Positions 1 to 64,000 of a DNA stretch of 64,000 bases are shown in pieces. Made by a program: the position numbers and the translations under genes. Origin of the DNA: Planctomycetota bacterium (GTDB taxonomy: Bacteria > Planctomycetota > UBA8108 > SXIK01); NCBI GenBank assembly GCA_965223845.1, contig CBDCXR010000004.1, forward strand, positions 480,001 to 544,000, in the 5' to 3' direction. Position 1 is the stretch's first letter; each line of letters starts with the position of its first letter. Below the pieces are notes generated by a model. The model did not search any database, was not told where the DNA came from, and was given only the letters and a program-made list of their open reading frames with translations.

Positions 1-752
1 TCGAGCAGCTCTACGTCTCGGATCCGACCGGTCTGTGGAAGGAGATCGTTGCCTTTTCGCAGAACCGCTACCAAGTGGCACGCGCGGGGAATATGGCGTG
101 GGACACGTTCGACAAGATCGCCGTCGGGTTCGCCGGAGTGTTCGCGCTCTTCTTCCTGTGGAGCTGCCTTCGTTCGTTGCAGATCCGTAGACTGAAGCGA
201 GAAACCGCCGATCTCCGCGAAGAGCTGCGGGAGGTGGACGAGAAGGACTCCGTACGGACTCCGCGCGCGACCACTCCGTTGTCTGCGCCGGCTCCACGCC
301 AAGAATCTCCGCCTTCACCCCGTGCCCCGCGTCTTCCTCGGCGCGGCGGTGGGTTCTCCGCCGTGATCTCGAACAAGTCCGTCCAGCCGGATGCGACCGT
401 CCCAGCTCCCGCTCCGGCGACGGCACCGAGCGCGCAGCTCGACGTCGACGAGGAGGGGGAGTTCGAGGACGCGCCGACCATGCTCGTCGGCGCCTCGATG
501 CCGGCGACGACTCCGGCCGCGAGCGCTCCCTCCACCGCACCGAGCGCCGGCCGGCAGTGGGAAGCCGAAGAGGAGTTCGAAGAGAGCGGAGACGATCTTG
601 CGAGCACGCAGATCATCTCGAATGTCAGTCGCGAGGACCTCGAAGCCGAAGGTCTGACGATGCCGGGCGCTTCGGCTGCTCCGGCCGGTGAGCGCGATCT
701 TCTCGATGAGCTGAAGAGCGTGATCAGCGAGAAATACGGCTCCGAGAAGTAG
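1..752 (+). CDS. Hypothetical membrane protein, 5'-truncated; single TM helix followed by a disordered Pro/Ala/acidic tail
   Basis: The frame is open from position 3 (EQLYVSDPTGLWKE...) through the ORF-track start at 75 to TAG at 750-752. Hydrophobic segment IAVGFAGVFALFFLWSCL. Followed by a strong hairpin. Confidence 0.75.
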   Translation, partial: EQLYVSDPTGLWKEIVAFSQNRYQVARAGNMAWDTFDKIAVGFAGVFALFFLWSCLRSLQIRRLKRETADLREELREVDEKDSVRTPRATTPLSAPAPRQESPPSPRAPRLPRRGGGFSAVISNKSVQPDATVPAPAPATAPSAQLDVDEEGEFEDAPTMLVGASMPATTPAASAPSTAPSAGRQWEAEEEFEESGDDLASTQIISNVSREDLEAEGLTMPGASAAPAGERDLLDELKSVISEKYGSEK

Positions 753-807
753 CGGCGGTGAGGCTCCGGGGGGAGTCGCTCGGCCGTTCGCTTCGAGATC
801 ATCGATG

Positions 808-849
808 AAACGCGGGGAGCGGGACCCTGGTCCCGCTCCCCGCGTTTTT
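808..849. terminator. Bidirectional intrinsic terminator between convergent genes
   Basis: Perfect inverted repeat AAACGCGGGGAGCGGGAC-cctg-GTCCCGCTCCCCGCGTTT followed by T residues. Lies between stop codons at 752 (+) and 874 (-). Confidence 0.85.
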
Positions 850-873
850 CTCGTTTCGATCTTGGAAAGAGAC

Positions 874-1848
874 CTAGCGGCGTCGACGAGAAGTCGTCGT
901 TCGCTTCGCCGCCGGCCGCCGGGCGCTCGTCCGGCGAGACGTCACTCGACGCGATGTCTTGCGAGCGGTGGTCTTCCGAGCCGTGGTCTTCCGTGCGCTC
1001 GACTTTCGAGCGGCGGGCTTCCGAGCGGTCGACTTCCGAGCGGCGGGCTTCCGAGCGGTGGTCTTCCGAGCGGTCGACTTCCGAGCGGCGGGCTTACGCG
1101 CGGTCGTCGTCTTGCGAGCGGTCGACTTGCGCGCGGTGGTCTTCCGAGCGGCGGGCTTGCGTGCAGACGTCGTCTTGCGAGCAGTCGACTTGCGCGCGGT
1201 GGTCTTCCGAGCGGCGGGCTTACGCGCGGTCGTCGTCTTGCGAGCGGTCGACTTACGCGCGGTGGTCTTCCGAGCGGCGGGCTTGCGTGCGGACGTCGTC
1301 TTGCGAGCGGTCGACTTACGCGCGGTGGTCTTCCGAGCGGCAGGCTTGCGTGCGGACGTCGTCTTGCGCGCGGTGGTCTTCCGAGCGGCGGGCTTACGCG
1401 CGGTCGTCGTCTTGCGAGCGGTCGACTTACGCGCGGTGGTCTTCCGAGCGGCGGGCTTGCGTGCAGACGTCGACTTGCGCGCGGTGGTCTTTCGGGCGGC
1501 GGGCTTACGCGCGGTCGACTTGCGAGCGGTGGTCTTTCGGGCGGCGGGCTTGCGCGCGGTCGTCGTCTTGCGAGCGGTCGACTTGCGTGCGGTGGTCTTC
1601 CGAGCGGCCGGCTTACGCGCGGTCGTCGTCTTCCGAGCGGTCGTCTTCCGAGTCGTGGACTTCGCTGCCGCGCGGCGCTTGGTCGGCGTGCGGCTCGACT
1701 TCGTGGCGCTCGCGCTGCTCCGACGAGTCGAGCTGCTGGCTCGACGCGTGCTCGAGGCACTGCGTCGGCTCGAGCTACCGGTCCTCCGTGAGGCGCGTCC
1801 GGATGACGCGTTCGTGTTCCGATTCGTGCTGCGCCTGGTCGAAGGCAT
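874..1848 (-). CDS. Histone H1-like / chlamydial Hc2-like basic repetitive DNA-binding protein (324 aa)
   Basis: ATG preceded by AGGAG. Dozens of ARKTT/ARKST/ARKPA/ARKTTT units, Arg/Ser-rich termini, no Asp or Glu. Terminator directly downstream. Confidence 0.85.
   Translation of the reverse strand: MPSTRRSTNRNTNASSGRASRRTGSSSRRSASSTRRASSSTRRSSASATKSSRTPTKRRAAAKSTTRKTTARKTTTARKPAARKTTARKSTARKTTTARKPAARKTTARKSTARKPAARKTTARKSTSARKPAARKTTARKSTARKTTTARKPAARKTTARKTTSARKPAARKTTARKSTARKTTSARKPAARKTTARKSTARKTTTARKPAARKTTARKSTARKTTSARKPAARKTTARKSTARKTTTARKPAARKSTARKTTARKPAARKSTARKPAARKSSARKTTARKTTARKTSRRVTSRRTSARRPAAKRTTTSRRRR
960..1650. repeat. Intragenic tandem repeat: 15/18-bp units with a ~63-bp higher-order period
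   Basis: Recurrent gcggtggtcttccga / gcggcgggcttacgc / gcggtcgacttgcgc units encoding ARKPA-ARKTT-ARKST-ARKTT(T/S). Confidence 0.9.
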
Positions 1849-2483
1849 GACGATCTCCTGGAAAGATTCTTGTCCCGACTCCGTCGCCTTCGGGCGAGCT
1901 AGGGGCCGGGGGGGCCTCTCGGCGTCCTACGCCGAACTTCACTTCCGAGTTTCTCGCGGCGACCGTTGATCGCCTGCGAAGGTCGTCACGGATGATCGGC
2001 CGTTCCCCGTCCAATCTTGGGAAAATCCGCGGGATGTGCGGATTCGGGACGGCTCTCCGCTGCGGCCGGCACCGTCGCACGTCGTTATCAGACCTGGTCC
2101 TCGAGCGAGCTGGACGACCGAAGTTAGCGGCGCGACGTCGCACCGCGCCGAGCAGAGTCGTGTGAGGATCGGGTGAAGATTGGCGCAGATTTTTCGGAAC
2201 GTCACTTCTATAATCTCTTTCGTCAGGGTCTCTTGCGGGTTTTCTCCGATTCCGACTTCCCCCGCGCCGACGGGGCGTCCGGTCGCGGCTGCGATCGAGC
2301 GGACGAACGGCTCCCAAGTCTTCATCATCTGCGGCGTCCGAGGATCTCCCGTACCCCCGGTCCGGTCTCGCGTGTCGCCGAGCCGAAGCCGGTCACGAGG
2401 TCGAGGGGCGGTCGAAACCGGTGATCCGGACGGCCTCCTTCGCTGCGCGGCAACCAAGAATAGAGTTCACTCCAGAGTAGTCC

Positions 2484-4571
2484 GTGGCGTCGACACTGCC
2501 CCGGACATCGAAACGGGATGGGTGGGAGAAAGGTCTCGGTGTGATTCGAGCGGTGTTTTCTGCGGGGTGGTGGTTCGCGTGCGTCGGACTCCTGGGATCT
2601 CCTCTCTCCGCACAAGTCGCGATCAACGAAGTGATCGCCGAAAACGGCGATGAGGGACCCGCGGATTCGGAGGGCGGCACCCCGGATCTCATCGAGCTGA
2701 TCAATCTGACCGGGGAGGACGTCGTTCTCGGAGCTCCGCTCCCGAAGGACTCTTATTACCTGAGCGACACCGAATCGCGCTCGATGAGCGGCGAGCTCGT
2801 ATTCAAGGCGGAGGAAGCGTGGAAGTTTCCGCCCGGGGTCGAGCTCGCGCCGAACGGGCGCCTCGTCGTGTTCTGCGATGGCGATCAAACCCAGACCTGC
2901 GAGGTCCACACCTCGTTTCAGATCGACTCGAACGGGAGCGAGCCCATTCTCCTCTGGAGTCCCGAGGACGACGAAGGCATGCGGTCTCTCGTCGATCGGC
3001 TCTATCTCCCTCCCCTTCGGCGCAACGTTTCGTTCGGAAGGTTCCCCGACGGATCGGGGCCGACGCCGCTGCCACTCGAGATGACGCTCGAGTTTTGCGT
3101 GTACAACCCCCCGGGAACGTCCACCTTCGGGCGCTGTCGCGTCACTGAAAACTCGGTTAGCTGCGGGGACATGAAGGTGACGAAGAGCTGCACCGGCGAC
3201 GAGAACGGTCCGGGGGGAAACCTCGAGCCGAGGATTTCACGGAGCTCCGCGTCGACGAACGCGCCGCGTGCCGGCGAGGCGGTCGTCGTCACGGCCGAGG
3301 TCACGGACGACAAGGAGCCGATCCCTAGCAACATCGTACGTGCCGAGATCCACTACCGGGTCGACGGTGAGCTGCAGCCGCCCGTGGCGATGGAATTCGT
3401 CGAGTCGCTCGACGGCACGGATCGCGTGCCGCCGCGGCCGCTCTCGCGCTGGGGAGTGTTCGTCGGTGAGATCCCCGGGCAGCCCGCGAACACCCACGTC
3501 GCGTTCCAGCTCTTCGTCGAGGACGCCGAGGGTCTCGTCAGCACGAGTCCGCGGACTCAGTGCGCCGCGGGAGTCGGACCGTGCAATGCGATCGGACTTC
3601 CCGGGCCCGGCTGCACGGTCGATCCGGACGACCCCCTTCGCTTCGCCGAGTGCGACGTGTGGGACGAGTACGTCTCCGGGTACGAACCGAGCGGAGCCCT
3701 CGAATTCCTCGTCGTGAACGAGATCGTGAGCTCGCAGTCGCGGATCCTCATCGATCCGACCGAGCTGAACGATCAGTGCGGCGGGATGGAACCCACGACG
3801 AGCTGTCGTTTCGACGACTTCATCGAAGTCTACAACGGCTCGACGGAGGCGATTCCTCTCGACAACATCTGGCTCTCCGACGGTCGATTCAACCCTCGCG
3901 GCTGGAAGTTCCCGGCGGGTGCGGAGATCGGTTCGGAGGAGTACCTGATCGTCTGGGTCGACGGCGATGGCGGAAAGTGTCCCCGACCGGACAACAAGAT
4001 CCTCGGCGATGGGCAGGATTGTCCCGACCCGACGAACGTCGAGCTCGGACGGTACCACGCTAGCTTCTCGCTCAACGCGGACGGCGATCAGATCTATATC
4101 TTCGAGGAGTCGGAGACCGGCTCGTTCGGCCTCGTTCACGGCTACGAGTATGACCTTCAGACGCGCGACACGACGTTCGCTCTCAGTCCGAACGGATGCC
4201 GCTACGGGGACTTCGTCATCCGGACGCCAACGACGGCGACGCCGGGGGCCCACAACGAGCTCGCCGGCGAATGCGTGAAGCCTCAGGTCGATCCCCTGTT
4301 CAAGCGGGGCGACATCAACGACGACTGCCAGTCGAACGTGGCGGACGCCATCTTTGGACTTAGCCATTTGTTCGGAAACGGCGCCGCGCCGGTGTGTCCG
4401 GACGCGCTCGACGTGAACGACAGCGGCGGCGTGGATATCAGCGACCCGATCTTCCTCCTCAACTATCTCTTCTCCACCGGAGCGGCGCCGCCGGCGCCGG
4501 GACCGGATCTGGCCGGCGTGGACCCGACGCCGGACGATCTCGCGCTCTGCGGGGCGAGGGACTGTCCGTGA
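2484..4571 (+). CDS. Secreted lamin-tail-domain (LTD) protein: 2 LTD, Ig-like region and C-terminal dockerin-like module
   Basis: Signal peptide ending SA-Q. LTD motifs INEVIAEN...DLIELIN and VNEIVS...DDFIEVYN...IWLSD...WKFP. C-terminal FKRGDINDD...DALDVNDSGGVDISDPIFLLNYLF...DPTPDDL. Start codon uncertain. Confidence 0.85.
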   Translation: MASTLPRTSKRDGWEKGLGVIRAVFSAGWWFACVGLLGSPLSAQVAINEVIAENGDEGPADSEGGTPDLIELINLTGEDVVLGAPLPKDSYYLSDTESRSMSGELVFKAEEAWKFPPGVELAPNGRLVVFCDGDQTQTCEVHTSFQIDSNGSEPILLWSPEDDEGMRSLVDRLYLPPLRRNVSFGRFPDGSGPTPLPLEMTLEFCVYNPPGTSTFGRCRVTENSVSCGDMKVTKSCTGDENGPGGNLEPRISRSSASTNAPRAGEAVVVTAEVTDDKEPIPSNIVRAEIHYRVDGELQPPVAMEFVESLDGTDRVPPRPLSRWGVFVGEIPGQPANTHVAFQLFVEDAEGLVSTSPRTQCAAGVGPCNAIGLPGPGCTVDPDDPLRFAECDVWDEYVSGYEPSGALEFLVVNEIVSSQSRILIDPTELNDQCGGMEPTTSCRFDDFIEVYNGSTEAIPLDNIWLSDGRFNPRGWKFPAGAEIGSEEYLIVWVDGDGGKCPRPDNKILGDGQDCPDPTNVELGRYHASFSLNADGDQIYIFEESETGSFGLVHGYEYDLQTRDTTFALSPNGCRYGDFVIRTPTTATPGAHNELAGECVKPQVDPLFKRGDINDDCQSNVADAIFGLSHLFGNGAAPVCPDALDVNDSGGVDISDPIFLLNYLFSTGAAPPAPGPDLAGVDPTPDDLALCGARDCP

Positions 4572-4733
4572 GGGAGCTGGGTGCGGTCGGGAGGCCAGCC
4601 GCGAGCACGTTCGTGTTCTCGAAGGATCCGCCTCTATAATTGACCGTTCGATTCCCGCGGGCGCGATCGTTTCGCCGCCCGCGGCTCCACTCGCGCGTAC
4701 TGCGAAGCCGTCCTGAGCTCGCGGTCGGGGCGC

Positions 4734-6845
4734 GTGGGACAACCTCTGACGAAGGAGATTGCGGTGAAGCTCGTCTGTAGCTCCCTAACCCGACTCGGCA
4801 GCTCGTGCCGCGGGCGTTCGGTGTTCGGTTTCGCGTGCGCGGTGATGGCCGTGTCGTGGATCGCCGGGTCCAGCGTGCGAGCGGAGATCGTGATCAACGA
4901 ACTGATCGCGGACAACGGCGAGGTAGGGCCGGCCGACTTCGGCGGTGGCTTCCCCGACATTCTCGAGCTCTACAACACGGGTGAAGAGGACGTCGTTCTC
5001 GGAGATCCGGATCCCGGGAAGTCCTACTACTTGTCCGACGAGTGCGAGTCGCTCGACGCGAGCGAGTGCACGTTTCGGACCTTGGGTTCGTGGCGATTCC
5101 CGAGCGGAACCGTCATCCCGGCGCAGGGATTTCTCATCGTCTACTGCGACGGCGACGCCGTGGAGGGCCTCTGCGAGCTTCACGCTTCGTTCGAGCTCGC
5201 GGCGAATGGAAGCGAGGCCATCGCGCTCTGGTCGCCGCGCGACGAGAGCGGCGCGCGCACCATCGTGAGTCGCGTCTGGCTCCCGCCGCTCGATCGCGAC
5301 GTGTCCTTCGGTCGTTTCCCCGATGGCGCCGGACCGGCGATCGTTCCCGTCGCGGAAACGTTCGACCACTTCGTCTTCAATCCGCTCTCCGAGACCACCT
5401 TCGGCAGTTGTGTCGAGACCGAGGAAGATTGTCGGGGGGCCGTGCCGCCCGGGAAGCTGCGCGAGTGTACGGGAGCTGCGAACGCCGCCGGGGGAAACCT
5501 TCCTCCGGACATCGATCTCGATTCAGACGATTTCTCGACGAATGCGCCCGCGGACGGCGAGCCGGTGGTGATCACCGCGGAAGTGCGGGACGACGAACTC
5601 CCGCTCGCCGGGAACATCGTGCGCGCGTCGATCCTCTACACCGTCGACGGCATCGACCAGCCGGAAGTCCCGATGAACCTCGTCGACGAGACGGTGCACG
5701 ATCGAGCGGACGACGGGCGGCCGCTCGATCGCTACACGCGGTGGACCGGCACGATCCCCGGCCAGCCAGCCGGGAGCGTCGTCGAGTTTCGGCTCACCGT
5801 GCAGGACGTCGGCGCGGGTTCGGCCCAGGATCCGCGGACTCTTTGTCCGCCGGACACCGGGCCGTGCAATCGCATCGGCTTCCCCGGCGAGAATTGCGTC
5901 CGCGACCCCGACAATGATCTTCGCTTTCTCTCCTGTCGCGTTCCCTATCGCTACCGCGTGGGCTACGAGCCGAGCGAAGCGCTCGCCGGGCTCCTCATCA
6001 ACGAAGTCGTTGCCACGCAGACGTCAATCATCGAGGACAAGACCGACGACGCCTGCGCGGACGACAACCCCACGTGCAAATTCGATGACTATCTCGAGCT
6101 CTACAACACGTCGACCGAAGAGATCGATCTCTCCGGGATGTGGCTCTCCGATCGGCCGTTCAACCCACAAGGATGGCCGTTCCCGGAGGGGTCGACCATC
6201 GCGGGAGGCGAGCGATTGATCGTTTGGCTCGACGGCGACGGTGGGCGCTGCCCGTTCCCGGACGAGGCGCAAGACGGCGACGGGCAGGACTGTGCGAATC
6301 CGCCGACCGATCCGGCGAGCGGGGAGTATCACACGGACTTCCGGCTGTCCGGTTCCGGCGAGCAGGTTTATCTCTACGCGAGCGCGGACGAGTCGTTCGG
6401 GCTCCTGCACGGGCTGCGGTTCGGCCTCCAGACGGAGAACGTCGCGCTCGTCCTCTGTCCCGACGGCGTGCGCGGCGGCGAGTTCGGCGTCGAGTCGGGC
6501 GGTTCCCCCGGAGCGGAGAATTCTTGCTCGACGCCCGTTTTCGTGCGCGGGGACTCGAACAGCGACTGCAGTTTCAACCTCGCGGATGCGGTCTTTACGC
6601 TGAATGCGCTCTTCGGCGGGGGTGTTCAGCCGACCTGTCTCGACGCCGCGGATACGAACGACAGCGGGAACGTCGACATCAGCGATCCCATATTCGGACT
6701 GTCGGCGCTGTTCCTCGACGGAGAGCTGCCGCTTCCGCCCGGCCCGGGCTGCCCCGGGGGCGAAGATCCAACGCCCGACGATCTCCTCGGTTGTCGCTCG
6801 AGCTGCGAGAGCGAGGAAGATTGCCCGGCCCCGATCGGCGGTTGA
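4734..6845 (+). CDS. Secreted LTD protein with dockerin-like C-terminus; tandem paralogue of 2484-4571
   Basis: Same architecture and collinear motifs (INELIADN, SYYLSD, VSFGRFPDG, STNAP, FDDYLELYN, FVRGDSNSD...DTNDSGNVDISDPI). Confidence 0.85.
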   Translation: MGQPLTKEIAVKLVCSSLTRLGSSCRGRSVFGFACAVMAVSWIAGSSVRAEIVINELIADNGEVGPADFGGGFPDILELYNTGEEDVVLGDPDPGKSYYLSDECESLDASECTFRTLGSWRFPSGTVIPAQGFLIVYCDGDAVEGLCELHASFELAANGSEAIALWSPRDESGARTIVSRVWLPPLDRDVSFGRFPDGAGPAIVPVAETFDHFVFNPLSETTFGSCVETEEDCRGAVPPGKLRECTGAANAAGGNLPPDIDLDSDDFSTNAPADGEPVVITAEVRDDELPLAGNIVRASILYTVDGIDQPEVPMNLVDETVHDRADDGRPLDRYTRWTGTIPGQPAGSVVEFRLTVQDVGAGSAQDPRTLCPPDTGPCNRIGFPGENCVRDPDNDLRFLSCRVPYRYRVGYEPSEALAGLLINEVVATQTSIIEDKTDDACADDNPTCKFDDYLELYNTSTEEIDLSGMWLSDRPFNPQGWPFPEGSTIAGGERLIVWLDGDGGRCPFPDEAQDGDGQDCANPPTDPASGEYHTDFRLSGSGEQVYLYASADESFGLLHGLRFGLQTENVALVLCPDGVRGGEFGVESGGSPGAENSCSTPVFVRGDSNSDCSFNLADAVFTLNALFGGGVQPTCLDAADTNDSGNVDISDPIFGLSALFLDGELPLPPGPGCPGGEDPTPDDLLGCRSSCESEEDCPAPIGG

Positions 6846-6864
6846 CGGTCCGAGTCCGTCGGCG

Positions 6865-7833
6865 CTAGAGACGCCGTCGATCGCCGGCGACGGCGAGTCC
6901 GCCGCGGGTCGACGACCCCGTCGCTGCATGCAGGGCGAGAATCGCCGCCCCGATCGCGCCTCCGTACCGCCCGAATTCTGCGCGTGCGATGGGCGGCGGG
7001 GTGCGGCTCGAGGCGAGCGCGCGCGTGAGCGCGCGTCGTGCCGGATGGAGAAGAAGCTCGCCCGCTCCGCTCGTCCCGCCGCCGATGACCACGCGATCGG
7101 GGGACCAGAGCGGAACGAGAATCGCGAGGAGATCACCGAGGTGAGTGCCGGCGGCCCGCCACGTGCGGCGGGCGGCTGGATCGCCCTCCTGCGCGAAGCG
7201 AAACAGCTCTTCGCCGTTTCGCACCCGCACGCCCTCGCGGCGAGCCGCAGCGACGATTCCGCGCTCGGAGAGCGCCGACTCGACGCGCGTACGCCGCCGC
7301 GTGCTCGGGTTCGGGAGCGGGAGCTCGGCGATCTGCCCCGCCGTGTGGTGCGATGCCCGCACCGGTTCGCCGTCCGCGACCAGTGCCGCGCCGACTCCGG
7401 TACCGAGCGAGACGTAGAGCAGCCGCGAGTGCCCGCGCCCGGCGCCGACGAGCGCCTCGCCGACGGCTCCCGCGTTGGTATCGGCGTCGAGGTGGACGGG
7501 AATCCCGACCCGTTTCTTCACGCGTGCGGCGAGCGCGACGCCCTCGTAGGCCGGAAGATGGGTCGAGCGGTCGACCCGCGTTCGGCGCGGGTTGAGTACG
7601 CCGCAGAATGCGAGCCCGACGGCGCTCGGCGAGAACGCCCGCGCGCCTCGGCGGGCCGTGGCGCGGAGCGAGTCGATCCCGTCCGCGATCGCGGCGATCG
7701 CGTCGCCCGGCGCGCGCGGCGTCGGGAGGTCTCGGCGTTCGATCGCGCGTCCACGCCGGAGTGCGACGAGCTGAATCGATGTTCCCCCGATGTCGCAGCC
7801 CGCTGCGTCGCCGCGCGGAATTCGCGCCGCCAT
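6865..7833 (-). CDS. ROK family sugar kinase-like protein (atypical)
   Basis: DIGGT phosphate loop, DADTNAGAVGE...GAGRG, LGTGVG, PDRVVIGGG and GAIGAA motifs. Lacks the CxCGxxGCxE zinc motif. Confidence 0.85.
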   Translation of the reverse strand: MAARIPRGDAAGCDIGGTSIQLVALRRGRAIERRDLPTPRAPGDAIAAIADGIDSLRATARRGARAFSPSAVGLAFCGVLNPRRTRVDRSTHLPAYEGVALAARVKKRVGIPVHLDADTNAGAVGEALVGAGRGHSRLLYVSLGTGVGAALVADGEPVRASHHTAGQIAELPLPNPSTRRRTRVESALSERGIVAAARREGVRVRNGEELFRFAQEGDPAARRTWRAAGTHLGDLLAILVPLWSPDRVVIGGGTSGAGELLLHPARRALTRALASSRTPPPIARAEFGRYGGAIGAAILALHAATGSSTRGGLAVAGDRRRL

Positions 7834-8071
7834 CAGTCGCCGGTTCTCTTCCGTTTCGGCAAGCTTTCGCCTAGCGGAAGCGAACCGGGAGGCGGCGGAC
7901 GGACCGATCGCGGCCGCCGCAGCGCGAACGCATCGGGGGGACGACGCGCCCCGTGCTCCGGCAGCCCTCCGAGGCCACCCCGCCTCGGCGGCGCCCGCGG
8001 CGCACGAGCTCGGCCGATCGCCGCGGGGGCGTCGGTCGCTCCTCGTCCGTGCGAGCGCCGTCGGGTGGTGA

Positions 8072-9070
8072 TCAACCGGCGATCTTTTCGAGGAGATCGC
8101 AGACTCGGCTCGAGTATCCCCACTCGTTGTCGTACCACGAGATGAGCTTCACGGAGTTGCTCTTCCCGCCCATGACGAGCGTCGAGAGCGCGTCGAACAC
8201 CGAGGAGTGCGGGTTGCCGATGACGTCGGTCGAGACGATCGGATCCTCGCAGTACTCGAGAATGTTCGGGATCTTCGCCGAGGCGACGCGGACCGCGTCG
8301 TTGACCTCTTCCTTCGTGACCTCGCGGCCGAGCTCGGCGACGAGATCGACGACGGACCCGTCGACGACGGGAACGCGCATCGCGATCCCATCGAGCTTCC
8401 CGTTGAGCTCGGGAAGAACCTTGCCGACGGCTCGGGCTGCGCCCGTCGTCGTCGGGATGATGTTTTGCGCGGCCGCGCGAGCGCGGCGGAGGTCCTTGTG
8501 CGGGAGATCCGCCAGTCGCTGGTCGTTCGTGTACGCGTGCACCGTCGTCATGAGTCCGCGCTCGAGCCCAAAGGCATCGTGGATCACTTTCGCGAGCGGG
8601 GCGAGGCAGTTCGTGGTGCAGGATGCGTTCGAGATCAGCTTGTGCTCGGGCTTCAGCGCATCGTCGTTGACGCCGAGGACCACGAGGGCGTCGATCTCGT
8701 CCTTCGGCGGGACGGTCAGGATGACCTTCTTCGCGCCCGCGGCGAGGTGCTTCTCGAGAGCCGCACGCGTCGCGAAGACGCCGGTCGACTCGACGACATA
8801 ATCCGCACCCCACTCGGCCCAAGGGATTTCGGCCGGATCGCGAATCTCAGACGCGGGGATCTCGTCGTCCCCGATGCGAAAACCCTTCTCCGTCAGCTCG
8901 ACGCGCTCGCCGAACCGCCCCATGACACTGTCGTACTTGAGAAGGTGCGCGAGCGTGGAGTTGTCCGTGAGGTCGTTGATTCCGACGACATCGATGCCGC
9001 GGTCGCGCAGAATGCGAAAGACCGTACGCCCGATGCGCCCGAACCCGTTGATTCCGACGCGGATGGCCAT
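8072..9070 (-). CDS. gap: Type I glyceraldehyde-3-phosphate dehydrogenase
   Basis: MAIRVGINGFGRIGR start, catalytic ASCTTNC, IIPTTTGAA, WYDNEWGYS. True ATG at 9070, preceded by AAGGAG. Confidence 0.98.
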   Translation of the reverse strand: MAIRVGINGFGRIGRTVFRILRDRGIDVVGINDLTDNSTLAHLLKYDSVMGRFGERVELTEKGFRIGDDEIPASEIRDPAEIPWAEWGADYVVESTGVFATRAALEKHLAAGAKKVILTVPPKDEIDALVVLGVNDDALKPEHKLISNASCTTNCLAPLAKVIHDAFGLERGLMTTVHAYTNDQRLADLPHKDLRRARAAAQNIIPTTTGAARAVGKVLPELNGKLDGIAMRVPVVDGSVVDLVAELGREVTKEEVNDAVRVASAKIPNILEYCEDPIVSTDVIGNPHSSVFDALSTLVMGGKSNSVKLISWYDNEWGYSSRVCDLLEKIAG

Positions 9071-9413
9071 CGTTGATCTCCTTGGTTGGATGTCGTTTCG
9101 TGTGGATCGAGTCTCGCGTCGAATCCCCGGCGGCGTGATTCGCCGACGCTCTCCGTCGCGACGCAGCGACGGACGCCGTGAACGCCATTCCGCGCAGCGA
9201 GGGTCGAGCCGTGGAGCGAGCTCGAGGGAGGAAGAGGATTCGCGCACGCTTCACGTCGCTTGAGGTGACGGTGAAAACGTCGCGCACCGAATGGATTCGG
9301 TCCATCGGAGTCAGTCGAAAAGAAGCGCGGGATTATATCAGGCGCCCCGCCGCAAGTTAACCTCGAGTTCGGCCCGTCTCACTCGCGGGTCCCGGGCGCG
9401 GAGAATCGGGAGT

Positions 9414-10325
9414 CTAGTCCGCGGACTCGAGGAGGCTCCCCGTCTCGGTCCGCGTCGGGATCGAGGGGATCGCGCCCGGGCGAGTCGTGCTCAGTGCGGC
9501 GGCCGCCGAGGCGAAGCGCATTGCGGCGGCGAGCTTCGTGCCTCGGTCGAGCTCGGCGGAGAGGACGCCGACGAAAGTATCGCCGGCGCCGGTGGCGTCG
9601 ACCGACTGCACCCGGAGGGGCGGGACGTGGACGGGATCGCCGCCCGAGCGGGCGAAGTAAGCCCCTCTCGAGCCGGCGGTGACGACGACGAGGGTCGACT
9701 CGAGCTTGGCACTCAGTCTCTCCGCGAGCTCTGCGGTCGCGCCCGAGTCGTCGGCGAGGAGCGAGCCGGCCTCCAGCTCGTTCGCAACGAGAACGTCGAC
9801 CGCGCGGAGGACGTCCGGGGGTAGGCGGGTGGCCGGCGCCGCATTGAGGACGATCGTCGCTCGCCCGGCGCGCGCGACGTCGATCGCCCGAACGACGGCC
9901 TCGATTGGGATCTCGAGCTGAAGGACGACCACTCGCGCGCCGAGAAGCGCCTCCCTCGAATCTGCGATCGCCGCCGCGTCGAGGCGCCGGTTCGCCCCTG
10001 ACGAGACGACGATCTGATTCGCGCCCCGTCTGTCGACCGCGATGAGGGCAGCGCCCGTCGACGCACCGTCGATCACCCGGACGGCGTCGACGTCGATGCC
10101 TTCCTCGGCGAGGACGCTTCGCATGGCGCGTCCCGCCTCGTCCGATCCGACCGCCCCGACGAAGCGAACCCCTGCGCCCGCCCGCGCGGCGGCGACGGCC
10201 TGGTTCGCGCCCTTCCCTCCCGGAACCGCGGCAAGGTCGCCGCCGATGACGGTTTCGCCGGGCTTGGGAAGATGCGGTACGACACTGACAAGGTCGCGAT
10301 GAATGCTGCCGACGACGGTGATCAA
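9414..10325 (-). CDS. rbsK: Ribokinase (PfkB family)
   Basis: GGKGANQAVAAAR, QLEIP, NELE and DATGAGDTFVG signatures. Confidence 0.93.
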   Translation of the reverse strand: MITVVGSIHRDLVSVVPHLPKPGETVIGGDLAAVPGGKGANQAVAAARAGAGVRFVGAVGSDEAGRAMRSVLAEEGIDVDAVRVIDGASTGAALIAVDRRGANQIVVSSGANRRLDAAAIADSREALLGARVVVLQLEIPIEAVVRAIDVARAGRATIVLNAAPATRLPPDVLRAVDVLVANELEAGSLLADDSGATAELAERLSAKLESTLVVVTAGSRGAYFARSGGDPVHVPPLRVQSVDATGAGDTFVGVLSAELDRGTKLAAAMRFASAAAALSTTRPGAIPSIPTRTETGSLLESAD

Positions 10326-10580
10326 GAGTCGGGTCCAAGTCCGGATGCGGAGCGACGATCGGCCTTGCAGGAAACGCCCTTGATGGGCGGTTTCGGAGCA
10401 GAGTCGAACCGAGCCTGGCGGGAGCTGCCGCCCGCTTGTTCGAGGGTTGTATTTTCGGACTCTCCCGGTTCAAATCGCAACTTCGCTCTCGACCGAGAGT
10501 CCTTCGCGACGCGGTGAGGAATCGAACTCCGAGCGGTGGCGACGCCGCAAAAAACTCGCCGCGGAAACCTTGGGGGATCG

Positions 10581-12767
10581 ATGTACACCGAGCTGAAAGA
10601 ATACGCGGCGGCGAACGACCTCGATCGGTTTGAAGACCGCTGGATGGAAGCCTTGGGCGCGGGAGACCTCGAGTCGTCTGCGATGGAGGCTCTACTCGAT
10701 GCGGCCGAGGTGGCGCTCGATCGGCAGGATTCGACCCATCGACTGGCGACTCTTCTCGAGCTCCTCTGTGCCTGCATCGCCGAAGATACGACCGCGAGGG
10801 TGACGCTGCGTCTCTTTTGGCATCTCCTCCGGTTCTTCCCGGAGAATCGTTCGTACCTGAACATCTTCTGCGAGGCGTACGTCCAGGTGTACCCCGTCGC
10901 ATCGCCGGAGCGAGCGTTTTTCGACGCCGCTTCCGTCGCGCAGAGCTCGGACGTCGCCGGCTCGCTCGCTCGACTCGACAGCCTCCTTCGCTATCGCGAG
11001 GGGGCCTTCGTCTTCCACCGCTCCGGGTGGGGCGTCGGACGGGTTCTTAGTGTCGACCCCTTCCTCAAGCAGGTGCGTGTCGACCTCGAGGAGAAGAAAG
11101 ACCACCGGATCGCGATCGACGTCGTCGATTCGATTCTGGATTTCCTCGAGCCCGATAGCTTCCAGGCGCTCCTCCTCTCGAACGTCGAGGGGCTCCATCG
11201 GCTGCGTGACGAAGATCCGGTGGGGCTCGTGACCAAGGTTCTCGACGCCTTCGGAAACCCGCTCGGCGTCAAGGATATCAAGTCGCATCTCGTACCGGCG
11301 ATCGTACCGACGAAGGACTGGACGAAGTGGTGGAACAAGACGAAGGCGCTTCTCCGCGACTCCGGGTATTTCCGCGTCGGTGACCGCGCGCCGCATCGGG
11401 TCGAGAAGCTCGAGTCGGCGATCAGCTACGCCGACGAGCTGATCCGCGACTACTACGCCTCATCGTGGCTCGAAGCACGCAAGGTCGCGAAACAGGCCGC
11501 GCGCAAGTCGGGCGGAGAGTACAAGGATGCCTGGGAGAAAATTCGCCCGCACCTTCTCGAGCTGAAGGAAGGCGATGACGTCTCCGTCGCGATCGACGCT
11601 GCGACCATTTACGAGCGCGGTGAGATCGGCGGCAGCGGCGTGCTCGCCGAAGTGCTCGCACGCTTCGGTGTCGAAAAGCTCGCCGACGCGATTCAGGGGC
11701 TGCCGGGCCCCGAAGCGCAGCGACGGGCCGCAAACGCGCTCGTGGATGCCCGTCCCGAAGACTGGCAGAACGTCGCGCGCGCGCTCGTTCTCGGACGGAG
11801 CGATGTCTTGCGGAACGTCGCGCTCGGTCTTCTCGAAGAGCGAGCACCGGAGGCCGCGCTCGAAGTGGTCGGCTCGGTTGCGGCGAACCCGCCAGCGGCG
11901 TTCGAGGCGTTTTGTTGGCTGCTGAACGTCCACGTCGCCGGATCGGATCGACCCGGCCTCGAGCCGTTTCGCCAGCGGACCTCGAGGGAGCTCGTGCGAA
12001 TGCTCCTCGACCTCTGCGACCACCAGGAGCATCGAGCGAGCCGAGTCGAGCGAACCGTCGTGAAGGAGGCGTTCGGCCGGATTCAGCAGTGCCTCGGTGC
12101 GAAGGACGGAGACTTTTTCGCCGAGGGGATTCGAGGGTTCAAGAAGTCGGAGCTCGTCGCTCTCTACTCGCGCATCGTCAACTACGACGACATTCTCCCC
12201 GATCTCAAAGCCGAGCTGCTCGGCCGTATCAGCGAGCAGGCGCCCGAGCTCGAGCAGGAAGAGCCGGCGATGCCGTGGGAGGAAAACTGCATCTACACCA
12301 CGTCGGCCGGACTCGAAAAGCGCCGCGAGCAGTTTCGCGAGATCATGGAAACGAAGCTCCCGAAGAACTTCGAGGAGATCGGTCGCGCAGCGAGCTTCGG
12401 CGACCTCTCGGAAAACGCCGAGTACACCGCGGCGCTGGAGACGCGCGATCAGCTCACGCGGCAGGCGAAGCAGATCGAGGAGGAGCTCGAGATCGCGAAG
12501 ATCATCGAGCCCGCTTCGGTGAATGCGGAGTCGATCGCGCTCGGCACGCGCGTTTCAGCGTCGGAGGTCGAGAGTGGCGAAAACAAGATCTACACCATTC
12601 TCGGTCCGTGGGACGGCAGCCCGGAAGAAGGCGTTCTCAACTACCATTCGCCACTCGCTAGGGCTCTGTTCGGACGGCGCGCGGGCGAGCAGGTCGACAT
12701 CGAGCTGCCAGGCGGGTCCTTGAGCCTTAAAATCGAAAGGATCAGCTCGCACTTCGACGAGGAGTGA
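10581..12767 (+). CDS. greA: Long-form transcription elongation factor GreA with a large N-terminal extension
   Basis: C-terminal GDLSENAEY, YTILGPWD and SPLARAL motifs. ~570-aa N-terminal region (FHRSGWGVGRV, WTKWWNKTK) as in PVC/spirochaete GreA. Start MYTELK at 10581. Confidence 0.9.
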   Translation: MYTELKEYAAANDLDRFEDRWMEALGAGDLESSAMEALLDAAEVALDRQDSTHRLATLLELLCACIAEDTTARVTLRLFWHLLRFFPENRSYLNIFCEAYVQVYPVASPERAFFDAASVAQSSDVAGSLARLDSLLRYREGAFVFHRSGWGVGRVLSVDPFLKQVRVDLEEKKDHRIAIDVVDSILDFLEPDSFQALLLSNVEGLHRLRDEDPVGLVTKVLDAFGNPLGVKDIKSHLVPAIVPTKDWTKWWNKTKALLRDSGYFRVGDRAPHRVEKLESAISYADELIRDYYASSWLEARKVAKQAARKSGGEYKDAWEKIRPHLLELKEGDDVSVAIDAATIYERGEIGGSGVLAEVLARFGVEKLADAIQGLPGPEAQRRAANALVDARPEDWQNVARALVLGRSDVLRNVALGLLEERAPEAALEVVGSVAANPPAAFEAFCWLLNVHVAGSDRPGLEPFRQRTSRELVRMLLDLCDHQEHRASRVERTVVKEAFGRIQQCLGAKDGDFFAEGIRGFKKSELVALYSRIVNYDDILPDLKAELLGRISEQAPELEQEEPAMPWEENCIYTTSAGLEKRREQFREIMETKLPKNFEEIGRAASFGDLSENAEYTAALETRDQLTRQAKQIEEELEIAKIIEPASVNAESIALGTRVSASEVESGENKIYTILGPWDGSPEEGVLNYHSPLARALFGRRAGEQVDIELPGGSLSLKIERISSHFDEE

Positions 12768-12923
12768 CGCTCTCTCGTCGCGGCCCGCTCAATCGGTGGT
12801 CGAGAGACCTCGAGTGATCCGCGAGCTCCACCGCCCGCCGGCTCCGTCGCGCGGCGATGCTGGGTCCGCCCGGCGCCGGTCGCGCGTGAACCGATCTCGT
12901 CCCTTCCGATTCCGGTGCCTTCG

Positions 12924-13982
12924 ATGACCCACGATGCCGAGAGCCTTCTCAAGTCTGTCGAGGAGATCCTCTCGGACCGCGAGACCTATCCCGAAGGGAA
13001 GTACCTCGCCGATTTCATCGAGACGGCGGTGACGTTCGTGAAGGACCGCCCCGAGCGCGGCGACCTGCGGATGCTTCGCCAGGCGTTCAAGGAGCTCCGC
13101 TATGCGTTCCGCGTATTTGCTCCGTATCGGCGGGTGCGGAAGGTGTCCGTATTCGGTTCGGCGCGGACGCCCGAAGGAGCGAAGGAGTACGAGGACGCTC
13201 ACGCGTTCGCGACGATGATGACGCGTCTCGGGTGGATGGTCATCACGGGCGCCGGACCCGGAATCATGCAGGCGGCGCAGGGCGGGGCGGGGCGTTCACG
13301 GAGCTTCGGAGTCAATATCCGGCTTCCGTTCGAGCAGCGGGCGAACCCGGTCATCCACGACGATCCGAAGCTCGTGACGTTCAAGTACTTTTTCACGCGG
13401 AAGGTCGTCTTCGTTAAGGAGACGGACGCGATCGCGCTCTTTCCCGGTGGGTTCGGAACGCACGACGAGGCTTTCGAGTCCATGACCCTCGTGCAGACCG
13501 GAAAGACCGAGCCGCTCCCCATCGTCTGCGTGGAATCGGAAGGCGGGAGCTACTGGCAGGAGTGGCGGGAGTACGTCGAGCGCCATCTCCTCGGCGGCGG
13601 TTACATCAGTCCGGAGGATCTGGATCTCGTCGAGCTCGCCCACGGCGTCGACGAGGCGACAGCGAAGATCGAGCGCTTCTATCGCATCTATCATTCGGCG
13701 CGCTTCGTGCGCGGCAAGCTCGTCCTTCGCCTGCAGGCGCCGGTCGCGGATGACGTGCTCGATCGCATCAATACCGAGTTTGTGGATATCCTCGCTGAGG
13801 GGCGATTCGAGCGCGCGGAGTGTGATCCCCTCGAGGCGCGCGACGAACCGGAGACTGCGGGACTCGCTCGCCTTCGCTTCGCCTTCAACCGCCGGAGCTG
13901 CGGACGGCTGCGTCAGCTCGTGAACCTCCTCAACGAGTCCGCGGGTCGGGCGGCGGCAGCGACGCGCGAGGTCGGCGGCTGA
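12924..13982 (+). CDS. LOG family (TIGR00730-type) nucleotide phosphoribohydrolase, long form
   Basis: VFGSAR, ITGAGPGIMQAA, FFTRK and PGGFGTHDE motifs. Start at 12915 (GTG) or 12924 (ATG). Confidence 0.9.
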   Translation: MTHDAESLLKSVEEILSDRETYPEGKYLADFIETAVTFVKDRPERGDLRMLRQAFKELRYAFRVFAPYRRVRKVSVFGSARTPEGAKEYEDAHAFATMMTRLGWMVITGAGPGIMQAAQGGAGRSRSFGVNIRLPFEQRANPVIHDDPKLVTFKYFFTRKVVFVKETDAIALFPGGFGTHDEAFESMTLVQTGKTEPLPIVCVESEGGSYWQEWREYVERHLLGGGYISPEDLDLVELAHGVDEATAKIERFYRIYHSARFVRGKLVLRLQAPVADDVLDRINTEFVDILAEGRFERAECDPLEARDEPETAGLARLRFAFNRRSCGRLRQLVNLLNESAGRAAAATREVGG

Positions 13983-14042
13983 TCTGCCGATCGGGGCCGG
14001 CGATTCCGGTCGGCGGGCGCGTTCGCGCAGCGGGAGACGGTC

Positions 14043-15146
14043 GTGTCGAACGAGTTTGATCGGCGACGCCTCAGCTTTCGACCGGTGAGGGAGCGCGAGC
14101 ATCGCTTTCGCATCGACGAGATCCGCGTCGATGCCGCGTCGCCTCTCCCCGACGTCGAGCCGGCGATCGAGACCGCGATCGAACGGACGGCTGGCGAGGT
14201 GCGCGCGGCGCGCGCTCGGGGCGCTCCGGTCGTGATCGCGTTCGGGGCGCACCTCGTCAAGAACGGACTGGGGCCGCTCCTCGCGGAGCTCGTGCGGGAC
14301 GGATGGATCACCCACGCCGCGACGAACGGAGCGGGATCGATTCACGACTGGGAGTTTGCGCACCTCGGTGAGAGCTGCGAGGACGTGCGGCAGTACGTGA
14401 CCGTCGGCGAGTTCGGCCTGTGGCGCGAAACGGGCTTCCACCTCGGGGCCGCACTCGTGGTGGGTGCGCTCCGCGGTTGGGGCTACGGTCGCGCGGTGGG
14501 AGAGCTCATCGCGGCGGACGGGATCGACGTCCCCCAGGTTCGCGAGCTCGAATCGTTGGTGGAAGCTGGGAGGCGCGGCGAGGATCGCGAACGAGCGGCC
14601 GCGGCGCTCGATGTTCTCGACGCGATCGAGCAAGAGGATCTCACCCCCGGGCGCATCGCCGTTGAGCATCCCTCGCGCGAGAGCTCGATTCAGTGGGCGG
14701 CGGTGCGAGCGGATGTCCCGTTCACCGTGCACCCCGGAATCGGGCAAGACATCATTTACACTCATCCGCTCGTCCGCGGCGGCGCTCTCGGTCGTGCGGC
14801 GCTCCGGGATTTTCTCTCGTTCGCGGGCTCCGTCGAGAACCTCGAGGGCGGAGTCTACATCTCCGCCGGCTCGTCGGTGATGTCGCCGATGATCTTCGAG
14901 AAGTCGCTCTCGATGGCGAGGAATGTCCGGCTAGCGCGAGGCGAGCGCCTCGACGACTTCTCGATCGTCGTCAACGATCTCGCCGAGAGCACCTGGGACT
15001 GGGAGAAGGGCGAGCCGCCGCCGGAGAATCCCGCGTACTACGTTCGCTTCTGTAAGTCCTTCGCCCGCATGGGAGGACGGATGCGCTACGTCGGGGTCGA
15101 CAATCGAGTGTTCTTGCAGCACCTGATGCGATTCCTGCGAGATTGA
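14043..15146 (+). CDS. Conserved hypothetical protein of the deoxyhypusine-synthase-like (GSU2086-type) family
   Basis: GAHLVKNGL...ATNGAGSIHDWE...SCEDV...FGLWRETG, TVHPGIGQDII, GSSVMSPMIFEKSLSMARN. Family recognised from memory. Confidence 0.7.
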   Translation: MSNEFDRRRLSFRPVREREHRFRIDEIRVDAASPLPDVEPAIETAIERTAGEVRAARARGAPVVIAFGAHLVKNGLGPLLAELVRDGWITHAATNGAGSIHDWEFAHLGESCEDVRQYVTVGEFGLWRETGFHLGAALVVGALRGWGYGRAVGELIAADGIDVPQVRELESLVEAGRRGEDRERAAAALDVLDAIEQEDLTPGRIAVEHPSRESSIQWAAVRADVPFTVHPGIGQDIIYTHPLVRGGALGRAALRDFLSFAGSVENLEGGVYISAGSSVMSPMIFEKSLSMARNVRLARGERLDDFSIVVNDLAESTWDWEKGEPPPENPAYYVRFCKSFARMGGRMRYVGVDNRVFLQHLMRFLRD

Positions 15147-15322
15147 GCGGGTCGAAGTGCTGCCGGTTTCTAGTCCGAACTCGTTCCCGCGCCCGATCCC
15201 GAACCGGCGATGAGAGGAATGCCGCTGAACGGAGCCGCTGCAGACGGCGCGGAGACCGCAGACCCGGCGAAGAGAAGATGGAGATGAACTTTGTCGGGAA
15301 CGGGAGCGGGAACCGGAACGGG

Positions 15323-15751
15323 CTACCCGATCACCTCCGGACCGAAGTACTCGAAAGCGTTCTTCTCCGTCTCGAAGACCCGCAAGCGGTAGAGGCGCGC
15401 CGGGCCGTCGAACCAGGGAGCGAGTCGATCCCAGAGCTCGAGGATCAGCACCTCGGTCGTCGGTGTCGGTCCATAGCGTAGCTCGAGACGTCGATTGAGA
15501 TTGCGGTGATCGAGCTCGCGCATGACTTCCGCTTCGACTGCGGCGTCGATGCGTGCCATCGGCGCTACGAATCCACTCGCCTCGTCGATTTCCCCTTCGA
15601 CGGTGACCTCGAGCACGTAGTTGTGTCCGTGGCCCTCTTCGTAGCTGCACTTGCCGAACGTCTCCCAGTTCCAGTCGGCGTCGCGTTCCGGATGGAAGAG
15701 GCGGTGCCCCGCGTTGAACGAGTACGCCTTCGTGACGTGGGCCCGTTTCAT
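15323..15751 (-). CDS. 6-pyruvoyl/6-carboxy-tetrahydropterin synthase (QueD/PTPS family), copy 2
   Basis: FNAGHRL, C-x5-HGHNY (CSYEEGHGHNY), LDHRNLN, PTTE, ETEKN. ATG at 15751 overlaps the upstream stop (ATGA). Confidence 0.92.
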   Translation of the reverse strand: MKRAHVTKAYSFNAGHRLFHPERDADWNWETFGKCSYEEGHGHNYVLEVTVEGEIDEASGFVAPMARIDAAVEAEVMRELDHRNLNRRLELRYGPTPTTEVLILELWDRLAPWFDGPARLYRLRVFETEKNAFEYFGPEVIG

Positions 15752-16215
15752 CGCATCCCGGCGGCCGGGCCGGATTCGCGTGGGGGTCGATCGCCGTAGT
15801 ACTCCGCGAAGAGCGTCGGCGATTCGTAGAGGCGGACGCGGTAGAGCGAAGCGTTGGGGCGGGAGAGTTCGGGGCGGATGCGCTCCCAAATGTCTCGCGC
15901 GAGGTTTTCGGTCGTCGGGACTCGGTCGCTCCACTCGGGAAGATCGCGGTTGAGATGGCGATGATCGAGGCGCGCGACGACGTGGCGGGTCAGGATCTCA
16001 TCGACTTCGCGGAGATTGAGCACCATGCCGGTCGCGGGATCGACTTCACCGACGACCGTCACTTCGAGTTCGTAGTTGTGTCCGTGTCCGTGCTCGTTGT
16101 TGCACGGGCCGAACACGCGGAGGTTCTCTTCCCGGCTCCAGGACTCGTTGTGGTAGCGATGCGCGGCGCAAAAGCCCACTCGCCGCGAGATGTAGACGGG
16201 GCGCCGTTCCTTCAT
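15748..16215 (-). CDS. 6-pyruvoyl/6-carboxy-tetrahydropterin synthase (QueD/PTPS family), copy 1
   Basis: FCAAHRY, CNNEHGHGHNY, GMVLNL, LDHRHLN, PTTENLA. True start MKERRP at 16215 overlaps the SDR stop (ATGA). Confidence 0.93.
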   Translation of the reverse strand: MKERRPVYISRRVGFCAAHRYHNESWSREENLRVFGPCNNEHGHGHNYELEVTVVGEVDPATGMVLNLREVDEILTRHVVARLDHRHLNRDLPEWSDRVPTTENLARDIWERIRPELSRPNASLYRVRLYESPTLFAEYYGDRPPRESGPAAGMR

Positions 16216-17009
16216 GCGAGCGAGATTCCTCCGTCGATCGGTATGACGGCTCCGGTCGTCCACGACGACGCGTCCGACGCCAAGAAGACGACGAGATCTG
16301 CGACTTCGTCGGGAGTGCCGACGCGTCCGAGCGGATGGGCTGCGGCCATGTCCCGGAGAAGCGCCGCGGCTTCCTCGTCGCTGTTCGTACGTCGCCGGTG
16401 AATCGGCGTATCGACGACACCTGGACAGACGACGCAGGCCCGCACTCCGTTTGCCGCCTCTTCGATGGCGGTCGCCCGAGTGAGCATCACGAGCCCGGCT
16501 TTCGACACGCAATAGGAGGCGGCGCCCGGGATCGGGTCGACGGCGAGTGTCGACGCGACGTTTACGATGGCTGAGGTGGGGGGGCGTAGAGAAGCAGCGC
16601 CCGCGTCGGTCGCGCGAGCTCGCCGCGCGCTCTCTCGCAGATGCGGGAGTGCGATCCGGGTGAGTAGGAACGGTCCCGTGAGATTCACGGCGAGTCCGCG
16701 CTCCCAATCCGCCAGCTCCGTCTCCGCAACGGATCCCGTGATGTACTCGCCGGCGTTGTTCACGAGCACGTCGATCCGTCCGAACGCGGTCACGCTTTCG
16801 CCAACCAAGCGTTCGACGTCTTCGCGGTGTTCGTGTCTCGCGACGATCGCGCGCCCGCGGTCGGCCGGCACGCCGGCCATCGTCTCCTCGAGCTTGCCGG
16901 CGGTGCGCCCGGTTGCGACCACACACCAGCCCGCTCGTAGGAATGCGCGAGCCGTCGCCCGACCGATGCCCGAGCCCGCGCCGGTAATGACCGCGACCCT
17001 ACCGTGCAT
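16212..17009 (-). CDS. Short-chain dehydrogenase/reductase (SDR)
   Basis: TGAGSGIG, NNAG, YCVSK and PGVVDTP motifs. Start at 17009 or up to 17048. Confidence 0.92.
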   Translation of the reverse strand: MHGRVAVITGAGSGIGRATARAFLRAGWCVVATGRTAGKLEETMAGVPADRGRAIVARHEHREDVERLVGESVTAFGRIDVLVNNAGEYITGSVAETELADWERGLAVNLTGPFLLTRIALPHLRESARRARATDAGAASLRPPTSAIVNVASTLAVDPIPGAASYCVSKAGLVMLTRATAIEEAANGVRACVVCPGVVDTPIHRRRTNSDEEAAALLRDMAAAHPLGRVGTPDEVADLVVFLASDASSWTTGAVIPIDGGISLA

Positions 17010-17339
17010 CGCCGAGTCGCCACCCGAGCTGTTCACTGGAGTCATCATCGCTGCGCGAAATCACCGAGAGATCGAGCCCGATTCCCTCGATCGACGCTGC
17101 GAAGAGAGACCGGGTGAAACGAGATCGCGCCCGAGTGTAACGTTCCCACGAATCCGCGCCAACGCTTCTCGAGATGCGCACGTTCGCAGCGATCGCGCCG
17201 ACCGGACGGCGAGTCGACCCGCGGATCGAATCCGCTCGCAAATCGCCGAACGAGCAACTACTCTGAGGCGTCCTCGAATACCCGAGAACCCGATGCCGCA
17301 AAAACGATCGGCGGCCGATCGCCGCGAGAAGGGGAGCGA

Positions 17340-17654
17340 ATGAGCGACTACATGGACCTCGTCAAGGAAGAGGCGACCGCCTTCTTCAAGGAGAGCCGCA
17401 CCGCGTTCCTCGACGACGCGGGCGAGCACGGCGGAAAGTCCGAGCGGCCGAACTACCTCCGCTGGATCGACGAGCGAGGCGAGCTCGCGGGCCGCATCGA
17501 AACGGTGACCGCGAGCTGGGGACTCAAAGAGTGCCAGTGGGTGCAGTCGAACACGCGGAGCAAGCCGCCTCCTGGCGGCGATCGCAAGAGCATCGCGTTC
17601 GGGAGCTTCCTCCAGGACGTCCGCCACGCGATCAAGAAGCTCGCGAAGAAATAG
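17340..17654 (+). CDS. Hypothetical protein (104 aa)
   Basis: ATG preceded by GGGGAG, host-like codon usage, protein-like composition. Confidence 0.75.
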   Translation: MSDYMDLVKEEATAFFKESRTAFLDDAGEHGGKSERPNYLRWIDERGELAGRIETVTASWGLKECQWVQSNTRSKPPPGGDRKSIAFGSFLQDVRHAIKKLAKK

Positions 17655-17708
17655 CGGCGCGCGCGGTGCTGCCGGCGATGCGATCGGCCGAGTGTGCGCG
17701 CCTTCGAC

Positions 17709-18491
17709 CTACTCGTCGTCCGATCCGACGGCCGGGTCGTAGAGGAGCGTCTCCATGGTGAGCTCGGCCGACACACGCTCCTTCGCGACGACGTAGAGCT
17801 TTTCGGCGGCCTGCCGGATGTAGGCGCGGGCTTCGTCCTCGCTGCGCTCGAGAAAGCGACGAAAGTAGCTTGTCGCGAGGAGGAAGTTGCCGTTTCGGCG
17901 GCAGAGCTCGGCGACGAGGAAGACCATGTGCGGATCTTTTTCGTAGCGGAGGTCCTGACGAAACTTCCGGATCGCGCCCGTCAGGTAGCGTTTGCGCAGC
18001 CGCTTCCGAGTCCGCTCCGGCAGCTTGACGGATGGAGGGATCCGCAGGCACCAGTACGCCCGAAGGAGACGCTCGCCTTGATCGCGCGCCGAGAGGTCGA
18101 TCGCCTCGGCGATCTTCGCCGCCCAGTGGTATTGCACGTGAGGGAGCGGAGTGCGTCGACAGCGGCGTACCGATCGCGCCGGTCGGGCGTCGTCGCTAGA
18201 CGGTCCCGCGCGGGTCCCACTCTTCTTGTCGTCGTCGACGAGAAGCGGGATCGTCTCCTCGATGAGCTGCTCCTTGAGCTCGTCGGAAAGATCCCGCAGG
18301 AAGTCGCGCGTGTATCCGGAGTACCGGCAGTGATGACAGGTGTGCACTTCCGCCTGGATGACGTGCTTCCCGCGCATGCGGACGAAGAGGTCGGAGTCTT
18401 GTCCCGTTGCGAAGCCGCTTCCCACATCGCGCAACCGAAGCCGGTTGGCGCACAGAGGGCAGCTCGCTTCGATCGTCGACCAGACAACCAT
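17709..18491 (-). CDS. DUF2225-like zinc-ribbon plus helical protein
   Basis: CPLC...QDSDL...CHHCRY zinc-ribbon pattern, then LRAYW and a TPR-like AELCRRNGNF..A..YF. Confidence 0.75.
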   Translation of the reverse strand: MVVWSTIEASCPLCANRLRLRDVGSGFATGQDSDLFVRMRGKHVIQAEVHTCHHCRYSGYTRDFLRDLSDELKEQLIEETIPLLVDDDKKSGTRAGPSSDDARPARSVRRCRRTPLPHVQYHWAAKIAEAIDLSARDQGERLLRAYWCLRIPPSVKLPERTRKRLRKRYLTGAIRKFRQDLRYEKDPHMVFLVAELCRRNGNFLLATSYFRRFLERSEDEARAYIRQAAEKLYVVAKERVSAELTMETLLYDPAVGSDDE

Positions 18492-18960
18492 TTTGGATCC
18501 CGTCTCTCTCGCTTCGTTCGCTAAGGTTCGGCTGGGAAGTGCTTCGAGGCGAGAAACGGCTCCATGGCGCTCGGATTGGCCGCGGCAAACCTAGGCAATC
18601 TCCGCGATTGTCGACTTGACGCGGCCGAGCCGAGCGTGAACGCGGCGTGTTCTCGGCCGAAGGGGTCTTCAGCGGGCGGTCCTACTCCAAACGAGCACTT
18701 TGCCCCGAAATACTCTGCTCCGAAACACTCTCCACGCTCGCGATTATACCACTACGGGAAGGTGCGCGGCGGCGAAATCAAAACGCGTACCCGTGTGTCG
18801 AAGTCGCGAAAGAACTTGCTTCACGCCCGCCGAACGCTCTCCGTTTCGGCCGCGCCCGAAGACCCTGGCGAGCGCGGCGCCGCGTGAAGATGATAGATGC
18901 GGCGGCGACTCGCGCGAGCGCGCGAGGCCGACCGTTACTCGGTGCCGGTGCGTGCCATTC

Positions 18961-20313
18961 ATGTTTCGCCGTTCAGAATTATTCCGTCGGTTCGCGGCTA
19001 ACGCAAAGCTCGGCGCGTTCGCGTCGTGCGTTCTCGTTGCTTGCGCGGGTGCGCGGGAACGGCCCGTTCTGATCGAGTTCGACGTGGTCACCGCTTCCAG
19101 TTCAACGGACGCGGACCTCGACGACTCGGACGAAAACGAGGTCGAGGTGGCTGCGGAGAGAGCGCGAGTGCGACTTTACTTACGCGGGCCCTTCTGTCGA
19201 GTCGAAGCGAGCGTTCGGAGCTCGGCCAGCGCGTCCTCGGGCGGTGCGGCGCCCGCGGCGGTGGCGATCTACGACGATGAGACCAGGGTCGTGTGGGAAG
19301 CTCGTCGCGGGCGAGAATTCGAGCGGCGCGGCTACGACGTGCTCGACTACGACGCGGCCACGCGAAGGCGGCGCGGTCGGATCGATCTCTACTCGCTGGC
19401 GATCGAGCGGCGTGGCGAGTGGGAAGGCACCTGGTCGGATCTCAACGGCTCCGGGCAGTCGCGCGAGATCGATCGGGCTCGGTTCGGCGGACGTCCGGCG
19501 CGCGTGGTTCGCCTCGCGGTCGAGCCCGGAGTCTATTGGGACGTCACGCTCGCCGCCGGCGACGTGGCCCCGGTCGACCCGGCGTTCGCGACGCCGAAGA
19601 TCCTGAGCGGTGTGTTCGGCGTCGCGCCCGGGCGAGCGGGCCGACTCGCGACGGCGCTCCGAGAGCTCCCGGTCGCCGTCGACGGCTACGTCTTGGGGGA
19701 CGACGGCATCGAGTCGGCGTTCGCCGCGACCCTCTTCGATGTCCGACCCGCTGCGCCGGCATCCGACTCCCTCTGGCCGGACGACGCTACACTCGCGCGC
19801 CGCGAGGAACTCGATCGCCGTCTCTCCTCGACGGATGTGCTCCTCGATGCGGTGTCGCGTCCGGACGCTCTGTCCACGCCGGTGACACTCAGCGAGCTGT
19901 GCCTCCGCATCGCGGCGCGGATCGAAATCGACGACGTGACGCGGGTCGTCGATCTCGTCGCCGGCGCGGAGCACGAATCCGAACGCGTCGAGCTCGCCCG
20001 CGCGCTCCTCCGCCGATTCCCGCGCCGGGCTTGGGTGGCCCTGCGGCCGAGTCTCGACTCGCCTCGGATCGAGCTGGCCGCGGGACTAGTCGAGGCCCTC
20101 ATCGCCGAGCGCCATCCGGCCGCACGCGCAAGTCTTCTTCGCGTTCTCCGCCAGCGCGACCGCTGGGCGTCCGATGTGCCACCGGAGGAGATCGAGCGCT
20201 GGGCACTCGGCCATCTCCGCGTCCTGAGTGGCATTCCTCTTGCACGTCTTCTCGAGCAGCTCCCCAGCGGGGCAGACGCCGAGCTCGAGACGTGGCTCGC
20301 ATCCGAGGAGTGA
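18961..20313 (+). CDS. Hypothetical probable lipoprotein with a C-terminal helical/HEAT-like region
   Basis: Long ORF with coding-like codon usage. Candidate lipobox LVAC near the ATG at 18961. Start uncertain. Confidence 0.6.
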   Translation: MFRRSELFRRFAANAKLGAFASCVLVACAGARERPVLIEFDVVTASSSTDADLDDSDENEVEVAAERARVRLYLRGPFCRVEASVRSSASASSGGAAPAAVAIYDDETRVVWEARRGREFERRGYDVLDYDAATRRRRGRIDLYSLAIERRGEWEGTWSDLNGSGQSREIDRARFGGRPARVVRLAVEPGVYWDVTLAAGDVAPVDPAFATPKILSGVFGVAPGRAGRLATALRELPVAVDGYVLGDDGIESAFAATLFDVRPAAPASDSLWPDDATLARREELDRRLSSTDVLLDAVSRPDALSTPVTLSELCLRIAARIEIDDVTRVVDLVAGAEHESERVELARALLRRFPRRAWVALRPSLDSPRIELAAGLVEALIAERHPAARASLLRVLRQRDRWASDVPPEEIERWALGHLRVLSGIPLARLLEQLPSGADAELETWLASEE

Positions 20314-20477
20314 TTCCGGAGTCCTCCCGGACGCCCGTCCCGACGGCGCCGTCGTCGCTCGCTCGGGCGCGGTCCGCGATGTCGATCGCGAACCGCGTGC
20401 GTTGCGACAGAAGGACCACTCACTCCGGCGCGGCCCTCCGCGGCGGACTCGAACAACCGCAGCATCAGGTGAAAGAA

Positions 20478-21572
20478 ATGTCCAAGACCGCGAAGAAGGG
20501 CGCCTCCTCTTCCGCCACGGCGACCGCCGTTCGGCTCGGCATCGACCTCGGAACCAACAGCTCCGTCGTCGCTGCGGCGCACGACGGGAAGCCCGTCAAG
20601 ATCGAGGACGACGTCGTACGCTCAGTGGTAGGCTTCCCGAAGGCCGGAATCATCCCCGGGATCCTGCCGAACGACTCCGAGGTTCTCTTCGGCGACGAGG
20701 CGATCGACTACCGGCTCCACCTCGACCTCAAGTGGCCTCTCAACGAGGGTGTTGTCGACGATCTCGAAGTCGCGCGCACCTTCGCGGGGCACCTCCGCAG
20801 CATCGTCGACAAGACGGGAAAGAACACGCTCTGGGGTGTCGTCGGTGCGCCCGCGAACGCCACGGCCGAGCAACAGAAAGCGCTTCGCTCGACCATGGCG
20901 GGCGTCCTCGAGCGGCTCCTGGTCGTTCCCGAGCCGTTCCTCGCGGCGATGGGACTGCGCGACGACTCGGCGTTCACCGAAAAGGGCGGCGACCCGACGA
21001 AGCACTCGCTGATCGTCGACATCGGCGGCGGAACCACTGATCTTTGCTTGGTCCGCGGCTATTTCCCGACGGCGGACGACCAGATCAGCTACCCGCAGGC
21101 TGGCGGTCACATCGATCATCTCTTCTCCGACGCGCTCGGGCGCCGCTATCCGGATCTGAAGCTCACGCCGGTGACGATCACTCAGCTCAAGGAAGAGCAC
21201 TCGTTCGTCCCGGGATTCGAGCGCGAAGCGAAGGTGAAAGTCTACGTCGACGGCCGCCCGCAGCTCGTCGACTTCACGGCGATCATCGCCGAAGCGTGCG
21301 GCGCGATGGTGCCGATCATCGTCGACGGGATCAAAGAGCTTCTCACGCGCTGCGATTCCGATTCGATCGTGAACGTGATGGAGAACATCATCGTGACCGG
21401 CGGCGGCTCGCAGATCCACGGGATCACCGAGAAGATCCAGGAAGTACTCGTCGCTGACGGGTACGACTGCGCCCGAACGATTCGCCCCAGCGACTACAAG
21501 CGCCTCGTTGCTCAAGGCGCCCTGCGCATCGCCGAGAACGTACGCGACGAGCAGTGGCAGGTGCCGATGTAG
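20478..21572 (+). CDS. Actin-family ATPase, MamK-like (MreB/Mbl superfamily)
   Basis: GIDLGT (phosphate 1), EPF (connect 1), DIGGGTTD (phosphate 2), TGGGSQI (adenosine). SVVGFPK, GDEA, KEEHSFV and GALRIAE...W match MamK rather than MreB as I recall them. Confidence 0.9.
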   Translation: MSKTAKKGASSSATATAVRLGIDLGTNSSVVAAAHDGKPVKIEDDVVRSVVGFPKAGIIPGILPNDSEVLFGDEAIDYRLHLDLKWPLNEGVVDDLEVARTFAGHLRSIVDKTGKNTLWGVVGAPANATAEQQKALRSTMAGVLERLLVVPEPFLAAMGLRDDSAFTEKGGDPTKHSLIVDIGGGTTDLCLVRGYFPTADDQISYPQAGGHIDHLFSDALGRRYPDLKLTPVTITQLKEEHSFVPGFEREAKVKVYVDGRPQLVDFTAIIAEACGAMVPIIVDGIKELLTRCDSDSIVNVMENIIVTGGGSQIHGITEKIQEVLVADGYDCARTIRPSDYKRLVAQGALRIAENVRDEQWQVPM

Positions 21573-21612
21573 TCGGTTCCGGTAACGGAGTCGACGCTCC
21601 GTCCGCGATGCG

Positions 21613-21652
21613 AACGGGCCCCGAGCCGCCCAAGCGGCTCGGGGCCCGTTTT
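21613..21652. terminator. Intrinsic terminator, probably bidirectional, between the actin gene and rpmH
   Basis: 17-bp perfect stem AACGGGCCCCGAGCCGC-ccaa-GCGGCTCGGGGCCCGTT followed by TT. Confidence 0.85.
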
Positions 21653-21722
21653 CGTAGCGGTGGGTTTCCGCGGGTGGTCACCCGCGCGAGAGAAACCCCT
21701 CTACGACGAGAGCAAACTCGCC

Positions 21723-21872
21723 CTACCCGCCGCGGCGCTTCTTGTGGCCAGGGAGCTTCCGGCCGATGCGGCGGCGACGGTTGATCATCTTCCGGCCGCT
21801 CTTCGTTTTCATGCGGTAGCGGAAGCCGCGCTTGTCGCGCTTGACGTTGCTCTTGCGAATTCTGACGTGCAT
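21723..21872 (-). CDS. rpmH: 50S ribosomal protein L34 (49 aa; absent from the supplied ORF track)
   Basis: Manual translation: MHVRIRKSNVKRDKRGFRYRMKTKSGRKMINRRRRIGRKLPGHKKRRGG. Contains the L34 signature GFRxRMxTxxGRxxxxRRRxxGR. GGAG upstream. Confidence 0.92.
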   Translation of the reverse strand: MHVRIRKSNVKRDKRGFRYRMKTKSGRKMINRRRRIGRKLPGHKKRRGG

Positions 21873-22023
21873 GGTTCTGAACTCCGCGGCCGCGCGGGAG
21901 GCGCGCTGGCTCGCCGTTGTTCTCCGAGGTGGCGAGCCTCAGGGGACCACGATCGGAGTGCCCTCTCGCGGGAAGCTGCCTCGCTCGGACGGACGGAGCA
22001 TTATAGGGAGGGCGTTCGCGGGG

Positions 22024-23046
22024 TCAAAGGCGAAACTGCCCGCGGCCCAGGATGTCGTGAAGGTGGACGATTCCCTGCGGTCGCCCGTGGGGATCGACGA
22101 CCGCGAGGGCGGTGATTCCGTGGACTTCCATGAGGCGGAGGGCGTCTGCGGCGGACGCTTCGGGCTCGACGAGCTTGGGTCGCCGCCCCATGAACGAAGA
22201 GACGGGTTCTGCGAGCAGCGAGTCCGCGGCGCCCGGCTCCGCCGAATCTCGCGCCGCGAGAACTGCTCGACGGATGTCGCCGTCCGTGATGATCCCGCGC
22301 AGTCGACCGTCGCGGTCGACGACGAGGGAGAGCCCGAGGTTGTCGCGCCGGGTCATCTCGTCGAGGGTGTCGCCGACGGTCGCGCTCTCCTCCACTTTCG
22401 GCATCGACTCACCGGAGCGCATGAGATCGCGGACGAGGTGACGAAGCCTCTCGCCGAGCGAGCCGCCGGGATGGAATCGGAGGAAGTTCTCGCGGGTGAA
22501 TCCGCGCCGTTCGGAGAGGACCATCGCGAGCGCGTCACCGACCGCGAGCGTGACCGTCGTCGACGCCGTCGGTGCGAGTCCGAGGGGGCAGACTTCGCGC
22601 TCGACCCCGACGTCGAGCCAGAGGTCGGCGGAACGCGCGAGGGCCGACTCGCCGTTCCCGGTGAGCGCGATGATCCGCGCGCCGATCGTTCGGGCCGCCT
22701 CGGTCACCGCCAGGACCTCCGCCGTCTCGCCACTCGCCGAGATCGGCATCAGCACGTCGCCCTCACACAGCATCCCGAGGTCGCCGTGGAGCGCTTCCAC
22801 GGGACGAAGGTAGAAGGCGGGAGTGCCGGTCGACGCGAATGTCGCTGCGATTTTCTCGCCGATCGTGCCCGACTTGCCCACGCCGGTGAGGGCGACCCGT
22901 CCGCGGTGATCGAGGAGCGTTTCGACGACCGTCGAGAACGCCTCGCCGAGCTGCTCGCTCGTGCGCAGGATTGCCCGCGCCTCCTCCTCGAGGATGCGGC
23001 GGCCGCTCGCGACGGCGTCCGTTGGCGGTGCTTGGCGTTCGGTCAT
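22024..23046 (-). CDS. kdsD: KpsF/GutQ family arabinose-5-phosphate isomerase (SIS + 2 CBS)
   Basis: TGVGKSG, STGTPA, EALHGDLG, CPLGLAPTAST, FHPGGSLG, GIITDGD, VHLHD. Confidence 0.95.
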   Translation of the reverse strand: MTERQAPPTDAVASGRRILEEEARAILRTSEQLGEAFSTVVETLLDHRGRVALTGVGKSGTIGEKIAATFASTGTPAFYLRPVEALHGDLGMLCEGDVLMPISASGETAEVLAVTEAARTIGARIIALTGNGESALARSADLWLDVGVEREVCPLGLAPTASTTVTLAVGDALAMVLSERRGFTRENFLRFHPGGSLGERLRHLVRDLMRSGESMPKVEESATVGDTLDEMTRRDNLGLSLVVDRDGRLRGIITDGDIRRAVLAARDSAEPGAADSLLAEPVSSFMGRRPKLVEPEASAADALRLMEVHGITALAVVDPHGRPQGIVHLHDILGRGQFRL

Positions 23047-23357
23047 GATCGACTCGATGGGGTCCCAGTCCGCGGAGGTCGAGGGTCGGTGGGGGGACGG
23101 CTCTCGAGAGGCACGTCGGCGGATGGCGATCGAGCCTGTGTTATAGCGCGGCGGCGCCCCGAGTCCACCGTCCGCGGTGTCTTGGCCGCTCGATCTCCGC
23201 CGCGGCCGCTCCGGCCTTCCCCCGTCCGGGGATTGTTCGAGTCGCCGGCTCGCGCCAGCGACGGGCGCGCATGCTAAAATCGACCGCTCACCCGGAATCG
23301 TACCCTCGTCGACCGTCGCGAGCGCGTACCGCCGACTTCCTCGGAGGACCCGACGAC

Positions 23358-26300
23358 ATGACTGCAGCGACCGTTCCGCCCGCGCGCGGCGATTCGAGGG
23401 TGATTCGATACGCCCACGAATGGCTCCGGCCGGCCGCCGTGTGCGTTGCTGCGGTGTGCGGGGCGATTCTCGCGGGATGCGATTCTTCGTCTCGTTCCTC
23501 CGGCGTGCGCGCTGCCCTTCGGATCAACGAGGTGATGGCGCGGAACAGCTCCACGGTTCTCAGGGACGACTCGGGGCGGCCGATCGTCCAGGACTGGGTC
23601 GAGCTCTACAACGACGGCCCGGAACCGCTGACGCTCCAGGGCTACAGTCTCACGGACAACCCGAGGCGCCGCGGGCGCTTCCGCTTTCCGCCGGGCGCGG
23701 AGATCGCCCCGGGCGAGTTCGTCGTCGTCTTCGTCTTCAATCGCGACCGCTGCGAGGAGCGGTGCGACGACCGCCTCGCGACTTGCCTCACCCCTCGACC
23801 CGGCGAAGACGAGCCCTCGCAGGACGACATCGCCGAGTGCGAGCGCGCCTACGATACTTGTCTCGAGTCGTGCGAGCCGGTCGGGTTCATTGCCGATTTC
23901 GGGCTCGGTGGATCGGAACGCATGTATCTCTACGACGGCGACGCGCTCGTCGATCAGGTCGGCGTAACGGAGATCCCGCCCGACGTCTCCGTCGGCCGAT
24001 TCCCGGATGGATCCGGTGGCTTCGAAGTGATCTACGCGGGGCCGACTCCGGGAACGGGCAACCGTCCCGCCGGAGTGCCTCCGCCCGCGATCTCCGCTTC
24101 GCTCAGTCCCGAGGCGTTGATTCCGGACTGCGGCGAAGACGTGACTCTCAGCTTCAGCGTCAGCGTCGAGACGGCGGACGTCGAGGCGGTCGATGTCGTC
24201 GTCGAGCTCGCCGACGTCGCGCAGTGCGGCGACCTCGTTTCGGACGAGGATTTCGCGCTCGCCGTCGAGCCGGAGTTCGTCGAAGCGGTGACCGGAGAGC
24301 CGTTCGAAGTGCCCGATCTCAACAACGAGCTGCGTACGGTCGAGCCGACCGTGTTCACCTATTCGGCGACCCTCCCGGGATCGCCGTGCGGGACGACGCG
24401 GCGCGCGCGGATTCGGGCCCGCGCGGACGAGGTCGAGACCGTCGAGCGTCTCGGGTGCTTCACTTGGGCGGAAGACCAGAGCCTCGCGCCGGTTCGCATC
24501 AACGAGTACGTCCCGCGGAACACGGAGCTCGTATTCACGTACCAGCGCGCGCGGTTCATTCGTGCGGGTCAGATGGATCCCGATCCGCCCACCCCGGCGT
24601 CCGATTGGTTTGAGCTCGTCAACTACGGCGACGCCCCGATCGATATTTCGCGCTTCGGGATCGCGAGCCTCAACGATTGGGAAGAGTTCTTGAGCGGCCA
24701 GGTCGACGTCCTCGACACGTGGACGCTCGTCGACCCCGATCCTCTCTCCGAGGAGACGCCCGAGCAGGTCATCATCGACCCGGGTTGTTTTCTCGTCGTT
24801 CTCGCCGACAACGACGGCGGGAGCGACGCGGATCAGTTCCGCCAAACCTATCGCCTCTTCGATCCTGAGATGTTCCGCGGCGACCTCGGTTGTCAGCTCA
24901 CCGATTCGAGCGGCGACCCGTATTTTTTCTCCACCGACTTCGGCCTCGACGCGACGACGCAGAATCGCATCGACGGTTTTGTCTTCGTCGACGAAAACGG
25001 TCGCCGACTCGACGCGGTCGAGCTCGCGTTCGAGAGCATTCCGCCGGATCTGGTCGACGAAACCGGCGCCGTGCCGACCGTGCGCGCGAACGTCGCCCTC
25101 GGGCGACTGCCCCTTGCCGACGAAACCTTCAGTGAAGACCTCGTGCCGGGCGAGTTTCTCTGCGTACCGACCCCGGGCGCGGACAATACACTCCTCTGCG
25201 ACGTCCCGCCGCGCTTCGATCCCGATGTGCTCGTTCTTCCCCGGAACCCTCGGGCCGGCGAGCCCGTGGCCGTCTCCGGGAAGGTCAACTTCGACCTCGA
25301 TACGACGAGCGTCGACCAGCGCTTCGAGGTCCACTATCGCGTCGAGCGCGCCGGCGGCGGTGCGTCGGACGAGGTGCTCACTCTCGCCGACGACGCCCTC
25401 GTGCTCGAAGAATCCGCGGACCAGACGGACGCCGCCGCCGCGAGTCGACTCTACGACTTCGTCGCCACGTTCCCGGGATTCGAGAGCGGAGACTTCGTGA
25501 CGTTCTTCTGCTTCGCGCAGGACCTGTCCGACGGTGGCGACAACTCGGAGGTGTTCTTCACTGAAGACGACACCCCGCGCAGCTCGATGCGTTTCGTCGT
25601 CGGATTCGAGCCGCCGGCGGACCACCCGCGGATCACCGAAGTGCTGCCGCTCAATCAGACGATCGTCTTGCCGCCGTTCGTCGACGTGCCGATGCCACCG
25701 ACTCCCGACTACGCCGAGATTCACAACCCGAGCGGGGAAGCTTGGGATCTCAGCGGATACTACCTCGCGCAGGTCGACCCGACGAGCGAGCGGCGCAGCG
25801 TGCTCTCTCGTCCGCGCGAGTGGCGGTTTCCCGACGGGACGCTGCTCCCGGCCGGCGAGTCGCTCCCGCTCTACTTCGGTGGGGTCGGGGAGGAGTTCCT
25901 CGAGGTCGATTTCAACCTGGGGTGTCCCGAGTCGCTGTTCCTCATCGCTCCGGACGATGCCGCGCGCGGCGCGCACTCGGTGATCGACTCGGTCGCGTGG
26001 GGACTGAATCTATGCAACGATCTCCCCGATCGTTCCTGGGCGCGCCCCTGCGAGAGTTTCGATACGTTCGCAGTCGTCGACCCGTCTCCCGCCGAGCTCA
26101 ACTCCGCTGCCTGGCTGCCGCCGCTCTTTCACTCCGCGTATCATACGGACGTCCAGAACGTCGCGGCACTTTGCGTTTCTCCGACGTCGTTTGTGACGCT
26201 GAACGCGCACGTCTTCGTCGACGCGGCGCTCGCTGCCTCGCTCGAGTCTCAGCGCTCCGAAGACGTGATCGACTCGGCGGTGTTCGTCGTCGACTACCGG

Positions 26301-27221
26301 GACGGAAGTGATCCGCGCTTGATCCCCGCTTCGCGGCTCGATGTGACGTGCCCCGCCGCGGGCGACTGCGTCGAGGCCCCCGAGGGCTACCGGAGCGTCC
26401 GTCTGTCGACGCTCCTCGACGATCTCTCGCAGCGATCGATCGGCGCGTCCATCGAGTACGAGATCCTCGCGACGACCGCGTGCGGGCGGATGGTCGCGGG
26501 CGGTCCCTTCAGTGTCGGAACGAGCGCCGGCGACAAGCCGGCGGTCGTGATCAACGAGATCAACCTCGCCGCGCCGCTCCCGGGCGCGCCGGACGAGCCG
26601 CGGGCCTGGGTCGAGCTTCTCAACCTCGAGGGCGGCGAAGTCGACGCTTCCGGGATGTTCCTTACCGATGACCTCCAGGTATCGCAGAAGGTCGTCGTAC
26701 CGGACGGAACCACGCTCTCGGCGGGCGGATTCGCAGTCGTTCCGATCGACGGCGCGAGCGGAATGGATCTCACGGGTCGGGACGGTGAGCTCGTCCTCAT
26801 CGACTCCGTTGCGAGAGGAAGCTGCGGGGTGGACTCCTTCGCGTTCGATTATCGCGAGCGAGAGCCATCGACCTCGCTCGGCCTGCTTCCCGACGGAATG
26901 GGAGACCCGGTTGAGCTCGAGCGCCCGAGCCCCGGTGCGCCGAACGACAGCTCGGCCCCCGTATTCCTCCGCGGCGATGCGGACGAGGACGGGAGGCTCA
27001 CCGTGTCCGACATGATTCGGATCCTCTCCATTCTCTTCGATGACGATGCGGAACGACCGGCGTGCGACGACGCGCTCGACGCCGATGACGACGGTCGCAT
27101 CGCGGTGAACGACTCGCTCTTCATCGGCAACTTTCTCTTCCAGGACGGTGACCCGATCCCGCCGCCGTATCCCGAGCCCGGACCCGATCCGACGCCGGAC
27201 GACCTCGAGTGTCGTCCTTAG
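23358..27221 (+). CDS. Large lipoprotein with ~4 lamin-tail domains and a C-terminal dockerin-like module
   Basis: GGAGG upstream of ATG 23358. Lipobox LAGC. Four INE/ITE...W/Y-x-E-L/I-x-N units. C-terminal FLRGDADEDG...DALDADDDG...DPTPDDLEC. Confidence 0.85.
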   Translation: MTAATVPPARGDSRVIRYAHEWLRPAAVCVAAVCGAILAGCDSSSRSSGVRAALRINEVMARNSSTVLRDDSGRPIVQDWVELYNDGPEPLTLQGYSLTDNPRRRGRFRFPPGAEIAPGEFVVVFVFNRDRCEERCDDRLATCLTPRPGEDEPSQDDIAECERAYDTCLESCEPVGFIADFGLGGSERMYLYDGDALVDQVGVTEIPPDVSVGRFPDGSGGFEVIYAGPTPGTGNRPAGVPPPAISASLSPEALIPDCGEDVTLSFSVSVETADVEAVDVVVELADVAQCGDLVSDEDFALAVEPEFVEAVTGEPFEVPDLNNELRTVEPTVFTYSATLPGSPCGTTRRARIRARADEVETVERLGCFTWAEDQSLAPVRINEYVPRNTELVFTYQRARFIRAGQMDPDPPTPASDWFELVNYGDAPIDISRFGIASLNDWEEFLSGQVDVLDTWTLVDPDPLSEETPEQVIIDPGCFLVVLADNDGGSDADQFRQTYRLFDPEMFRGDLGCQLTDSSGDPYFFSTDFGLDATTQNRIDGFVFVDENGRRLDAVELAFESIPPDLVDETGAVPTVRANVALGRLPLADETFSEDLVPGEFLCVPTPGADNTLLCDVPPRFDPDVLVLPRNPRAGEPVAVSGKVNFDLDTTSVDQRFEVHYRVERAGGGASDEVLTLADDALVLEESADQTDAAAASRLYDFVATFPGFESGDFVTFFCFAQDLSDGGDNSEVFFTEDDTPRSSMRFVVGFEPPADHPRITEVLPLNQTIVLPPFVDVPMPPTPDYAEIHNPSGEAWDLSGYYLAQVDPTSERRSVLSRPREWRFPDGTLLPAGESLPLYFGGVGEEFLEVDFNLGCPESLFLIAPDDAARGAHSVIDSVAWGLNLCNDLPDRSWARPCESFDTFAVVDPSPAELNSAAWLPPLFHSAYHTDVQNVAALCVSPTSFVTLNAHVFVDAALAASLESQRSEDVIDSAVFVVDYRDGSDPRLIPASRLDVTCPAAGDCVEAPEGYRSVRLSTLLDDLSQRSIGASIEYEILATTACGRMVAGGPFSVGTSAGDKPAVVINEINLAAPLPGAPDEPRAWVELLNLEGGEVDASGMFLTDDLQVSQKVVVPDGTTLSAGGFAVVPIDGASGMDLTGRDGELVLIDSVARGSCGVDSFAFDYREREPSTSLGLLPDGMGDPVELERPSPGAPNDSSAPVFLRGDADEDGRLTVSDMIRILSILFDDDAERPACDDALDADDDGRIAVNDSLFIGNFLFQDGDPIPPPYPEPGPDPTPDDLECRP

Positions 27222-27528
27222 CGCGATTTGGGGGATGTTTTGCGGTTGGTCGTTGCTCCGTCCGAAGACCTACGTCTATAACTTTCGCTACTGGAACCTC
27301 CGCCGCGGGCACGCCCCCAGCGGGACCCTCCGGTAATCTCCTCCCCCGCCAATCAAATCAGCGCCCCTGCCGATATCGACGGCACGGTACACCGTGGCCG
27401 ACGACGCTGTCGCCGATCGGTATTTCCTCCGAATCGACGATGCGATCGGTCCCTCGCGTGCAGTTACGGTGCCGCTCGCTGGGTGTCCCGCACCTAGCCT
27501 ATCTGGTGATCGAGGTCGACCGTTGAAC

Positions 27529-29085
27529 GTGAATCCACTCCACTCACTCCGTTCCGTGACCAAGCTCGTGATCGTCGCGCTCGTTCTCACGAGCGTGACC
27601 GCTCACGCACAGACCCGGTTTCCGTCTCCGACGCAGCGCATCCGCGATCTCGAGAAGCGACTCACCGAGCGGATCGACGAGCTCGAAAAAGAGGTCGAAC
27701 GCCTCGAGGACGAGAAGCTCGACGCGAAGGGGAAAAAGGGCGGCGACCTATTTTCGGACGGGATCGTCACGATCGGCGACGTCGAATTGAAGCTCGGCGG
27801 CAAGATCGAGCTCCTCTACATCGACACGGACAGCGGCAGCGATGCGGTCTTCGGACGCGCAGATGAGCCGGATCCGCACTTCGAGCTCCAGCGACTCCGG
27901 CTCGCGCCTCGGCTGCGATTCAACCGCCACATCGAAGCGGCGGGGCAGATCGACCTCAAGCCGATCGAGGGACGTCTCACGCTCAAGGAAATGACGGTGC
28001 GCCATCGGTACGAACCGAACTGGTGGCTGCGCTCCACCGTGAGGATCGGGCTCGACGACCGGTTCATTCGTCCGAATCGGAGAACGAAGACGTATCCGCT
28101 CGTCGGAAACGCGTTCTGGCGCGACGAGTCGCTCGGAATCCAGTGGGCGCTGCGGATCGGCGACCCCGATGGACCACCGAAGGAGAAGAAGAAGAAAAAG
28201 AAGAAGGACGACGAAGAAACCGTCGACGTGAGCCACGAAGGCGGCACCGAAGCCGAAGACCGACTCGCGCGCATCGACGCGCGTGCGGAGTACTTCGAGG
28301 ATTCGGAGCCGAGTGTGTTCGATTTCTCGCACAACCCGGGTGCGCTCACATTCTTCGTCTCGCTCAATCAGACTTCGGTTCTCAACGAGAACGAAGTCGG
28401 CTTCGACGGCGCGGCGTTCAACGAAATCGTTCAGGACGATCGCAACCTCGACGGCGATCTCGCGATCAGCGAAGTCGGGTTCGGTCTCCGCTACGGGCGC
28501 GACTTCGATTGGCTCGGGGACCTGTCGATCCTCGGCTTCTTCTACGTCGACAGCCTCAACAACGATTCGCGCGACTTCCTCCAGCAGGATCTCACCGTCC
28601 GCGACAACGGGGGCGTCGCGCTCGCCGGCTACGGCGACTCGCGTTCACGCGACAGCAACAAGTACGGAGTCGGTCTAAACTACTTCCTTCCCGCCGAGAC
28701 GCTCATCGGACGCTGGGTGGACACGCGCGGTCGCGACGGACTCCGCATCCAAGGTCAGTGGATCCGCGCGGAAGACGGCGATCTCAAGCGAAAGGGTTGG
28801 TACGTCATGGGATCGTACCGTTACTCCTTCCGCGAGCGGCTGATCGCGGGGCGCTACCTCCGAAGCGTCGAGCCGCTCGTGCGCTACGGCGAGCTCGATA
28901 CGAACCTCGGGCCGGTCCCATCGCTTCCCGGGACCTGGGATCGCGAGCGTCTCGTGTTCGGCCTCATCACCGAAGTGACCGACGAGGTCTTGTTCAAGAT
29001 CGAGTACGCGATCAACGAGGAGGACACGGGCGTTCGGAGCGTCGACAACGACGAGCTGATGGTCGAGCTCCTCCTCCTCTTTTGA
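27529..29085 (+). CDS. Outer-membrane beta-barrel (porin-like, possibly OprO/P-related) with an N-terminal coiled coil
   Basis: Signal peptide ending AHA-Q, coiled coil (IRDLEKRL...LEKEVERLE), amphipathic strands (GWYVMGSYRY, EPLVRYGEL, LFKIEY), terminal Phe. Likely GTG start at 27529; the ORF track starts at 27394. Confidence 0.75.
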   Translation: MNPLHSLRSVTKLVIVALVLTSVTAHAQTRFPSPTQRIRDLEKRLTERIDELEKEVERLEDEKLDAKGKKGGDLFSDGIVTIGDVELKLGGKIELLYIDTDSGSDAVFGRADEPDPHFELQRLRLAPRLRFNRHIEAAGQIDLKPIEGRLTLKEMTVRHRYEPNWWLRSTVRIGLDDRFIRPNRRTKTYPLVGNAFWRDESLGIQWALRIGDPDGPPKEKKKKKKKDDEETVDVSHEGGTEAEDRLARIDARAEYFEDSEPSVFDFSHNPGALTFFVSLNQTSVLNENEVGFDGAAFNEIVQDDRNLDGDLAISEVGFGLRYGRDFDWLGDLSILGFFYVDSLNNDSRDFLQQDLTVRDNGGVALAGYGDSRSRDSNKYGVGLNYFLPAETLIGRWVDTRGRDGLRIQGQWIRAEDGDLKRKGWYVMGSYRYSFRERLIAGRYLRSVEPLVRYGELDTNLGPVPSLPGTWDRERLVFGLITEVTDEVLFKIEYAINEEDTGVRSVDNDELMVELLLLF

Positions 29086-29445
29086 GCCGTCGAACCGCGC
29101 GCGACGCCCCGGTCCCGACGGACGGACAGCCTCGTCCCTTATCGGAAGCCGGGTCCGGAGCCCCGGGCGTCGATCGTCCGTTCGGACGTCGTCTGTTCTG
29201 ACCGCCGCGCCCGAACATCGGTCCGCTTCGAAGAAGAATTCGTGACGGTTTCGTGTGCAGAGGATAAAAATGGAGGCGCGTGTTTCCTCCCGGTGCGGCG
29301 CCGATCGGCGCTCCGGAGGAATTCGCCGGAGCTGAGGTGGGCCGCTCCGGCGGCACCGCGGGGCGTGGGAGATGTCGTTGGAGGGCCTCCGAGTCAGGCT
29401 CGGTGGACGGTGGAGACGGGGCGGTGATTCACAGGATCGAGACGA

Positions 29446-30309
29446 GTGCCCGCCTTTCGAACCGGTCGCCGCGAGCACAAGTATGAGCTCTCCCCGGCGG
29501 TCGCCGCGGCTCTTCGCGCCGACATCGCTACGCGGCTCCCTCTCTACTCGTACATTCCGGGCCGCACGGAGACCTTCGTGTCGACCGTCTACTTCGATAC
29601 GGTCGATCGCGTTCTCTTTCGCCGCGCGGAGCGTTCGTTCGACGACAATCTAAAGATCCGGGTGAAGGAGTACTTCTACCCGGTCGGGAATTCGGCGAAC
29701 GGGCGGAGCGCCGGGGATGAGCGGATCGTTCGGCGCGAGAACGAGACCATCGAGGGCGGCTTGCTCGTCTCGCCGACCTGCTACGTGGAGCTCAAAGAGC
29801 GAACCGGCGGTGTCGTCACGAAACGTCGGCTGGCACTCCCTAAGGCGCAGGTGCCGCGCTTGTTCGCCGGCGAGGACGTCGCCCCGTTCATCGAGGGTGT
29901 GAACGGCGTCGGCACCCACGGCGCAGGTGTCGCGTCGACCTACTCGCGGCTCTGTCGCGAGCTGAGTCGAGCGCGCGTCGAGTGTTCGTCGATCGTCGTC
30001 TACCACCGCGTCGTCTACCAAGAGTCCGAGTCCGATCTCCGGATCACGTTCGACGACGCGATTCGAGTGTACGCACCGCGTTCGGATCTCTACGATCGGC
30101 ATTCCGCCCTGACTCCCGCCGTGCTCGGGGAGCCGCTGCGACGGCTCGACAAGACGATTCTCGAGATCAAGTGTCCGAGAGAGTATCCGGCCTGGCTCAA
30201 GAGCACCTTGCGGCGCGTTTCTACCAAGCGGCTCTCGAAGTTCACGTCGAGTGTTCGACTCGTCCTCAAATCCGGGAGTCGGCGCCCGGGCGAGGCTGGG
30301 GACGCGTGA
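29446..30309 (+). CDS. VTC-domain (polyphosphate polymerase / TTM fold) protein
   Basis: RREHKY, STVYFDT, KIRVKEY, YVELKER...KRR, YHR, RITFD, ILEIK...PAWL...SKF. Confidence 0.9.
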   Translation: MPAFRTGRREHKYELSPAVAAALRADIATRLPLYSYIPGRTETFVSTVYFDTVDRVLFRRAERSFDDNLKIRVKEYFYPVGNSANGRSAGDERIVRRENETIEGGLLVSPTCYVELKERTGGVVTKRRLALPKAQVPRLFAGEDVAPFIEGVNGVGTHGAGVASTYSRLCRELSRARVECSSIVVYHRVVYQESESDLRITFDDAIRVYAPRSDLYDRHSALTPAVLGEPLRRLDKTILEIKCPREYPAWLKSTLRRVSTKRLSKFTSSVRLVLKSGSRRPGEAGDA

Positions 30310-30611
30310 GCCATCGCGCCTGAAATCACGGTGTTTCTATCGACATCGACGGCGCTATGTCGTAAATCTGTCCTTTCGTCGGTTCGCCTCGCCACTCTCC
30401 GAGCCCCTCCCCTCGAGTCGATTCGACGGACGATTCCTCACCGCGAAGTTCCGCTCGCACGACCGACGCTCCGCGTCTCCTTCGCGCCGTCGAGATCCGG
30501 CCGGCGCGGTGAGACGGATCACGGTGAGTCGCCGCCGCGCGCCTGCGACCCACGAAGCGCTCGCGGCTGCCCGCGATTCGAACTGCAACGCTGACCGAAC
30601 CAAAAGAATCC

Positions 30612-32384
30612 ATGGCCCAGCCCGACGCGGCACCGCCGCCAGTGTTCATCGACTTTGAAGGGATCGATGGGAGCGGCAAGACGACGCTCTCCAATCGACT
30701 TGCCGCGTTTCTCGAGGAGAAGGGAATCCCGGTCCATCACGCGCGGAGCGGCGGTGTCTTTCGCTCAGAGATCTCGAAGGAAATCCGCACCCTGACGCGG
30801 GCGCCGCGCTTCCTGCGAATGAGCGATATCACGGAGCTGATGCTCTACGTCGCTCGCGACACGCAGATGATCGACGAGTTCATCCGGCCGAAGCTTCTGC
30901 CGGGTCACGTCGTGTTCAGCGATCGTTACCTCTACTCGACCATCGTGCACAGCCACCACGCGCGGGGAGTTCCGAGGGAGCAGGTCGACGCGGTGCTCGA
31001 CGTCGCAGCGCGCGGCCTCTGGCCGGATATCGTGATCTACAGCGACGTCGACCCGCTGACGTCGCGGGTGAGAAAGAAGATTCAAAAGGTTCGCGACCGA
31101 CGGCCCCTCGGGGACTTCGGGCGGAAGGGGCTGATGGGGATCGGGTTCCGCGAAGAGATGCGGAACGGCTTTCTCAAGCTCGCCGAAGAGGATCCGGACC
31201 GCTGGATCGTCATCGACAATGCGAACAGCACGATCGAGGAGTCGCTCCAGCGGATCTTCGAACGTGTCGCGACGGTGCTCGAGAGGAAGGGCTACGCCCA
31301 GCTCGAAGATCCGCACTGGGCTGATCTCTCGTCGCCGCGCGAGCGTCCTCAGACTCGTCTCCGGCGGCGCGTGGAGGAACTCCTCGCGATCGAGGACGAC
31401 GCGGCGCGGAGGAGCGCGGCCTACGATCTCTTCTACGAGGAGCTGCGCGCGCTCGCCGACGAGAATCCCGGCTATGTCGGGCTCTATCTGAGCGGGGTGG
31501 CGACGCCCGAGGCACACGAGCTGCGCGAGCGGATTCTCGATCGCGAACCCGCGCTCGTCGCATTCGGTCTGCAGGGCGTGCGGACACCGGAGTCGATGGA
31601 GCTCCGAGAGAAGCTGAAGGATTCGCAGCCGCACTACGTCGCGCGCAGTCTCTCCGGATTCGCCGAAACTCCGGAGGTTGTCGCGATGCGGGAGGCGCTC
31701 GCCTCCGTCGCTCCCGAATACGTGGCGCTCACCGTGCGCGGGGACGACACGCCTCACGCCTGGGAAATCCGCCGGCAGATCGGAAAGAACGCCCCGCGGG
31801 AAGTCTTGATCAGCCTCCGCGGCCTCGATGTCGACCTCGCCTGGGAGTACCGAGACAAGTGGTCGAAGGAGCGGCTGCTGCCGGCGCTTCTCGAGAGTCT
31901 AGGCGGTATCGACACGGAGCGTGCGTGGCGCTGGCGGGATGAACTCTCGGCGATGTACCTACCGTGGGTCCTGATGAGCCTCCGCGGCGTGATGTCGGAC
32001 CGAGCGTGGGATCTTCGCCTCGAGCACGTCCGGCGAGCGCCCAAGATCGTGATCAAGACCATCGGCCGGAGCTCGGATCCGCGCGCCTGGACGCTGCGTG
32101 AAGCCGCGAAGCTCTACGCGAAAGAGGTGCTGGATTCTCTCAGTGGGATCGACAGCGCAGCGGCGTGGAAGCTCCGGCAGGAGCTCCGCGAGAAGTGGCC
32201 CAACACGTGCGTCTCGAGCATCGGCGCGCGCGTTCAGTCCGAGCGAGCGTGGAACTTTCGCTGGGAAATGGTGCGCGCCAATCCGGAGAACCTCCTCCTT
32301 CTCAAGCACATCATGAAGGCGGACCTCCGGACGCTCGAGCTGGACGATGATTGGGACGACGAGGACGAGTCGGATTTTACGTAG
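30612..32384 (+). CDS. tmk: Thymidylate-kinase-family domain fused to a C-terminal helical repeat solenoid (590 aa)
   Basis: FEGIDGSGKTT P-loop, SDRYLYS and WPDIVIYSDVDP in the first ~220 aa, then ten ~27-aa repeats. Confidence 0.8.
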   Translation: MAQPDAAPPPVFIDFEGIDGSGKTTLSNRLAAFLEEKGIPVHHARSGGVFRSEISKEIRTLTRAPRFLRMSDITELMLYVARDTQMIDEFIRPKLLPGHVVFSDRYLYSTIVHSHHARGVPREQVDAVLDVAARGLWPDIVIYSDVDPLTSRVRKKIQKVRDRRPLGDFGRKGLMGIGFREEMRNGFLKLAEEDPDRWIVIDNANSTIEESLQRIFERVATVLERKGYAQLEDPHWADLSSPRERPQTRLRRRVEELLAIEDDAARRSAAYDLFYEELRALADENPGYVGLYLSGVATPEAHELRERILDREPALVAFGLQGVRTPESMELREKLKDSQPHYVARSLSGFAETPEVVAMREALASVAPEYVALTVRGDDTPHAWEIRRQIGKNAPREVLISLRGLDVDLAWEYRDKWSKERLLPALLESLGGIDTERAWRWRDELSAMYLPWVLMSLRGVMSDRAWDLRLEHVRRAPKIVIKTIGRSSDPRAWTLREAAKLYAKEVLDSLSGIDSAAAWKLRQELREKWPNTCVSSIGARVQSERAWNFRWEMVRANPENLLLLKHIMKADLRTLELDDDWDDEDESDFT

Positions 32385-32441
32385 TCCGGCGTCGTCGACG
32401 GCGGAGTAGCGCGAGCGAACGGAAGCCGCCGATCGATCGAC

Positions 32442-33386
32442 TCAGCGCGGCTCCGCATCGGAATCTTCGTGTTCCTCGTCGCCCAGCGAATCGCTCGCGA
32501 ACGGCATTTCTCCGCGAGCGCCCGAGTCGAAGAGGTCCGCGATCCGGAGCGGCTGAGGCTCGACGGACGTCTCCTCGTCCTCCTCGTCGGCGCGCTGGCG
32601 GAGCTCGAACGTGAGCTGTCCGCTCGCCGCGCGGGAGACTCGCGCGGGAGCGTCGTCGTCCTCGCCGGCGAAGATCCACCCGTAGCGCTCCTCCCACGGC
32701 GGGATCGTCGCCCGTATCGCGACACCGGCTTCGTTCTCTTCTAGAAGCTCGATCGCGTCGAGGACGGCCGGGTGGTTCGACGCGAACTCCGCGCCGTAGA
32801 GCTCTTTCAGCACGGGAATCTGACGCCGATCGCCAACCCGCGCGATGGCACCGCAGAGGTCGACCAACCCGCGCTCCTCCGGTGCTTCCCGACGTTCGGC
32901 CGAGACGCGACTCGCGAGAAACTCCATCACTCGGTCGCGGACGAACTCGTCGTCGAGAACGCCGATCGACCCGAGAGCTCCGTAGACGCGACGATTGAGG
33001 TGCGGGTGCCCTTCTTCTTCCACTGCGGTCATCAGAGCCTCGACCGCCGGTTCGCCGATGCGAAGGAGGGCCACCTCGGCGGCGTCCTGGAGCTGCTCGT
33101 CGTTCTCGACGAGCAGCGCGCGGAGGAGGAGGGGGATCGCGACGCGCGATCGGAGCTCCCCGAGGATGACGGCGGTCCAGACCGATGCCGACGAGTCGTC
33201 GTTTTGGTGCTCGAGCGACAGATCGAGAAGATCGATGAGCTGCTCTTCCGCGCGTGAATCCTGCGCGGCGAGCGCGACGAAGTGCCGAACCGCGCGCGCG
33301 ATCTCCTCATCGTCTTCAGAGAAGAGGGCGAGGAGATCTTCGTCGACCATCTCCCGGAGCCAAGGGGTGTCGTCGATTTGAGTCAA
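32442..33386 (-). CDS. Acidic HEAT-repeat protein
   Basis: TAVILGELRSRVAIPLLLRAL, AEVALLRIGEPAVEAL and GAIARVGDRRQIPVL HEAT-like units. Confidence 0.8.
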   Translation of the reverse strand: MTQIDDTPWLREMVDEDLLALFSEDDEEIARAVRHFVALAAQDSRAEEQLIDLLDLSLEHQNDDSSASVWTAVILGELRSRVAIPLLLRALLVENDEQLQDAAEVALLRIGEPAVEALMTAVEEEGHPHLNRRVYGALGSIGVLDDEFVRDRVMEFLASRVSAERREAPEERGLVDLCGAIARVGDRRQIPVLKELYGAEFASNHPAVLDAIELLEENEAGVAIRATIPPWEERYGWIFAGEDDDAPARVSRAASGQLTFELRQRADEEDEETSVEPQPLRIADLFDSGARGEMPFASDSLGDEEHEDSDAEPR

Positions 33387-33434
33387 GCCGCCACCGTTCG
33401 GGGAAGAGGAGACGCGAAGAGTCGAGCGCGGCGA

Positions 33435-35639
33435 TCACCAGTCGTCATCGTCGTCGTCGTCTCCCCAGTCGTCATCGTCGTCCGAGGAGTCGTCGTCATC
33501 GTCGTCTCCCCAGTCGTCGTCGTCGTCCGAGGAGTCGTCGTCATCGTCGTCTCCCCAGTCGTCGTCGTCGTCCGAGGAGTCGTCGTCATCGTCGTCTCCC
33601 CAGTCGTCATCGTCGTCCGAGGAGTCGTCGTCATCGTCGTCTCCCCAGTCGTCGTCGTCGTCCGAGGAGTCGTCGTCATCGTCGTCTCCCCAGTCGTCAT
33701 CGTCGTCCGAGGAGTCGTCGTCATCGTCGTCTCCCCAGTCGTCATCGTCGTCCGAGGAGTCGTCGTCATCGTCGTCTCCCCAGTCGTCGTCGTCCGAGGA
33801 GTCGTCGTCATCGTCGTCTCCCCAGTCGTCGTCGTCCGAGGAGTCGTCGTCATCGTCGTCTCCCCAGTCGTCGTCATCGTCGTCTCCCCAGTCGTCATCA
33901 TCGTCGTCCGAGGAGTCGTCGTCATCGTCGTCTCCCCAGTCGTCGTCATCGTCGTCCGAGGAGTCGTCGTCATCGTCGTCCGAGGAGTCGTCGTCATCGT
34001 CGTCTCCCCAGTCGTCGTCGTCATCGTCTCCGGGCTCGGGATCGCGCTTTCGGTCTCCTCCGGGCGTATTCTTCTGCTGGAGAGCGACGACGCCTTGAAG
34101 CTGCTCGAGGAGCTTCGACGCGTCGTTGCGAATCGCCGAGTCTCCGTACTGCATCGCATTCTGGAGGACACGAACCGCCTCCGGTCCTTTGCTCGCCTGA
34201 GTCAGTCGCTCGACCCTCTTCTGATCCTTGTCCCAGCGAGACGTGAGCTCGGCCGAGATATCATCCACCTCCGGGTAGATCTCCTCCTTCCGCCGCGGAT
34301 AGGACGCGAGGAGTTCCTCCAGCACGGCGAGGGCGTCGCCGAGCTGTCCCTTCTCGCGGAGGCTTCTCGCTTCATCGAACGACTTTGTGAATGCCGATGC
34401 GCCGCCGCCGGCTTCCTCCTCGACCATCGCGACATCGCGCTCTCGCTCCTCCCATGCCTTGTACACGGCATCCGAGAGGAGCTTCGCCTTCGGCGAATCG
34501 AACTGCACGTCCATCTTGCGGCGGTATTCTTCGTAGCGTCTCTTCGCCGGTATCGCGCTCCCCCCTTTGAGGAGACGATCGATCTGGAGGCCTCTCTCGG
34601 CGAATTCTTGCTTCCAGCCCGCAATGCGGTCGGCGAGCTGCTTTTCTTGCTTCACTCGGTCTTGCTCGGGGATCGCGGCGAGGGAGCGCTCGGCGTTCAC
34701 CTTTGCTTTGTGAACGAAGAAGATCCCGATCACGAGTCCGAGGAGTGCTCCCGCGATCGAAATGTAGGGCGTCGGGCGGCGCGGCGGGAGCCCGTAGTCC
34801 CCGGAATCGAGATCGTCCTCGACCGCACGCTGGCGATCGGCCCCGACTCGTCCTCCTCGTCGTCCGGAACCGCGTCGAGAGTTCGCCCCTCTCGTCCGGC
34901 GCCCGCCGCCTCTGCTTCCGCGAGCTCCGGCCGAGCGATCGGGCTCTGCGCCGCTTGCACGCGCCCCCGCGGCCCGACGGACAGCGCCCGATTTCGCCTT
35001 GGCGCGAGCGGTGCCCGCGGCCGGTGCTGCCGGCGCCCGTCCGGCGCTGCGGGTCGGAGCGGCCGCCGCAGGACGCGCCGGAGCCTTCCGAGCGGGCGCT
35101 TCGGTGGCTTTCCCGGTCGCGCCGCCCGCATGAATCGCCGCGGCGAGTCGGGATTCTAAGTGCTCGAGGCTCGCCGGACGATCGGCCGGCTCCTTCGCGA
35201 GCAGGCTGGACACCACGGCGTCGAGCGAGGCGGGTGCATTCGGCGCGGCATCGCGAAGCCGGGGTGCGTTCGCGCTGATCTGCGCTTTGAGGAGCGCCTT
35301 GGGCGAGTCCGCGGAGAAGGGCGGAGTGCCGGTCACCAGCTCGAACAACGTACAACCGAGCGAGTAGAGGGTCGCGGCATCGTCCGGCTCACCGCCGCGG
35401 GCCACTTCGGGAGCGACGTACGCAGGGAACTCGACGACAGGAGGGAGAGCATCGTCCCCGGGGAGCAGTCGGATCGATCGATCCGCACCGAGCGCGATTC
35501 TCTCCGGGGCGATGATGCCACCCACTCCGCCGGCCTTGAGCTGCCGAACGATCGAGAGGACGACCTTCCCCGCTTGCGCCGGCGGGAGTGCCCCCTTCGA
35601 TTGGAGATAGCGGTCGAGCGTGAGGCCGTTCCCTGCCAT
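33435..35639 (-). CDS. Membrane-anchored Ser/Thr pseudokinase (C-lobe only) with an Asp-rich repeat tail
   Basis: PAYVAPE, LYSLGCTLFELVTGTPPF and LLAKEPADRP present. No Gly-loop, VAIK, HRD or DFG. TM helix ISIAGALLGLVIGIFFV. ~195-aa D/W/G/S tail. Confidence 0.85.
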   Translation of the reverse strand: MAGNGLTLDRYLQSKGALPPAQAGKVVLSIVRQLKAGGVGGIIAPERIALGADRSIRLLPGDDALPPVVEFPAYVAPEVARGGEPDDAATLYSLGCTLFELVTGTPPFSADSPKALLKAQISANAPRLRDAAPNAPASLDAVVSSLLAKEPADRPASLEHLESRLAAAIHAGGATGKATEAPARKAPARPAAAAPTRSAGRAPAAPAAGTARAKAKSGAVRRAAGARASGAEPDRSAGARGSRGGGRRTRGANSRRGSGRRGGRVGADRQRAVEDDLDSGDYGLPPRRPTPYISIAGALLGLVIGIFFVHKAKVNAERSLAAIPEQDRVKQEKQLADRIAGWKQEFAERGLQIDRLLKGGSAIPAKRRYEEYRRKMDVQFDSPKAKLLSDAVYKAWEERERDVAMVEEEAGGGASAFTKSFDEARSLREKGQLGDALAVLEELLASYPRRKEEIYPEVDDISAELTSRWDKDQKRVERLTQASKGPEAVRVLQNAMQYGDSAIRNDASKLLEQLQGVVALQQKNTPGGDRKRDPEPGDDDDDDWGDDDDDDSSDDDDDDSSDDDDDDWGDDDDDDSSDDDDDDWGDDDDDDWGDDDDDDSSDDDDWGDDDDDDSSDDDDWGDDDDDDSSDDDDDWGDDDDDDSSDDDDDWGDDDDDDSSDDDDDWGDDDDDDSSDDDDDWGDDDDDDSSDDDDDWGDDDDDDSSDDDDDWGDDDDDDSSDDDDDWGDDDDDDDW
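33438..34027. repeat. Intragenic tandem repeat, ~45-bp unit encoding DDDDD-WG-DDDDDD-SS
   Basis: About 13 copies of gtcgtcatcgtcgtctccccagtcgtc...gtccgagga, with codon-length variation. Confidence 0.95.
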
Positions 35640-36014
35640 GGATCACCTCGCTGAGGTTGTTGGGCGCCGAGCGGCCACGCGGGAAAACCTAGATCGTGGC
35701 AGCAGCGCGCGAGAGACGGGTTGCGAGGACGCACGCCTCAGACGAGGCGCATCGCTCAAAGTTCGGTGGACGATTCGCGCTTCGGCGCGGACGGCATCGA
35801 AAGTCGCCCCGGCGCCGCTCGACTCGCGTGACCGTCTCTCACTCCCTTTCGTCCCGGCCGGGGTCCGGTCGCCGCGCGGCGATCCCGGCTCGGGGTGGTT
35901 TCATCCCGCTCCGTCCCGCTCGCGGGACGGTGGGATGGCAAGGTGTGCGAGGGCGAGAGCCACCGGGGGACGCGGGTGAACATCTCCCCGCGCCGACTCG
36001 ATTCCAAGCGGGAA

Positions 36015-36875
36015 TTATAGCACGGCGTGAAGTACGACCGCGGTCATAAAAACTAGGCTCACGACTCCGTTCAGTGTGAAGAACGCGAGATTGACCCGGC
36101 TCAGGTCGCCGCCGCGAACGAGGCTGTTCTCGTAGGCGAGAATCGCCCCGACGCAGACGACACCGACCCAGTAGGGGAGAGTGAGCTCTCCGAGCCAGCC
36201 GACTGCAGCGAGGAGTCCGACTGACGCGACGTGGAGGACCCTCGTCACGACGAGCGCGCGCCGGACACCCCAACGGGCGGGGATCGAACGGAGCCCGTAG
36301 GCGACGTCGAACTCGCGATCCTGACACGCGTAGATGATATCGAACCCGGCGGTCCAGCAGATGACTGCGAGTCCGAGCAGAGCCGGGAGGACGGCGACTT
36401 CCGCGCGCACCGCGACCCAGGCCCCGAGCGGCGAGAGTCCGAGCGCCACGCCGAGGGCGATGTGGGAGAGAGACGTGAATCGTTTGGTGAACGAGTACCC
36501 GAAGAGAACGACGAGGACGATCGGCGAGAGCGCGAACGCGAGCGAGTTGATCCAGGACGCCACCGCCACGAAGCCGAGCGAGGAGAGAAGCGCCGCGCCG
36601 CCGACGAAACGGCGGCTGAGCCGCCCGGCCGGAATCGCTCGCTCCTCGGTGCGCGGATTCGCGGCGTCGATGGTGGCGTCCGCTAAGCGGTTGAACGCCA
36701 TCGCCCCCGTTCGCGCGAGCACGACGGCGAGAACGATCTTTCCTAGGAGCGCGAGGTTCGGTAGACCCTCGGACGCGAGAAACGCCGCCGCGATCGCGAA
36801 CGGAAGCGCGAAGATCGAGTGAGCGATCTTGATCGATTCCGCGAACTCTCCGAGCTTACGGAGGAGGGACGTCAT
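36015..36875 (-). CDS. ubiA: UbiA-family prenyltransferase (MqnP / 4-hydroxybenzoate polyprenyltransferase-like)
   Basis: HSIFALPFA, ARTGAMAFNRLADATIDAANPRT, YSFTKRFT, GFDIIYACQD, AFFTLNG. Start MTSLLRK overlaps the ubiX stop. Confidence 0.92.
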   Translation of the reverse strand: MTSLLRKLGEFAESIKIAHSIFALPFAIAAAFLASEGLPNLALLGKIVLAVVLARTGAMAFNRLADATIDAANPRTEERAIPAGRLSRRFVGGAALLSSLGFVAVASWINSLAFALSPIVLVVLFGYSFTKRFTSLSHIALGVALGLSPLGAWVAVRAEVAVLPALLGLAVICWTAGFDIIYACQDREFDVAYGLRSIPARWGVRRALVVTRVLHVASVGLLAAVGWLGELTLPYWVGVVCVGAILAYENSLVRGGDLSRVNLAFFTLNGVVSLVFMTAVVLHAVL

Positions 36876-37537
36876 CGCGCCTCGTCCTCCCGCCAACGAG
36901 CGAACAGATCGTTGTCGATTCCGAGAGCGTCGAGCACGCGTGAGACGACGAAATCGACGGCGTCGTCGAGAGTCTCCGGATGTTGATAGAACGCGGGGGA
37001 GGGCGGGACGATGGTCGCTCCGGCCCGGGCGAGTCGGAGAAGGTTCTCGAGGTGGATCGCGGAAAGCGGGCTCTCCCGCGGCACGATCACGAGTCGGCGC
37101 CCCTCCTTCAGCGCGACGTCCGCCCCGCGGTGGATATTGTTGAGGCACACGCCGTTTGCGATCGCACCCACCGTTCCCATCGACGCGGGGATGATCGCCA
37201 TCGCGTCGAATCGAAACGTGCCGCTGCAGAATGGAGCGAAGAAATCGCGCTCGGGATAGATCTCGAGGTGATCGTCGTGCTCGGATACCCACGGACTCTT
37301 GGTCGCGGCCGCTTTCCCGCGATCGGAGCCCGCTCCTTCCTCGCGGAGTTCCTCTTTGATCACGAGCCGTCCAGCCGCGGAGACGGAGAGGAGCACGCGC
37401 GTCTCGTTCGCGAGGAGAAACCGAACGAGTCGCTGAGCGTAGACGACACCGCTCGCGCCGGTAACGCCGACGACGATGCGGCGCCCACCCGGAGTGCCGG
37501 TAGCTTTCGATTCAAGTCGTTCGCGATCAGGACGCAT
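36872..37537 (-). CDS. ubiX: Flavin prenyltransferase UbiX
   Basis: VGVTGASG, SGT, PASMGT, RGADVALKEGRRLVIVPRESP, IHLENL, PAFYQHP. Confidence 0.95.
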   Translation of the reverse strand: MRPDRERLESKATGTPGGRRIVVGVTGASGVVYAQRLVRFLLANETRVLLSVSAAGRLVIKEELREEGAGSDRGKAAATKSPWVSEHDDHLEIYPERDFFAPFCSGTFRFDAMAIIPASMGTVGAIANGVCLNNIHRGADVALKEGRRLVIVPRESPLSAIHLENLLRLARAGATIVPPSPAFYQHPETLDDAVDFVVSRVLDALGIDNDLFARWREDEAR

Positions 37538-38366
37538 CGCTCCCTCCCGCGTCTCGATGGACCCGTGCCCACCAGAGCGCCCAGCGCTCGAAGTTCTGCA
37601 CCTCTTCGCGTTTGAACCGGAGGACTTCGTTCAGGCGGTGCGACTCGAGGAACCGCGTGACGGCTTCGGCCCGGTAGGCGTTCGGAAGAAACGCGGCGAG
37701 CCGATCGGCGAGCGAGAGGAAATTGTCGAGGCTGTGGCTCCTCTTGTCGTCGCCGAGGAACGAGAAGTCGAATCGATCGCGCTCGATCCGCAGCGTTCCG
37801 AGCGGAGGCGGACAGTAAAGATGGATCTGCCACTCGACTCCGTGGAGCTCTTCGTCGTCCATCTCGGTGATGAGTGCGCGGCCGCGGGGGCTGAGGTCGC
37901 TCAGCTCGACCGGGGCGCTTCGGCGGTTCTGCGCGCCGGTCGTGCCGGCTTCGGGGCGGAGCGCAAAGAGATCGAGGGCGAACACATCGTCGCGTTCGAT
38001 CACGAAGCTCCGTCCCGTCGAGAGGCTCGCCGTGATGCGCGTCCCCTCGAATTGAACGGCCGCGAGGCGGCAGCCGCGCGGGATGTCGAGCCACTCTTCG
38101 AGGGGAACCGCCACCGTGCGGAGAGCGAGCTCATCGCGGAGCACTCGCGCGTACTCGTCCGCCTGATCGCGCGTCACGTCCTCGGCGATGATTCCGCGGC
38201 CGTAGCGAACTCTCGCGCGCGCGTCGGGTAGAGGGATCTCGATCCATCGCGCCAGCCGATCGCCGACGTCCGCGATCGGGACGGTCTCGCCGGGCTCGCT
38301 GATGAGGACGAACATCCGATCGTCGTCGCCCTCCGGGGTCGGTAGTTCCTCCGCTGCCGAAGTCAT
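37527..38366 (-). CDS. Hypothetical protein inside the quinone operon
   Basis: Coding-like ORF starting MTSAAEE, between ubiE and ubiX. Its stop overlaps the ubiX start. Confidence 0.75.
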   Translation of the reverse strand: MTSAAEELPTPEGDDDRMFVLISEPGETVPIADVGDRLARWIEIPLPDARARVRYGRGIIAEDVTRDQADEYARVLRDELALRTVAVPLEEWLDIPRGCRLAAVQFEGTRITASLSTGRSFVIERDDVFALDLFALRPEAGTTGAQNRRSAPVELSDLSPRGRALITEMDDEELHGVEWQIHLYCPPPLGTLRIERDRFDFSFLGDDKRSHSLDNFLSLADRLAAFLPNAYRAEAVTRFLESHRLNEVLRFKREEVQNFERWALWWARVHRDAGGSDAS

Positions 38367-38418
38367 CGTCTGCTCGCCTCGTTCCCGCGTCCGTGGCTCT
38401 CGTTCCATCGCAAGCGGC

Positions 38419-39201
38419 TCAATGCGGCGCGATTCTCGCCGCCGCGTCCGCCGGCGCGGCCGCTCCGTCGAGCGGCCGCGCACCGCGCGTTCCGACATGC
38501 ACGGCCGCGATCCCGAACGTCAGTCGACGAACGCGGATCGCCTCGAACCCGCAGCGTTCGAGTCGCCGACTGAACTCCGCCGCCGGCGGGAACTCTCCGA
38601 CCGAGGCGGGAAGGTAGCGGTAAGCGTCCGCAGCCTCGCGCGTACCCGAGATCCGCGCGGCTACGCGCGGCAGAAACCCGTGAAAGTAGAGGTGATAGGC
38701 TCGCCGTACCACCGCCCGCTCGGGCGTCGAAAACTCGAGAATGGCGACCTTTCCGCCCGGGCGGAGCACTCGGTGCATCTCGCCGAGCCCGCGGTCGAGA
38801 TCGGAGACGTTCCGAATCCCGAATGCGACGGTGACGGCGTCGAACGTCTGATCGGCGAACGGCAGCGCCATGGTGTCCGCGATGGCGAATCGAACGTGCT
38901 TCACGCCGCGCTTCGCGGTCTTCTCGGTGCCGAGCGCGACCATCTCGCGGGTAAAGTCGGTTCCGACGACCTCGCCGCCCGAGCGCGGATCGAGCGTCCC
39001 GCCGAGGGCGAGTGCTAGGTCGCCCGTCCCCGTGCAGACATCGAGGACGCGAGCCGAGGGGGCGAGGTCGAGCTCGCGCACGGTGCTGCGGCGCCACGAA
39101 CGATCGATGTTCAGGCTGAGGAGGTGGTTGAGAAGGTCGTAGCGCGGACTGATCGCGGCGAACATGTCGCGGATGCGAGAGCCGTTTTTGTCGACCGCCA
39201 T
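38419..39201 (-). CDS. ubiE: Ubiquinone/menaquinone biosynthesis C-methyltransferase UbiE/MenG
   Basis: MFAAISPRYDLLNHLLS, LDVCTGTGD, AFGIRNV, RVLRPGG, AYRYLPASV. Start at 39201. Confidence 0.95.
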   Translation of the reverse strand: MAVDKNGSRIRDMFAAISPRYDLLNHLLSLNIDRSWRRSTVRELDLAPSARVLDVCTGTGDLALALGGTLDPRSGGEVVGTDFTREMVALGTEKTAKRGVKHVRFAIADTMALPFADQTFDAVTVAFGIRNVSDLDRGLGEMHRVLRPGGKVAILEFSTPERAVVRRAYHLYFHGFLPRVAARISGTREAADAYRYLPASVGEFPPAAEFSRRLERCGFEAIRVRRLTFGIAAVHVGTRGARPLDGAAAPADAAARIAPH

Positions 39202-39694
39202 GCTGACCTCAGAGGGGTGAGAGTTCGCCGGTGCGACGCGGGGCCGACCCATGGGGCGTGACCCCCGTCCCGCGGTCGGTCGGCGGGACGGGATCGTCCG
39301 AATTCGGCCGACGGCTACCTCGCCAACCGCAAATCTCGGAAGCCGTTCACTGAGTCCGCCGAACGGCGCGAGTGTTTTCGTGAATATTCGGGCGCGGGCG
39401 CCGTCCCATCGTCGAATCGACGTCTCGCTCTCCGTTGAAAAGGAGGGCGGGAGAATCATCGGCCGACGTGGGGAATTTTGCAACGGGCCGGAGCATCGCG
39501 GCGCAGACGAGCCTTCGTGCCGCGCCGCGCCGGGAGTGTCGACCGGGTCGTGCCGATCCGGCGGTAGAATCGTGCGTGAGCTCCGGGTTAGCATGCGGGC
39601 GGCGGATGCGGCCGCCGTCCCGTTCGCGATCACCCGTCTCCCGCCGGTGAGGCCGAGAGTTTCGAGCGGTCCGCAAGACCCGAGGAGCGATTCG

Positions 39695-40714
39695 ATGGAG
39701 AGACTGCGCGGCTGCGCTTGGCTGGGGATGGTGGCGGCGCTGATGTGGGGCTACGGCTCGGCGCCGGATGCGTTCGCGCTCGAGATCGAACCGGCGAGCG
39801 CGGCCGAGAGCGGAGCCGCGAGCGACGAGACGAAGCCACCCGCGCGAAAGCGAAAGGCCGCCTCGCCGAAGGGCGTGGAGCTCGATTGGCAAACTCTCGA
39901 GAAAGCGCTCAAGAAATCGCGCCCGAAGGATCTGCCGCTCCTCGTCGTCTGCGATGGAAACGAATCCTACCGCGAGACTCTCGCCGAGTACGCGCGCAGT
40001 CGAACGTTCGCGCGAACGCTGCGGTCGTTCGTGCTCGTCCACCTCAAGGCCGACGATCTGAAACGTCCTTATCCCGCGAGTCCGGACCGCGCGAAGGACA
40101 CGACGAGTCCCGAACGCAAATCGCGGACGGGTCGCGTCGTCGATCGCGACCCACCGGCCCGCGCGGGCGGAGAGCGACGATCCGCTACCGCCGCGACGGT
40201 GAGAGAGCGACTCGAGCTCGACGAGAACGCGACCGCGTGTGTAGTCGTCCTCACCTTTCGCGAGAGAGTGGTTGCGAAGTGCGACGAAGAGCTCGCGGAC
40301 CGGCGAAAGCTGGGCGCGAGACTCGATCGCATCGCCAAGGTAAATCGAATCTTCGCGAAGGAGGAGCGCCGCGTGGCGAAGCTCCTCGAAAAAGCGCGCT
40401 ACGCGTTTCTCAACAAGAAGCGGCGCGTCGCCGTGCTCACCGTGAACAAGCTCGCCGAGAAAAAGGCGCAGAAGCGAATGGACGAGGAGACGCGAAAGAG
40501 CGTCACCCGCGTCCTCGACGAGTTCACCGTCGTCGCGAAGAAAGAGATGGACCGCGCCGACGCTCTCGACGCTGCCTTCGACTACCAAGAGGCGCTCAAC
40601 GTCTACACTCGGGTGCGGAACGAGTTTCCGATTCTCGACGTGCAGAAGCGCTGCGTCCGGCGGATCGGAGAGATTTGGCAGAAGCTGCAGATCGCGACCG
40701 GTCGAACGCGTTGA
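39695..40714 (+). CDS. Hypothetical secreted basic protein (thioredoxin-like N-terminal part, helical C-terminal part)
   Basis: GAGGAG upstream of ATG 39695, signal peptide ending AFA-L. Its stop overlaps the murQ TTG start. Confidence 0.7.
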   Translation: MERLRGCAWLGMVAALMWGYGSAPDAFALEIEPASAAESGAASDETKPPARKRKAASPKGVELDWQTLEKALKKSRPKDLPLLVVCDGNESYRETLAEYARSRTFARTLRSFVLVHLKADDLKRPYPASPDRAKDTTSPERKSRTGRVVDRDPPARAGGERRSATAATVRERLELDENATACVVVLTFRERVVAKCDEELADRRKLGARLDRIAKVNRIFAKEERRVAKLLEKARYAFLNKKRRVAVLTVNKLAEKKAQKRMDEETRKSVTRVLDEFTVVAKKEMDRADALDAAFDYQEALNVYTRVRNEFPILDVQKRCVRRIGEIWQKLQIATGRTR

Positions 40715-41655
40715 ATGATCCGTCCTCGTCGGCGGCGGACGCGGAACGCGCGGTTCCCCACACGGAGCGCGTCCACCCGGGCTCGGTCGGTATCGATGCG
40801 CGGGACGCCGCGGAGATCTGCGGGGCGATGCACGCGGCGGATCGCGAGGCCTTCGACGCGGTGGGCGCGGTGCTCGCGGACGTTGCCGCGGCGGTCGAGC
40901 GAGTGTCCGAAGCTTTCGCCGACGGCGGGCGACTCGTCTATTTCGGCGCCGGGACGAGCGGACGCCTCGGCGTTCTCGACGCGTCGGAGTGTCCCCCGAC
41001 CTTCGGCGTCTCTCCGGATCTCGTGACTGCGCGGATCGCCGGTGGCGACGGCGCGCTGCGCTCGGCGATCGAAGGCGCGGAGGACGACCCCGCCGCGGGT
41101 GCCGCGGCTGTGGACGAGCTCGCCGTCGGGCGTCGCGACGTCGTCTGCGGAATCGCGGCGAGCGGGACGACGCCCTACGTGCTCGGGGCTCTTCTCGCGG
41201 CACGGCGAAAGGAGGCCGCAACGGTGCTCGTGACCTGCAATCCCGACTGGGCCAGCGCCGTCCCGCCGGCAACGAGCCGGGCGATCGAGTGCGCAATCGT
41301 TCCGGCGGTGGGCCCCGAGATCCTCGCCGGATCGTCGCGTCTCAAGGCCGGGACGGCGACGAAGATGGTCCTCAACATGATCACGACCGGGGCGATGATT
41401 CGGTGGGGGCGCGTTTACGACAACCTGATGGTCGATCTCGTGGCGACGAATCGAAAGCTATGCGCGCGCGCGACGCGCCTGGTCGAGTCCATCGGAGGAG
41501 TCGATGCCGCTACCGCGCAGAAGCTTCTCGAGCGCACCGGCTGGCGCGTCAAGCACGCAGTCGTCATGGCGTGCCGGGGGGTCTCGGCGGAAGAGTCGGA
41601 GGCGATCCTCGCGCGGCATGCCGGCCGCCTCCGCGCCGCCCTCGAAGAGACGTAA
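40711..41655 (+). CDS. murQ: N-acetylmuramic acid 6-phosphate etherase
   Basis: GAGTSGRLGVLDASECPPTFG, GIAASGTTPYV, GPEILAGSSRLKAGTATKMVLNMITT, NLMVDL. Probable TTG start at 40711. Confidence 0.95.
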   Translation: MNDPSSSAADAERAVPHTERVHPGSVGIDARDAAEICGAMHAADREAFDAVGAVLADVAAAVERVSEAFADGGRLVYFGAGTSGRLGVLDASECPPTFGVSPDLVTARIAGGDGALRSAIEGAEDDPAAGAAAVDELAVGRRDVVCGIAASGTTPYVLGALLAARRKEAATVLVTCNPDWASAVPPATSRAIECAIVPAVGPEILAGSSRLKAGTATKMVLNMITTGAMIRWGRVYDNLMVDLVATNRKLCARATRLVESIGGVDAATAQKLLERTGWRVKHAVVMACRGVSAEESEAILARHAGRLRAALEET

Positions 41656-41758
41656 GCGGGCGACGGTCCCCGACGATTCTCGGAATCGAACGGCAACTCG
41701 CGTGGCGACGTCACGCGAGGCGGCCCGCTCGGTTCAGAGTCGGTACTCGGAGCGACGT

Positions 41759-42244
41759 CTAGGGCTCCGGCGGCGTGATTCCGAGCTTCGCCTCGATGGC
41801 CTCGAGGCGCCGCTCGTTCATTCGCCGCTCTTCGTCGAGTTGTTCCTCGAGCTGCATCTGCCTCTCGCTGAGAGCGGCCTGGTTCTCGCGCAGGGATTGT
41901 AGCGCAGTCGACAGTTGCTCGATCGTTTCGGACTGCGACTCGCTCGACGCCTTGAGGGCGTCGATTCTCTCTTGGTGCTCGCTGGCGAGACGCGACGTCT
42001 CGGCGAGCTCGTTCCGCGTCTCGGTGAGCTCGACGTTCAGCTTCTCGATCCGCTGCCGGTTTTCGGTGGCGGTCGCCGTGTTGGTCTCGATCCGCGTCGC
42101 GTGTTGTTCGATTTCGGCTGCGTTCTCGCCGACCCGGACCGTGTTGTCCTCGACGCGGCGCGCGAGACGCGACTCGCGGTAGTAGTGGTAGCCGACGGCG
42201 CTCGAGACGACGACGAGCAGAATCGCGACGAACTTCTGAACCAT
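41759..42244 (-). CDS. Membrane-anchored coiled-coil protein
   Basis: MVQKFVAILLVVVSSAVGY N-terminal TM followed by a heptad-rich E/Q/L/R helix. GGAGG/GAAG upstream. Confidence 0.75.
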   Translation of the reverse strand: MVQKFVAILLVVVSSAVGYHYYRESRLARRVEDNTVRVGENAAEIEQHATRIETNTATATENRQRIEKLNVELTETRNELAETSRLASEHQERIDALKASSESQSETIEQLSTALQSLRENQAALSERQMQLEEQLDEERRMNERRLEAIEAKLGITPPEP

Positions 42245-42562
42245 CTTCACTTCGGTCCTCCGCGTGGTTCCCGGTTCCGTCACCGGCTTCGCCCCTCCGC
42301 CTCGCCGTGGCGAGGGGGCACGGCGAGCACCGCCCCTCTCGGCAACTCGACGGATTCTACCCCGACATCGGTTTTGGTTCCGAAACCATCGGCCTCGACG
42401 CGACGATTTGTTCGCGGGCGCTGCGCTCGATTTTGCTTGCGGCGTACCGGTCGTCTTCGTGAGATGGGAGGGCCTCCATCCAGGCGGAAACAACCGCCGC
42501 GTTCGCGTCGGGCGTTCGCCCGGGGGACTTCCGGTATCACTGCGTTTAGAAGGGAAGAGACC

Positions 42563-43228
42563 ATGGTGGTTTGGTCCTGTCGTCGACGTTCGGCGAAATT
42601 CGCGAGTCGCTCCCTCGTGGGGGCGCTTTTCCTCAGCTTGCTCGCGGCCTGCTCGACGAGTTCCGATCGTGACGATTCGGCTCCGGGAGATGGTGGAACC
42701 GAGTACGGCAATGGCGGGACGACGACCGCCCTCGCGACCGCGGAAGAGGGTCTCGATTCTCCTCGTCCCGTCGTAGCGCTCTCCGACGGCGAACTGACGG
42801 CCGCGATCGGCGAGGGCACGCGCCGATCCGCGCGGGGTCTTCCCGTCGAGCTGCGCGGCTATCCGTCCTGGCCTCGGCTCACCGCGGATGACACGCGCGC
42901 GGAGTTCGTGGGCGGACTGGGGGGAGCGCGCATCTACGCGCAAACGGCACCCGAGACGATCTGGGATCCGGGCGACGCGCTCGAGAAGCATCTCGAGGAC
43001 GGATTCACCGTTGCGATCGAACGCGCTTCGGATCGAGGCGATTTCGTCGCGCGCGTCGATACGCTGCGCCGAACCGGAGAGGGGTGGGAAGTCCGCGCGT
43101 TCGGCCGAGCGGGCGACGACGGGGAGTTCGAGGAGTTGCCCGAGGCGAGCGCCGGCGCCGCGTCATTCACCGCGCGGCTCGGAGAAGAGCTCGCGACTCA
43201 CGCGACAGCGTGGAAGCTCGTCGATTGA
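42563..43228 (+). CDS. Hypothetical lipoprotein
   Basis: Basic N-terminus, hydrophobic core, lipobox LAAC, purine-rich RBS. Confidence 0.7.
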   Translation: MVVWSCRRRSAKFASRSLVGALFLSLLAACSTSSDRDDSAPGDGGTEYGNGGTTTALATAEEGLDSPRPVVALSDGELTAAIGEGTRRSARGLPVELRGYPSWPRLTADDTRAEFVGGLGGARIYAQTAPETIWDPGDALEKHLEDGFTVAIERASDRGDFVARVDTLRRTGEGWEVRAFGRAGDDGEFEELPEASAGAASFTARLGEELATHATAWKLVD

Positions 43229-43534
43229 GCACGGCCTGAGTTCGTCCGGACGAAGAGGGAAGAACGGACGCTGGTTTCCGGGCGCTCCCGGGCTGCCGAT
43301 TCTTCTCCTTCCGAGCGCCGCGCTCGCGAGCTTCGCGCGCTCGGTGTTTGTTCGCCCGATCCTTAGGCGTCCTTCGTCACTTTCGCGATTCCCGCGGGGC
43401 TCGATTGCGCTTGGCGGTGCGGGCTAGCGGTGTTAGATTCCCACCTGACACGGGAACCGGTCGATGAGGAATCGATCGGACGAAGCTCGAGTCGGGATCC
43501 CCGAGGCGGATCCCCCAGCGCGGAGGCCGCGACG

Positions 43535-43888
43535 ATGTCGGAAGGTGGCACCCCCGGAAGTTGGGCGATTGAGTTTCCTCTCGGTCGCGGCGACGCCGTC
43601 GCTCGGCTCGGCGATGTGCTCCGGCGGCGAACCGGTGCCGCGGCGGATCAACTGCGCGCGTTTCTCACTCGCATCGAGGAGTGCGCGAGTCCGGCGCAGT
43701 TGCGTGCGGTGCTTCGGAGCGTCGTCGCGCGCCTGAAGCACGAGCGCGCGGAGGCGCCCGATACGATCGATCCTGCCGCGCTCGAGTTCGAGGCGATCTG
43801 CCGGCAGATCCTCGAATCGGGCGAGCGGACATCGATCGAGAATTACGGCGAGTACCTCTTCGCGATCGACGTCGAGATCCGCATCTGA
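43535..43888 (+). CDS. Hypothetical protein (~117 aa)
   Basis: GGAGG upstream of ATG 43535, host-like codons. Confidence 0.55.
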   Translation: MSEGGTPGSWAIEFPLGRGDAVARLGDVLRRRTGAAADQLRAFLTRIEECASPAQLRAVLRSVVARLKHERAEAPDTIDPAALEFEAICRQILESGERTSIENYGEYLFAIDVEIRI

Positions 43889-43969
43889 GATCGATCCGGG
43901 TCCGCCACTCGCAGCCGTCCTCGCTCCCGGCGGAAGGTCCAGCGTGACCGCGAATGTCGACTCCGTGTC

Positions 43970-44761
43970 TTAGCGGGTCGACTTCGGTTCTCCGGGCAGC
44001 CCGAAGAGCGTCTCGGTCGTTTCGCGGGCGATCTCAGCGAGCTCGTCCGTTTCGATCGCCTTTTCTCGGGCGATGAACTCGCAGGTGTGCACGACGAACG
44101 CCGGCTCGTTCCGCTTCCCGCGTCGAGCCTGCGGCGCGAGAAACGGTGCGTCCGTCTCGAGAAGGAGCCGTTCGACCGGGACGACGGCGAGCGCCGCGCG
44201 CAGGTCTTCTGCCTTCGGGTACGTGACGTTCCCCGCGAACGAGATGTGGAAACCGAGTGCGAGCGCGCGCTCGGCCTGCGGTGCCCCGCCGCCGAAGCAG
44301 TGAAAGACTCCGCGCGGTACGGTCCTCCTTCGCTCGAGGAGCTCGAGGAGCTCGTCGAGCGCATCGCGGCAGTGAACGACGATCGGGAGACCGCGATCGA
44401 GTGCCATATCGAGCTGTGCCTCGAGCTTCGGATACTGGTCGGCGAGCGGCACCTCCTTCCAATGATCGTCGAGGCCGATCTCGCCGATGGCGACGACGCC
44501 GCGTTCGTGCGTGAGCTCGATGATGCGGCGGAGCTCGGTGTCGAGATCGTCGACCGCAGTCGTCGGGTGAATGCCGACGGCGGCGTGGAAGCCGCCGTGC
44601 TCGCGGGCGAGATCGATCGCCTGCCGACTCGTCGCGACGTCGATCCCGATGTTGATGACACCAACGACGCCGGCAGCGCGGGCGCGGGCGATCGTCTCGC
44701 TTCGATCGGAATCGAAGCTGTCGAAGTAGAGGTGGGCGTGGGAGTCGATGATCTGGGGCAC
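43970..44761 (-). CDS. tatD: TatD family hydrolase/nuclease
   Basis: DSHAH, VGIHP, IGEIGLD, VHCRDA, HCF, LETDAPFLAP, NEP. Confidence 0.95.
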   Translation of the reverse strand: MPQIIDSHAHLYFDSFDSDRSETIARARAAGVVGVINIGIDVATSRQAIDLAREHGGFHAAVGIHPTTAVDDLDTELRRIIELTHERGVVAIGEIGLDDHWKEVPLADQYPKLEAQLDMALDRGLPIVVHCRDALDELLELLERRRTVPRGVFHCFGGGAPQAERALALGFHISFAGNVTYPKAEDLRAALAVVPVERLLLETDAPFLAPQARRGKRNEPAFVVHTCEFIAREKAIETDELAEIARETTETLFGLPGEPKSTR

Positions 44762-44930
44762 GGCTTCGGTGGCTGCGACGTGAAGGGGTGAAGTCTATCT
44801 GCGAGCGCACGGGGGAGGCCGAGAGCGGACCGCGAGGAGACATCGCCCCGCGTTCCAGCCGAGGCGCGTCCTCCTCCGCTCGCCTTCGGTGTCGCCGACC
44901 GCCGGCCAACCGAAGTTCCGACCTCTCGCT

Positions 44931-44953
44931 AACCATATATCAGCTATTTGGTT
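44931..44953. promoter_or_regulatory. AT-rich near-palindrome, candidate operator
   Basis: AACCAtATA-TCAGC-TATtTGGTT in the ~800-bp divergent intergenic region between tatD and an LTD gene. Confidence 0.45.
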
Positions 44954-45578
44954 GTGGCGAGTCCCCGCGGGGCCGAGGAGCGCGGAGCCAGGAATCGGAG
45001 GCGGTCCTTTTTCACTATGGGAGCTTGGACGGACGTGTATGATGGTAGGGGTCTATGCGCTCCGACTAGGGTCTCCCTTCCCGTTCGCGAGCCCAGAACG
45101 CTTGAGAGTCGAGGAACTCGCGCCCTCGTCCGCGGTTGGTCGAAGGACACCGTCGGGCGTCGCGAGAGTGTTCGTCCCCGCATTTCCGGCGGCGAATGAT
45201 TTCGGCGCTCGAATCGATGGGCGACCGATCGGGTCCTTCGCCGAGCGAACGGCGTCGGGTATTGGGTTCGAGCGCGCGGTCCGGGTGATGAGGCGGGATC
45301 GCTCCCGTCGTTGTTCGGGGAGCTCGCGTCGGTTGGCGAGGTCCCGACGATCTCTCGCCGGCGGCGATCGCGCGCAGGCGCGGACGGTTTCGATTCAGTT
45401 CTCAAGTGTGATTGACGATTTCGACGGCCGCACCGCGCGAGCGTTCGTGCTCCGTGCGGCGATTGGGGGGTGCACGCTGTGGGTCCGTTCGAATACTGAA
45501 GTGTCCTTGTGGCGCGCCCGCTCGCGCTCACCGACCCTTTAGCGCGGATCGAACGGGATCGCGAACGAGGAGTTCACG

Positions 45579-47540
45579 GTGAGATCACTACAGATTGCGT
45601 TCGGTACGCTCGTCGCGTTGGTCGCCACCGCCGCGTCCCCGCAGCTATCGGCTCAGCTCGTCTTCAATGAAGTGCTCTTCGATCCGAGCGGAATCGACAA
45701 CGGCCGCCAGCTCGTCGAGTTGCGAAACACGGGTGACGAGCCGATCGACCTGGGGGAAAACGGTTACTGGCTCTACTGGGCCCCGGCGCGGTGGCAGTTT
45801 CCGCCCGGCGTCGTCGTCGCGCCCGGCGACATCATCGTCGTCCACATCAATCGTCCCGGCGAGGACACCGAGCGGGAGTTCCACACCGGTGTCTCCGGAA
45901 CACGCAATCTCTCCGCCGTCGACTCGATCGGACTGTTCCGCACGAACCTCTTCGGCGACCCGAGCCAGATCGTCGACTTCGTTCAATGGGGGGCCGGCGG
46001 GAACAGCGGCGAAGAGGTCGCGACGACCGCTGGAATCTGGACCGAGCTCGCGTTCGTCGATGTTTCGTCGCTCCGCGACGGGGGCAGCCTCGTCTACGAC
46101 GGATCGGGCGATGCGCCGAGCGATTGGTGCGTCGATGGTTCACCTTCGCTCGGTGCGGAGAACGACGAGTGCACTCCGTCGTTCGCCTCGAGCCAGGTGC
46201 GCCTGAGCGAGGTCGGCTGGACGCGTCCGAACGACGCGCCGTCGCACTACGCGGTTGAGCTGTTCCACGAGGGCGATCTCCTCGAAGACCTCTCGGGACG
46301 CTGGCTGGCTCTCGACGGTGAAGTCGCGTACGCCTTTCCGCCCGGGACGGTCGTCGCGCCGGAGGAGAGGGTGATCGTCCGATTCGGTCTCGATGGCATC
46401 GACAGCTTTGACCTCGACGCCGGTCTCTTCGACCTCTACGCCGGCGCCGAGCTCGACTGGACTCCCGAGAGTACCGGGTCCGCGTCCCTTCACGCGGGAG
46501 AGGAGGCGTCCGAGCCGACGCAGCTCCTCGACTTCGTCCAGTGGGGCGGACGCACCGCCCTCGAGGACGCCGCCGTCGCGGCCGGCCACTGGGGCGACGG
46601 CGAATTCGTCGACGCCTCCTCTTGGCGCCCGGACGGCGCGTTCGCCGTCGTTGCGGGAGGGGTCGGCGCCTCTCGGTGGCGTGTCGACAACACGGGATCC
46701 ATCGGACAGCCGAACGATGCTCACCCGCACGTCGCCATCGTGATCAACGAGGTCCTCCTCCGTTCGAGCACGGGCGCGGGACACGCGATCGAGCTGCTCA
46801 ACGTCCACCACGAGACGGTCGACGTCGGCGGATATACGCTCTGCGTCGATTCTCCGCGCGCGTTCGGACGACGCTGCTTCACCATCCCGGGAACGGTCTC
46901 CGTACCATCCGGAGAGCTCGTCGTCGTCGAGTGGAATCGAAACGGCGACGACGAAGAGCGTCGATTCTTCGCCGGTACGGGCGCCGACTACGAGAGCGGG
47001 GCGGGTTCGTTCGGGCTCTTCGTCGCTGCCGACGAGGGCGACGACAACAACGCGATCGATTTCGTCGCCTGGGGCGTCGAGTTCGAGACCTCGCGCGAAG
47101 CGCAGGCGGTTCGCACCGGGCTCTGGACTTCTGGCGACAGGGTGGATGTGAGCGTGCTGCCGGAGAGCGCGAGCCTCGCCTACGACGGAATCGGCGACCT
47201 CTCCTCGAGCTTCCGGATCGACGACTCGCCGAGCATCGGCGAGCTCAATCGGGAGCCGCCGCCCCGGAATCCATTCCGCCGCGGAGACTGCAACACCGAC
47301 GGCAGCACGGACATCTCCGACGCCATCCGGCTGTTCGGACTCCTCTTTTCCGACGGGCTCGATCCCGTGTGCCAGGCCGCGTGCGACTCGAACCGAGACC
47401 ATGGAGTGGACATCTCCGACGCGGTCTACATCCTCAACTGGCTCTTCCGCGGCGACGACGGACCGCCCCCGCCGAACGAGCAGTGCGGCTCCGATCGCGA
47501 CGCGGCCGCGCTGACGTGCGCCGAATACCTCGCCTGCTGA
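45579..47540 (+). CDS. Secreted protein with three LTD-like repeats and a dockerin-like C-terminus
   Basis: GAGGAG RBS, signal peptide ending LSA-Q. Three units, each with NE/SE...VEL, DFV(Q/A)WG and S-(I/L)-G-x-x-N. C-terminal FRRGDCNTDGSTDISD...CDSNRDHGVDISDAVYIL. Confidence 0.85.
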   Translation: MRSLQIAFGTLVALVATAASPQLSAQLVFNEVLFDPSGIDNGRQLVELRNTGDEPIDLGENGYWLYWAPARWQFPPGVVVAPGDIIVVHINRPGEDTEREFHTGVSGTRNLSAVDSIGLFRTNLFGDPSQIVDFVQWGAGGNSGEEVATTAGIWTELAFVDVSSLRDGGSLVYDGSGDAPSDWCVDGSPSLGAENDECTPSFASSQVRLSEVGWTRPNDAPSHYAVELFHEGDLLEDLSGRWLALDGEVAYAFPPGTVVAPEERVIVRFGLDGIDSFDLDAGLFDLYAGAELDWTPESTGSASLHAGEEASEPTQLLDFVQWGGRTALEDAAVAAGHWGDGEFVDASSWRPDGAFAVVAGGVGASRWRVDNTGSIGQPNDAHPHVAIVINEVLLRSSTGAGHAIELLNVHHETVDVGGYTLCVDSPRAFGRRCFTIPGTVSVPSGELVVVEWNRNGDDEERRFFAGTGADYESGAGSFGLFVAADEGDDNNAIDFVAWGVEFETSREAQAVRTGLWTSGDRVDVSVLPESASLAYDGIGDLSSSFRIDDSPSIGELNREPPPRNPFRRGDCNTDGSTDISDAIRLFGLLFSDGLDPVCQAACDSNRDHGVDISDAVYILNWLFRGDDGPPPPNEQCGSDRDAAALTCAEYLAC

Positions 47541-47709
47541 TCGCGGACGGCGGTCGCTAGCTGGCGCACGAGCGTCTCACGTTCTGCTCGAGAGCGATGC
47601 CCGAGATCTGGCATCGCGGACTGGCGTGCCTTATACCTCTGGTGCCGCTGCATCGGTCGTCGGGTTCGACCGGGATGCGGCGCGATGGGTGTCGAGACGC
47701 ATCGGTAGC

Positions 47710-49284
47710 ATGGAACGCAACGAGATTCTCTTTCGCGAGCTTCTCCGGCTCGGACGCGCGCGGCGCACGTATTTTCTCCGTGGAGTCGCCCCGCTCGCCA
47801 TCGGAGTCCTCCTCCTCGCACTCTTCGTCTCAGAGAACGTTCAGACGGGGATCTACGCGTTTCGCTGGCTGATGGTCGCTTTCAACGTGTTCGCGTTCGT
47901 GGCGATGCCGCTCCTCATCTCGGGCGTCCTCCACGAAGAGTGGCAGTCGAACACGCTCTCCGTGCTCTTTCTCGCCGAGACCACGCTCAGCTCGATTCTC
48001 CGGGGGATCCTCGGGTCGCGCGTCATCATCGTTCTCGCGAGCCTAGTCGCGTGCTTTCCTCTCCTCATTTCGGTGATGAACTTCGGTGGGGTGACGAGTA
48101 CGCAGATGGTTCAATTCTCGACCCTCATCGTCTCGCTCACCGTCTTCTACGGCGCGTTCGCGATGTGGGCGAACTGCGTCTGCCGCACGCGGGAGATGGC
48201 GCTCCTCTTTACGTTCGGCATCCTCGGTGTCCCTCAGCTCGTCTGCGCGTACTGGTTCCAGATCGGGGCGAAAGAGTGGGGGAGCCTGCCCGAGGCGCTT
48301 GGAATCGCGCCATCGGTCGTCATGCTCCAGCTCACCGAAGGAACCATTCCGTGGGGTTGGTCGGGGCGCCACGGTCAGTGGGCCGGCGCGGCGTCGCTCG
48401 GAGAGGGCTTTCAGTTCGGGTGGCTGTCGCTTCAATTCATTTCACTCGCGCTTGCGAGCGTGTTCTTCCTCCTCGCCCGTCGATCGCTCGGCCGGCGGAT
48501 CGTCACCAGCGAGGGGGCGAAGGCGAGCGGACCGGCCGACGCGCCGCCGGTCCGCGTCGAAGAGAAACGAGGCCGCGAGCACACCACGATCGTCGGCAAT
48601 CCGATTAGCTGGCTCGTCCTGAAGCGCTTCGATCCCCTCTTCGGGGTACCGAAGCTCGTCGCGGTGGTGATCGCCTTCGCGCTGACGATCGGGCTCGAGG
48701 TGCTCGACGAGACCGTTTCGGTGGCGGTCGCGCGCGACGCCGTGCTCTTTCTCGGGCTCGCCCTCATGGCGTGGACGTTTCTCTGGGCGTGTCTCGTCTC
48801 AGCTCAGATGTGGATGGAGGAGCGAACCGAGCGGACGATGGAGCTTCTCCTCGCGACGCCGTACACACTCGACGAAGTGATTCTCTGGAAAGTGGACGCT
48901 CTCTTTTGGGCGCTCATCGCGCCGGCGACGATGTACAGCGCGCTCTGTTCGACGGCGATCTGGTCCTTTCAGCACGGAACGAGCCTCGCGCTCAAGCTCT
49001 TTCTCATCGCTCCGTTCACGCTCTGCTGTTTTCTCTACTCGTACGTGGGGCTCTTTGTCGTCGTCTACGTGACGATCTTCTTCGCGATGCGTGCAGCGAG
49101 CGCGGTTCAGGCTGTCCTCTCGACCTTCGGGCTGATCGGCGCGACGATCTTCGTCAATCTTCTCGGGTTCGGACTTGGGACCGAATCCGGACTCTTCTTG
49201 ATCGCCGTCCTCTACGATTTCGTTCTCCTCGCGGCGTTCGTTCCTGCGTTTCGCAAGCGCCTCCGGACGTTCGAGCTCCGCTGA
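47710..49284 (+). CDS. ABC-2-type transporter permease with two homologous halves
   Basis: About 12 hydrophobic segments. Two copies of the EE-x3-(N/R)T(L/M)-x-LL motif (EEWQSNTLSVLFLA, EERTERTMELLLATP). Confidence 0.75.
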   Translation: MERNEILFRELLRLGRARRTYFLRGVAPLAIGVLLLALFVSENVQTGIYAFRWLMVAFNVFAFVAMPLLISGVLHEEWQSNTLSVLFLAETTLSSILRGILGSRVIIVLASLVACFPLLISVMNFGGVTSTQMVQFSTLIVSLTVFYGAFAMWANCVCRTREMALLFTFGILGVPQLVCAYWFQIGAKEWGSLPEALGIAPSVVMLQLTEGTIPWGWSGRHGQWAGAASLGEGFQFGWLSLQFISLALASVFFLLARRSLGRRIVTSEGAKASGPADAPPVRVEEKRGREHTTIVGNPISWLVLKRFDPLFGVPKLVAVVIAFALTIGLEVLDETVSVAVARDAVLFLGLALMAWTFLWACLVSAQMWMEERTERTMELLLATPYTLDEVILWKVDALFWALIAPATMYSALCSTAIWSFQHGTSLALKLFLIAPFTLCCFLYSYVGLFVVVYVTIFFAMRAASAVQAVLSTFGLIGATIFVNLLGFGLGTESGLFLIAVLYDFVLLAAFVPAFRKRLRTFELR

Positions 49285-49548
49285 GCGGCTCGAACGAGGT
49301 TCACCGGGACGGCGCCTTCGGCCGATACCCGAATAGATCGCGTCCTTCGCGTCGGGGAGTGCCGCTGCGCATTCTTCGGCTCCGCTCCGTCGACCGGTTC
49401 GACCTCGTTCGCGGGGCGATAACTCGCGTTGCGGGCGATGCCCCTCGAGTAGAATCTCGAGAGGACTCGGCAGATTCGTGCGCTCCGGGCACTCGGCTCG
49501 CGAGCGGATCGATCGGGATGCATCTTTGAGACTGAGGTTTCGCTCACG

Positions 49549-49905
49549 ATGGGAAGAATTCTGATCTCGCTCCTCGCGGTCGTGTTGGTGCTGAACGCCA
49601 TGACCTTCCTCCTCGTCGCTTTTCAAGAGGGACCGGAGGAGTCCGCGGCTGAAGTCGACTCGGGACCCGACCCGGCGATTCAAGGCCTCGTTCGACAGGT
49701 AGGCGAGATCAAGAAGAAGGTCGACGACCTGTCTCGCCAGCGGACATCGTCCGCTCAGCTCACGCGCAAGCTGGATGCACTCACCAAGAAGCTCGACACG
49801 ATCCAGCGGCAGCTCGACGAAGCGTTCGCCGCCGAACCGGAGCCGGAACCGGAACTGGAGCCCGAGCCCGTCGAGGACGATGGCGGTGCGGGCGAGGATG
49901 CGTAG
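49549..49905 (+). CDS. Small membrane-anchored coiled-coil protein
   Basis: N-terminal TM, heptad helix, acidic EP-repeat tail. Confidence 0.7.
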   Translation: MGRILISLLAVVLVLNAMTFLLVAFQEGPEESAAEVDSGPDPAIQGLVRQVGEIKKKVDDLSRQRTSSAQLTRKLDALTKKLDTIQRQLDEAFAAEPEPEPELEPEPVEDDGGAGEDA

Positions 49906-49923
49906 ACGGTCAGCGAACGAGCG

Positions 49924-50715
49924 ATGATTCCAGCGCCCGAACCCGACTCCGCTCCCGCCGTGATCGCCGGCGGTACTTCGTCCGCGACCTTGGACGTCGC
50001 GGGCGAGGAGACGCTCGAGCTCTTCCGTGAGAACCCGGCCTACAACGAGTTTCTCGTCGAGCGACTGATTCGGCTCAGCGGAAGTCCTCTCTCCGGGCGC
50101 GTGCTCGAGATCGGCTGCGGCATCGGGAACATTACCTCGGTCTTACTCGCGAAAGAAGGCGTCGAGTATCTCCACGGGGTCGATCTCGATCCGGCCTACA
50201 TCGAGCGGGTGCGGCGGGAGATCGCCGATTCCCGCCTCGAGACGACGGCTGCGCGCGCGGAGGAGTTCTGTCCCGAGAGGTTCACGGCGGCGGACGGCCA
50301 GTTCGACACGATCTTCTGCAGCAACGTCCTCGAGCACATCGAGGACGACGAAGGTACGCTGCGAAACTTCGCCGCGATGCTTCGTCCGGGCGGACGAGCG
50401 CTCGTCCTCGTCCCGGCGCATCCGTCACTCTTCTGCGGACTCGACGAGAATCTCTCCCATTTTCGCCGCTACCGGCGGCGAGACTTCGACGCGCTCGCCG
50501 CCCGAACCGAGCTCCGCGTCGTCGCGTCGCGCTACTTCAACCCGCTCGGGGCGCTCGGTTGGTGGCTGAACGGGAAGGTGCTCAAGCGGCGCGTGCTCCC
50601 CGCCGGACAACTCTCGGCATACACGCGCTTCGCGATTCCGATTTCGCGCCTCGTCGACTGGCTAAATCCCTTCCCGCTCGGCGTCTCCGTGCTCGCCGTG
50701 CTGACGCCGCGGTGA
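49924..50715 (+). CDS. Class I SAM-dependent methyltransferase
   Basis: VLEIGCGIG, NVLEHIEDD, LRPGG, VPAHP...HFRRY motifs. Confidence 0.9.
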   Translation: MIPAPEPDSAPAVIAGGTSSATLDVAGEETLELFRENPAYNEFLVERLIRLSGSPLSGRVLEIGCGIGNITSVLLAKEGVEYLHGVDLDPAYIERVRREIADSRLETTAARAEEFCPERFTAADGQFDTIFCSNVLEHIEDDEGTLRNFAAMLRPGGRALVLVPAHPSLFCGLDENLSHFRRYRRRDFDALAARTELRVVASRYFNPLGALGWWLNGKVLKRRVLPAGQLSAYTRFAIPISRLVDWLNPFPLGVSVLAVLTPR

Positions 50716-50790
50716 GGAAGGGGAGCGAACCGCGCGGATCGGCCGGCGATCGGCCGATCCGCACGGTTCGCCGCGACCCCAAGTCTGTCG

Positions 50791-53700
50791 TTACTCCGTC
50801 GGCAGACAGGCGATGTCGTCCTCGGTCGGATCGAGGCCCGGCTCCGAGAACGGGCTCGGTGGTTCCGGCCCGTCGGCGAAGAGGTGGAGGAGCAGATAGA
50901 TCGGATCGGTGATGTTCACCCGTCCGGTGTCGTCGACGTCGGCGGCGTCTTCGCAAGCGAGTCGGCCGTCGCCGAAGAGATACTCGAGGATCGCGACGGC
51001 ATCAGCGAGGTTCACAGAATCGTCCCCGTTGACCTCGCCGCGGAGGAACGGGATCTTGCTCGGATCGGGGATGACCGTGACGGTTTCGGTGGCGACGAGG
51101 TCGCCGCTCCGGCTGAACGCGAAGATCTGCACCTCGCTCGCCGTGTCGCCGGGAACGTCGACGCGCATGGTCCAGCGCGTCGGGAACTGACTTCCCGCGG
51201 AAGCCCATTCGATGGCCGCCGTTTCGGTGTCCCCGTCGTCGACTACGGTCAGGAAGCTGCGCGCGTCGAGCGGGGCCGTCCCCGTGATCGTGGCGACCCC
51301 GTCTTCGGCGATGATCGGAAGATCCGACGTCACCGCAAAACCCGCGGCGAACGAGGTGCGCCACGTGCTGTTGACGCGTGAGACTCGCGTGCGCGCGAAT
51401 CCTAGAATCCCGTTCGGGCTATTCACGCCCCCTGGGCCGGCGTCTTCGGCGACTGCAGACGTCCAGCTCGTCAAATAGGCGTTCGACCAGAAGGTCTCGG
51501 TGAACTCCTTGAGGATGCTGCCGTAGAGCCGCCGGTATTTCGGATAGTTGTAGAGACGGCTCACGCCGCTCGCGGCACTGTCGCGCGGAATGAGCGTCGC
51601 ACCGGTGTTCGCGAAGGTATGGTCCATGTCCCACGGGAGGAGATAGCAGCGACCTTCGATCGGGGCGTAGTAAAGGTACGCGTTCTGGCCGTTCCCGATT
51701 CCGATCGTGTCCCAATCGTCCTGGAGAACGCGGATGATGAACGTGCGGAAGAACGATTCGACGTTGAGGATGCCCTCGATCGTTTCTTCGAACACCTCGT
51801 CCGGCGTCGTCGTTCGATCCATCGCCCGGAGGAGCGCGATGAGCGGCGAGAAATCATCCTGATCACGGAGAATCTTCGGGTGCCAGTAGTAGCGAAGGTT
51901 CTCCGGCGATTCTTCCCCGGCGTACGGCGCACCGCGGTAGCGCCGGAACGCCGTCCAGTCGTTTGCCTGCATGTCGGGGCCGCGCCCGCCGGAACTGTCG
52001 TTGAACGCGAGTTTCCCGGTGATCTTCCACGCCATACCGCCGGAATCCTCCGGCCAGTTGAAGTCGGCGTAATCTTTGTCGATCACCGACACATGCGCGA
52101 GCGCACCGCCGCTGTGCTGCGCAGCGTTCCGGTAGACTTTGTGGTAGTCGTAGATCTGGCCGGTCGGAACGACGGCACCGGGAACCGAAGCTTTCGCGAG
52201 AAGCTGATACCCCGTTCCTTCGTTCTGCGCCGACCCGTAGCGGCTGATATTGAACTTTTTGAATTCGTCGCGGTAGCGGTGGTCGCCGTTGAACCGCACG
52301 CGGAACATGCGCGGTGAGCCGGGACGGTTCCACGGGCTCCCGTGGTAACGGAAGCCGACGTCGTAGTAGACCTCCTCCTCCTCGAACACGAAAGTCCCGC
52401 GGATGAGATGGTTCGAGTGGAGGAACTGGGTGTCGAGCCGCCGGTTGTTCGTCGAGTTGAGGACGACGCGCTGGCGGAGGAGCGGACTCTCGATCGGCTG
52501 ATCGACGATGCACGCCCAGGTTTTCTCCGGGGCGTCCCAAGGATACGCGTGCGTCGCACCGAGCGAATCCTTCGTCTCGAACCAGAAGTTCACGATCGCT
52601 CCGTCCGACTGGCTCGGGATACGACCGCCGTAGCGCCCGTCCCCCGCGACCTCGTCGCCGTCTTCGCCGGCGTCGTTGAGCGAGATCATCTGCGCGACTT
52701 CGTCGCCGTCGACGAGGTAGTGGAGGTTCACCTCATCGATGCCGTCCTCGTCGGCGACGTCGGCCCGGAACGTAATCAGCTCCGTCGGGAGCGGCACCGC
52801 CGGAAAGTGACGCGCGTTCGAGACCACGGGCCCGAGGTTGTCGGCTCGAACGCTGTTTTCGCGTCCCGGCGTCCCGGGCTGGGTCGGCACCGGTAACCAC
52901 ACCGTGCGGCCGAACGCGTTGTTGTGACCGCAGACGTGAAGCGCATTGCTGCCGGTGATCCAGCGCGCGGAGACGCGGATCGTTCCTTCACCACGCGGAT
53001 AATTGCGCGAGGCCTGCGCTTCCACTCGGTTCGCTTTGTTGTTTCCGCCGCCGCTAGCAACGATGTGGAGGCTACCCTCGCCGCTTCGTGCGTCCTCGGT
53101 GGTGTGGAACGACTCCTCGTGGTTTCCCCAGAGACGCCAGCGGGTGTCGCCGTCCTCGAAATCGCCGTTCGCGATGTGCTCCGTAGCGCCCACCGCGACC
53201 GAGACGTCGTCGACGAGGCACTCGCCGGCCGTCAGGAGATAGAGGTGGATCTCGGGGTCCGCCGGACCGGGAGCGACGGGATCGAGCCGCGCGGTGTACT
53301 CGACGTCGATCCACGGAGCCTCCTCGATGCTCCCGCGCCACGCGTGGCCGGAGGAGTTGTCGGCGTCGGGATCGATCAACTCGAGGCTCGACCCGCCGTT
53401 GTCCGCGCGAACGTCCCACTGCCCCTCATCGAAATACCGCACGTCGTCGATCGTGTTCCCGAGCGGATCGACGAGGCGCAGACGATCGCCGCTGTTGCTC
53501 AGTGTGCCGAAGCGATCGAGTTCCTCCTCGGTGGCGTTTCCCGGCAAGCCTACGACGATGTCCGCACCGAGCTCGTACCTCGACCGGACATAGTCGACAT
53601 CACGGGCGACCACGATGTAGCTGCCCGGGCCGATCGTCGCGTCGCCCGGGAAGTCGTACCGGATCGCGGAGCGGAGAGAGTATCCCGCGAGCGGAATCTC

Positions 53701-55374
53701 TCGCTCCGAGCGATTGTAGATCTCCACGTACTCGCCTCTCGCGGTGTCGACGAGGGGCCGGTTGTCTTCGTCTACGAGACGCGGGTGGTACATGATCTCG
53801 TTGATGACGAGACCCGTCTCGAGCTCGATGATGTTGCTCTCGCCGAGACTTGGAGTCGTCGACAGAGCCCAAGCCGCGTCTCTGCCGGGGAGCCGGGAGT
53901 GGCTGCGCGCCTCCTCCGGGAGTGCGGCGGGGTTGTCGACGTGGGCGGCGGACTCGACGCTGCCGTCGCTCCGGTAGAGAAAGAGCCTCAGCTCTTCCGC
54001 GGTGAGCGCGAACCCGAGCTCCGCTTCGCTTACCGCGAAGACGCCGTTCGCCGCGATGACCGTGTCGTCGGGGAAGACGTACTTGAGCGGCTCGCCCGGA
54101 TCGTCGCTCACGTGGTAGCCGTCGAGCGGAAGCGGCATACCGAGCCGGTTGATCAGCTCGATTCCGCGCTCGGCATCGGGCGCTTGAGACACGATTTCGT
54201 TGAAGTCGACCTGAGCGACCGGCGGCGGCTGGAAGAACCGAAAGGTGCGGTAGCCGATTCCGAGCCCGACTCCACCGTCGTTCGAGCCGAGGCTGACATT
54301 GTGCACCGAGGCGGCGAGGACGTTCGTTCCGACCTGCACCCGCTCCTTCGGAATGGTGATCTCTTCGGACGTCGTGAGGTTCCGCGAGCGCCGGGCGCGG
54401 CTCTCGACGGAGATCTCTTCGAGCGTGTCGTCGCGCATGTTGAGCAGCGTGACGAGCTGGCCGTTGAGGAAGAAGACGCCGCCGTCGTCGATGCTGATGC
54501 GCAGAACGAGCGAGTCCATCGCATCGAACTCTTCCTGCGTGACTTCGAACGACTTGCGCACCGCGAAGGAGTAGAAGTTGTCCTCCATGCCTTCGATCAG
54601 CGTCGCGACGTCTTCTGCGGGGTAGCCGATCGGCAACTCTCCCGACGCCCAGCCGTCGTCAGCAAAATCGGGGGCGCGCCAGGCGGCGGGCGGATCGGAA
54701 AACTCGGCGATCGCGCCGGCTTCGACATCGAAGGAAACCTTGTACCGGACCGTGGATTCGGGCCCAGTCTCCGGCGTGAGCGGGTTGTACTCGGGGATCG
54801 GCGGCGGAAAGTTGTCGATCCCCGGCGTCCCATCCGGTTGACCGCTGCGGACCCAGTTCACCCCGCGGTCGGGGTCGAGGAGCGAGCCTCGGAGGGAGAG
54901 CGTATGCCCCGTCCCGTCCGCTCCCGGAGGCCAAGGATAATCGTCTTCGTAGCGGAGGCTGACGAGCGGTTGACCCGATGCGGTGACGATCTCGATGCGC
55001 TCGCCGCCGTTGTCTAGCCGGCCGGTGAAGTTTCCGATCGCGTTGGCGATCCCGTACTTGGCGACGACGGCGTCCACGTCGCGGCAGACGACGAGTCGCG
55101 CGCGGGACGCGAGCAACGTACCACCGGGAAACGCGAACTCGATGCCCGATGCGAAGTAGGCGCCGGAAAGGTCGATCGGGATCGAGAGGTCGTTGTAGAT
55201 CTCGACGAACTCGAGTGACTCGGTGGGGTCGTCGGCGGGGTTCGGGTGGTAGTGAACTTCCGTGATCCGAAGTGCGGACACCGGTGTCGTCATGAGACAC
55301 CAGACGGCGGCCGCGAGGATCAGCGTCGAGCCGCTGCGTGCGGCTTGGCCGCGTCCGAAGGAACGATTCCCCAT
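50791..55374 (-). CDS. Secreted multidomain protein: 3 LTD, carbohydrate-binding-like domains, CotH kinase and dockerin-like C-terminus
   Basis: ITEVHYHP...EFVEIYN and INEIMYHP...EYVEIYN LTDs. CotH-like VGFRYHGS, DDWD...QNAYLY and LLPWDMDHTF. C-terminal FLRGEVNGD...DAADVDDTG...DPTEDD. Start MGNRSF at 55374. Confidence 0.88.
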   Translation of the reverse strand: MGNRSFGRGQAARSGSTLILAAAVWCLMTTPVSALRITEVHYHPNPADDPTESLEFVEIYNDLSIPIDLSGAYFASGIEFAFPGGTLLASRARLVVCRDVDAVVAKYGIANAIGNFTGRLDNGGERIEIVTASGQPLVSLRYEDDYPWPPGADGTGHTLSLRGSLLDPDRGVNWVRSGQPDGTPGIDNFPPPIPEYNPLTPETGPESTVRYKVSFDVEAGAIAEFSDPPAAWRAPDFADDGWASGELPIGYPAEDVATLIEGMEDNFYSFAVRKSFEVTQEEFDAMDSLVLRISIDDGGVFFLNGQLVTLLNMRDDTLEEISVESRARRSRNLTTSEEITIPKERVQVGTNVLAASVHNVSLGSNDGGVGLGIGYRTFRFFQPPPVAQVDFNEIVSQAPDAERGIELINRLGMPLPLDGYHVSDDPGEPLKYVFPDDTVIAANGVFAVSEAELGFALTAEELRLFLYRSDGSVESAAHVDNPAALPEEARSHSRLPGRDAAWALSTTPSLGESNIIELETGLVINEIMYHPRLVDEDNRPLVDTARGEYVEIYNRSEREIPLAGYSLRSAIRYDFPGDATIGPGSYIVVARDVDYVRSRYELGADIVVGLPGNATEEELDRFGTLSNSGDRLRLVDPLGNTIDDVRYFDEGQWDVRADNGGSSLELIDPDADNSSGHAWRGSIEEAPWIDVEYTARLDPVAPGPADPEIHLYLLTAGECLVDDVSVAVGATEHIANGDFEDGDTRWRLWGNHEESFHTTEDARSGEGSLHIVASGGGNNKANRVEAQASRNYPRGEGTIRVSARWITGSNALHVCGHNNAFGRTVWLPVPTQPGTPGRENSVRADNLGPVVSNARHFPAVPLPTELITFRADVADEDGIDEVNLHYLVDGDEVAQMISLNDAGEDGDEVAGDGRYGGRIPSQSDGAIVNFWFETKDSLGATHAYPWDAPEKTWACIVDQPIESPLLRQRVVLNSTNNRRLDTQFLHSNHLIRGTFVFEEEEVYYDVGFRYHGSPWNRPGSPRMFRVRFNGDHRYRDEFKKFNISRYGSAQNEGTGYQLLAKASVPGAVVPTGQIYDYHKVYRNAAQHSGGALAHVSVIDKDYADFNWPEDSGGMAWKITGKLAFNDSSGGRGPDMQANDWTAFRRYRGAPYAGEESPENLRYYWHPKILRDQDDFSPLIALLRAMDRTTTPDEVFEETIEGILNVESFFRTFIIRVLQDDWDTIGIGNGQNAYLYYAPIEGRCYLLPWDMDHTFANTGATLIPRDSAASGVSRLYNYPKYRRLYGSILKEFTETFWSNAYLTSWTSAVAEDAGPGGVNSPNGILGFARTRVSRVNSTWRTSFAAGFAVTSDLPIIAEDGVATITGTAPLDARSFLTVVDDGDTETAAIEWASAGSQFPTRWTMRVDVPGDTASEVQIFAFSRSGDLVATETVTVIPDPSKIPFLRGEVNGDDSVNLADAVAILEYLFGDGRLACEDAADVDDTGRVNITDPIYLLLHLFADGPEPPSPFSEPGLDPTEDDIACLPTE

Positions 55375-55893
55375 GTTCTTTCCATCCTCTCCGTGGATTC
55401 CGATCGCCGTGCGGGGGCGGTCTCGACCGGCTGGCATGAGCGCCGCGCGACGCTCGACCGCTCTTGCGAGCAGACCCGAGTCGGGCGTCGACGTACCGAT
55501 AACACCTCGTGAGGTGCGACTTTAAGGCTTCGCGAAGGCCGGAGGAAGGAGAAAAGAGCGCGCGCTCGATCCAGGTTGGCGCACCGCCGGCCGCGTGAGT
55601 CGCGATCGGGTCCTGTATGCGTCCTCGCCGTCCGCCAGACGCGCGGCGCACGGGCAACGTCCAGCGGCCGATCGAGCGGATCGCCCCGCCCCGACGCGTC
55701 AGCGCCGACCCAGGGCTCCCGGAGATCGACAACCCGTGACAACTGGCGACAGCTTGCGACTGGGAACGGCGAAACCGGCCGGGGAGGATAGCGACTGTCG
55801 AGAGCGAACGGGCCCCGCGGTCCCGGCTCCACTCTCGACGTTCCGAGGTGGAGCGCCAAGCATTCGGCAAACTCTCGCAGAAAGGAAGCGACC

Positions 55894-57741
55894 ATGCGCG
55901 TTTCGAATTCGGTTCTCTTCTCGAGCGCGGTGCTTTCGGCCGCGGTGCTGTTCGGCGCCCGCGGCGGCGTCTTCGCGGACGATGCCAAGACTCCCGCGAA
56001 GACCGTCGGCGCTCTTGAGACGCTCATCCCAGCCGACGCGGTCGGATTTCTCACGCTCAAGGATCTTCGCGGCACGATCGACTCGTTTCCCGGCTCTGAT
56101 CTTCACCGCTGGGTGACGTCGCACCCGCTCTATTCGCATGTGCTCGGAACCCGCGACGTGAAGAAGGGACTCGACCACTTTCGTCGCGCGCAGTCTTCCG
56201 TCGGGATCGACCTCGTCGACCTCGCGAAGGACTTGTTCGGGGCTGAGGTCGGCATCGGCGCGTACCTCGATCTCGGCGGCCCGCGCTTGGTCGCCGTGTC
56301 CCGCCTCCGGGACCCGGAGCGGGTCAAGAAGAAGTTCGCCGTGATCCTGAGCGGATTTCGCGAAGGAACGGAGGATTCAGTCCGCGGCGAAGTCACCGAG
56401 TACTCCGGGTATTCGATCGAGACGTTTCCCTTTCTTGCGTACTCGTTGGTCGACGACGTGCTCGTCCTTGCGAGCGAGCTGTCGCTCGTCGAGGAGGTGA
56501 TCGACCTCCGGCGCGGGAAGGGGAACGGATCCGTGGCCACGTCGGAGAGCTTTGCGGCGGCGTTTCCCGCGCCGTCCGGACAAGTGCGGCTCGCTGTACG
56601 GCCGAAGTTTCTTCCCTCCTACCGGCTGCCGACGAAGATGGGCGAGCCGCTTCCGAGCCTCCTCATCGGCGGCTGGCTCCATCAACTTCGAGAAAGCGAT
56701 CTCCTCCAGCTTTCGCTCCGCCTCGACGAGCGCGGCGTGCGACTGAGCGGCTCTACGCACCACGGGACGGACGGGATGTCGGAGCGCGTCGCACCTTGGT
56801 TCCCCGCGGTCTCCGCCGATCGCATCGTCGACTCGATTCTCGCCGAGAGCGAGCTCGCCTCGTTTCGCATCGGTCGCGACCTCAGCGCGTGGTGGGCGGC
56901 GCGGGAAGAGAACCTGACGAGTCGAGCGCTGCGCGGACTGTCGGACTTCACTCAAGGGATGACCTTCGTCTTCGGCGGGCGTAACTTCGAAGACCAGGTT
57001 CTTCCGGAGATCGCAGCCCCGATCACCTTCGTCGCGGCGCCACAGGATTACTCGAGCCTCGACGCCGTCCCGCAGCCGGCGATTCCGGAGTTCGCGTTTG
57101 TCGTTCCGCTCAAGAATCCCGAGACGTTCGGGGACACTCTCCTCTCGTCCTTTCAAAGCGTGGTCGGATTCCTTCGGACCACGATGACGCAGAACCGAAA
57201 GGACGGCGGCTACGTCGACATGCTCCTCAAAACGGAACGCGTCGGGGACCGCGAACTTCACTACGTAAAGATCAGTGCGGGCGAGTCGGATCTCTCCTCA
57301 CTGCTCCGCAACTTCTCCCCGAGCATCGGGACGGTCGGCCGCTACTGTGTGCTCAGCTCGACGAAAGCGCTCGGGACGCGTCTCGTCTCGGAGCTCGGCG
57401 GATCGGCCCACTCCGATGCGAAGTCTTCGGATCGCTCCCCGAAGAACCGTAGCACGCGATCGTCCGTTCGTGCCGCGGGCGACACGCTCCGCGTGAGTGG
57501 GGCGGGGGTCCGCCGCGCGCTCCGCGACAATTACGACCTGTTCGTCGCGAAGAACATGGCGGAGAAGGGTGCTTCGAAGGCGGCTGCCGAGGGCGAGATC
57601 GACACGATTCTTTCCGTTCTCGACGTCGTCGGCGACGTCCGCTTTCGCGCGACGAACCACTCCGACCGACTCGGTCTAGAGCTGCGCGTCGGACTGACGA
57701 AGTCGCTCCGGAAGGAAGGTGCGACCCAGCCGACGAACTGA
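55894..57741 (+). CDS. Secreted hypothetical protein (DUF3352-like)
   Basis: AAAGGA RBS, signal peptide ending VFA-D, LIPADAVGFL N-terminal motif. Family call tentative. Confidence 0.7.
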   Translation: MRVSNSVLFSSAVLSAAVLFGARGGVFADDAKTPAKTVGALETLIPADAVGFLTLKDLRGTIDSFPGSDLHRWVTSHPLYSHVLGTRDVKKGLDHFRRAQSSVGIDLVDLAKDLFGAEVGIGAYLDLGGPRLVAVSRLRDPERVKKKFAVILSGFREGTEDSVRGEVTEYSGYSIETFPFLAYSLVDDVLVLASELSLVEEVIDLRRGKGNGSVATSESFAAAFPAPSGQVRLAVRPKFLPSYRLPTKMGEPLPSLLIGGWLHQLRESDLLQLSLRLDERGVRLSGSTHHGTDGMSERVAPWFPAVSADRIVDSILAESELASFRIGRDLSAWWAAREENLTSRALRGLSDFTQGMTFVFGGRNFEDQVLPEIAAPITFVAAPQDYSSLDAVPQPAIPEFAFVVPLKNPETFGDTLLSSFQSVVGFLRTTMTQNRKDGGYVDMLLKTERVGDRELHYVKISAGESDLSSLLRNFSPSIGTVGRYCVLSSTKALGTRLVSELGGSAHSDAKSSDRSPKNRSTRSSVRAAGDTLRVSGAGVRRALRDNYDLFVAKNMAEKGASKAAAEGEIDTILSVLDVVGDVRFRATNHSDRLGLELRVGLTKSLRKEGATQPTN

Positions 57742-57827
57742 ACCCGGCCTCTCCCCGCGCGGACGCGACTCGCGCCCGCGCGGGACGGCAGTCGAACACC
57801 CGCGGAAGCGATCGCACGGAGACGCCG

Positions 57828-59105
57828 ATGACAGAGACGAACGCCACCATTCAGCCGTACCGTCCGGGAGTCGACGGACCTTGGGGACGCGCAGAGGCGT
57901 CGCATCTCGTTCGCCGCCTCGCATTCGGCGCGCCGCCCGAACTCGTCGCGGCAGCGCAGTCGGCGAGCCCGAACGCCGCCGCGGAAGACCTCCTCCGCCT
58001 TCGCCCCGAATCGGAAGACGTCGAGTTCGTCCGCGCGAGAGTCGAGCCGCAGCGCTCGATCGCCGCCGTTCAGGGCGCGTGGCTCTACGCGATGATGCAC
58101 TCGACGAATCCGGCGCGGGAAAAGCTCGCCCTCTTCTGGCACGGCCACTTCGCGACATCGGATCGAAAGATCGAGCAACCGAATCTGATGCACCGTCAGA
58201 TCGAGCTCTTCCGTCGACTCGGCGCCGGTGGGTTCGGCGAGCTCGCGCACGCGGTCGCGAAGGATCCGGCGATGCTCCTCTGGCTCGATGGCAACTCGAA
58301 TCGGTCGGGACGGCCGAACGAGAACTTCGCCCGCGAGCTCATGGAACTCTTCACCCTCGGAATCGGAAACTACACCGAAGCCGACATCAAGGAAGCCGCT
58401 CGAGCGTTCACGGGTTGGCACGTTCGCAACGGCGAGTTCGTGTTCGAGCGCCGCGCGCACGACCGCGGAGAGAAGACCGTCTTCGGCCGATCCGGCGCGT
58501 GGGAAGGACACCAGATCGTCGACTTCTGTCTCGAGAAGGCCGCGTGCGCGCGGTTCATTGCGACGAAGCTCTACGAGTTCTATGTTGCGCCGAACCCGTC
58601 GCCCGAGCTCGCCGCTGCGCTCGCCGAGATGTACGAGGCGGGGGGCAAGTCCACGGCGGAGTTCGTCGCGAAGCTCTGCTCCTCGCGGGCCTTCTTTGCG
58701 CCGGAGGCGCGGCGCGCGCTCGTGGCCTCGCCGGTCGACTTCGCCGTGGGGGCACTCCGGACGCTCGGCGGCTCGACGAGCGCGACCGAGCTCGCCGAGA
58801 GTCTCGCGGAAATGGGACAAGACATCTGCCGCCCGCCGAGCGTGAAAGGTTGGAAGTCGGGGCTCGATTGGCTCTCGTCGACCACGCTCGTCGCTCGGAT
58901 GCGATTCGCATCGACCTTCGTCCGCGCCGGGCGGCACCACACGCACATCGCTTGGACGGATCTCGCTCAGCCGTCCGTCATCGAGCGATTCTTCCCCGAG
59001 GGACTCGACTCGAAGACGCAGGAGGCGGTGATCGAAACCGCCGAGGCCGACCGCGCGGCAATCGCCGAGGGCTGCCTCCAGCTTCCCGAGGCGCAGTTCG
59101 TTTGA
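57828..59105 (+). CDS. DUF1800 family protein
   Basis: HLVRRLAFG, EKLALFWHGHFATS, DPAMLLWLD, PNENFARELMELFTLG, ARAFTGW, PPSVKGW. Confidence 0.93.
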   Translation: MTETNATIQPYRPGVDGPWGRAEASHLVRRLAFGAPPELVAAAQSASPNAAAEDLLRLRPESEDVEFVRARVEPQRSIAAVQGAWLYAMMHSTNPAREKLALFWHGHFATSDRKIEQPNLMHRQIELFRRLGAGGFGELAHAVAKDPAMLLWLDGNSNRSGRPNENFARELMELFTLGIGNYTEADIKEAARAFTGWHVRNGEFVFERRAHDRGEKTVFGRSGAWEGHQIVDFCLEKAACARFIATKLYEFYVAPNPSPELAAALAEMYEAGGKSTAEFVAKLCSSRAFFAPEARRALVASPVDFAVGALRTLGGSTSATELAESLAEMGQDICRPPSVKGWKSGLDWLSSTTLVARMRFASTFVRAGRHHTHIAWTDLAQPSVIERFFPEGLDSKTQEAVIETAEADRAAIAEGCLQLPEAQFV

Positions 59106-59169
59106 GACGGTTCGACGTTCCACCACTCGTTCAAAGACCGCTCACGTAGCGGAAAGCGAGGACTCGACT

Positions 59170-60414
59170 ATGAATCTCTCCCGACGCCAATTCCTGAGCG
59201 CGACGGCGCTCGCGGGTCTCACGCCCGTCCCGCGCGTGCTCCTCGAAGCCGCACTCCGGCCGCGGGCGAACGACGAGGACGCGACGACACTCGTCGTCCT
59301 CCAGCTCTCGGGTGGGAACGACGCGCTGAACACCGTGATCCCGGGTGAGGATCCGATCTACCGGCGCGAACGGCCGACGCTCGCCGTGGGCGAGGAGCGC
59401 GTGCTCTCGCTCGCGCGTGGAGCTTTCGACCCGGCGGGCGTGACTCTCTCGGGCGCCGCCCAAGCGGAACACATCGGATTCCATCCGGAGATGAAAGCGC
59501 TCTGGGAGCTCTACGGAGAAGGACGCGTCGCGGTCGTGCAGGGAGTCGGCTACCCGAATCCGAGCCGATCGCACTTTCGCTCGATGGACATCTGGCACAC
59601 CGCGCGTCCCGACGTCGAAGATACGGAGAGCGGCTGGCTCGGGCGCACGATCGACCGCCACTCGGGGGCGATGTCCGCCGTCGACATCGGTCACGCCGCG
59701 CTGCCGCTCGCGCTTCGCGGGGAAACGGAGGTCCCGAGTCTGCAGAATCTCGACTGGCTCGACGAGCTCGCGTCACCCGAGGGTCGACGCGTTCGCAGTC
59801 GGCTGCGCGCGCTCCACGCGGCCGGACGAACCGGGCCCGCTGAGCGCGTGCGTCGGCTGGCCGTATCGACCTTCGCATCGCTCGATCGTCTCGTCGAGCT
59901 GCGCAACCGGCCCGTGCCTGTCGAGTACCCCGATTCCCGTCTCGCCGACCGATTGAAGTGGGCGGCGCAACTCATCTCGGGTCACTTCCCCGCGCGCGTT
60001 CTCTACCTCTCCCTCGGCGGGTTCGACACCCACGCGCAACAGCGCGAGCACCACGAGCGTTTGCTCCGCGACCTCTCTGGTTCCGTCGCCGCGTTCTTTC
60101 GCCACCTCGAGGCGCAGAGCGAGGAGAAGCGAGTGACCGTGCTCGTCTTCAGCGAGTTCGGCCGGCGTGTGCGCGAGAACGGCAGCCGGGGGACAGACCA
60201 CGGCGTCGCGGCGCCGCTCTTTCTGATCTCGGGCAAGGTCCGAGGAGGGGTGTACGGACCGCACCCGCGACTCGACGACCTCGACGACGGCGACCTCCGG
60301 TTCCACACGGACTTTCGCCGGATTTACGCGACGCTCCTCGACCGCTGGCTCGGGGTGGGGGACTCGAAGACGCTTCTCGGGGGCGAGTTCGCTCCGCTCG
60401 ACGTGTACGCGTAG
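59170..60414 (+). CDS. DUF1501 family protein with a Tat signal
   Basis: SRRQFL Tat motif, LSGGNDALNT, VGYPNPSRSHFRSMDIW, GGFDTH, SEFGRR..ENGS.GTDHG, DFRRIYAT. Confidence 0.93.
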   Translation: MNLSRRQFLSATALAGLTPVPRVLLEAALRPRANDEDATTLVVLQLSGGNDALNTVIPGEDPIYRRERPTLAVGEERVLSLARGAFDPAGVTLSGAAQAEHIGFHPEMKALWELYGEGRVAVVQGVGYPNPSRSHFRSMDIWHTARPDVEDTESGWLGRTIDRHSGAMSAVDIGHAALPLALRGETEVPSLQNLDWLDELASPEGRRVRSRLRALHAAGRTGPAERVRRLAVSTFASLDRLVELRNRPVPVEYPDSRLADRLKWAAQLISGHFPARVLYLSLGGFDTHAQQREHHERLLRDLSGSVAAFFRHLEAQSEEKRVTVLVFSEFGRRVRENGSRGTDHGVAAPLFLISGKVRGGVYGPHPRLDDLDDGDLRFHTDFRRIYATLLDRWLGVGDSKTLLGGEFAPLDVYA

Positions 60415-60645
60415 AGATCGGCGTGTCGACTCGACTCGAATCCCGGGTCCGGGTGATGTCTGCCCTCGCGGAGAGGCCGCGGACCGCGCACTCTCGTGTC
60501 GCTCCGAGGGGCCAGGGGCGCCGCGCGGGTCGCGGCGGAGGCCGGCTCGGCCCGAGCGCGAGCTCAAAGTGTCAGATTCTTGGGCGATTGGCATCTACCC
60601 CCGGTGGCGACGCCGCCTAAGTCGTTAAAATCGAATGGTTTAGGT

Positions 60646-60661
60646 TGGCACGCGCGTTGCT
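60646..60661 (+). promoter_or_regulatory. Sigma54 (RpoN) -24/-12 promoter with an upstream AT-rich IHF-like element
   Basis: TGGCAC-GCGCG-TTGCT matches the consensus exactly. TAAGTCGTTAAAATCGAATGGTTTA lies at 60618-60642. Confidence 0.8.
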
Positions 60662-60671
60662 CTACAATCCA

Positions 60672-60788
60672 GTGAGACCCAAAACCCTAACCCAACCCTT
60701 CCTCATGATTCCTCCTCCGAGGAACCTTCCTCTTCCGAGGGCGGGGGCCGGTGGCGCAAGCCACCCGCCTTCGCCCTTCGTGCCTTTT
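60672..60788 (+). ncRNA. Putative sigma54-dependent small RNA with C/U-rich anti-SD-like motifs
   Basis: Begins ~12 nt after the -12 box. Three TTCCTC motifs, hairpin TTCCTC-CTCC-GAGGAA, long GCAA-capped stem at 60737-60778, then TTTT. No credible + strand gene before the convergent gene ending at 60827. Confidence 0.55.
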
Positions 60789-60826
60789 AGGGGGGCCGGG
60801 TTTCTCGCGCGGTGACCCCTCGCGCC

Positions 60827-62056
60827 TCACTCCGCGAGCACTTTGCGGATGAGTCCCGACGGGAAGAACCCGGGATGACCGCGCCACCGAATCGTGCCCG
60901 CGCGATCGATCACGACGAGTCCCGGCAGGCTGTTCGCGAGATACGCGTCCCACACTCGATCCTCCGGGACAAACGCGACGTCCATGAACTCGAATCCCGT
61001 CTTCTCGATGTAGAGCTCCGGGCTCTCGGTGCTCTTCGGGTCGTTGGGATCGATGACGCCGAGCCACGCGACGCCCTCGTCGCCCCAGGTCGCGATCAGC
61101 CGGCGAAGGTTGGGCGCCTCTTTCGAGCAGTTCGTGCACCACGTGGCGACGAAGACGAGAATGCGGACTTCGCCGTCGAGTGAGCGGATGCCGGTCGAGT
61201 CGACGACTCCGTTCAGCCACTTCGCGGCGCGGAGCGGAGTGTACGGGCGACCGACGATCGAGAGCTGGCGAAGGTATTTTTGCGCGCGCTTCACGTCGGC
61301 GGTGCGATCGGGAAAGTCGCGAATGACTCGCGCGTAAGTGCGCCGCGCGGCCGGGATCTGATCGAGCCCGGACTGAACGATGCCGACGCGAAGAAGCGAA
61401 CGCGAGCGCGCGGGGTCCGCCGGATACTCATCGAACGCTCGCGCGTACTGAGCGAGCGCTTCGTTCTGTTTTCCGAGCATCAGCAGCGTCGATCCCGTCA
61501 TGTAGGTCGCGGACGCGGCTTTCGGGGCGCGCGGGTGCTCCTTCGTCACGGCGCGGAAGGTCGCGAGTGCGGTCTCGAGCCGCTCGATCCCTGTCGCTTC
61601 CGACACCGGCTTCTTCCGCAGATTCTGCCCCTGCAGATACTGCGTTTGACCGACTTCGAATCGGAGCTCAGCGCGCACGTCGCCGATCGGATTCTTCGCG
61701 AGACCGTCCGCGAGCACGGCGAGTGCTTCGTCGTATTGATACTGTTTTCGCAGGCTGCGGACTCGCTCGACGACGGCCTCGGCAGAGCGGAGACCCGGTC
61801 CGGAGGACGCGCCGCCGCCATCGGTCGCGGGCGAGGATGGCGATTCGTTCTGCTTCGTCGCGTCGCCGTCGCCCTTCGTCGAGGCGTCGCTCGCCACCGG
61901 CGTCGTAATCGCGTCCACCGCGGTCGTCGGATTCGCATCCGGGGCCTTCTTCTCCGGCGGCGCGCCCGAGTCTCCGGGCTCTCCGGAGCAAGCGGGAAGT
62001 GCGAGCGCGACGACGAGGAGAACGAGGGCGGGGATGACGGCGGCGGCGGAGCGCAT
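60827..62056 (-). CDS. Lipoprotein with TPR repeats (CpoB/BamD-like) fused to a TlpA-like thioredoxin domain
   Basis: Lipobox LPAC, disordered linker, TPR helices (ATYMTG...EALAQY...EYP), ATWCTNC CxxC and the cis-Pro segment SLPGLVVIDRAG. Confidence 0.85.
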   Translation of the reverse strand: MRSAAAVIPALVLLVVALALPACSGEPGDSGAPPEKKAPDANPTTAVDAITTPVASDASTKGDGDATKQNESPSSPATDGGGASSGPGLRSAEAVVERVRSLRKQYQYDEALAVLADGLAKNPIGDVRAELRFEVGQTQYLQGQNLRKKPVSEATGIERLETALATFRAVTKEHPRAPKAASATYMTGSTLLMLGKQNEALAQYARAFDEYPADPARSRSLLRVGIVQSGLDQIPAARRTYARVIRDFPDRTADVKRAQKYLRQLSIVGRPYTPLRAAKWLNGVVDSTGIRSLDGEVRILVFVATWCTNCSKEAPNLRRLIATWGDEGVAWLGVIDPNDPKSTESPELYIEKTGFEFMDVAFVPEDRVWDAYLANSLPGLVVIDRAGTIRWRGHPGFFPSGLIRKVLAE

Positions 62057-62355
62057 GAGCAGACCTCAGGGGGTGGGAATCGAGTCTCGTTTGGGGGAGG
62101 TGTCGCCGCCCTCTCGCGGCGAGCACGAATGACGATTCTACGGAGGGATCGGATCCTCATGCGACTCCGTTCGGTCACCCGCCGGCGAGACTCCGCTGCG
62201 CCTCCGGTCGCCCGGTGCGCGGACGCGACCCGGTACCGAAGATGTACCTCGCCGCGTCACGAAACGTAGCTCGAACGTCCTTCCGTCGCGCGCGCCCTTC
62301 GCGGATCTCGATGTAACTCGATCCGTTCAAGCAACTTACGCATTCGTCGATCGCT

Positions 62356-62371
62356 TGGTTTTCGATTTGCT
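62356..62371 (+). promoter_or_regulatory. Candidate sigma54 promoter for the 62435 lipoprotein gene
   Basis: TGGTTT-TCGAT-TTGCT has correct GG/GC spacing. Upstream AT-rich GTAACTC...TTCAAGCAACTTA element. Confidence 0.5.
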
Positions 62372-62434
62372 CCTCCGATCGGCTCCGGTGGCGCGCTCGA
62401 GTTCCGCCGTCCGACCACGCACCCTCTCGCGCAC

Positions 62435-63910
62435 ATGACGAAACTATCCCTACCGTTTGTCGCTCTGGGACTTTTGAGCGCGCTCAGCGGCTGCGCGGCG
62501 CCGGGGACCTCCGGCGATTCCGTCCACTTGTGGCCGCTCTACGACCGAGACACCACCTCGGGTGATTCTCTCGAAGTGCTCTGGCCGCTCTACTCGCACG
62601 AGATCAACGGTCCGGAAGACTATCGGGTGAGGCAGGTCCCGCTCTTTGCGTGGGAGCGCGACGGCGCGCACCGGGAACTCGACGTGCTCTGGCCGCTCTT
62701 TAAGCTCTACTTCGGTGATGATCGTCGTGGTGGTCGCCTCGCACCGCTCTACTTCCACCATCGCTCGCCGGCGAAGAACTACGACGTCGTCTTCCCGATC
62801 CTCTGGTGGTGGCACGACGAGGCCTTCCATCTGTGGCCGCTCTATTCCTGGGACGAAGACGGCGGCCACGGAACTCTCTGGCCGCTGATCGGGTTCAGCT
62901 CGGAGAGGACGAAGATCCTTCCGTTCTTCTATTCGAAGCGGACGGAGGAGGAGCGCACGCTTTTCGTTTTCCCGTACGGATCGCGGACCGAGGGCGACGA
63001 GCGAACGCGTTGGATCGTGCCGTTCTACCTCGAGCACCGCGGGCCGGTCGATCACCTGCGTCTCGTCCTTCCGTTTTGGTACAACGCGAAGAACACGGCG
63101 GCCGACACGCGCGGCCGCGTGGTCTTTCCGTTCTACTGGGACTTTCGGCGCGAAGAGGACTACACGACGGTCGTCGCGCCCGTCTACGGCCGGCGGCACA
63201 CCGCCGCAGGTCGCGATACGCAGTTCATCGCTCCACCGCTCTATATTTACGACCGAGACCGAAGCGCGGCGCGCTCGTCGCATCACCTTCTCTGGCCCTT
63301 GTTCGAACGCGGATCTGGTACGGACTACTCGCGCACGCGCGTGTTCCCGTTCGAGTACGGCTGGGAGGAATCGGTATCGGACGCGGGCGAAGAGGGCGAA
63401 GGCGAGAACCGAATCCGCCGGTCACACTTTCGGATCTACCCGCTCTACTTTGCGAACCATCGATCGAACGGAGCGGGCGAGACGGTTCGCCACCACACGC
63501 TGTTTCCGCTTTGGTGGTACAAGGACGATCCGGTCGCGAAGCGCAGCCACAACGTCGTCTTTCCGCTTCTCTGGCACTACCGATCGGAGCATCGCGCGAC
63601 GGACTTTCTCTTTCCGCTCCTTTGGGTCCAGAACGATCTGCGAGAGGACGAGCAGTATTACTCGTTCCTTTGGCCTCTCACCTGGTACCGCACATCGCCT
63701 CGTACGAGTGATTTCAGATTCCTCTGGAAGCTCATCGAGGTGACGAACGATCGGGAAGCGGAGCGAAGTCACTGGGCGCTGAATCCGATCGTCCGGATGG
63801 AGCGGGTCGGTGAAGACGAGAGGCGCTTCGATTTGCTCGGCGGACTCTTCGGCGTTCGCGTCCGCGAGGGCGAGACGTCGCTTCGATTCTTCTATTTTCT
63901 CGAGATCTGA
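62435..63910 (+). CDS. Lipoprotein built of aromatic (hh-W/F-P-L/F-aromatic) repeats
   Basis: Lipobox LSGC and more than 20 motifs such as LWPLY, VFPFY, LFPLW spaced about 12-20 aa apart. Confidence 0.8.
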   Translation: MTKLSLPFVALGLLSALSGCAAPGTSGDSVHLWPLYDRDTTSGDSLEVLWPLYSHEINGPEDYRVRQVPLFAWERDGAHRELDVLWPLFKLYFGDDRRGGRLAPLYFHHRSPAKNYDVVFPILWWWHDEAFHLWPLYSWDEDGGHGTLWPLIGFSSERTKILPFFYSKRTEEERTLFVFPYGSRTEGDERTRWIVPFYLEHRGPVDHLRLVLPFWYNAKNTAADTRGRVVFPFYWDFRREEDYTTVVAPVYGRRHTAAGRDTQFIAPPLYIYDRDRSAARSSHHLLWPLFERGSGTDYSRTRVFPFEYGWEESVSDAGEEGEGENRIRRSHFRIYPLYFANHRSNGAGETVRHHTLFPLWWYKDDPVAKRSHNVVFPLLWHYRSEHRATDFLFPLLWVQNDLREDEQYYSFLWPLTWYRTSPRTSDFRFLWKLIEVTNDREAERSHWALNPIVRMERVGEDERRFDLLGGLFGVRVREGETSLRFFYFLEI

Positions 63911-63915
63911 CTCGC

Positions 63916-64000
63916 ATGGACCGCAACGCCCGCCGCGAGGCGCAGAAACGGATCCGCCGCATCGGCGAGTTCCGCGAGGAGCTCGCCGAGCTCGAGCGGG
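63916..64000 (+). CDS. 3'-truncated gene, possibly a DUF2157-type membrane protein
   Basis: ATG 5 nt after the upstream stop; MDRNARREAQKRIRRIGEFREELAELER runs off the window. Confidence 0.55.
   Translation, partial: MDRNARREAQKRIRRIGEFREELAELER

Follow-up and report, generated by a model that had tools for sequence, protein, structure and literature searches.

The gene at positions 20478-21572 of the forward strand most probably (a probability of about 0.8) encodes an ATP-dependent, filament-forming BeeR-like actin that serves a planctomycete as a stand-alone cytoskeletal element. The product, here called P0001, belongs to a planctomycetal clade that lies, within the MamK/BeeR group, on the BeeR-like branch, and its nearest characterised relative is BeeR, not MamK. 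The observations behind this reading, made on the 64,000-nucleotide window (the whole stretch of DNA that was analysed) and on the genome that contains it, are the actin fold of the protein, its family placement, its intact ATPase motifs, the synteny of its locus and the lack of detected magnetosome genes.

The hosts of BeeR and the planctomycetes are non-magnetotactic members of the PVC group. [quoted passage not shown] MamK itself is a cytomotive, ATP-dependent filament former (PMC11929497). A further MamK-related actin, saltatorellin, comes from the Saltatorellota, non-magnetotactic relatives of the planctomycetes, and it is reported to form filaments in Escherichia coli and M. gryphiswaldense (10.1101/817700). 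None of the literature searched, supplements apart, describes a BeeR-like actin from Planctomycetota, and the preprint text on BeeR does not mention "Planctomycet", "PVC" or "operon". The initial annotation, made from the DNA alone, had described the gene as a MamK-like actin outside any magnetosome island; this perception is correct, and such a case has already been published for the Verrucomicrobiota.

The reading frame runs without interruption for 364 codons and then a stop, and the resulting protein is recognised both by family profiles and by its structure model. We judge the frame to be genuinely coding because its G+C content by codon position (0.66/0.42/0.855, that is, a GC3 of 0.855) matches well the pattern of well-supported genes in this window of 66% G+C. 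Direct reading of the sequence places a Shine-Dalgarno-like AGGTGA at 20467-20472 on the same strand, 5 nt upstream of the ATG. An alternative in-frame ATG lies 33 codons upstream, at 20379, and inspection by eye showed no such site in front of it. Given the AGGTGA site and the orthologues in databases, whose N-termini fall on the equivalent M-x-K, position 20478 is favoured over 20379 and is the likely start codon. A scan of positions 20200-21950 found no sigma-70-like promoter.

Downstream of the gene, RNA folding predicts a G+C-rich hairpin at 21612-21651, located between the P0001 stop at 21572 and the stop at 21723 of a convergent rpmH gene (21723-21872; Pfam Ribosomal_L34, 28.5 bits), and it is probably a terminator common to both genes. 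Its predicted energy is -47 kcal/mol (z = -7.9), a stability that none of 200 shuffled sequences equalled, with a G+C core stem of 14 bp and 18 pairs in the minimum free energy fold; because just four U follow the stem, the hairpin went unlisted in a simple terminator scan. The terminator that had been ascribed to the gene probably corresponds to this hairpin, and P0001 appears to be a separate transcription unit.

Profile and structure comparisons agree in placing P0001 closest to BeeR. Against the NCBIfam equivalog for BeeR (NF053558) it scores 386.6 bits, below the cut-off of 530, and against that for MamK (NF040964) 248.6 bits, below the cut-off of 400. Searched by sequence, the BeeR filament 8R2N is matched over residues 7-362 with an E value of 7.7e-88, compared with 3.3e-45 for MamK structures and about 1e-10 for MreB structures. 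The AlphaFold model, computed with 35 homologues, reaches a pLDDT of 90.1 and a pTM of 0.86, with values under 50 for residues 1-14 only, and its top Foldseek match is again BeeR (8r2n_A; E 3.7e-43, TM 0.89/0.92, rmsd 2.1 Å, 42% identity). The MamK filament 5ljv_A comes second (E 7.4e-32), and the Foldseek identity to Magnetospirillum MamK (PDB 5JYG and 5LJV), a member of the same actin subgroup, is 30-32%. Judged by its sequence, P0001 is an actin-fold ATPase far nearer MamK than MreB, and neither MreB nor MamK in the strict sense. The earlier label of MamK-like actin holds as far as the distance from MreB is concerned, but the closest family is BeeR.

The catalytic core is intact in sequence, with E152 and both phosphate loops in place. 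The translation contains SVVGFPK, FGDEAIDYRLHLDLKWPLNEGVV, VPEPF, DIGGGTTDLCLVRGYFPTADDQ, KEEHSFV, NIIVTGGGSQIHG and GALRIAENVRDEQW, which is to say that all the actin ATPase motifs and MamK-like segments recognised by the initial annotation are there, and residues D23, G25, E152, D181, G183, T186, D188 and G308-310 are invariant across 35 BeeR-like sequences. P0001 shares with BeeR these intact motifs, a C-terminal QWQ motif and an insert after the connect-1 helix. The insert, RDDSAFTEKGGDP, spans residues 161-173 (20958-20996, forward strand), aligns with that of BeeR and has a block mean pLDDT of 69 over residues 161-170. Relative to MamK it corresponds to a gap of 11 residues in the structure-sequence alignment and to 12 columns in the multiple alignment. 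Its pattern (R-D/E-D/E ... D-P) is common to P0001, its orthologues and verrucomicrobial BeeR, and the same columns are gapped in the MamK clade and in MreB. The insert of about 10 residues that had been noted as a feature of this protein is therefore real with respect to MamK, but it is not peculiar to P0001; its use here to recognise BeeR-like proteins derives from our own alignments and not from published work.

The reverse holds for a loop in domain Ib, where the MamK-clade sequences carry 5-9 extra residues and P0001, the BeeR-like proteins and MreB are gapped; the sequence alignment of P0001 with MamK structures likewise shows a 5-residue gap at the MamK cross-strand loop, which BeeR also lacks. 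Going by its legend, Fig. 1D of PMC11929497 probably marks this same 5-9-residue stretch as the domain-Ib loop. The insert on the BeeR-like side and the domain-Ib loop on the MamK side are the rare change that divides the two groups.

The N-terminal tail sets P0001 apart from its closest relative. This low-complexity segment, MSKTAKKGASSSATATA (residues 1-17; 20478-20528, forward strand), is predicted to be disordered, with the first strand of the model beginning at residue 18, and at about 17 residues it is shorter than the 30-50 residues described as the hallmark of BeeR. Counted as residues preceding the phosphate-1 Asp, the lengths are 22 for P0001, a median of 57 (range 22-113) for 10 verrucomicrobial BeeR representatives, a median of 27.5 for the planctomycetal orthologues (n = 86) and 20.5 for the MamK clade (n = 18).

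Homologues were collected with HMMER from 1.84 billion cluster representatives, which gave 652 clusters at E ≤ 1e-3, 269 at E ≤ 1e-10 and 92 at E ≤ 1e-30. Twenty representatives were labelled by their NCBIfam scores, and the MamK clade is named from these scores and not from named reference MamK proteins. Three of them pass the MamK cut-off (P0279, 508 bits; P0287, 425 bits; P0295, 412 bits). Missing the BeeR equivalog cut-off is a trait that P0001 shares with nine of the ten BeeR-like representatives, which score 245-506 bits, in every case higher for BeeR than for MamK; the one that passes is P0246, at 562 bits.

A tree of 79 rows was calculated in a quick IQ-TREE run (LG+C20, SH-aLRT support only) and rooted on the long branch of the genome's own MreB; its rows include neither ParM nor crenactin. 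In it, 27 rows form a MamK clade (SH-aLRT 96) that takes in all three proteins that pass the MamK cut-off and a second actin of the same genome, P0122. A separate BeeR-like clade has 51 rows (96), among them P0001 and the 19 rows of verrucomicrobial BeeR, which form a clade of their own (99). Within the BeeR-like clade, a group of 28 rows (96) is made up of 9 rows for P0001 and its orthologues from planctomycetes, a further, small group, and a long-branched clade of 15 rows that holds a third paralogue, P0123. An earlier tree of 66 rows had the same clades with a largely unresolved base. In the AU test, joining the 9-row clade of P0001 with the MamK clade was not rejected (delta lnL 8.27, p-AU 0.373). 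Because of this result and of the long MreB root branch, the tree does not fix how the BeeR-like and MamK branches are ordered once rooted; the assignment of P0001 to BeeR rests on the profile scores, the identities and the common insert. A homologue search with P0122 as the query returned planctomycetal proteins alone and no named MamK. The C-terminus of saltatorellin, as given by the reverse primer printed in its source (...YWEQLK), might be nearer that of P0122 (...DYWKEF...) than that of P0001 (...EQWQVPM).

Sixteen of 40 relatives have an orthologue of P0001 (44-70% identity), and every family sampled is represented among them; the 10 genomes of a genus with small genomes have none. In a sample of 300 other genomes drawn evenly from the phylum, six have one at E ≤ 1e-80. 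Homologues at 55-69% identity belong to "Planctomycetes/Planctomycetota bacterium" entries, and the closest named locus, at 61% identity, is from an "uncultured Planctomycetia bacterium". The phylum is a further difference from BeeR, a protein of the Verrucomicrobiota.

Thirteen planctomycetal loci with long flanks were compared for synteny. The actin gene lies in a conserved block with a KpsF-like SIS+CBS gene (8 distinct loci), a giant LTD-domain protein, an uncharacterised protein of 563 residues, a VTC-domain protein, Tmk and GreA fusions, an ORF of 104 residues and a divergent DUF2225 gene, and this syntenic chromosomal block is common to the sampled families f1, f2, f3 and f5. The initial annotation had suggested that the filament positions polyphosphate or mineral granules or remodels membrane, for which the locus offers no support: the gene is surrounded by a conserved block of housekeeping genes, and the sole polyphosphate-related gene, the VTC-domain ORF at 29446-30309, is 8 kb away with genes of the opposite strand in between. 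The DUF2225 neighbour was found in five distinct planctomycetal loci (L054-L057 and L062, with L025, which has the same matches as L056, counted once). All five belong to one order, and an HMM made from their sequences detected no copy at the loci of families f5 and f6 or at 27 loci from Verrucomicrobiota; we treat this gene as a matter of synteny and not as a functional link. The product of the upstream ORF, to which an interaction with the actin had been attributed as a possibility worth checking, is probably no cytoplasmic partner: the ORF recurs at 28% identity in two of the 13 planctomycetal loci (L054 and L055), and its hydrophobic stretch followed by a conserved Cys suggests an exported lipoprotein. 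When the ORFs of the 27 verrucomicrobial BeeR loci were clustered, the actin gene and the ORFs that overlap it were the sole families to occur in more than 11 loci, and P0001 and BeeR are alike in having no conserved operon partner. No conserved neighbour ties P0001 to a process among the loci compared, and the gene context points to a gene that stands alone and is inherited vertically, with no clue to function.

MamK is the second-best family and the second-best structure for P0001, and a displaced true MamK, organising magnetosomes encoded elsewhere, would agree with the sister relation to the MamK clade that the AU test allows and with the score of P0122, which at 384 bits falls just short of the MamK cut-off of 400 (195 bits for the BeeR model). 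The genome (7.93 Mb in 4 contigs, 91.7% complete, such that about 8% may be unassembled) speaks against it. None of its four actin-like genes (P0001, P0122, P0123 and P0124) meets the MamK cut-off, and the neighbours of P0122 are sugar oxidoreductases, an uncharacterised protein and a beta-lactamase/dipeptidase fusion. Across this 91.7%-complete assembly, in searches whose 14 control genomes were all non-magnetotactic, the models for MamI and the magnetochrome domain (PF18509) gave no match, and the best scores for MamP and MamQ were 24 bits (cut-off 300) and 75 bits (cut-off 250). Around P0001 itself, 20 neighbouring ORFs searched with Pfam matched neither a Mam or Mms family nor MreC or MreD, as the initial annotation had stated for its flanks, and its placement of the gene outside any magnetosome island holds in the assembled genome for the families searched. 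P0001 further differs from MamK in its insert, its missing domain-Ib loop and its separate clade, which the AU test leaves open as to rooted order, and we consider a displaced MamK extremely improbable.

A second shape determinant of the MreB type, working with the peptidoglycan elongation machinery, would account for the actin fold, for the best Pfam domain, MreB_Mbl (66 bits, the sole Pfam family comfortably passed, with Actin at 34 bits), and for the public annotation of the orthologues as "rod shape-determining protein". Against this, the MreB profiles are missed widely (57.2 bits for NF010539, cut-off 293; 46.7 bits for TIGR00904, cut-off 365.75), and the genomic context is different: the true MreB of the genome, P0124 (423.5 bits, cut-off 293; 26% identical to P0001), is encoded elsewhere beside a PBP2 gene, and neither mreC nor mreD flanks P0001. 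In the 79-row tree, MreB forms the long outgroup branch. An MreB-type role is very unlikely, and the labels "rod shape-determining protein MreB" on the orthologues are misleading. A ParM/Alp-type actin for DNA segregation, left behind by a mobile element, is weakly suggested by matches to Alp7A_like_C (17.6 bits, gathering score 22) and ParM_N (17.5 bits, gathering score 27.4), both of which are under threshold; with an even GC content across the window, a syntenic chromosomal block shared between families and no adaptor or centromere-like gene adjoining P0001, the chance of such an origin is minimal.

The lateral contacts bear on how far the filament would resemble that of BeeR. The published cross-strand residues of BeeR (E149, E153, R157, R242, N246, R252, I277, L284, T307, Q310, N380 and L385) were mapped by hand from the alignment with 8r2n and then verified by alignment columns. 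By our own count, the residues called Arg 252 and Asn 380 in the paper correspond in 8r2n_A to H252 (the nearest Arg being R255) and N379, and both mappings are uncertain. P0001 keeps R242 (R222) and Q380 (Q359) and has conservative substitutions at I277 (V257), L284 (V264) and L385 (M364); the changed positions are E149 (A), E153 (K), R157 (S), N246 (D), T307 (E) and Q310 (T). Among 86 planctomycetal orthologues, residue 222 is R or K in 81, Q359 and D226 are each conserved in all 86, and hydrophobic residues are retained at 257 (V), 264 (L/V/I) and 364 (M/L/F). Position 134, the equivalent of E153, shows a conserved charge reversal, with K or R in 83 of the 86 orthologues as against E in 30 of 36 verrucomicrobial rows, and the column aligned with BeeR R255 is T in 79 of the 86. 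At E149, R157, T307 and Q310 the residue is not retained, and these columns also vary among the 36 verrucomicrobial sequences. Salt bridges over the same surface could be formed by K134 and D226 and by R222 and an acidic residue at 358. Since several of the published cross-strand residues differ, the three-stranded architecture may not apply to P0001.

For the BeeR-like actin that we favour, ATP-bound monomers would assemble head to tail through the conserved longitudinal contacts of actins into a parallel, multi-stranded polymer, which ATP hydrolysis, with E152 and the two phosphate loops intact, would make dynamic. The short tail, rich in Lys, Ser, Ala and Thr, would remain disordered on the filament surface. 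Lateral contacts would form on the surface used in the BeeR tube with an altered chemistry, where K134 replaces E153 beside the invariant D226 and the retained R222 faces the acidic residue at 358. Such a filament, chromosomally encoded and vertically inherited, would work alongside the MreB elongasome and the separate MamK-like actin, replacing neither. By analogy with BeeR it might be a three-stranded tube, to which we give somewhat less than an even chance, and another multi-stranded form is only slightly less likely.

A BeeR-like actin whose lateral interface and N-terminal domain have diverged could also build a different kind of filament, for example one that is two-stranded as in MamK, single or antiparallel. 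The charge reversal at E153, the T in the R255 column and the four columns that are not retained point in this direction, as do a tail of about half the published length and the missed BeeR equivalog cut-off. On the other side, P0001 has no MamK cross-strand loop, it keeps the hydrophobic plug positions (I277, L284 and L385 as V, V and M) together with R242 and Q380, and its monomer model superposes best on the subunit of the BeeR filament. We regard this divergent filament as a possibility to be taken seriously but doubtful on balance.

The third paralogue, P0123, is degenerate (131 bits for BeeR, 109 for MamK), and proteins of its kind were found only in genomes with a BeeR-like gene, so that it might conceivably cap or co-polymerise with the BeeR-like actin. 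At its most speculative, and we think it rather unlikely, some planctomycetes might possess a multi-actin cytoskeleton in which MreB, a highly conserved MamK-like actin, a BeeR-like actin with a charge-swapped lateral interface and its own rigid filament, and a third paralogue with a degenerate nucleotide site together organise the unusual cell plan of planctomycetes (membrane invaginations and FtsZ-free division) and not a mineral organelle.

P0001 opens no new mechanism, and actins of the BeeR-like kind are already known. What it does is extend the BeeR family to a second phylum of the PVC group, as a sister group that has been vertically inherited in one planctomycetal lineage and that retains both the ATPase core and the insert of BeeR, with changes in the tail and in part of the lateral interface. 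If cultured and tractable relatives carry the gene, a genetic test of its function might become possible, and the planctomycetal actins offer a natural variant with which to test which residues determine the number of strands in these filaments.

The BeeR-like actin gene (window 20478-21572, plus strand) is preceded by a divergently oriented gene for a DUF2225 protein (17709-18491, minus strand) that contains zinc-ribbon motifs (CxxC...CxxC). The position of this gene is kept in five distinct loci, all from a single taxonomic order, and among the loci compared it was found neither in more distant carriers of the actin gene nor in Verrucomicrobiota. Between the two lies a fast-evolving ORF on the plus strand (18961-20313, with the frame open from 18700), which is matched by two relatives at 28% identity and has no family match in Pfam or NCBIfam. 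Its predicted product begins with a hydrophobic stretch followed by a conserved Cys, an arrangement which suggests that it is a lipoprotein. On the other side, rpmH, encoding ribosomal protein L34 (21723-21872, minus strand), converges with the actin gene, and a hairpin at 21612-21651 is common to both.

Further along the plus strand, the syntenic block includes genes for a protein of 1316 aa in which the lamin-tail domain occurs as three stretches (23271-27221), a protein with a VTC (polyphosphate-polymerase-like) domain (29446-30309) and a 590-aa thymidylate-kinase fusion (30612-32384). The window also harbors a 743-aa ORF (10536-12767, plus strand) whose GreA/GreB domains are confined to the last ~160 residues; the N-terminal region of ~580 aa gave no family match, and the ORF is conserved over its full length in loci of four relatives (L057, L059, L062 and L067).

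Regarding the reference structure of BeeR, the tube-forming actin of Verrucomicrobiota, two interface residue numbers given in PMC11929497 do not, by our own count from the alignment, match the residue types of the deposited chain 8r2n_A. On this count, position 252 of the chain is His, the closest Arg being 255, and positions 379 and 380 are Asn and Gln, respectively.

The MamK/BeeR-type actin domain was also found, at 31-35% identity, at the C-terminal end of 14 cluster representatives of 700-1232 aa (P0276, P0284, P0285, P0292, P0296, P0297, P0301, P0305, P0310, P0311, P0315, P0317, P0321 and P0324). In all of them it is preceded by a long uncharacterised N-terminal region, and these proteins look like fused forms of the MamK/BeeR actin group.

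Two further actin paralogues are encoded in the same genome, outside the window. The nucleotide-binding motifs of P0123 (G000:C4:7149027-7150091, plus strand; locus L073:10028-11095) are degenerate, with DIGGGT replaced by DFGDES and VPEPF by VDDVF. Orthologues were found in 5 of 40 relatives, all five of which also carry the BeeR-like gene. P0123 could be a partner that does not hydrolyse nucleotide, or else a gene copy in decay. P0122 (371 aa; G000:C4:2154498-2155508, minus strand; locus L072:9909-11024) has an acidic C-terminal tail and no magnetosome genes among its flanking genes. The MamK model assigns it 384 bits, slightly below the cut-off of 400. Its conservation across Planctomycetota is very wide and tight, with 5542 matches at E<=1e-20 and 72-82% identity in the top 119 other matches. 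P0122 may be the counterpart of saltatorellin, the MamK-like actin of Saltatorellota (10.1101/817700).

Follow-up and report, generated by a model that had tools for sequence, protein, structure and literature searches.

A candidate family of sigma-54–dependent small RNAs specific to a single order of uncultured Planctomycetota

Comparative sequence analysis indicates that an intergenic unit in a planctomycete genome is very probably a free-standing gene for a sigma-54–dependent, noncoding small RNA (sRNA) of ~115 nt. This gene appears to belong to a new family of free-standing, enhancer-dependent sRNAs that is restricted to a single order of uncultured Planctomycetota. The window, i.e., the whole stretch of 64,000 nt that was analyzed, comes from a genome of 7.93 Mb, which is 91.7% complete and has a G+C content of 65%. 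The unit (60566–60795) is flanked by two convergent genes, a DUF1501 gene (+ strand, end at 60414) and a TPR/AhpC-TSA redoxin gene (− strand, end at 60827). The listed holders of this stretch are four DNA contigs from one study. The predicted sRNA spans 60672–60788 on the + strand, its start being set from the −12 element of the promoter and its end from a hairpin followed by a pyrimidine-rich tail. A previous sequence-only reading had proposed a + strand sRNA of ~115 nt starting near 60672 under a sigma-54 promoter. This proposal is strengthened by our finding that the unit is kept in 20 of the 21 genomes of the order, in varied neighborhoods, and each element listed in that reading (promoter, leader, three TTCCTC motifs, stem, and TTTT) was found at the position proposed for it. 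The whole explanation that we favor, with a probability of roughly 0.55, is an sRNA driven by sigma-54 and an enhancer, which would act in trans by C-rich pairing without Hfq.

Promoter, enhancer, and sigma-54 machinery

Sigma-54 promoters carry a GG at −24 and, at a distance of ten bases, a GC at −12. The window promoter (60646–60661, + strand) displays this arrangement as an exact TGGCAC (−24), five bases and TTGCT (−12), just as had been claimed, and it is the single TGGCAC-N5-TTGCW site in the window. The pattern TGGCACNNNNNTTGCW has one match in the window, while the shuffle mean is 0.01 and only 1 of 100 shuffles contains a match. Even the looser TGGCA[CT]-N5-TTGC[AT] is found at only five sites in the whole 7.93-Mb genome, both strands included. 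The promoter is present in 44 of the 45 copies of the RNA family, with TTGC located 11 to 16 nt before a GAGACC (13 nt in 28 of the 44). No sigma-70–like promoter was found in 60350–60900.

Activator sites of sigma-54 units lie ~80 to 150 bp upstream of the promoter. Cross-family alignment revealed a putative enhancer at 60566–60593 (+ strand), consisting of a TGTCAG-N5-CTGGCA dyad followed by TTGGCA, in a region that is alignable across three families and sibling copies. The order of elements is the dyad ~75 to 100 nt upstream, then an A/T-rich box, and then the −24/−12 promoter. With up to two mismatches to the consensus near TGTCAG-N5-CTGGCA, the dyad is found in 40 of the 45 copies, and in 26 of these 40 it sits 124 to 129 nt upstream of the GAGACC of the RNA. 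Although the dyad is conserved, its right half (60581–60586) is degenerate in the window, as in the closest relative (G003), while the left half (60570–60575) is intact. The earlier reading, which had proposed enhancer control, had missed the dyad itself (60570–60586).

The A/T-rich box between enhancer and promoter (60616–60642, + strand) is a candidate DNA-bending site. Its G+C content is 40% at 60615–60639 compared to 65% for the genome, and the GACTTAKGAC box of the relatives is present inverted at 60616–60625; with up to two mismatches, this box occurs in 35 of the 45 copies. An AT-rich, IHF-like element had been described at 60618–60642. Its A/T-richness stands and the site may be IHF-like, but the IHF label is weak: the only match to the IHF consensus WATCARNNNNTTR between enhancer and promoter, at 60629, has two mismatches. 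The place between the two elements is taken by a different conserved A/T box.

The genome encodes the machinery needed to read such a promoter. The presence of rpoN, which the sequence-only reading had singled out as a point to check, was established by two genes with Sigma54_DBD matches of 199 and 191 bits, and enhancer-binding proteins are represented by 36 Sigma54_activat matches, of which 30 exceed 100 bits. No activator gene was found next to any copy of the sRNA that was examined. An NtrC-like activator at C4:7738745 was considered as the cognate activator, with a dyad-like palindrome overlapping the start of the adjoining histidine-kinase gene. This protein has clear orthologs (49 to 74% identity), and 17 loci including its own were scanned. 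We rejected this candidate because 1) among the 16 loci with orthologs in other genomes, 14 lack a dyad-like match, the exceptions being a two-mismatch match at a similar position in G013 and a match inside the gene in G009, and 2) the same protein also occurs in those families of the class where the sRNA is absent (57 to 63% identity).

Architecture and distribution of the predicted RNA

The predicted RNA (60672–60790) folds with −46.7 kcal/mol, compared to −31.65 ± 3.41 kcal/mol for 200 shuffles (z = −4.41), none of which folds as well. It starts with a G-poor stretch, predicted to be single stranded (60674–60698, + strand), in which GAGACCCAAAACCC is followed by more (A)CCC repeats and which could be a seed or a protein-binding platform; the transcript start is predicted 2 nt before this near-invariant 14-mer. 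An exact GAGACCCAAAACCC is present in 18 of the 21 genomes of the order, while the reversed control gives 0 matches. A 5′ end made of G-poor (A)CCC repeats is common to all 45 copies, with the first 14 nt nearly invariant and the ACCC periodicity retained by variant siblings. In the 26 copies inspected for composition, the first 30 nt contain 1 to 3 G and 12 to 16 C. The sequence-only reading had correctly placed a G-poor A/C leader at 60677–60698, but it took for a spacer what is the best-conserved part of the RNA and the likeliest functional end.

The first part of every copy contains three to seven runs of at least three C, and in the window these tracts are 2 to 4 nt apart. Such a layout would also suit an action at the DNA level, where the four G3 tracts that the template strand carries just past the start would form a quadruplex or i-motif that modulates sigma-54 transcription, the RNA having no function in trans. 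We regard this as very improbable because it leaves unexplained a conserved enhancer and promoter driving nothing else, a conserved hairpin that covaries, and multiple siblings in differing contexts.

Downstream of the 5′ end, the three TTCCTC motifs that had been pointed out are present (60699–60704, 60709–60714, and 60727–60732); they are not conserved as such, the recurring motif being CCUC/CUCC. In the minimum-free-energy fold, the second one forms the predicted TTCCTC-CTCC-GAGGAA, a small hairpin named SL1 (60709–60724, + strand) with CCUC/GAGG pairing and a CUCC loop. An SL1 equivalent with a CCUC(C) 5′ arm is found in the subtype of the window and in the marine genus g5 but is absent in G012, G014, G017, G007, and G005; as a rule, GGAG pairs with one of the CCUC copies to give a small hairpin. 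The third TTCCTC lies in a C/U-rich linker (60725–60736, + strand), and a C-rich single strand of variable sequence precedes the long hairpin in all copies.

The long G+C-rich hairpin (60737–60779, + strand), previously described as an ~18-bp stem with a GCAA tetraloop, comprises ~19 pairs closed by GCAA at 60756–60759 and is presumed to be an intrinsic terminator and stabilizer. Covariation, which had been suggested as a check, was seen: 10 of the 20 predicted hairpin pairs are changed on both sides in the subtype of the window (11 sequences), and 9 of 18 are in family f2 (12 sequences), where 98.6% of the cells are paired and none of 500 shuffles attains the observed score. These counts come from the subfamily alignments A2 and A4 because a MAFFT alignment of 20 first copies (A1) was too poor midsequence; alignment A3, made with the covariance model R1, was excluded, being spoiled by reverse-strand hairpin matches. 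Many single folds show helices that close the long hairpin by joining a CCC run to the 3′ G-run; these never vary. The hairpin is followed by a pyrimidine-rich tail ending in UUUU and then by a G-run (60780–60795, + strand); the expected TTTT is at 60785–60788. The same arrangement (hairpin, C/U-rich tail of 10 to 17 nt, and GGG) is found after every copy, and sequence conservation in genus g5 ends immediately past the tail and the G-run. Since three g5 genomes have this layout behind an unrelated gene as well, it looks like a local style of terminator.

The hairpin lies 48 nt past the stop of the − strand redoxin gene, as would be expected if it were merely the terminator of that gene next to a chance promoter match, with no gene at this place. 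This reading, to which we attach a negligible probability, is already contradicted by comparative data: the whole unit recurs in the 20 genomes next to other neighbors, the redoxin gene in G003 is upstream of the sRNA and on the same strand, and on the − strand the hairpin is followed by GGAAGAGGAAGG, which is not a pyrimidine tail. The hairpin travels with the RNA and not with the redoxin gene.

Searches with R1 detected the RNA in the 20 genomes at one to four copies each, while no convincing member was found in 38 other genomes of the class. The only two weak matches there (17 to 18 bits) were one in G039, discarded for want of a promoter, and one in G032 that involves only the hairpin part of the model. 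A scan of ~380 further Planctomycetota genomes detected no member outside the order, the eight pattern matches there being all ordinary promoters or chance. A GTDB-wide motif scan likewise detected no member outside the order, and a promoter is lacking for 50 of its 70 matches; the same is true for 51 of 73 motif matches in metagenomes. The promoter and the architecture of the family accompany 21 of the 23 matches to the 14-mer, and another six siblings were found, each with a dyad and promoter of its own. The sibling copies that had been anticipated thus exist in other genomes (two to four per genome) but not in this one. BLAST with 201 nt against the source genome returned only the locus itself at E < 1, and the promoter-plus-seed pattern has a single match. 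The 14-mer with up to two mismatches has 13 forward and 21 reverse matches in this genome, compared to 12 and 9 for the control; the best extra match (13/14, C4:2616624) was dismissed, as it lies in the spacer of a sigma-70–like promoter at an NfeD-like gene.

The genes next to the sRNA vary from family to family. The gene that comes next is convergent both in the window and in genus g5, which argues against a cis-acting leader or attenuator controlling a gene downstream, even though in G003 a lamin-tail-domain protein is encoded after the sRNA on the same strand. A 36-codon frame begins with an ATG at 60705, so the unit might alternatively be a gene for a small protein. No conserved ORF was found among 26 copies, however, since frame, start, and length vary and three copies have no ORF at all; translation of this frame, which the sequence-only reading had named as evidence against an sRNA, is therefore not backed by conservation. 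Since contexts also differ among families and a strong hairpin terminates the unit, we consider a leader or small-protein gene highly improbable.

The proposal that the sRNA is novel was upheld by Rfam 15, which gave no match at gathering score in the whole window (Qrr, GlmY/GlmZ, RsaE/RoxS, CrcZ, and all other families). At E ≤ 10, a search of 59500–62000 returned only chance-level matches to microRNAs and P26, on the hairpin, the best subthreshold one being mir-483 (24 bits compared to a gathering score of 60, E = 0.21). The unit is thus predicted to be free standing and noncoding, with its own promoter and terminator, and it is conserved apart from its neighbors. We infer a new sRNA family because 1) the promoter, dyad, and 5′ end are conserved, 2) the hairpin covaries, 3) neighbors differ, 4) no ORF is conserved, and 5) no Rfam family matches.

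Possible modes of action

In the mechanism we propose, one of the ~30 putative enhancer-binding proteins encoded in the genome would bind the dyad and switch the gene on upon a signal. The RNA would then need no Hfq to act in trans: both the C-rich 5′ end, which is predicted to be unpaired, and the CCUC motifs would pair with G-rich stretches of mRNAs, particularly Shine–Dalgarno regions. As with RsaE/RoxS, translation or stability of the mRNAs would be reduced. Several observations make such pairing plausible. Hfq, CsrA, and ProQ families have no match in the genome (91.7% complete). The 16S rRNA ends with CCUCCUUUCU, GGAG/GAGG peaks at −12/−11 before start codons, and an SD-like 4-mer is found at 33% of first starts compared to 12% of internal controls.

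The translational repression by Shine–Dalgarno pairing that had been claimed found no backing in our target searches, which gave nothing above controls. Duplex energies of the 5′ 34 nt against 6,932 start regions reached −38.0 at best, while three shuffles reached −35.9, −34.9, and −38.5. Complementary 9-mers and 10-mers at −40 to +15 were not enriched (14 and 3, compared to 21 and 2 for the reversed sequence and shuffle means of 21.1 and 4.3), and the 11-nt complement of the seed was found across the order no more often than the level of the reversed control. Four extra complement sites (in G002, G016, G009, and G012) were set aside, as they are not sRNAs. For the start regions of four neighboring genes, pairing was no better than −23 kcal/mol. 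Among single duplex matches, those at the top concern an ECF sigma factor gene (in its leader) and a dockerin-like secreted protein. These searches are weak tests. While the 5′ seed is conserved, complementary sites in mRNAs are not above controls, and the locking of a CCUC motif with GGAG in a hairpin in many copies counts against a role in pairing. We put C-rich base pairing, taken as the way in which the sRNA works, at a little short of even odds.

For an invariant 14-mer that lacks any long complementary site, protein binding is as good an explanation as pairing. CrcZ, which is sigma-54 dependent, acts on Hfq/Crc, and Rho loading sites are C-rich and G-poor. By analogy, the RNA could be a decoy in which three to five regularly spaced (A)CCC units of the unstructured 5′ end titrate an RNA-binding protein, such as a KH-type or other C-binding protein, ribosomal protein S1, or Rho. 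The ACCC periodicity kept even in sequence-divergent siblings, the lack of a long complement of the near-invariant 14-mer anywhere in the order, and the lack of enrichment of complementary sites at start regions all speak for such a sponge. However, the searches that showed no such sites are weak tests, no candidate protein emerged, Hfq, CsrA, and ProQ were not found, and known sponges usually carry more repeats. We consider a decoy unlikely overall. A further parallel is GlmY, which is described as a decoy for RapZ (PMC4152352 and PMC7073468).

Relation to known sRNAs and significance

Qrr RNAs of Vibrionaceae are sRNAs of ~100 nt that depend on sigma-54 and LuxO, have one to five sibling copies with an invariant stretch, and need Hfq. 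The RNA described here would resemble them in its size, sigma-54 dependence, dedicated activator, and siblings (one to four copies with a common 5′ end). It differs in that Hfq was not found, there is no sequence or Rfam match, the phylum is another, and the invariant part is the C-rich 5′ end. The promoters of GlmY/GlmZ in Enterobacteriaceae (sigma-54, GlrR/QseF, and IHF) offer a second parallel, with upstream dyad sites for an activator of the response-regulator type and a bending site in between. According to PMC3045617, GlrR recognizes the consensus TGTCN10GACA, and glmY requires IHF. The best copies of our dyad (TGTC-N9-GACA) differ from this consensus by one base in spacing, and one dyad is evident here rather than three GlrR sites. 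The lack of an Rfam match, a different architecture, and the lack of an adjacent activator gene further set the two apart.

For the mode of action, the closest parallel is RsaE/RoxS of Firmicutes, whose repeated unpaired C-rich motifs are thought to pair with G-rich/SD sites, Hfq being likely not needed (PMC6158497). The family described here likewise has its C runs and CCUC in unpaired stretches and a genome in which Hfq was not found. In contrast, there is no homology, the promoter is of the sigma-54 rather than sigma-A type, and the ACCC units with A-rich spacers are at the very 5′ end. CJnc230 of Campylobacter jejuni, described in PMC11187230 as an RpoN-dependent sRNA that acts posttranscriptionally, appears unrelated in sequence, phylum, and regulon (flagella).

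The control region of the new family (dyad, A/T box, and −24/−12 promoter) is complete and conserved, and the effector end is sharply defined, which provides a direct handle on a signaling circuit in an uncultured lineage. The dyad could serve as bait for the activator, and the 14-nt 5′ end as bait for targets or for a protein that binds it, while the abundance of the sRNA in metatranscriptomes might serve as a read-out of the signal. An ACCC-repeat 5′ end in a genome where Hfq, CsrA, and ProQ were not found also bears on how sRNAs may act without the classical chaperones.

Sigma-54–dependent sRNAs such as Qrr, GlmY, and CrcZ stand at the output of major signaling pathways, and to our knowledge almost all of them are from Proteobacteria. 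Our open-literature search found no paper on an sRNA of Planctomycetota. In a more far-reaching version, which we consider rather unlikely, a dedicated activator would act mainly or solely on the one to four siblings, much as LuxO does on Qrr. Their effector end would be of a new kind, a chaperone-independent ACCC array at the 5′ terminus, which would either zip onto mRNA leaders that are rich in G-tracts and prone to form quadruplexes or titrate a C-binding protein, for instance Rho. If true, this switch from activator to ACCC sRNA would make Planctomycetota the home of a regulatory RNA circuit defined for the first time in this phylum.

Conservation and boundaries of the transcription unit

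The sequence-only reading had placed a sigma-54-driven small RNA (sRNA) at 60618-60790, and we found every element it listed at its position. The intergenic space (60415-60826) separates a DUF1800/DUF1501 gene pair on the plus strand from a minus-strand gene encoding TPR plus an AhpC/TSA-type redoxin. The -24/-12 element, TGGCAC-N5-TTGCT (60646-60661, plus strand), has no other match in the 64-kb window, for which shuffling gives a mean of 0.01 (1 of 100 shuffles with a match), and a looser form has five matches in the entire 7.93-Mb genome (65% G+C). No sigma-70-like promoter was found in 60350-60900. The genome does contain rpoN, with two sigma-54 proteins encoded, and the sigma-54 activator AAA+ domain is matched 36 times, strongly in 30 cases. 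For the predicted RNA (60672-60790), the folding energy is -46.7 kcal/mol versus -31.65 ± 3.41 kcal/mol for shuffled sequences, none of 200 being as good. A second strict -24/-12 match in the window, TGGCAT-N5-TTGCA (20229-20244, plus strand), lies inside an ORF of 537 codons (18700-20313), in its 3' portion, and may represent either chance or a promoter internal to that ORF.

When 201 nt of the locus were compared by BLAST with 40 relatives, one genome (G003) showed a 74%-identical stretch spanning exactly promoter to hairpin, and the A/C "leader" gave short near-perfect matches in several others. The near-invariant, G-poor 5' 14-mer GAGACCCAAAACCC is present in 18 of the 21 genomes of the order of uncultured planctomycetes holding the window's genome, with no match for its reversed control; outside the order, the class (59 genomes) yielded a single match, judged chance. 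Among 23 inspected matches, 21 have a -24/-12 element at a fixed upstream distance and share the C/A-rich continuation, the long G+C hairpin, and the tail of pyrimidines; the other two were chance. A covariance model (R1), built from the alignment of family f2 (A2), detects the sRNA in 20 of the 21 genomes, the exception (G002) being 80% complete, and produced no convincing sRNA among the class's remaining 38 genomes. It also revealed six extra sibling copies whose 5' ends vary (e.g., GAGACCCAAGACCC and GAGACCCGACACCC), and a separate dyad and promoter accompany each of them; of five additional matches, three were plain gene terminators, one was doubtful, and one was unrelated. Sibling copies, for which a genome scan had been suggested, exist in other genomes (four copies in G005, two each in G014, G016, and G017) and not in the window's own, where the copy number is one. 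A 13/14 match to the 5' motif at C4:2616624-2616637, with further ACCC-like repeats, sits between TTGACA and CACAAT hexamers upstream of an NfeD/ClpP-like gene; having neither sigma-54 promoter nor hairpin, it was read as chance or a remnant.

With one genome per GTDB species, a 19-nt degenerate form had 70 matches, 20 with a promoter, all in metagenome-assembled genomes, 18 titled Planctomycetota, Planctomycetia, or Planctomycetes and two "uncultured bacterium." In 401 Planctomycetota genomes, the promoter-plus-start pattern matched nine genomes of the order and eight outside it, none of the latter eight with the family features. In metagenomes, 22 of 73 matches were promoter-bearing (20 distinct), ten being of the window's own subtype. 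Judged by these comparisons, the locus is a conserved gene.

The long hairpin is well supported by covariation. In f2 (12 sequences), both partners vary in 9 of 18 pairs, pairing extends to 98.6% of cells (41 to 55% in slid controls), and none of 500 shuffles attained the observed score. The window's subtype, aligned as 11 sequences with the window among them, shows two-sided changes in 10 of 20 pairs. A C/U-rich tail of 10 to 17 nt and then GGG close every copy, and in genus g5 sequence conservation stops directly after the G-run. Since the same ending is found behind a protein gene unrelated to the sRNA in three g5 genomes (G006:C209, G008:C37, and G010:C107; loci L206-L208), we read it as a local terminator style. 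Transcription units in the order seem to end by a G+C hairpin, a C/U-rich tail (e.g., ...UUUCAUCC or ...CUUUCU), and GGG, without a classical U-run, an ending visible in the window at 60780-60795.

Gene neighborhoods vary between families. The window has DUF1501, the sRNA, and the convergent TPR-redoxin gene; in G003, TPR-redoxin, the sRNA, and a gene for a lamin-tail-domain protein follow one another on the same strand; in g5, the sRNA lies between an RlmI-like methyltransferase gene and an unknown gene convergent to it; the neighbors in G001, G005, and G007 are other genes. Because neighbors differ, the hairpin is not merely the terminator of the minus-strand gene, and the unit is not the leader of a downstream gene. 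Nor does it appear to encode a peptide via the 36-codon ORF: no ORF is conserved, with starts, frames, and lengths varying and none present in 3 of 26 copies. Read at this level, the locus is shown to be a free-standing, non-coding transcription unit of predicted enhancer dependence. In each of the two genera that belong to the window's family, the redoxin gene adjoins the sRNA (window 60827-62056, minus strand; G003 L128:4316-5455), though in opposite relative orientation; a local inversion has thus left the two together.

Control region and candidate activators

Aligning the 260 nt upstream across copies revealed three conserved blocks: a putative enhancer dyad, an A/T box, and the promoter. 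The dyad approximates TGTCAG-N5-CTGGCA, with TTGGCA after it, and precedes the -24 element by ~95 nt; in the window (60570-60586) and in G003 its right half is degenerate. The A/T-rich box contains GACTTAKGAC, inverted in the window (60616-60625). Counted over 45 copies that are kin and not independent, so that the numbers overstate independence (three metagenome rows apparently identical to genome copies were removed, other near-duplicates kept), the promoter is present in 44, the dyad in 40 (≤2 mismatches), and the A/T box in 35. TTGC lies 13 nt before GAGACC, a reference point within the 5' motif, in 28 of 44 copies, and promoter spacing puts the predicted start ~2 nt before GAGACC, at ~60672, where it had been proposed. 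The "IHF-like" label fared less well, the A/T box being a poor IHF consensus (2 mismatches).

The genome encodes ~30 enhancer-binding proteins, and no activator gene lies beside the sRNA at any copy examined. Many of the activator domains are in very long open frames (1600 to 2035 aa), unusually large for such proteins. One candidate was the operon at C4:7737917-7740217, which encodes a soluble histidine kinase of only 273 aa together with an NtrC-like activator; in this genome a dyad-like palindrome, TGTCAGAATGGCTGGCA, overlaps the start codon of the kinase gene. We rejected it because 14 of 16 orthologous loci in other genomes lack a dyad-like match (G013 has a weak one, with 2 mismatches, at a similar position, and G009 one inside the gene), and because the activator, 57 to 74% identical across most of the class (49 to 53% in family f3), is also conserved in families without the sRNA. 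The dyad form AAAGTGTCAG (1 mismatch allowed) occurs within 220 nt of a -24/-12 element only at the sRNA locus and at a doubtful site, C4:711957-712090, where a AAAGTGTCA-type motif precedes TGGCAC-N5-TTGCC by 114 nt; this site may be under the control of the activator that serves the sRNA. Such pairing at only two sites hints at a very small regulon, like that of LuxO-Qrr.

The 5' end and possible modes of action

We infer that the RNA would act in trans through its unpaired C-rich 5' end. The 5'-terminal 30 nt have 1 to 3 G and 12 to 16 C in each of the 26 genome copies, arranged as three to seven runs of at least three C separated by A-rich spacers. Further downstream, CCUC/CUCC motifs number 0 to 6 per copy, and a small hairpin joining a CCUC(C) 5' arm to (G)GAGG occurs in the window's subtype and g5 and is missing in other genera. 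Pairing with Shine-Dalgarno regions is feasible since the genome uses such sequences: its 16S rRNA ends in CCUCCUUUCU, and GGAG/GAGG is most frequent at -12/-11 relative to start codons (33% of first starts versus 12% of internal controls).

Target searches were negative. Predicted duplexes with 6932 start regions were no stronger than for shuffled queries, complementary k-mers were not enriched at start regions, an 11-nt complement to the seed occurred across the order at control level only, and neighboring genes had no special complementarity; these tests are weak (one genome, crude gene starts, C-rich shuffles). Their outcome keeps alive the idea that the sRNA is a protein sponge instead of a pairing RNA; a protein platform would be expected to look just so, with ACCC units at regular intervals and an invariant 14-mer that lacks any long complement. 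GlmY and CrcZ, two of the best-known sigma-54-dependent sRNAs, are themselves decoys. For GlmY, this role is described in PMC4152352 and PMC7073468.

Searches of the genome (91.7% complete) for Hfq, CsrA, and ProQ domains found none. RsaE/RoxS carry several copies of a C-rich motif that pair with G-rich or Shine-Dalgarno sites, probably without need of Hfq (PMC6158497). By analogy, chaperone-independent pairing of the RsaE/RoxS type is the best-fitting model.

Relation to known sRNAs

Rfam 15 holds no matching model, and searches of openly accessible literature brought up no paper on an sRNA of Planctomycetota. The layout of the control region closely parallels that of the glmY/glmZ promoters, where GlrR sites (TGTCN10GACA) and IHF serve a sigma-54 promoter (PMC3045617); the best dyads of the sRNA family are TGTC-N9-GACA. 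The sRNA is not a member of Qrr, GlmY/Z, RsaE/RoxS, or CrcZ. A sigma-54- and activator-dependent sRNA is a known kind of regulator; what is new is this family, with the phylum it occurs in, the ACCC repeats of its 5' end, and its control region.
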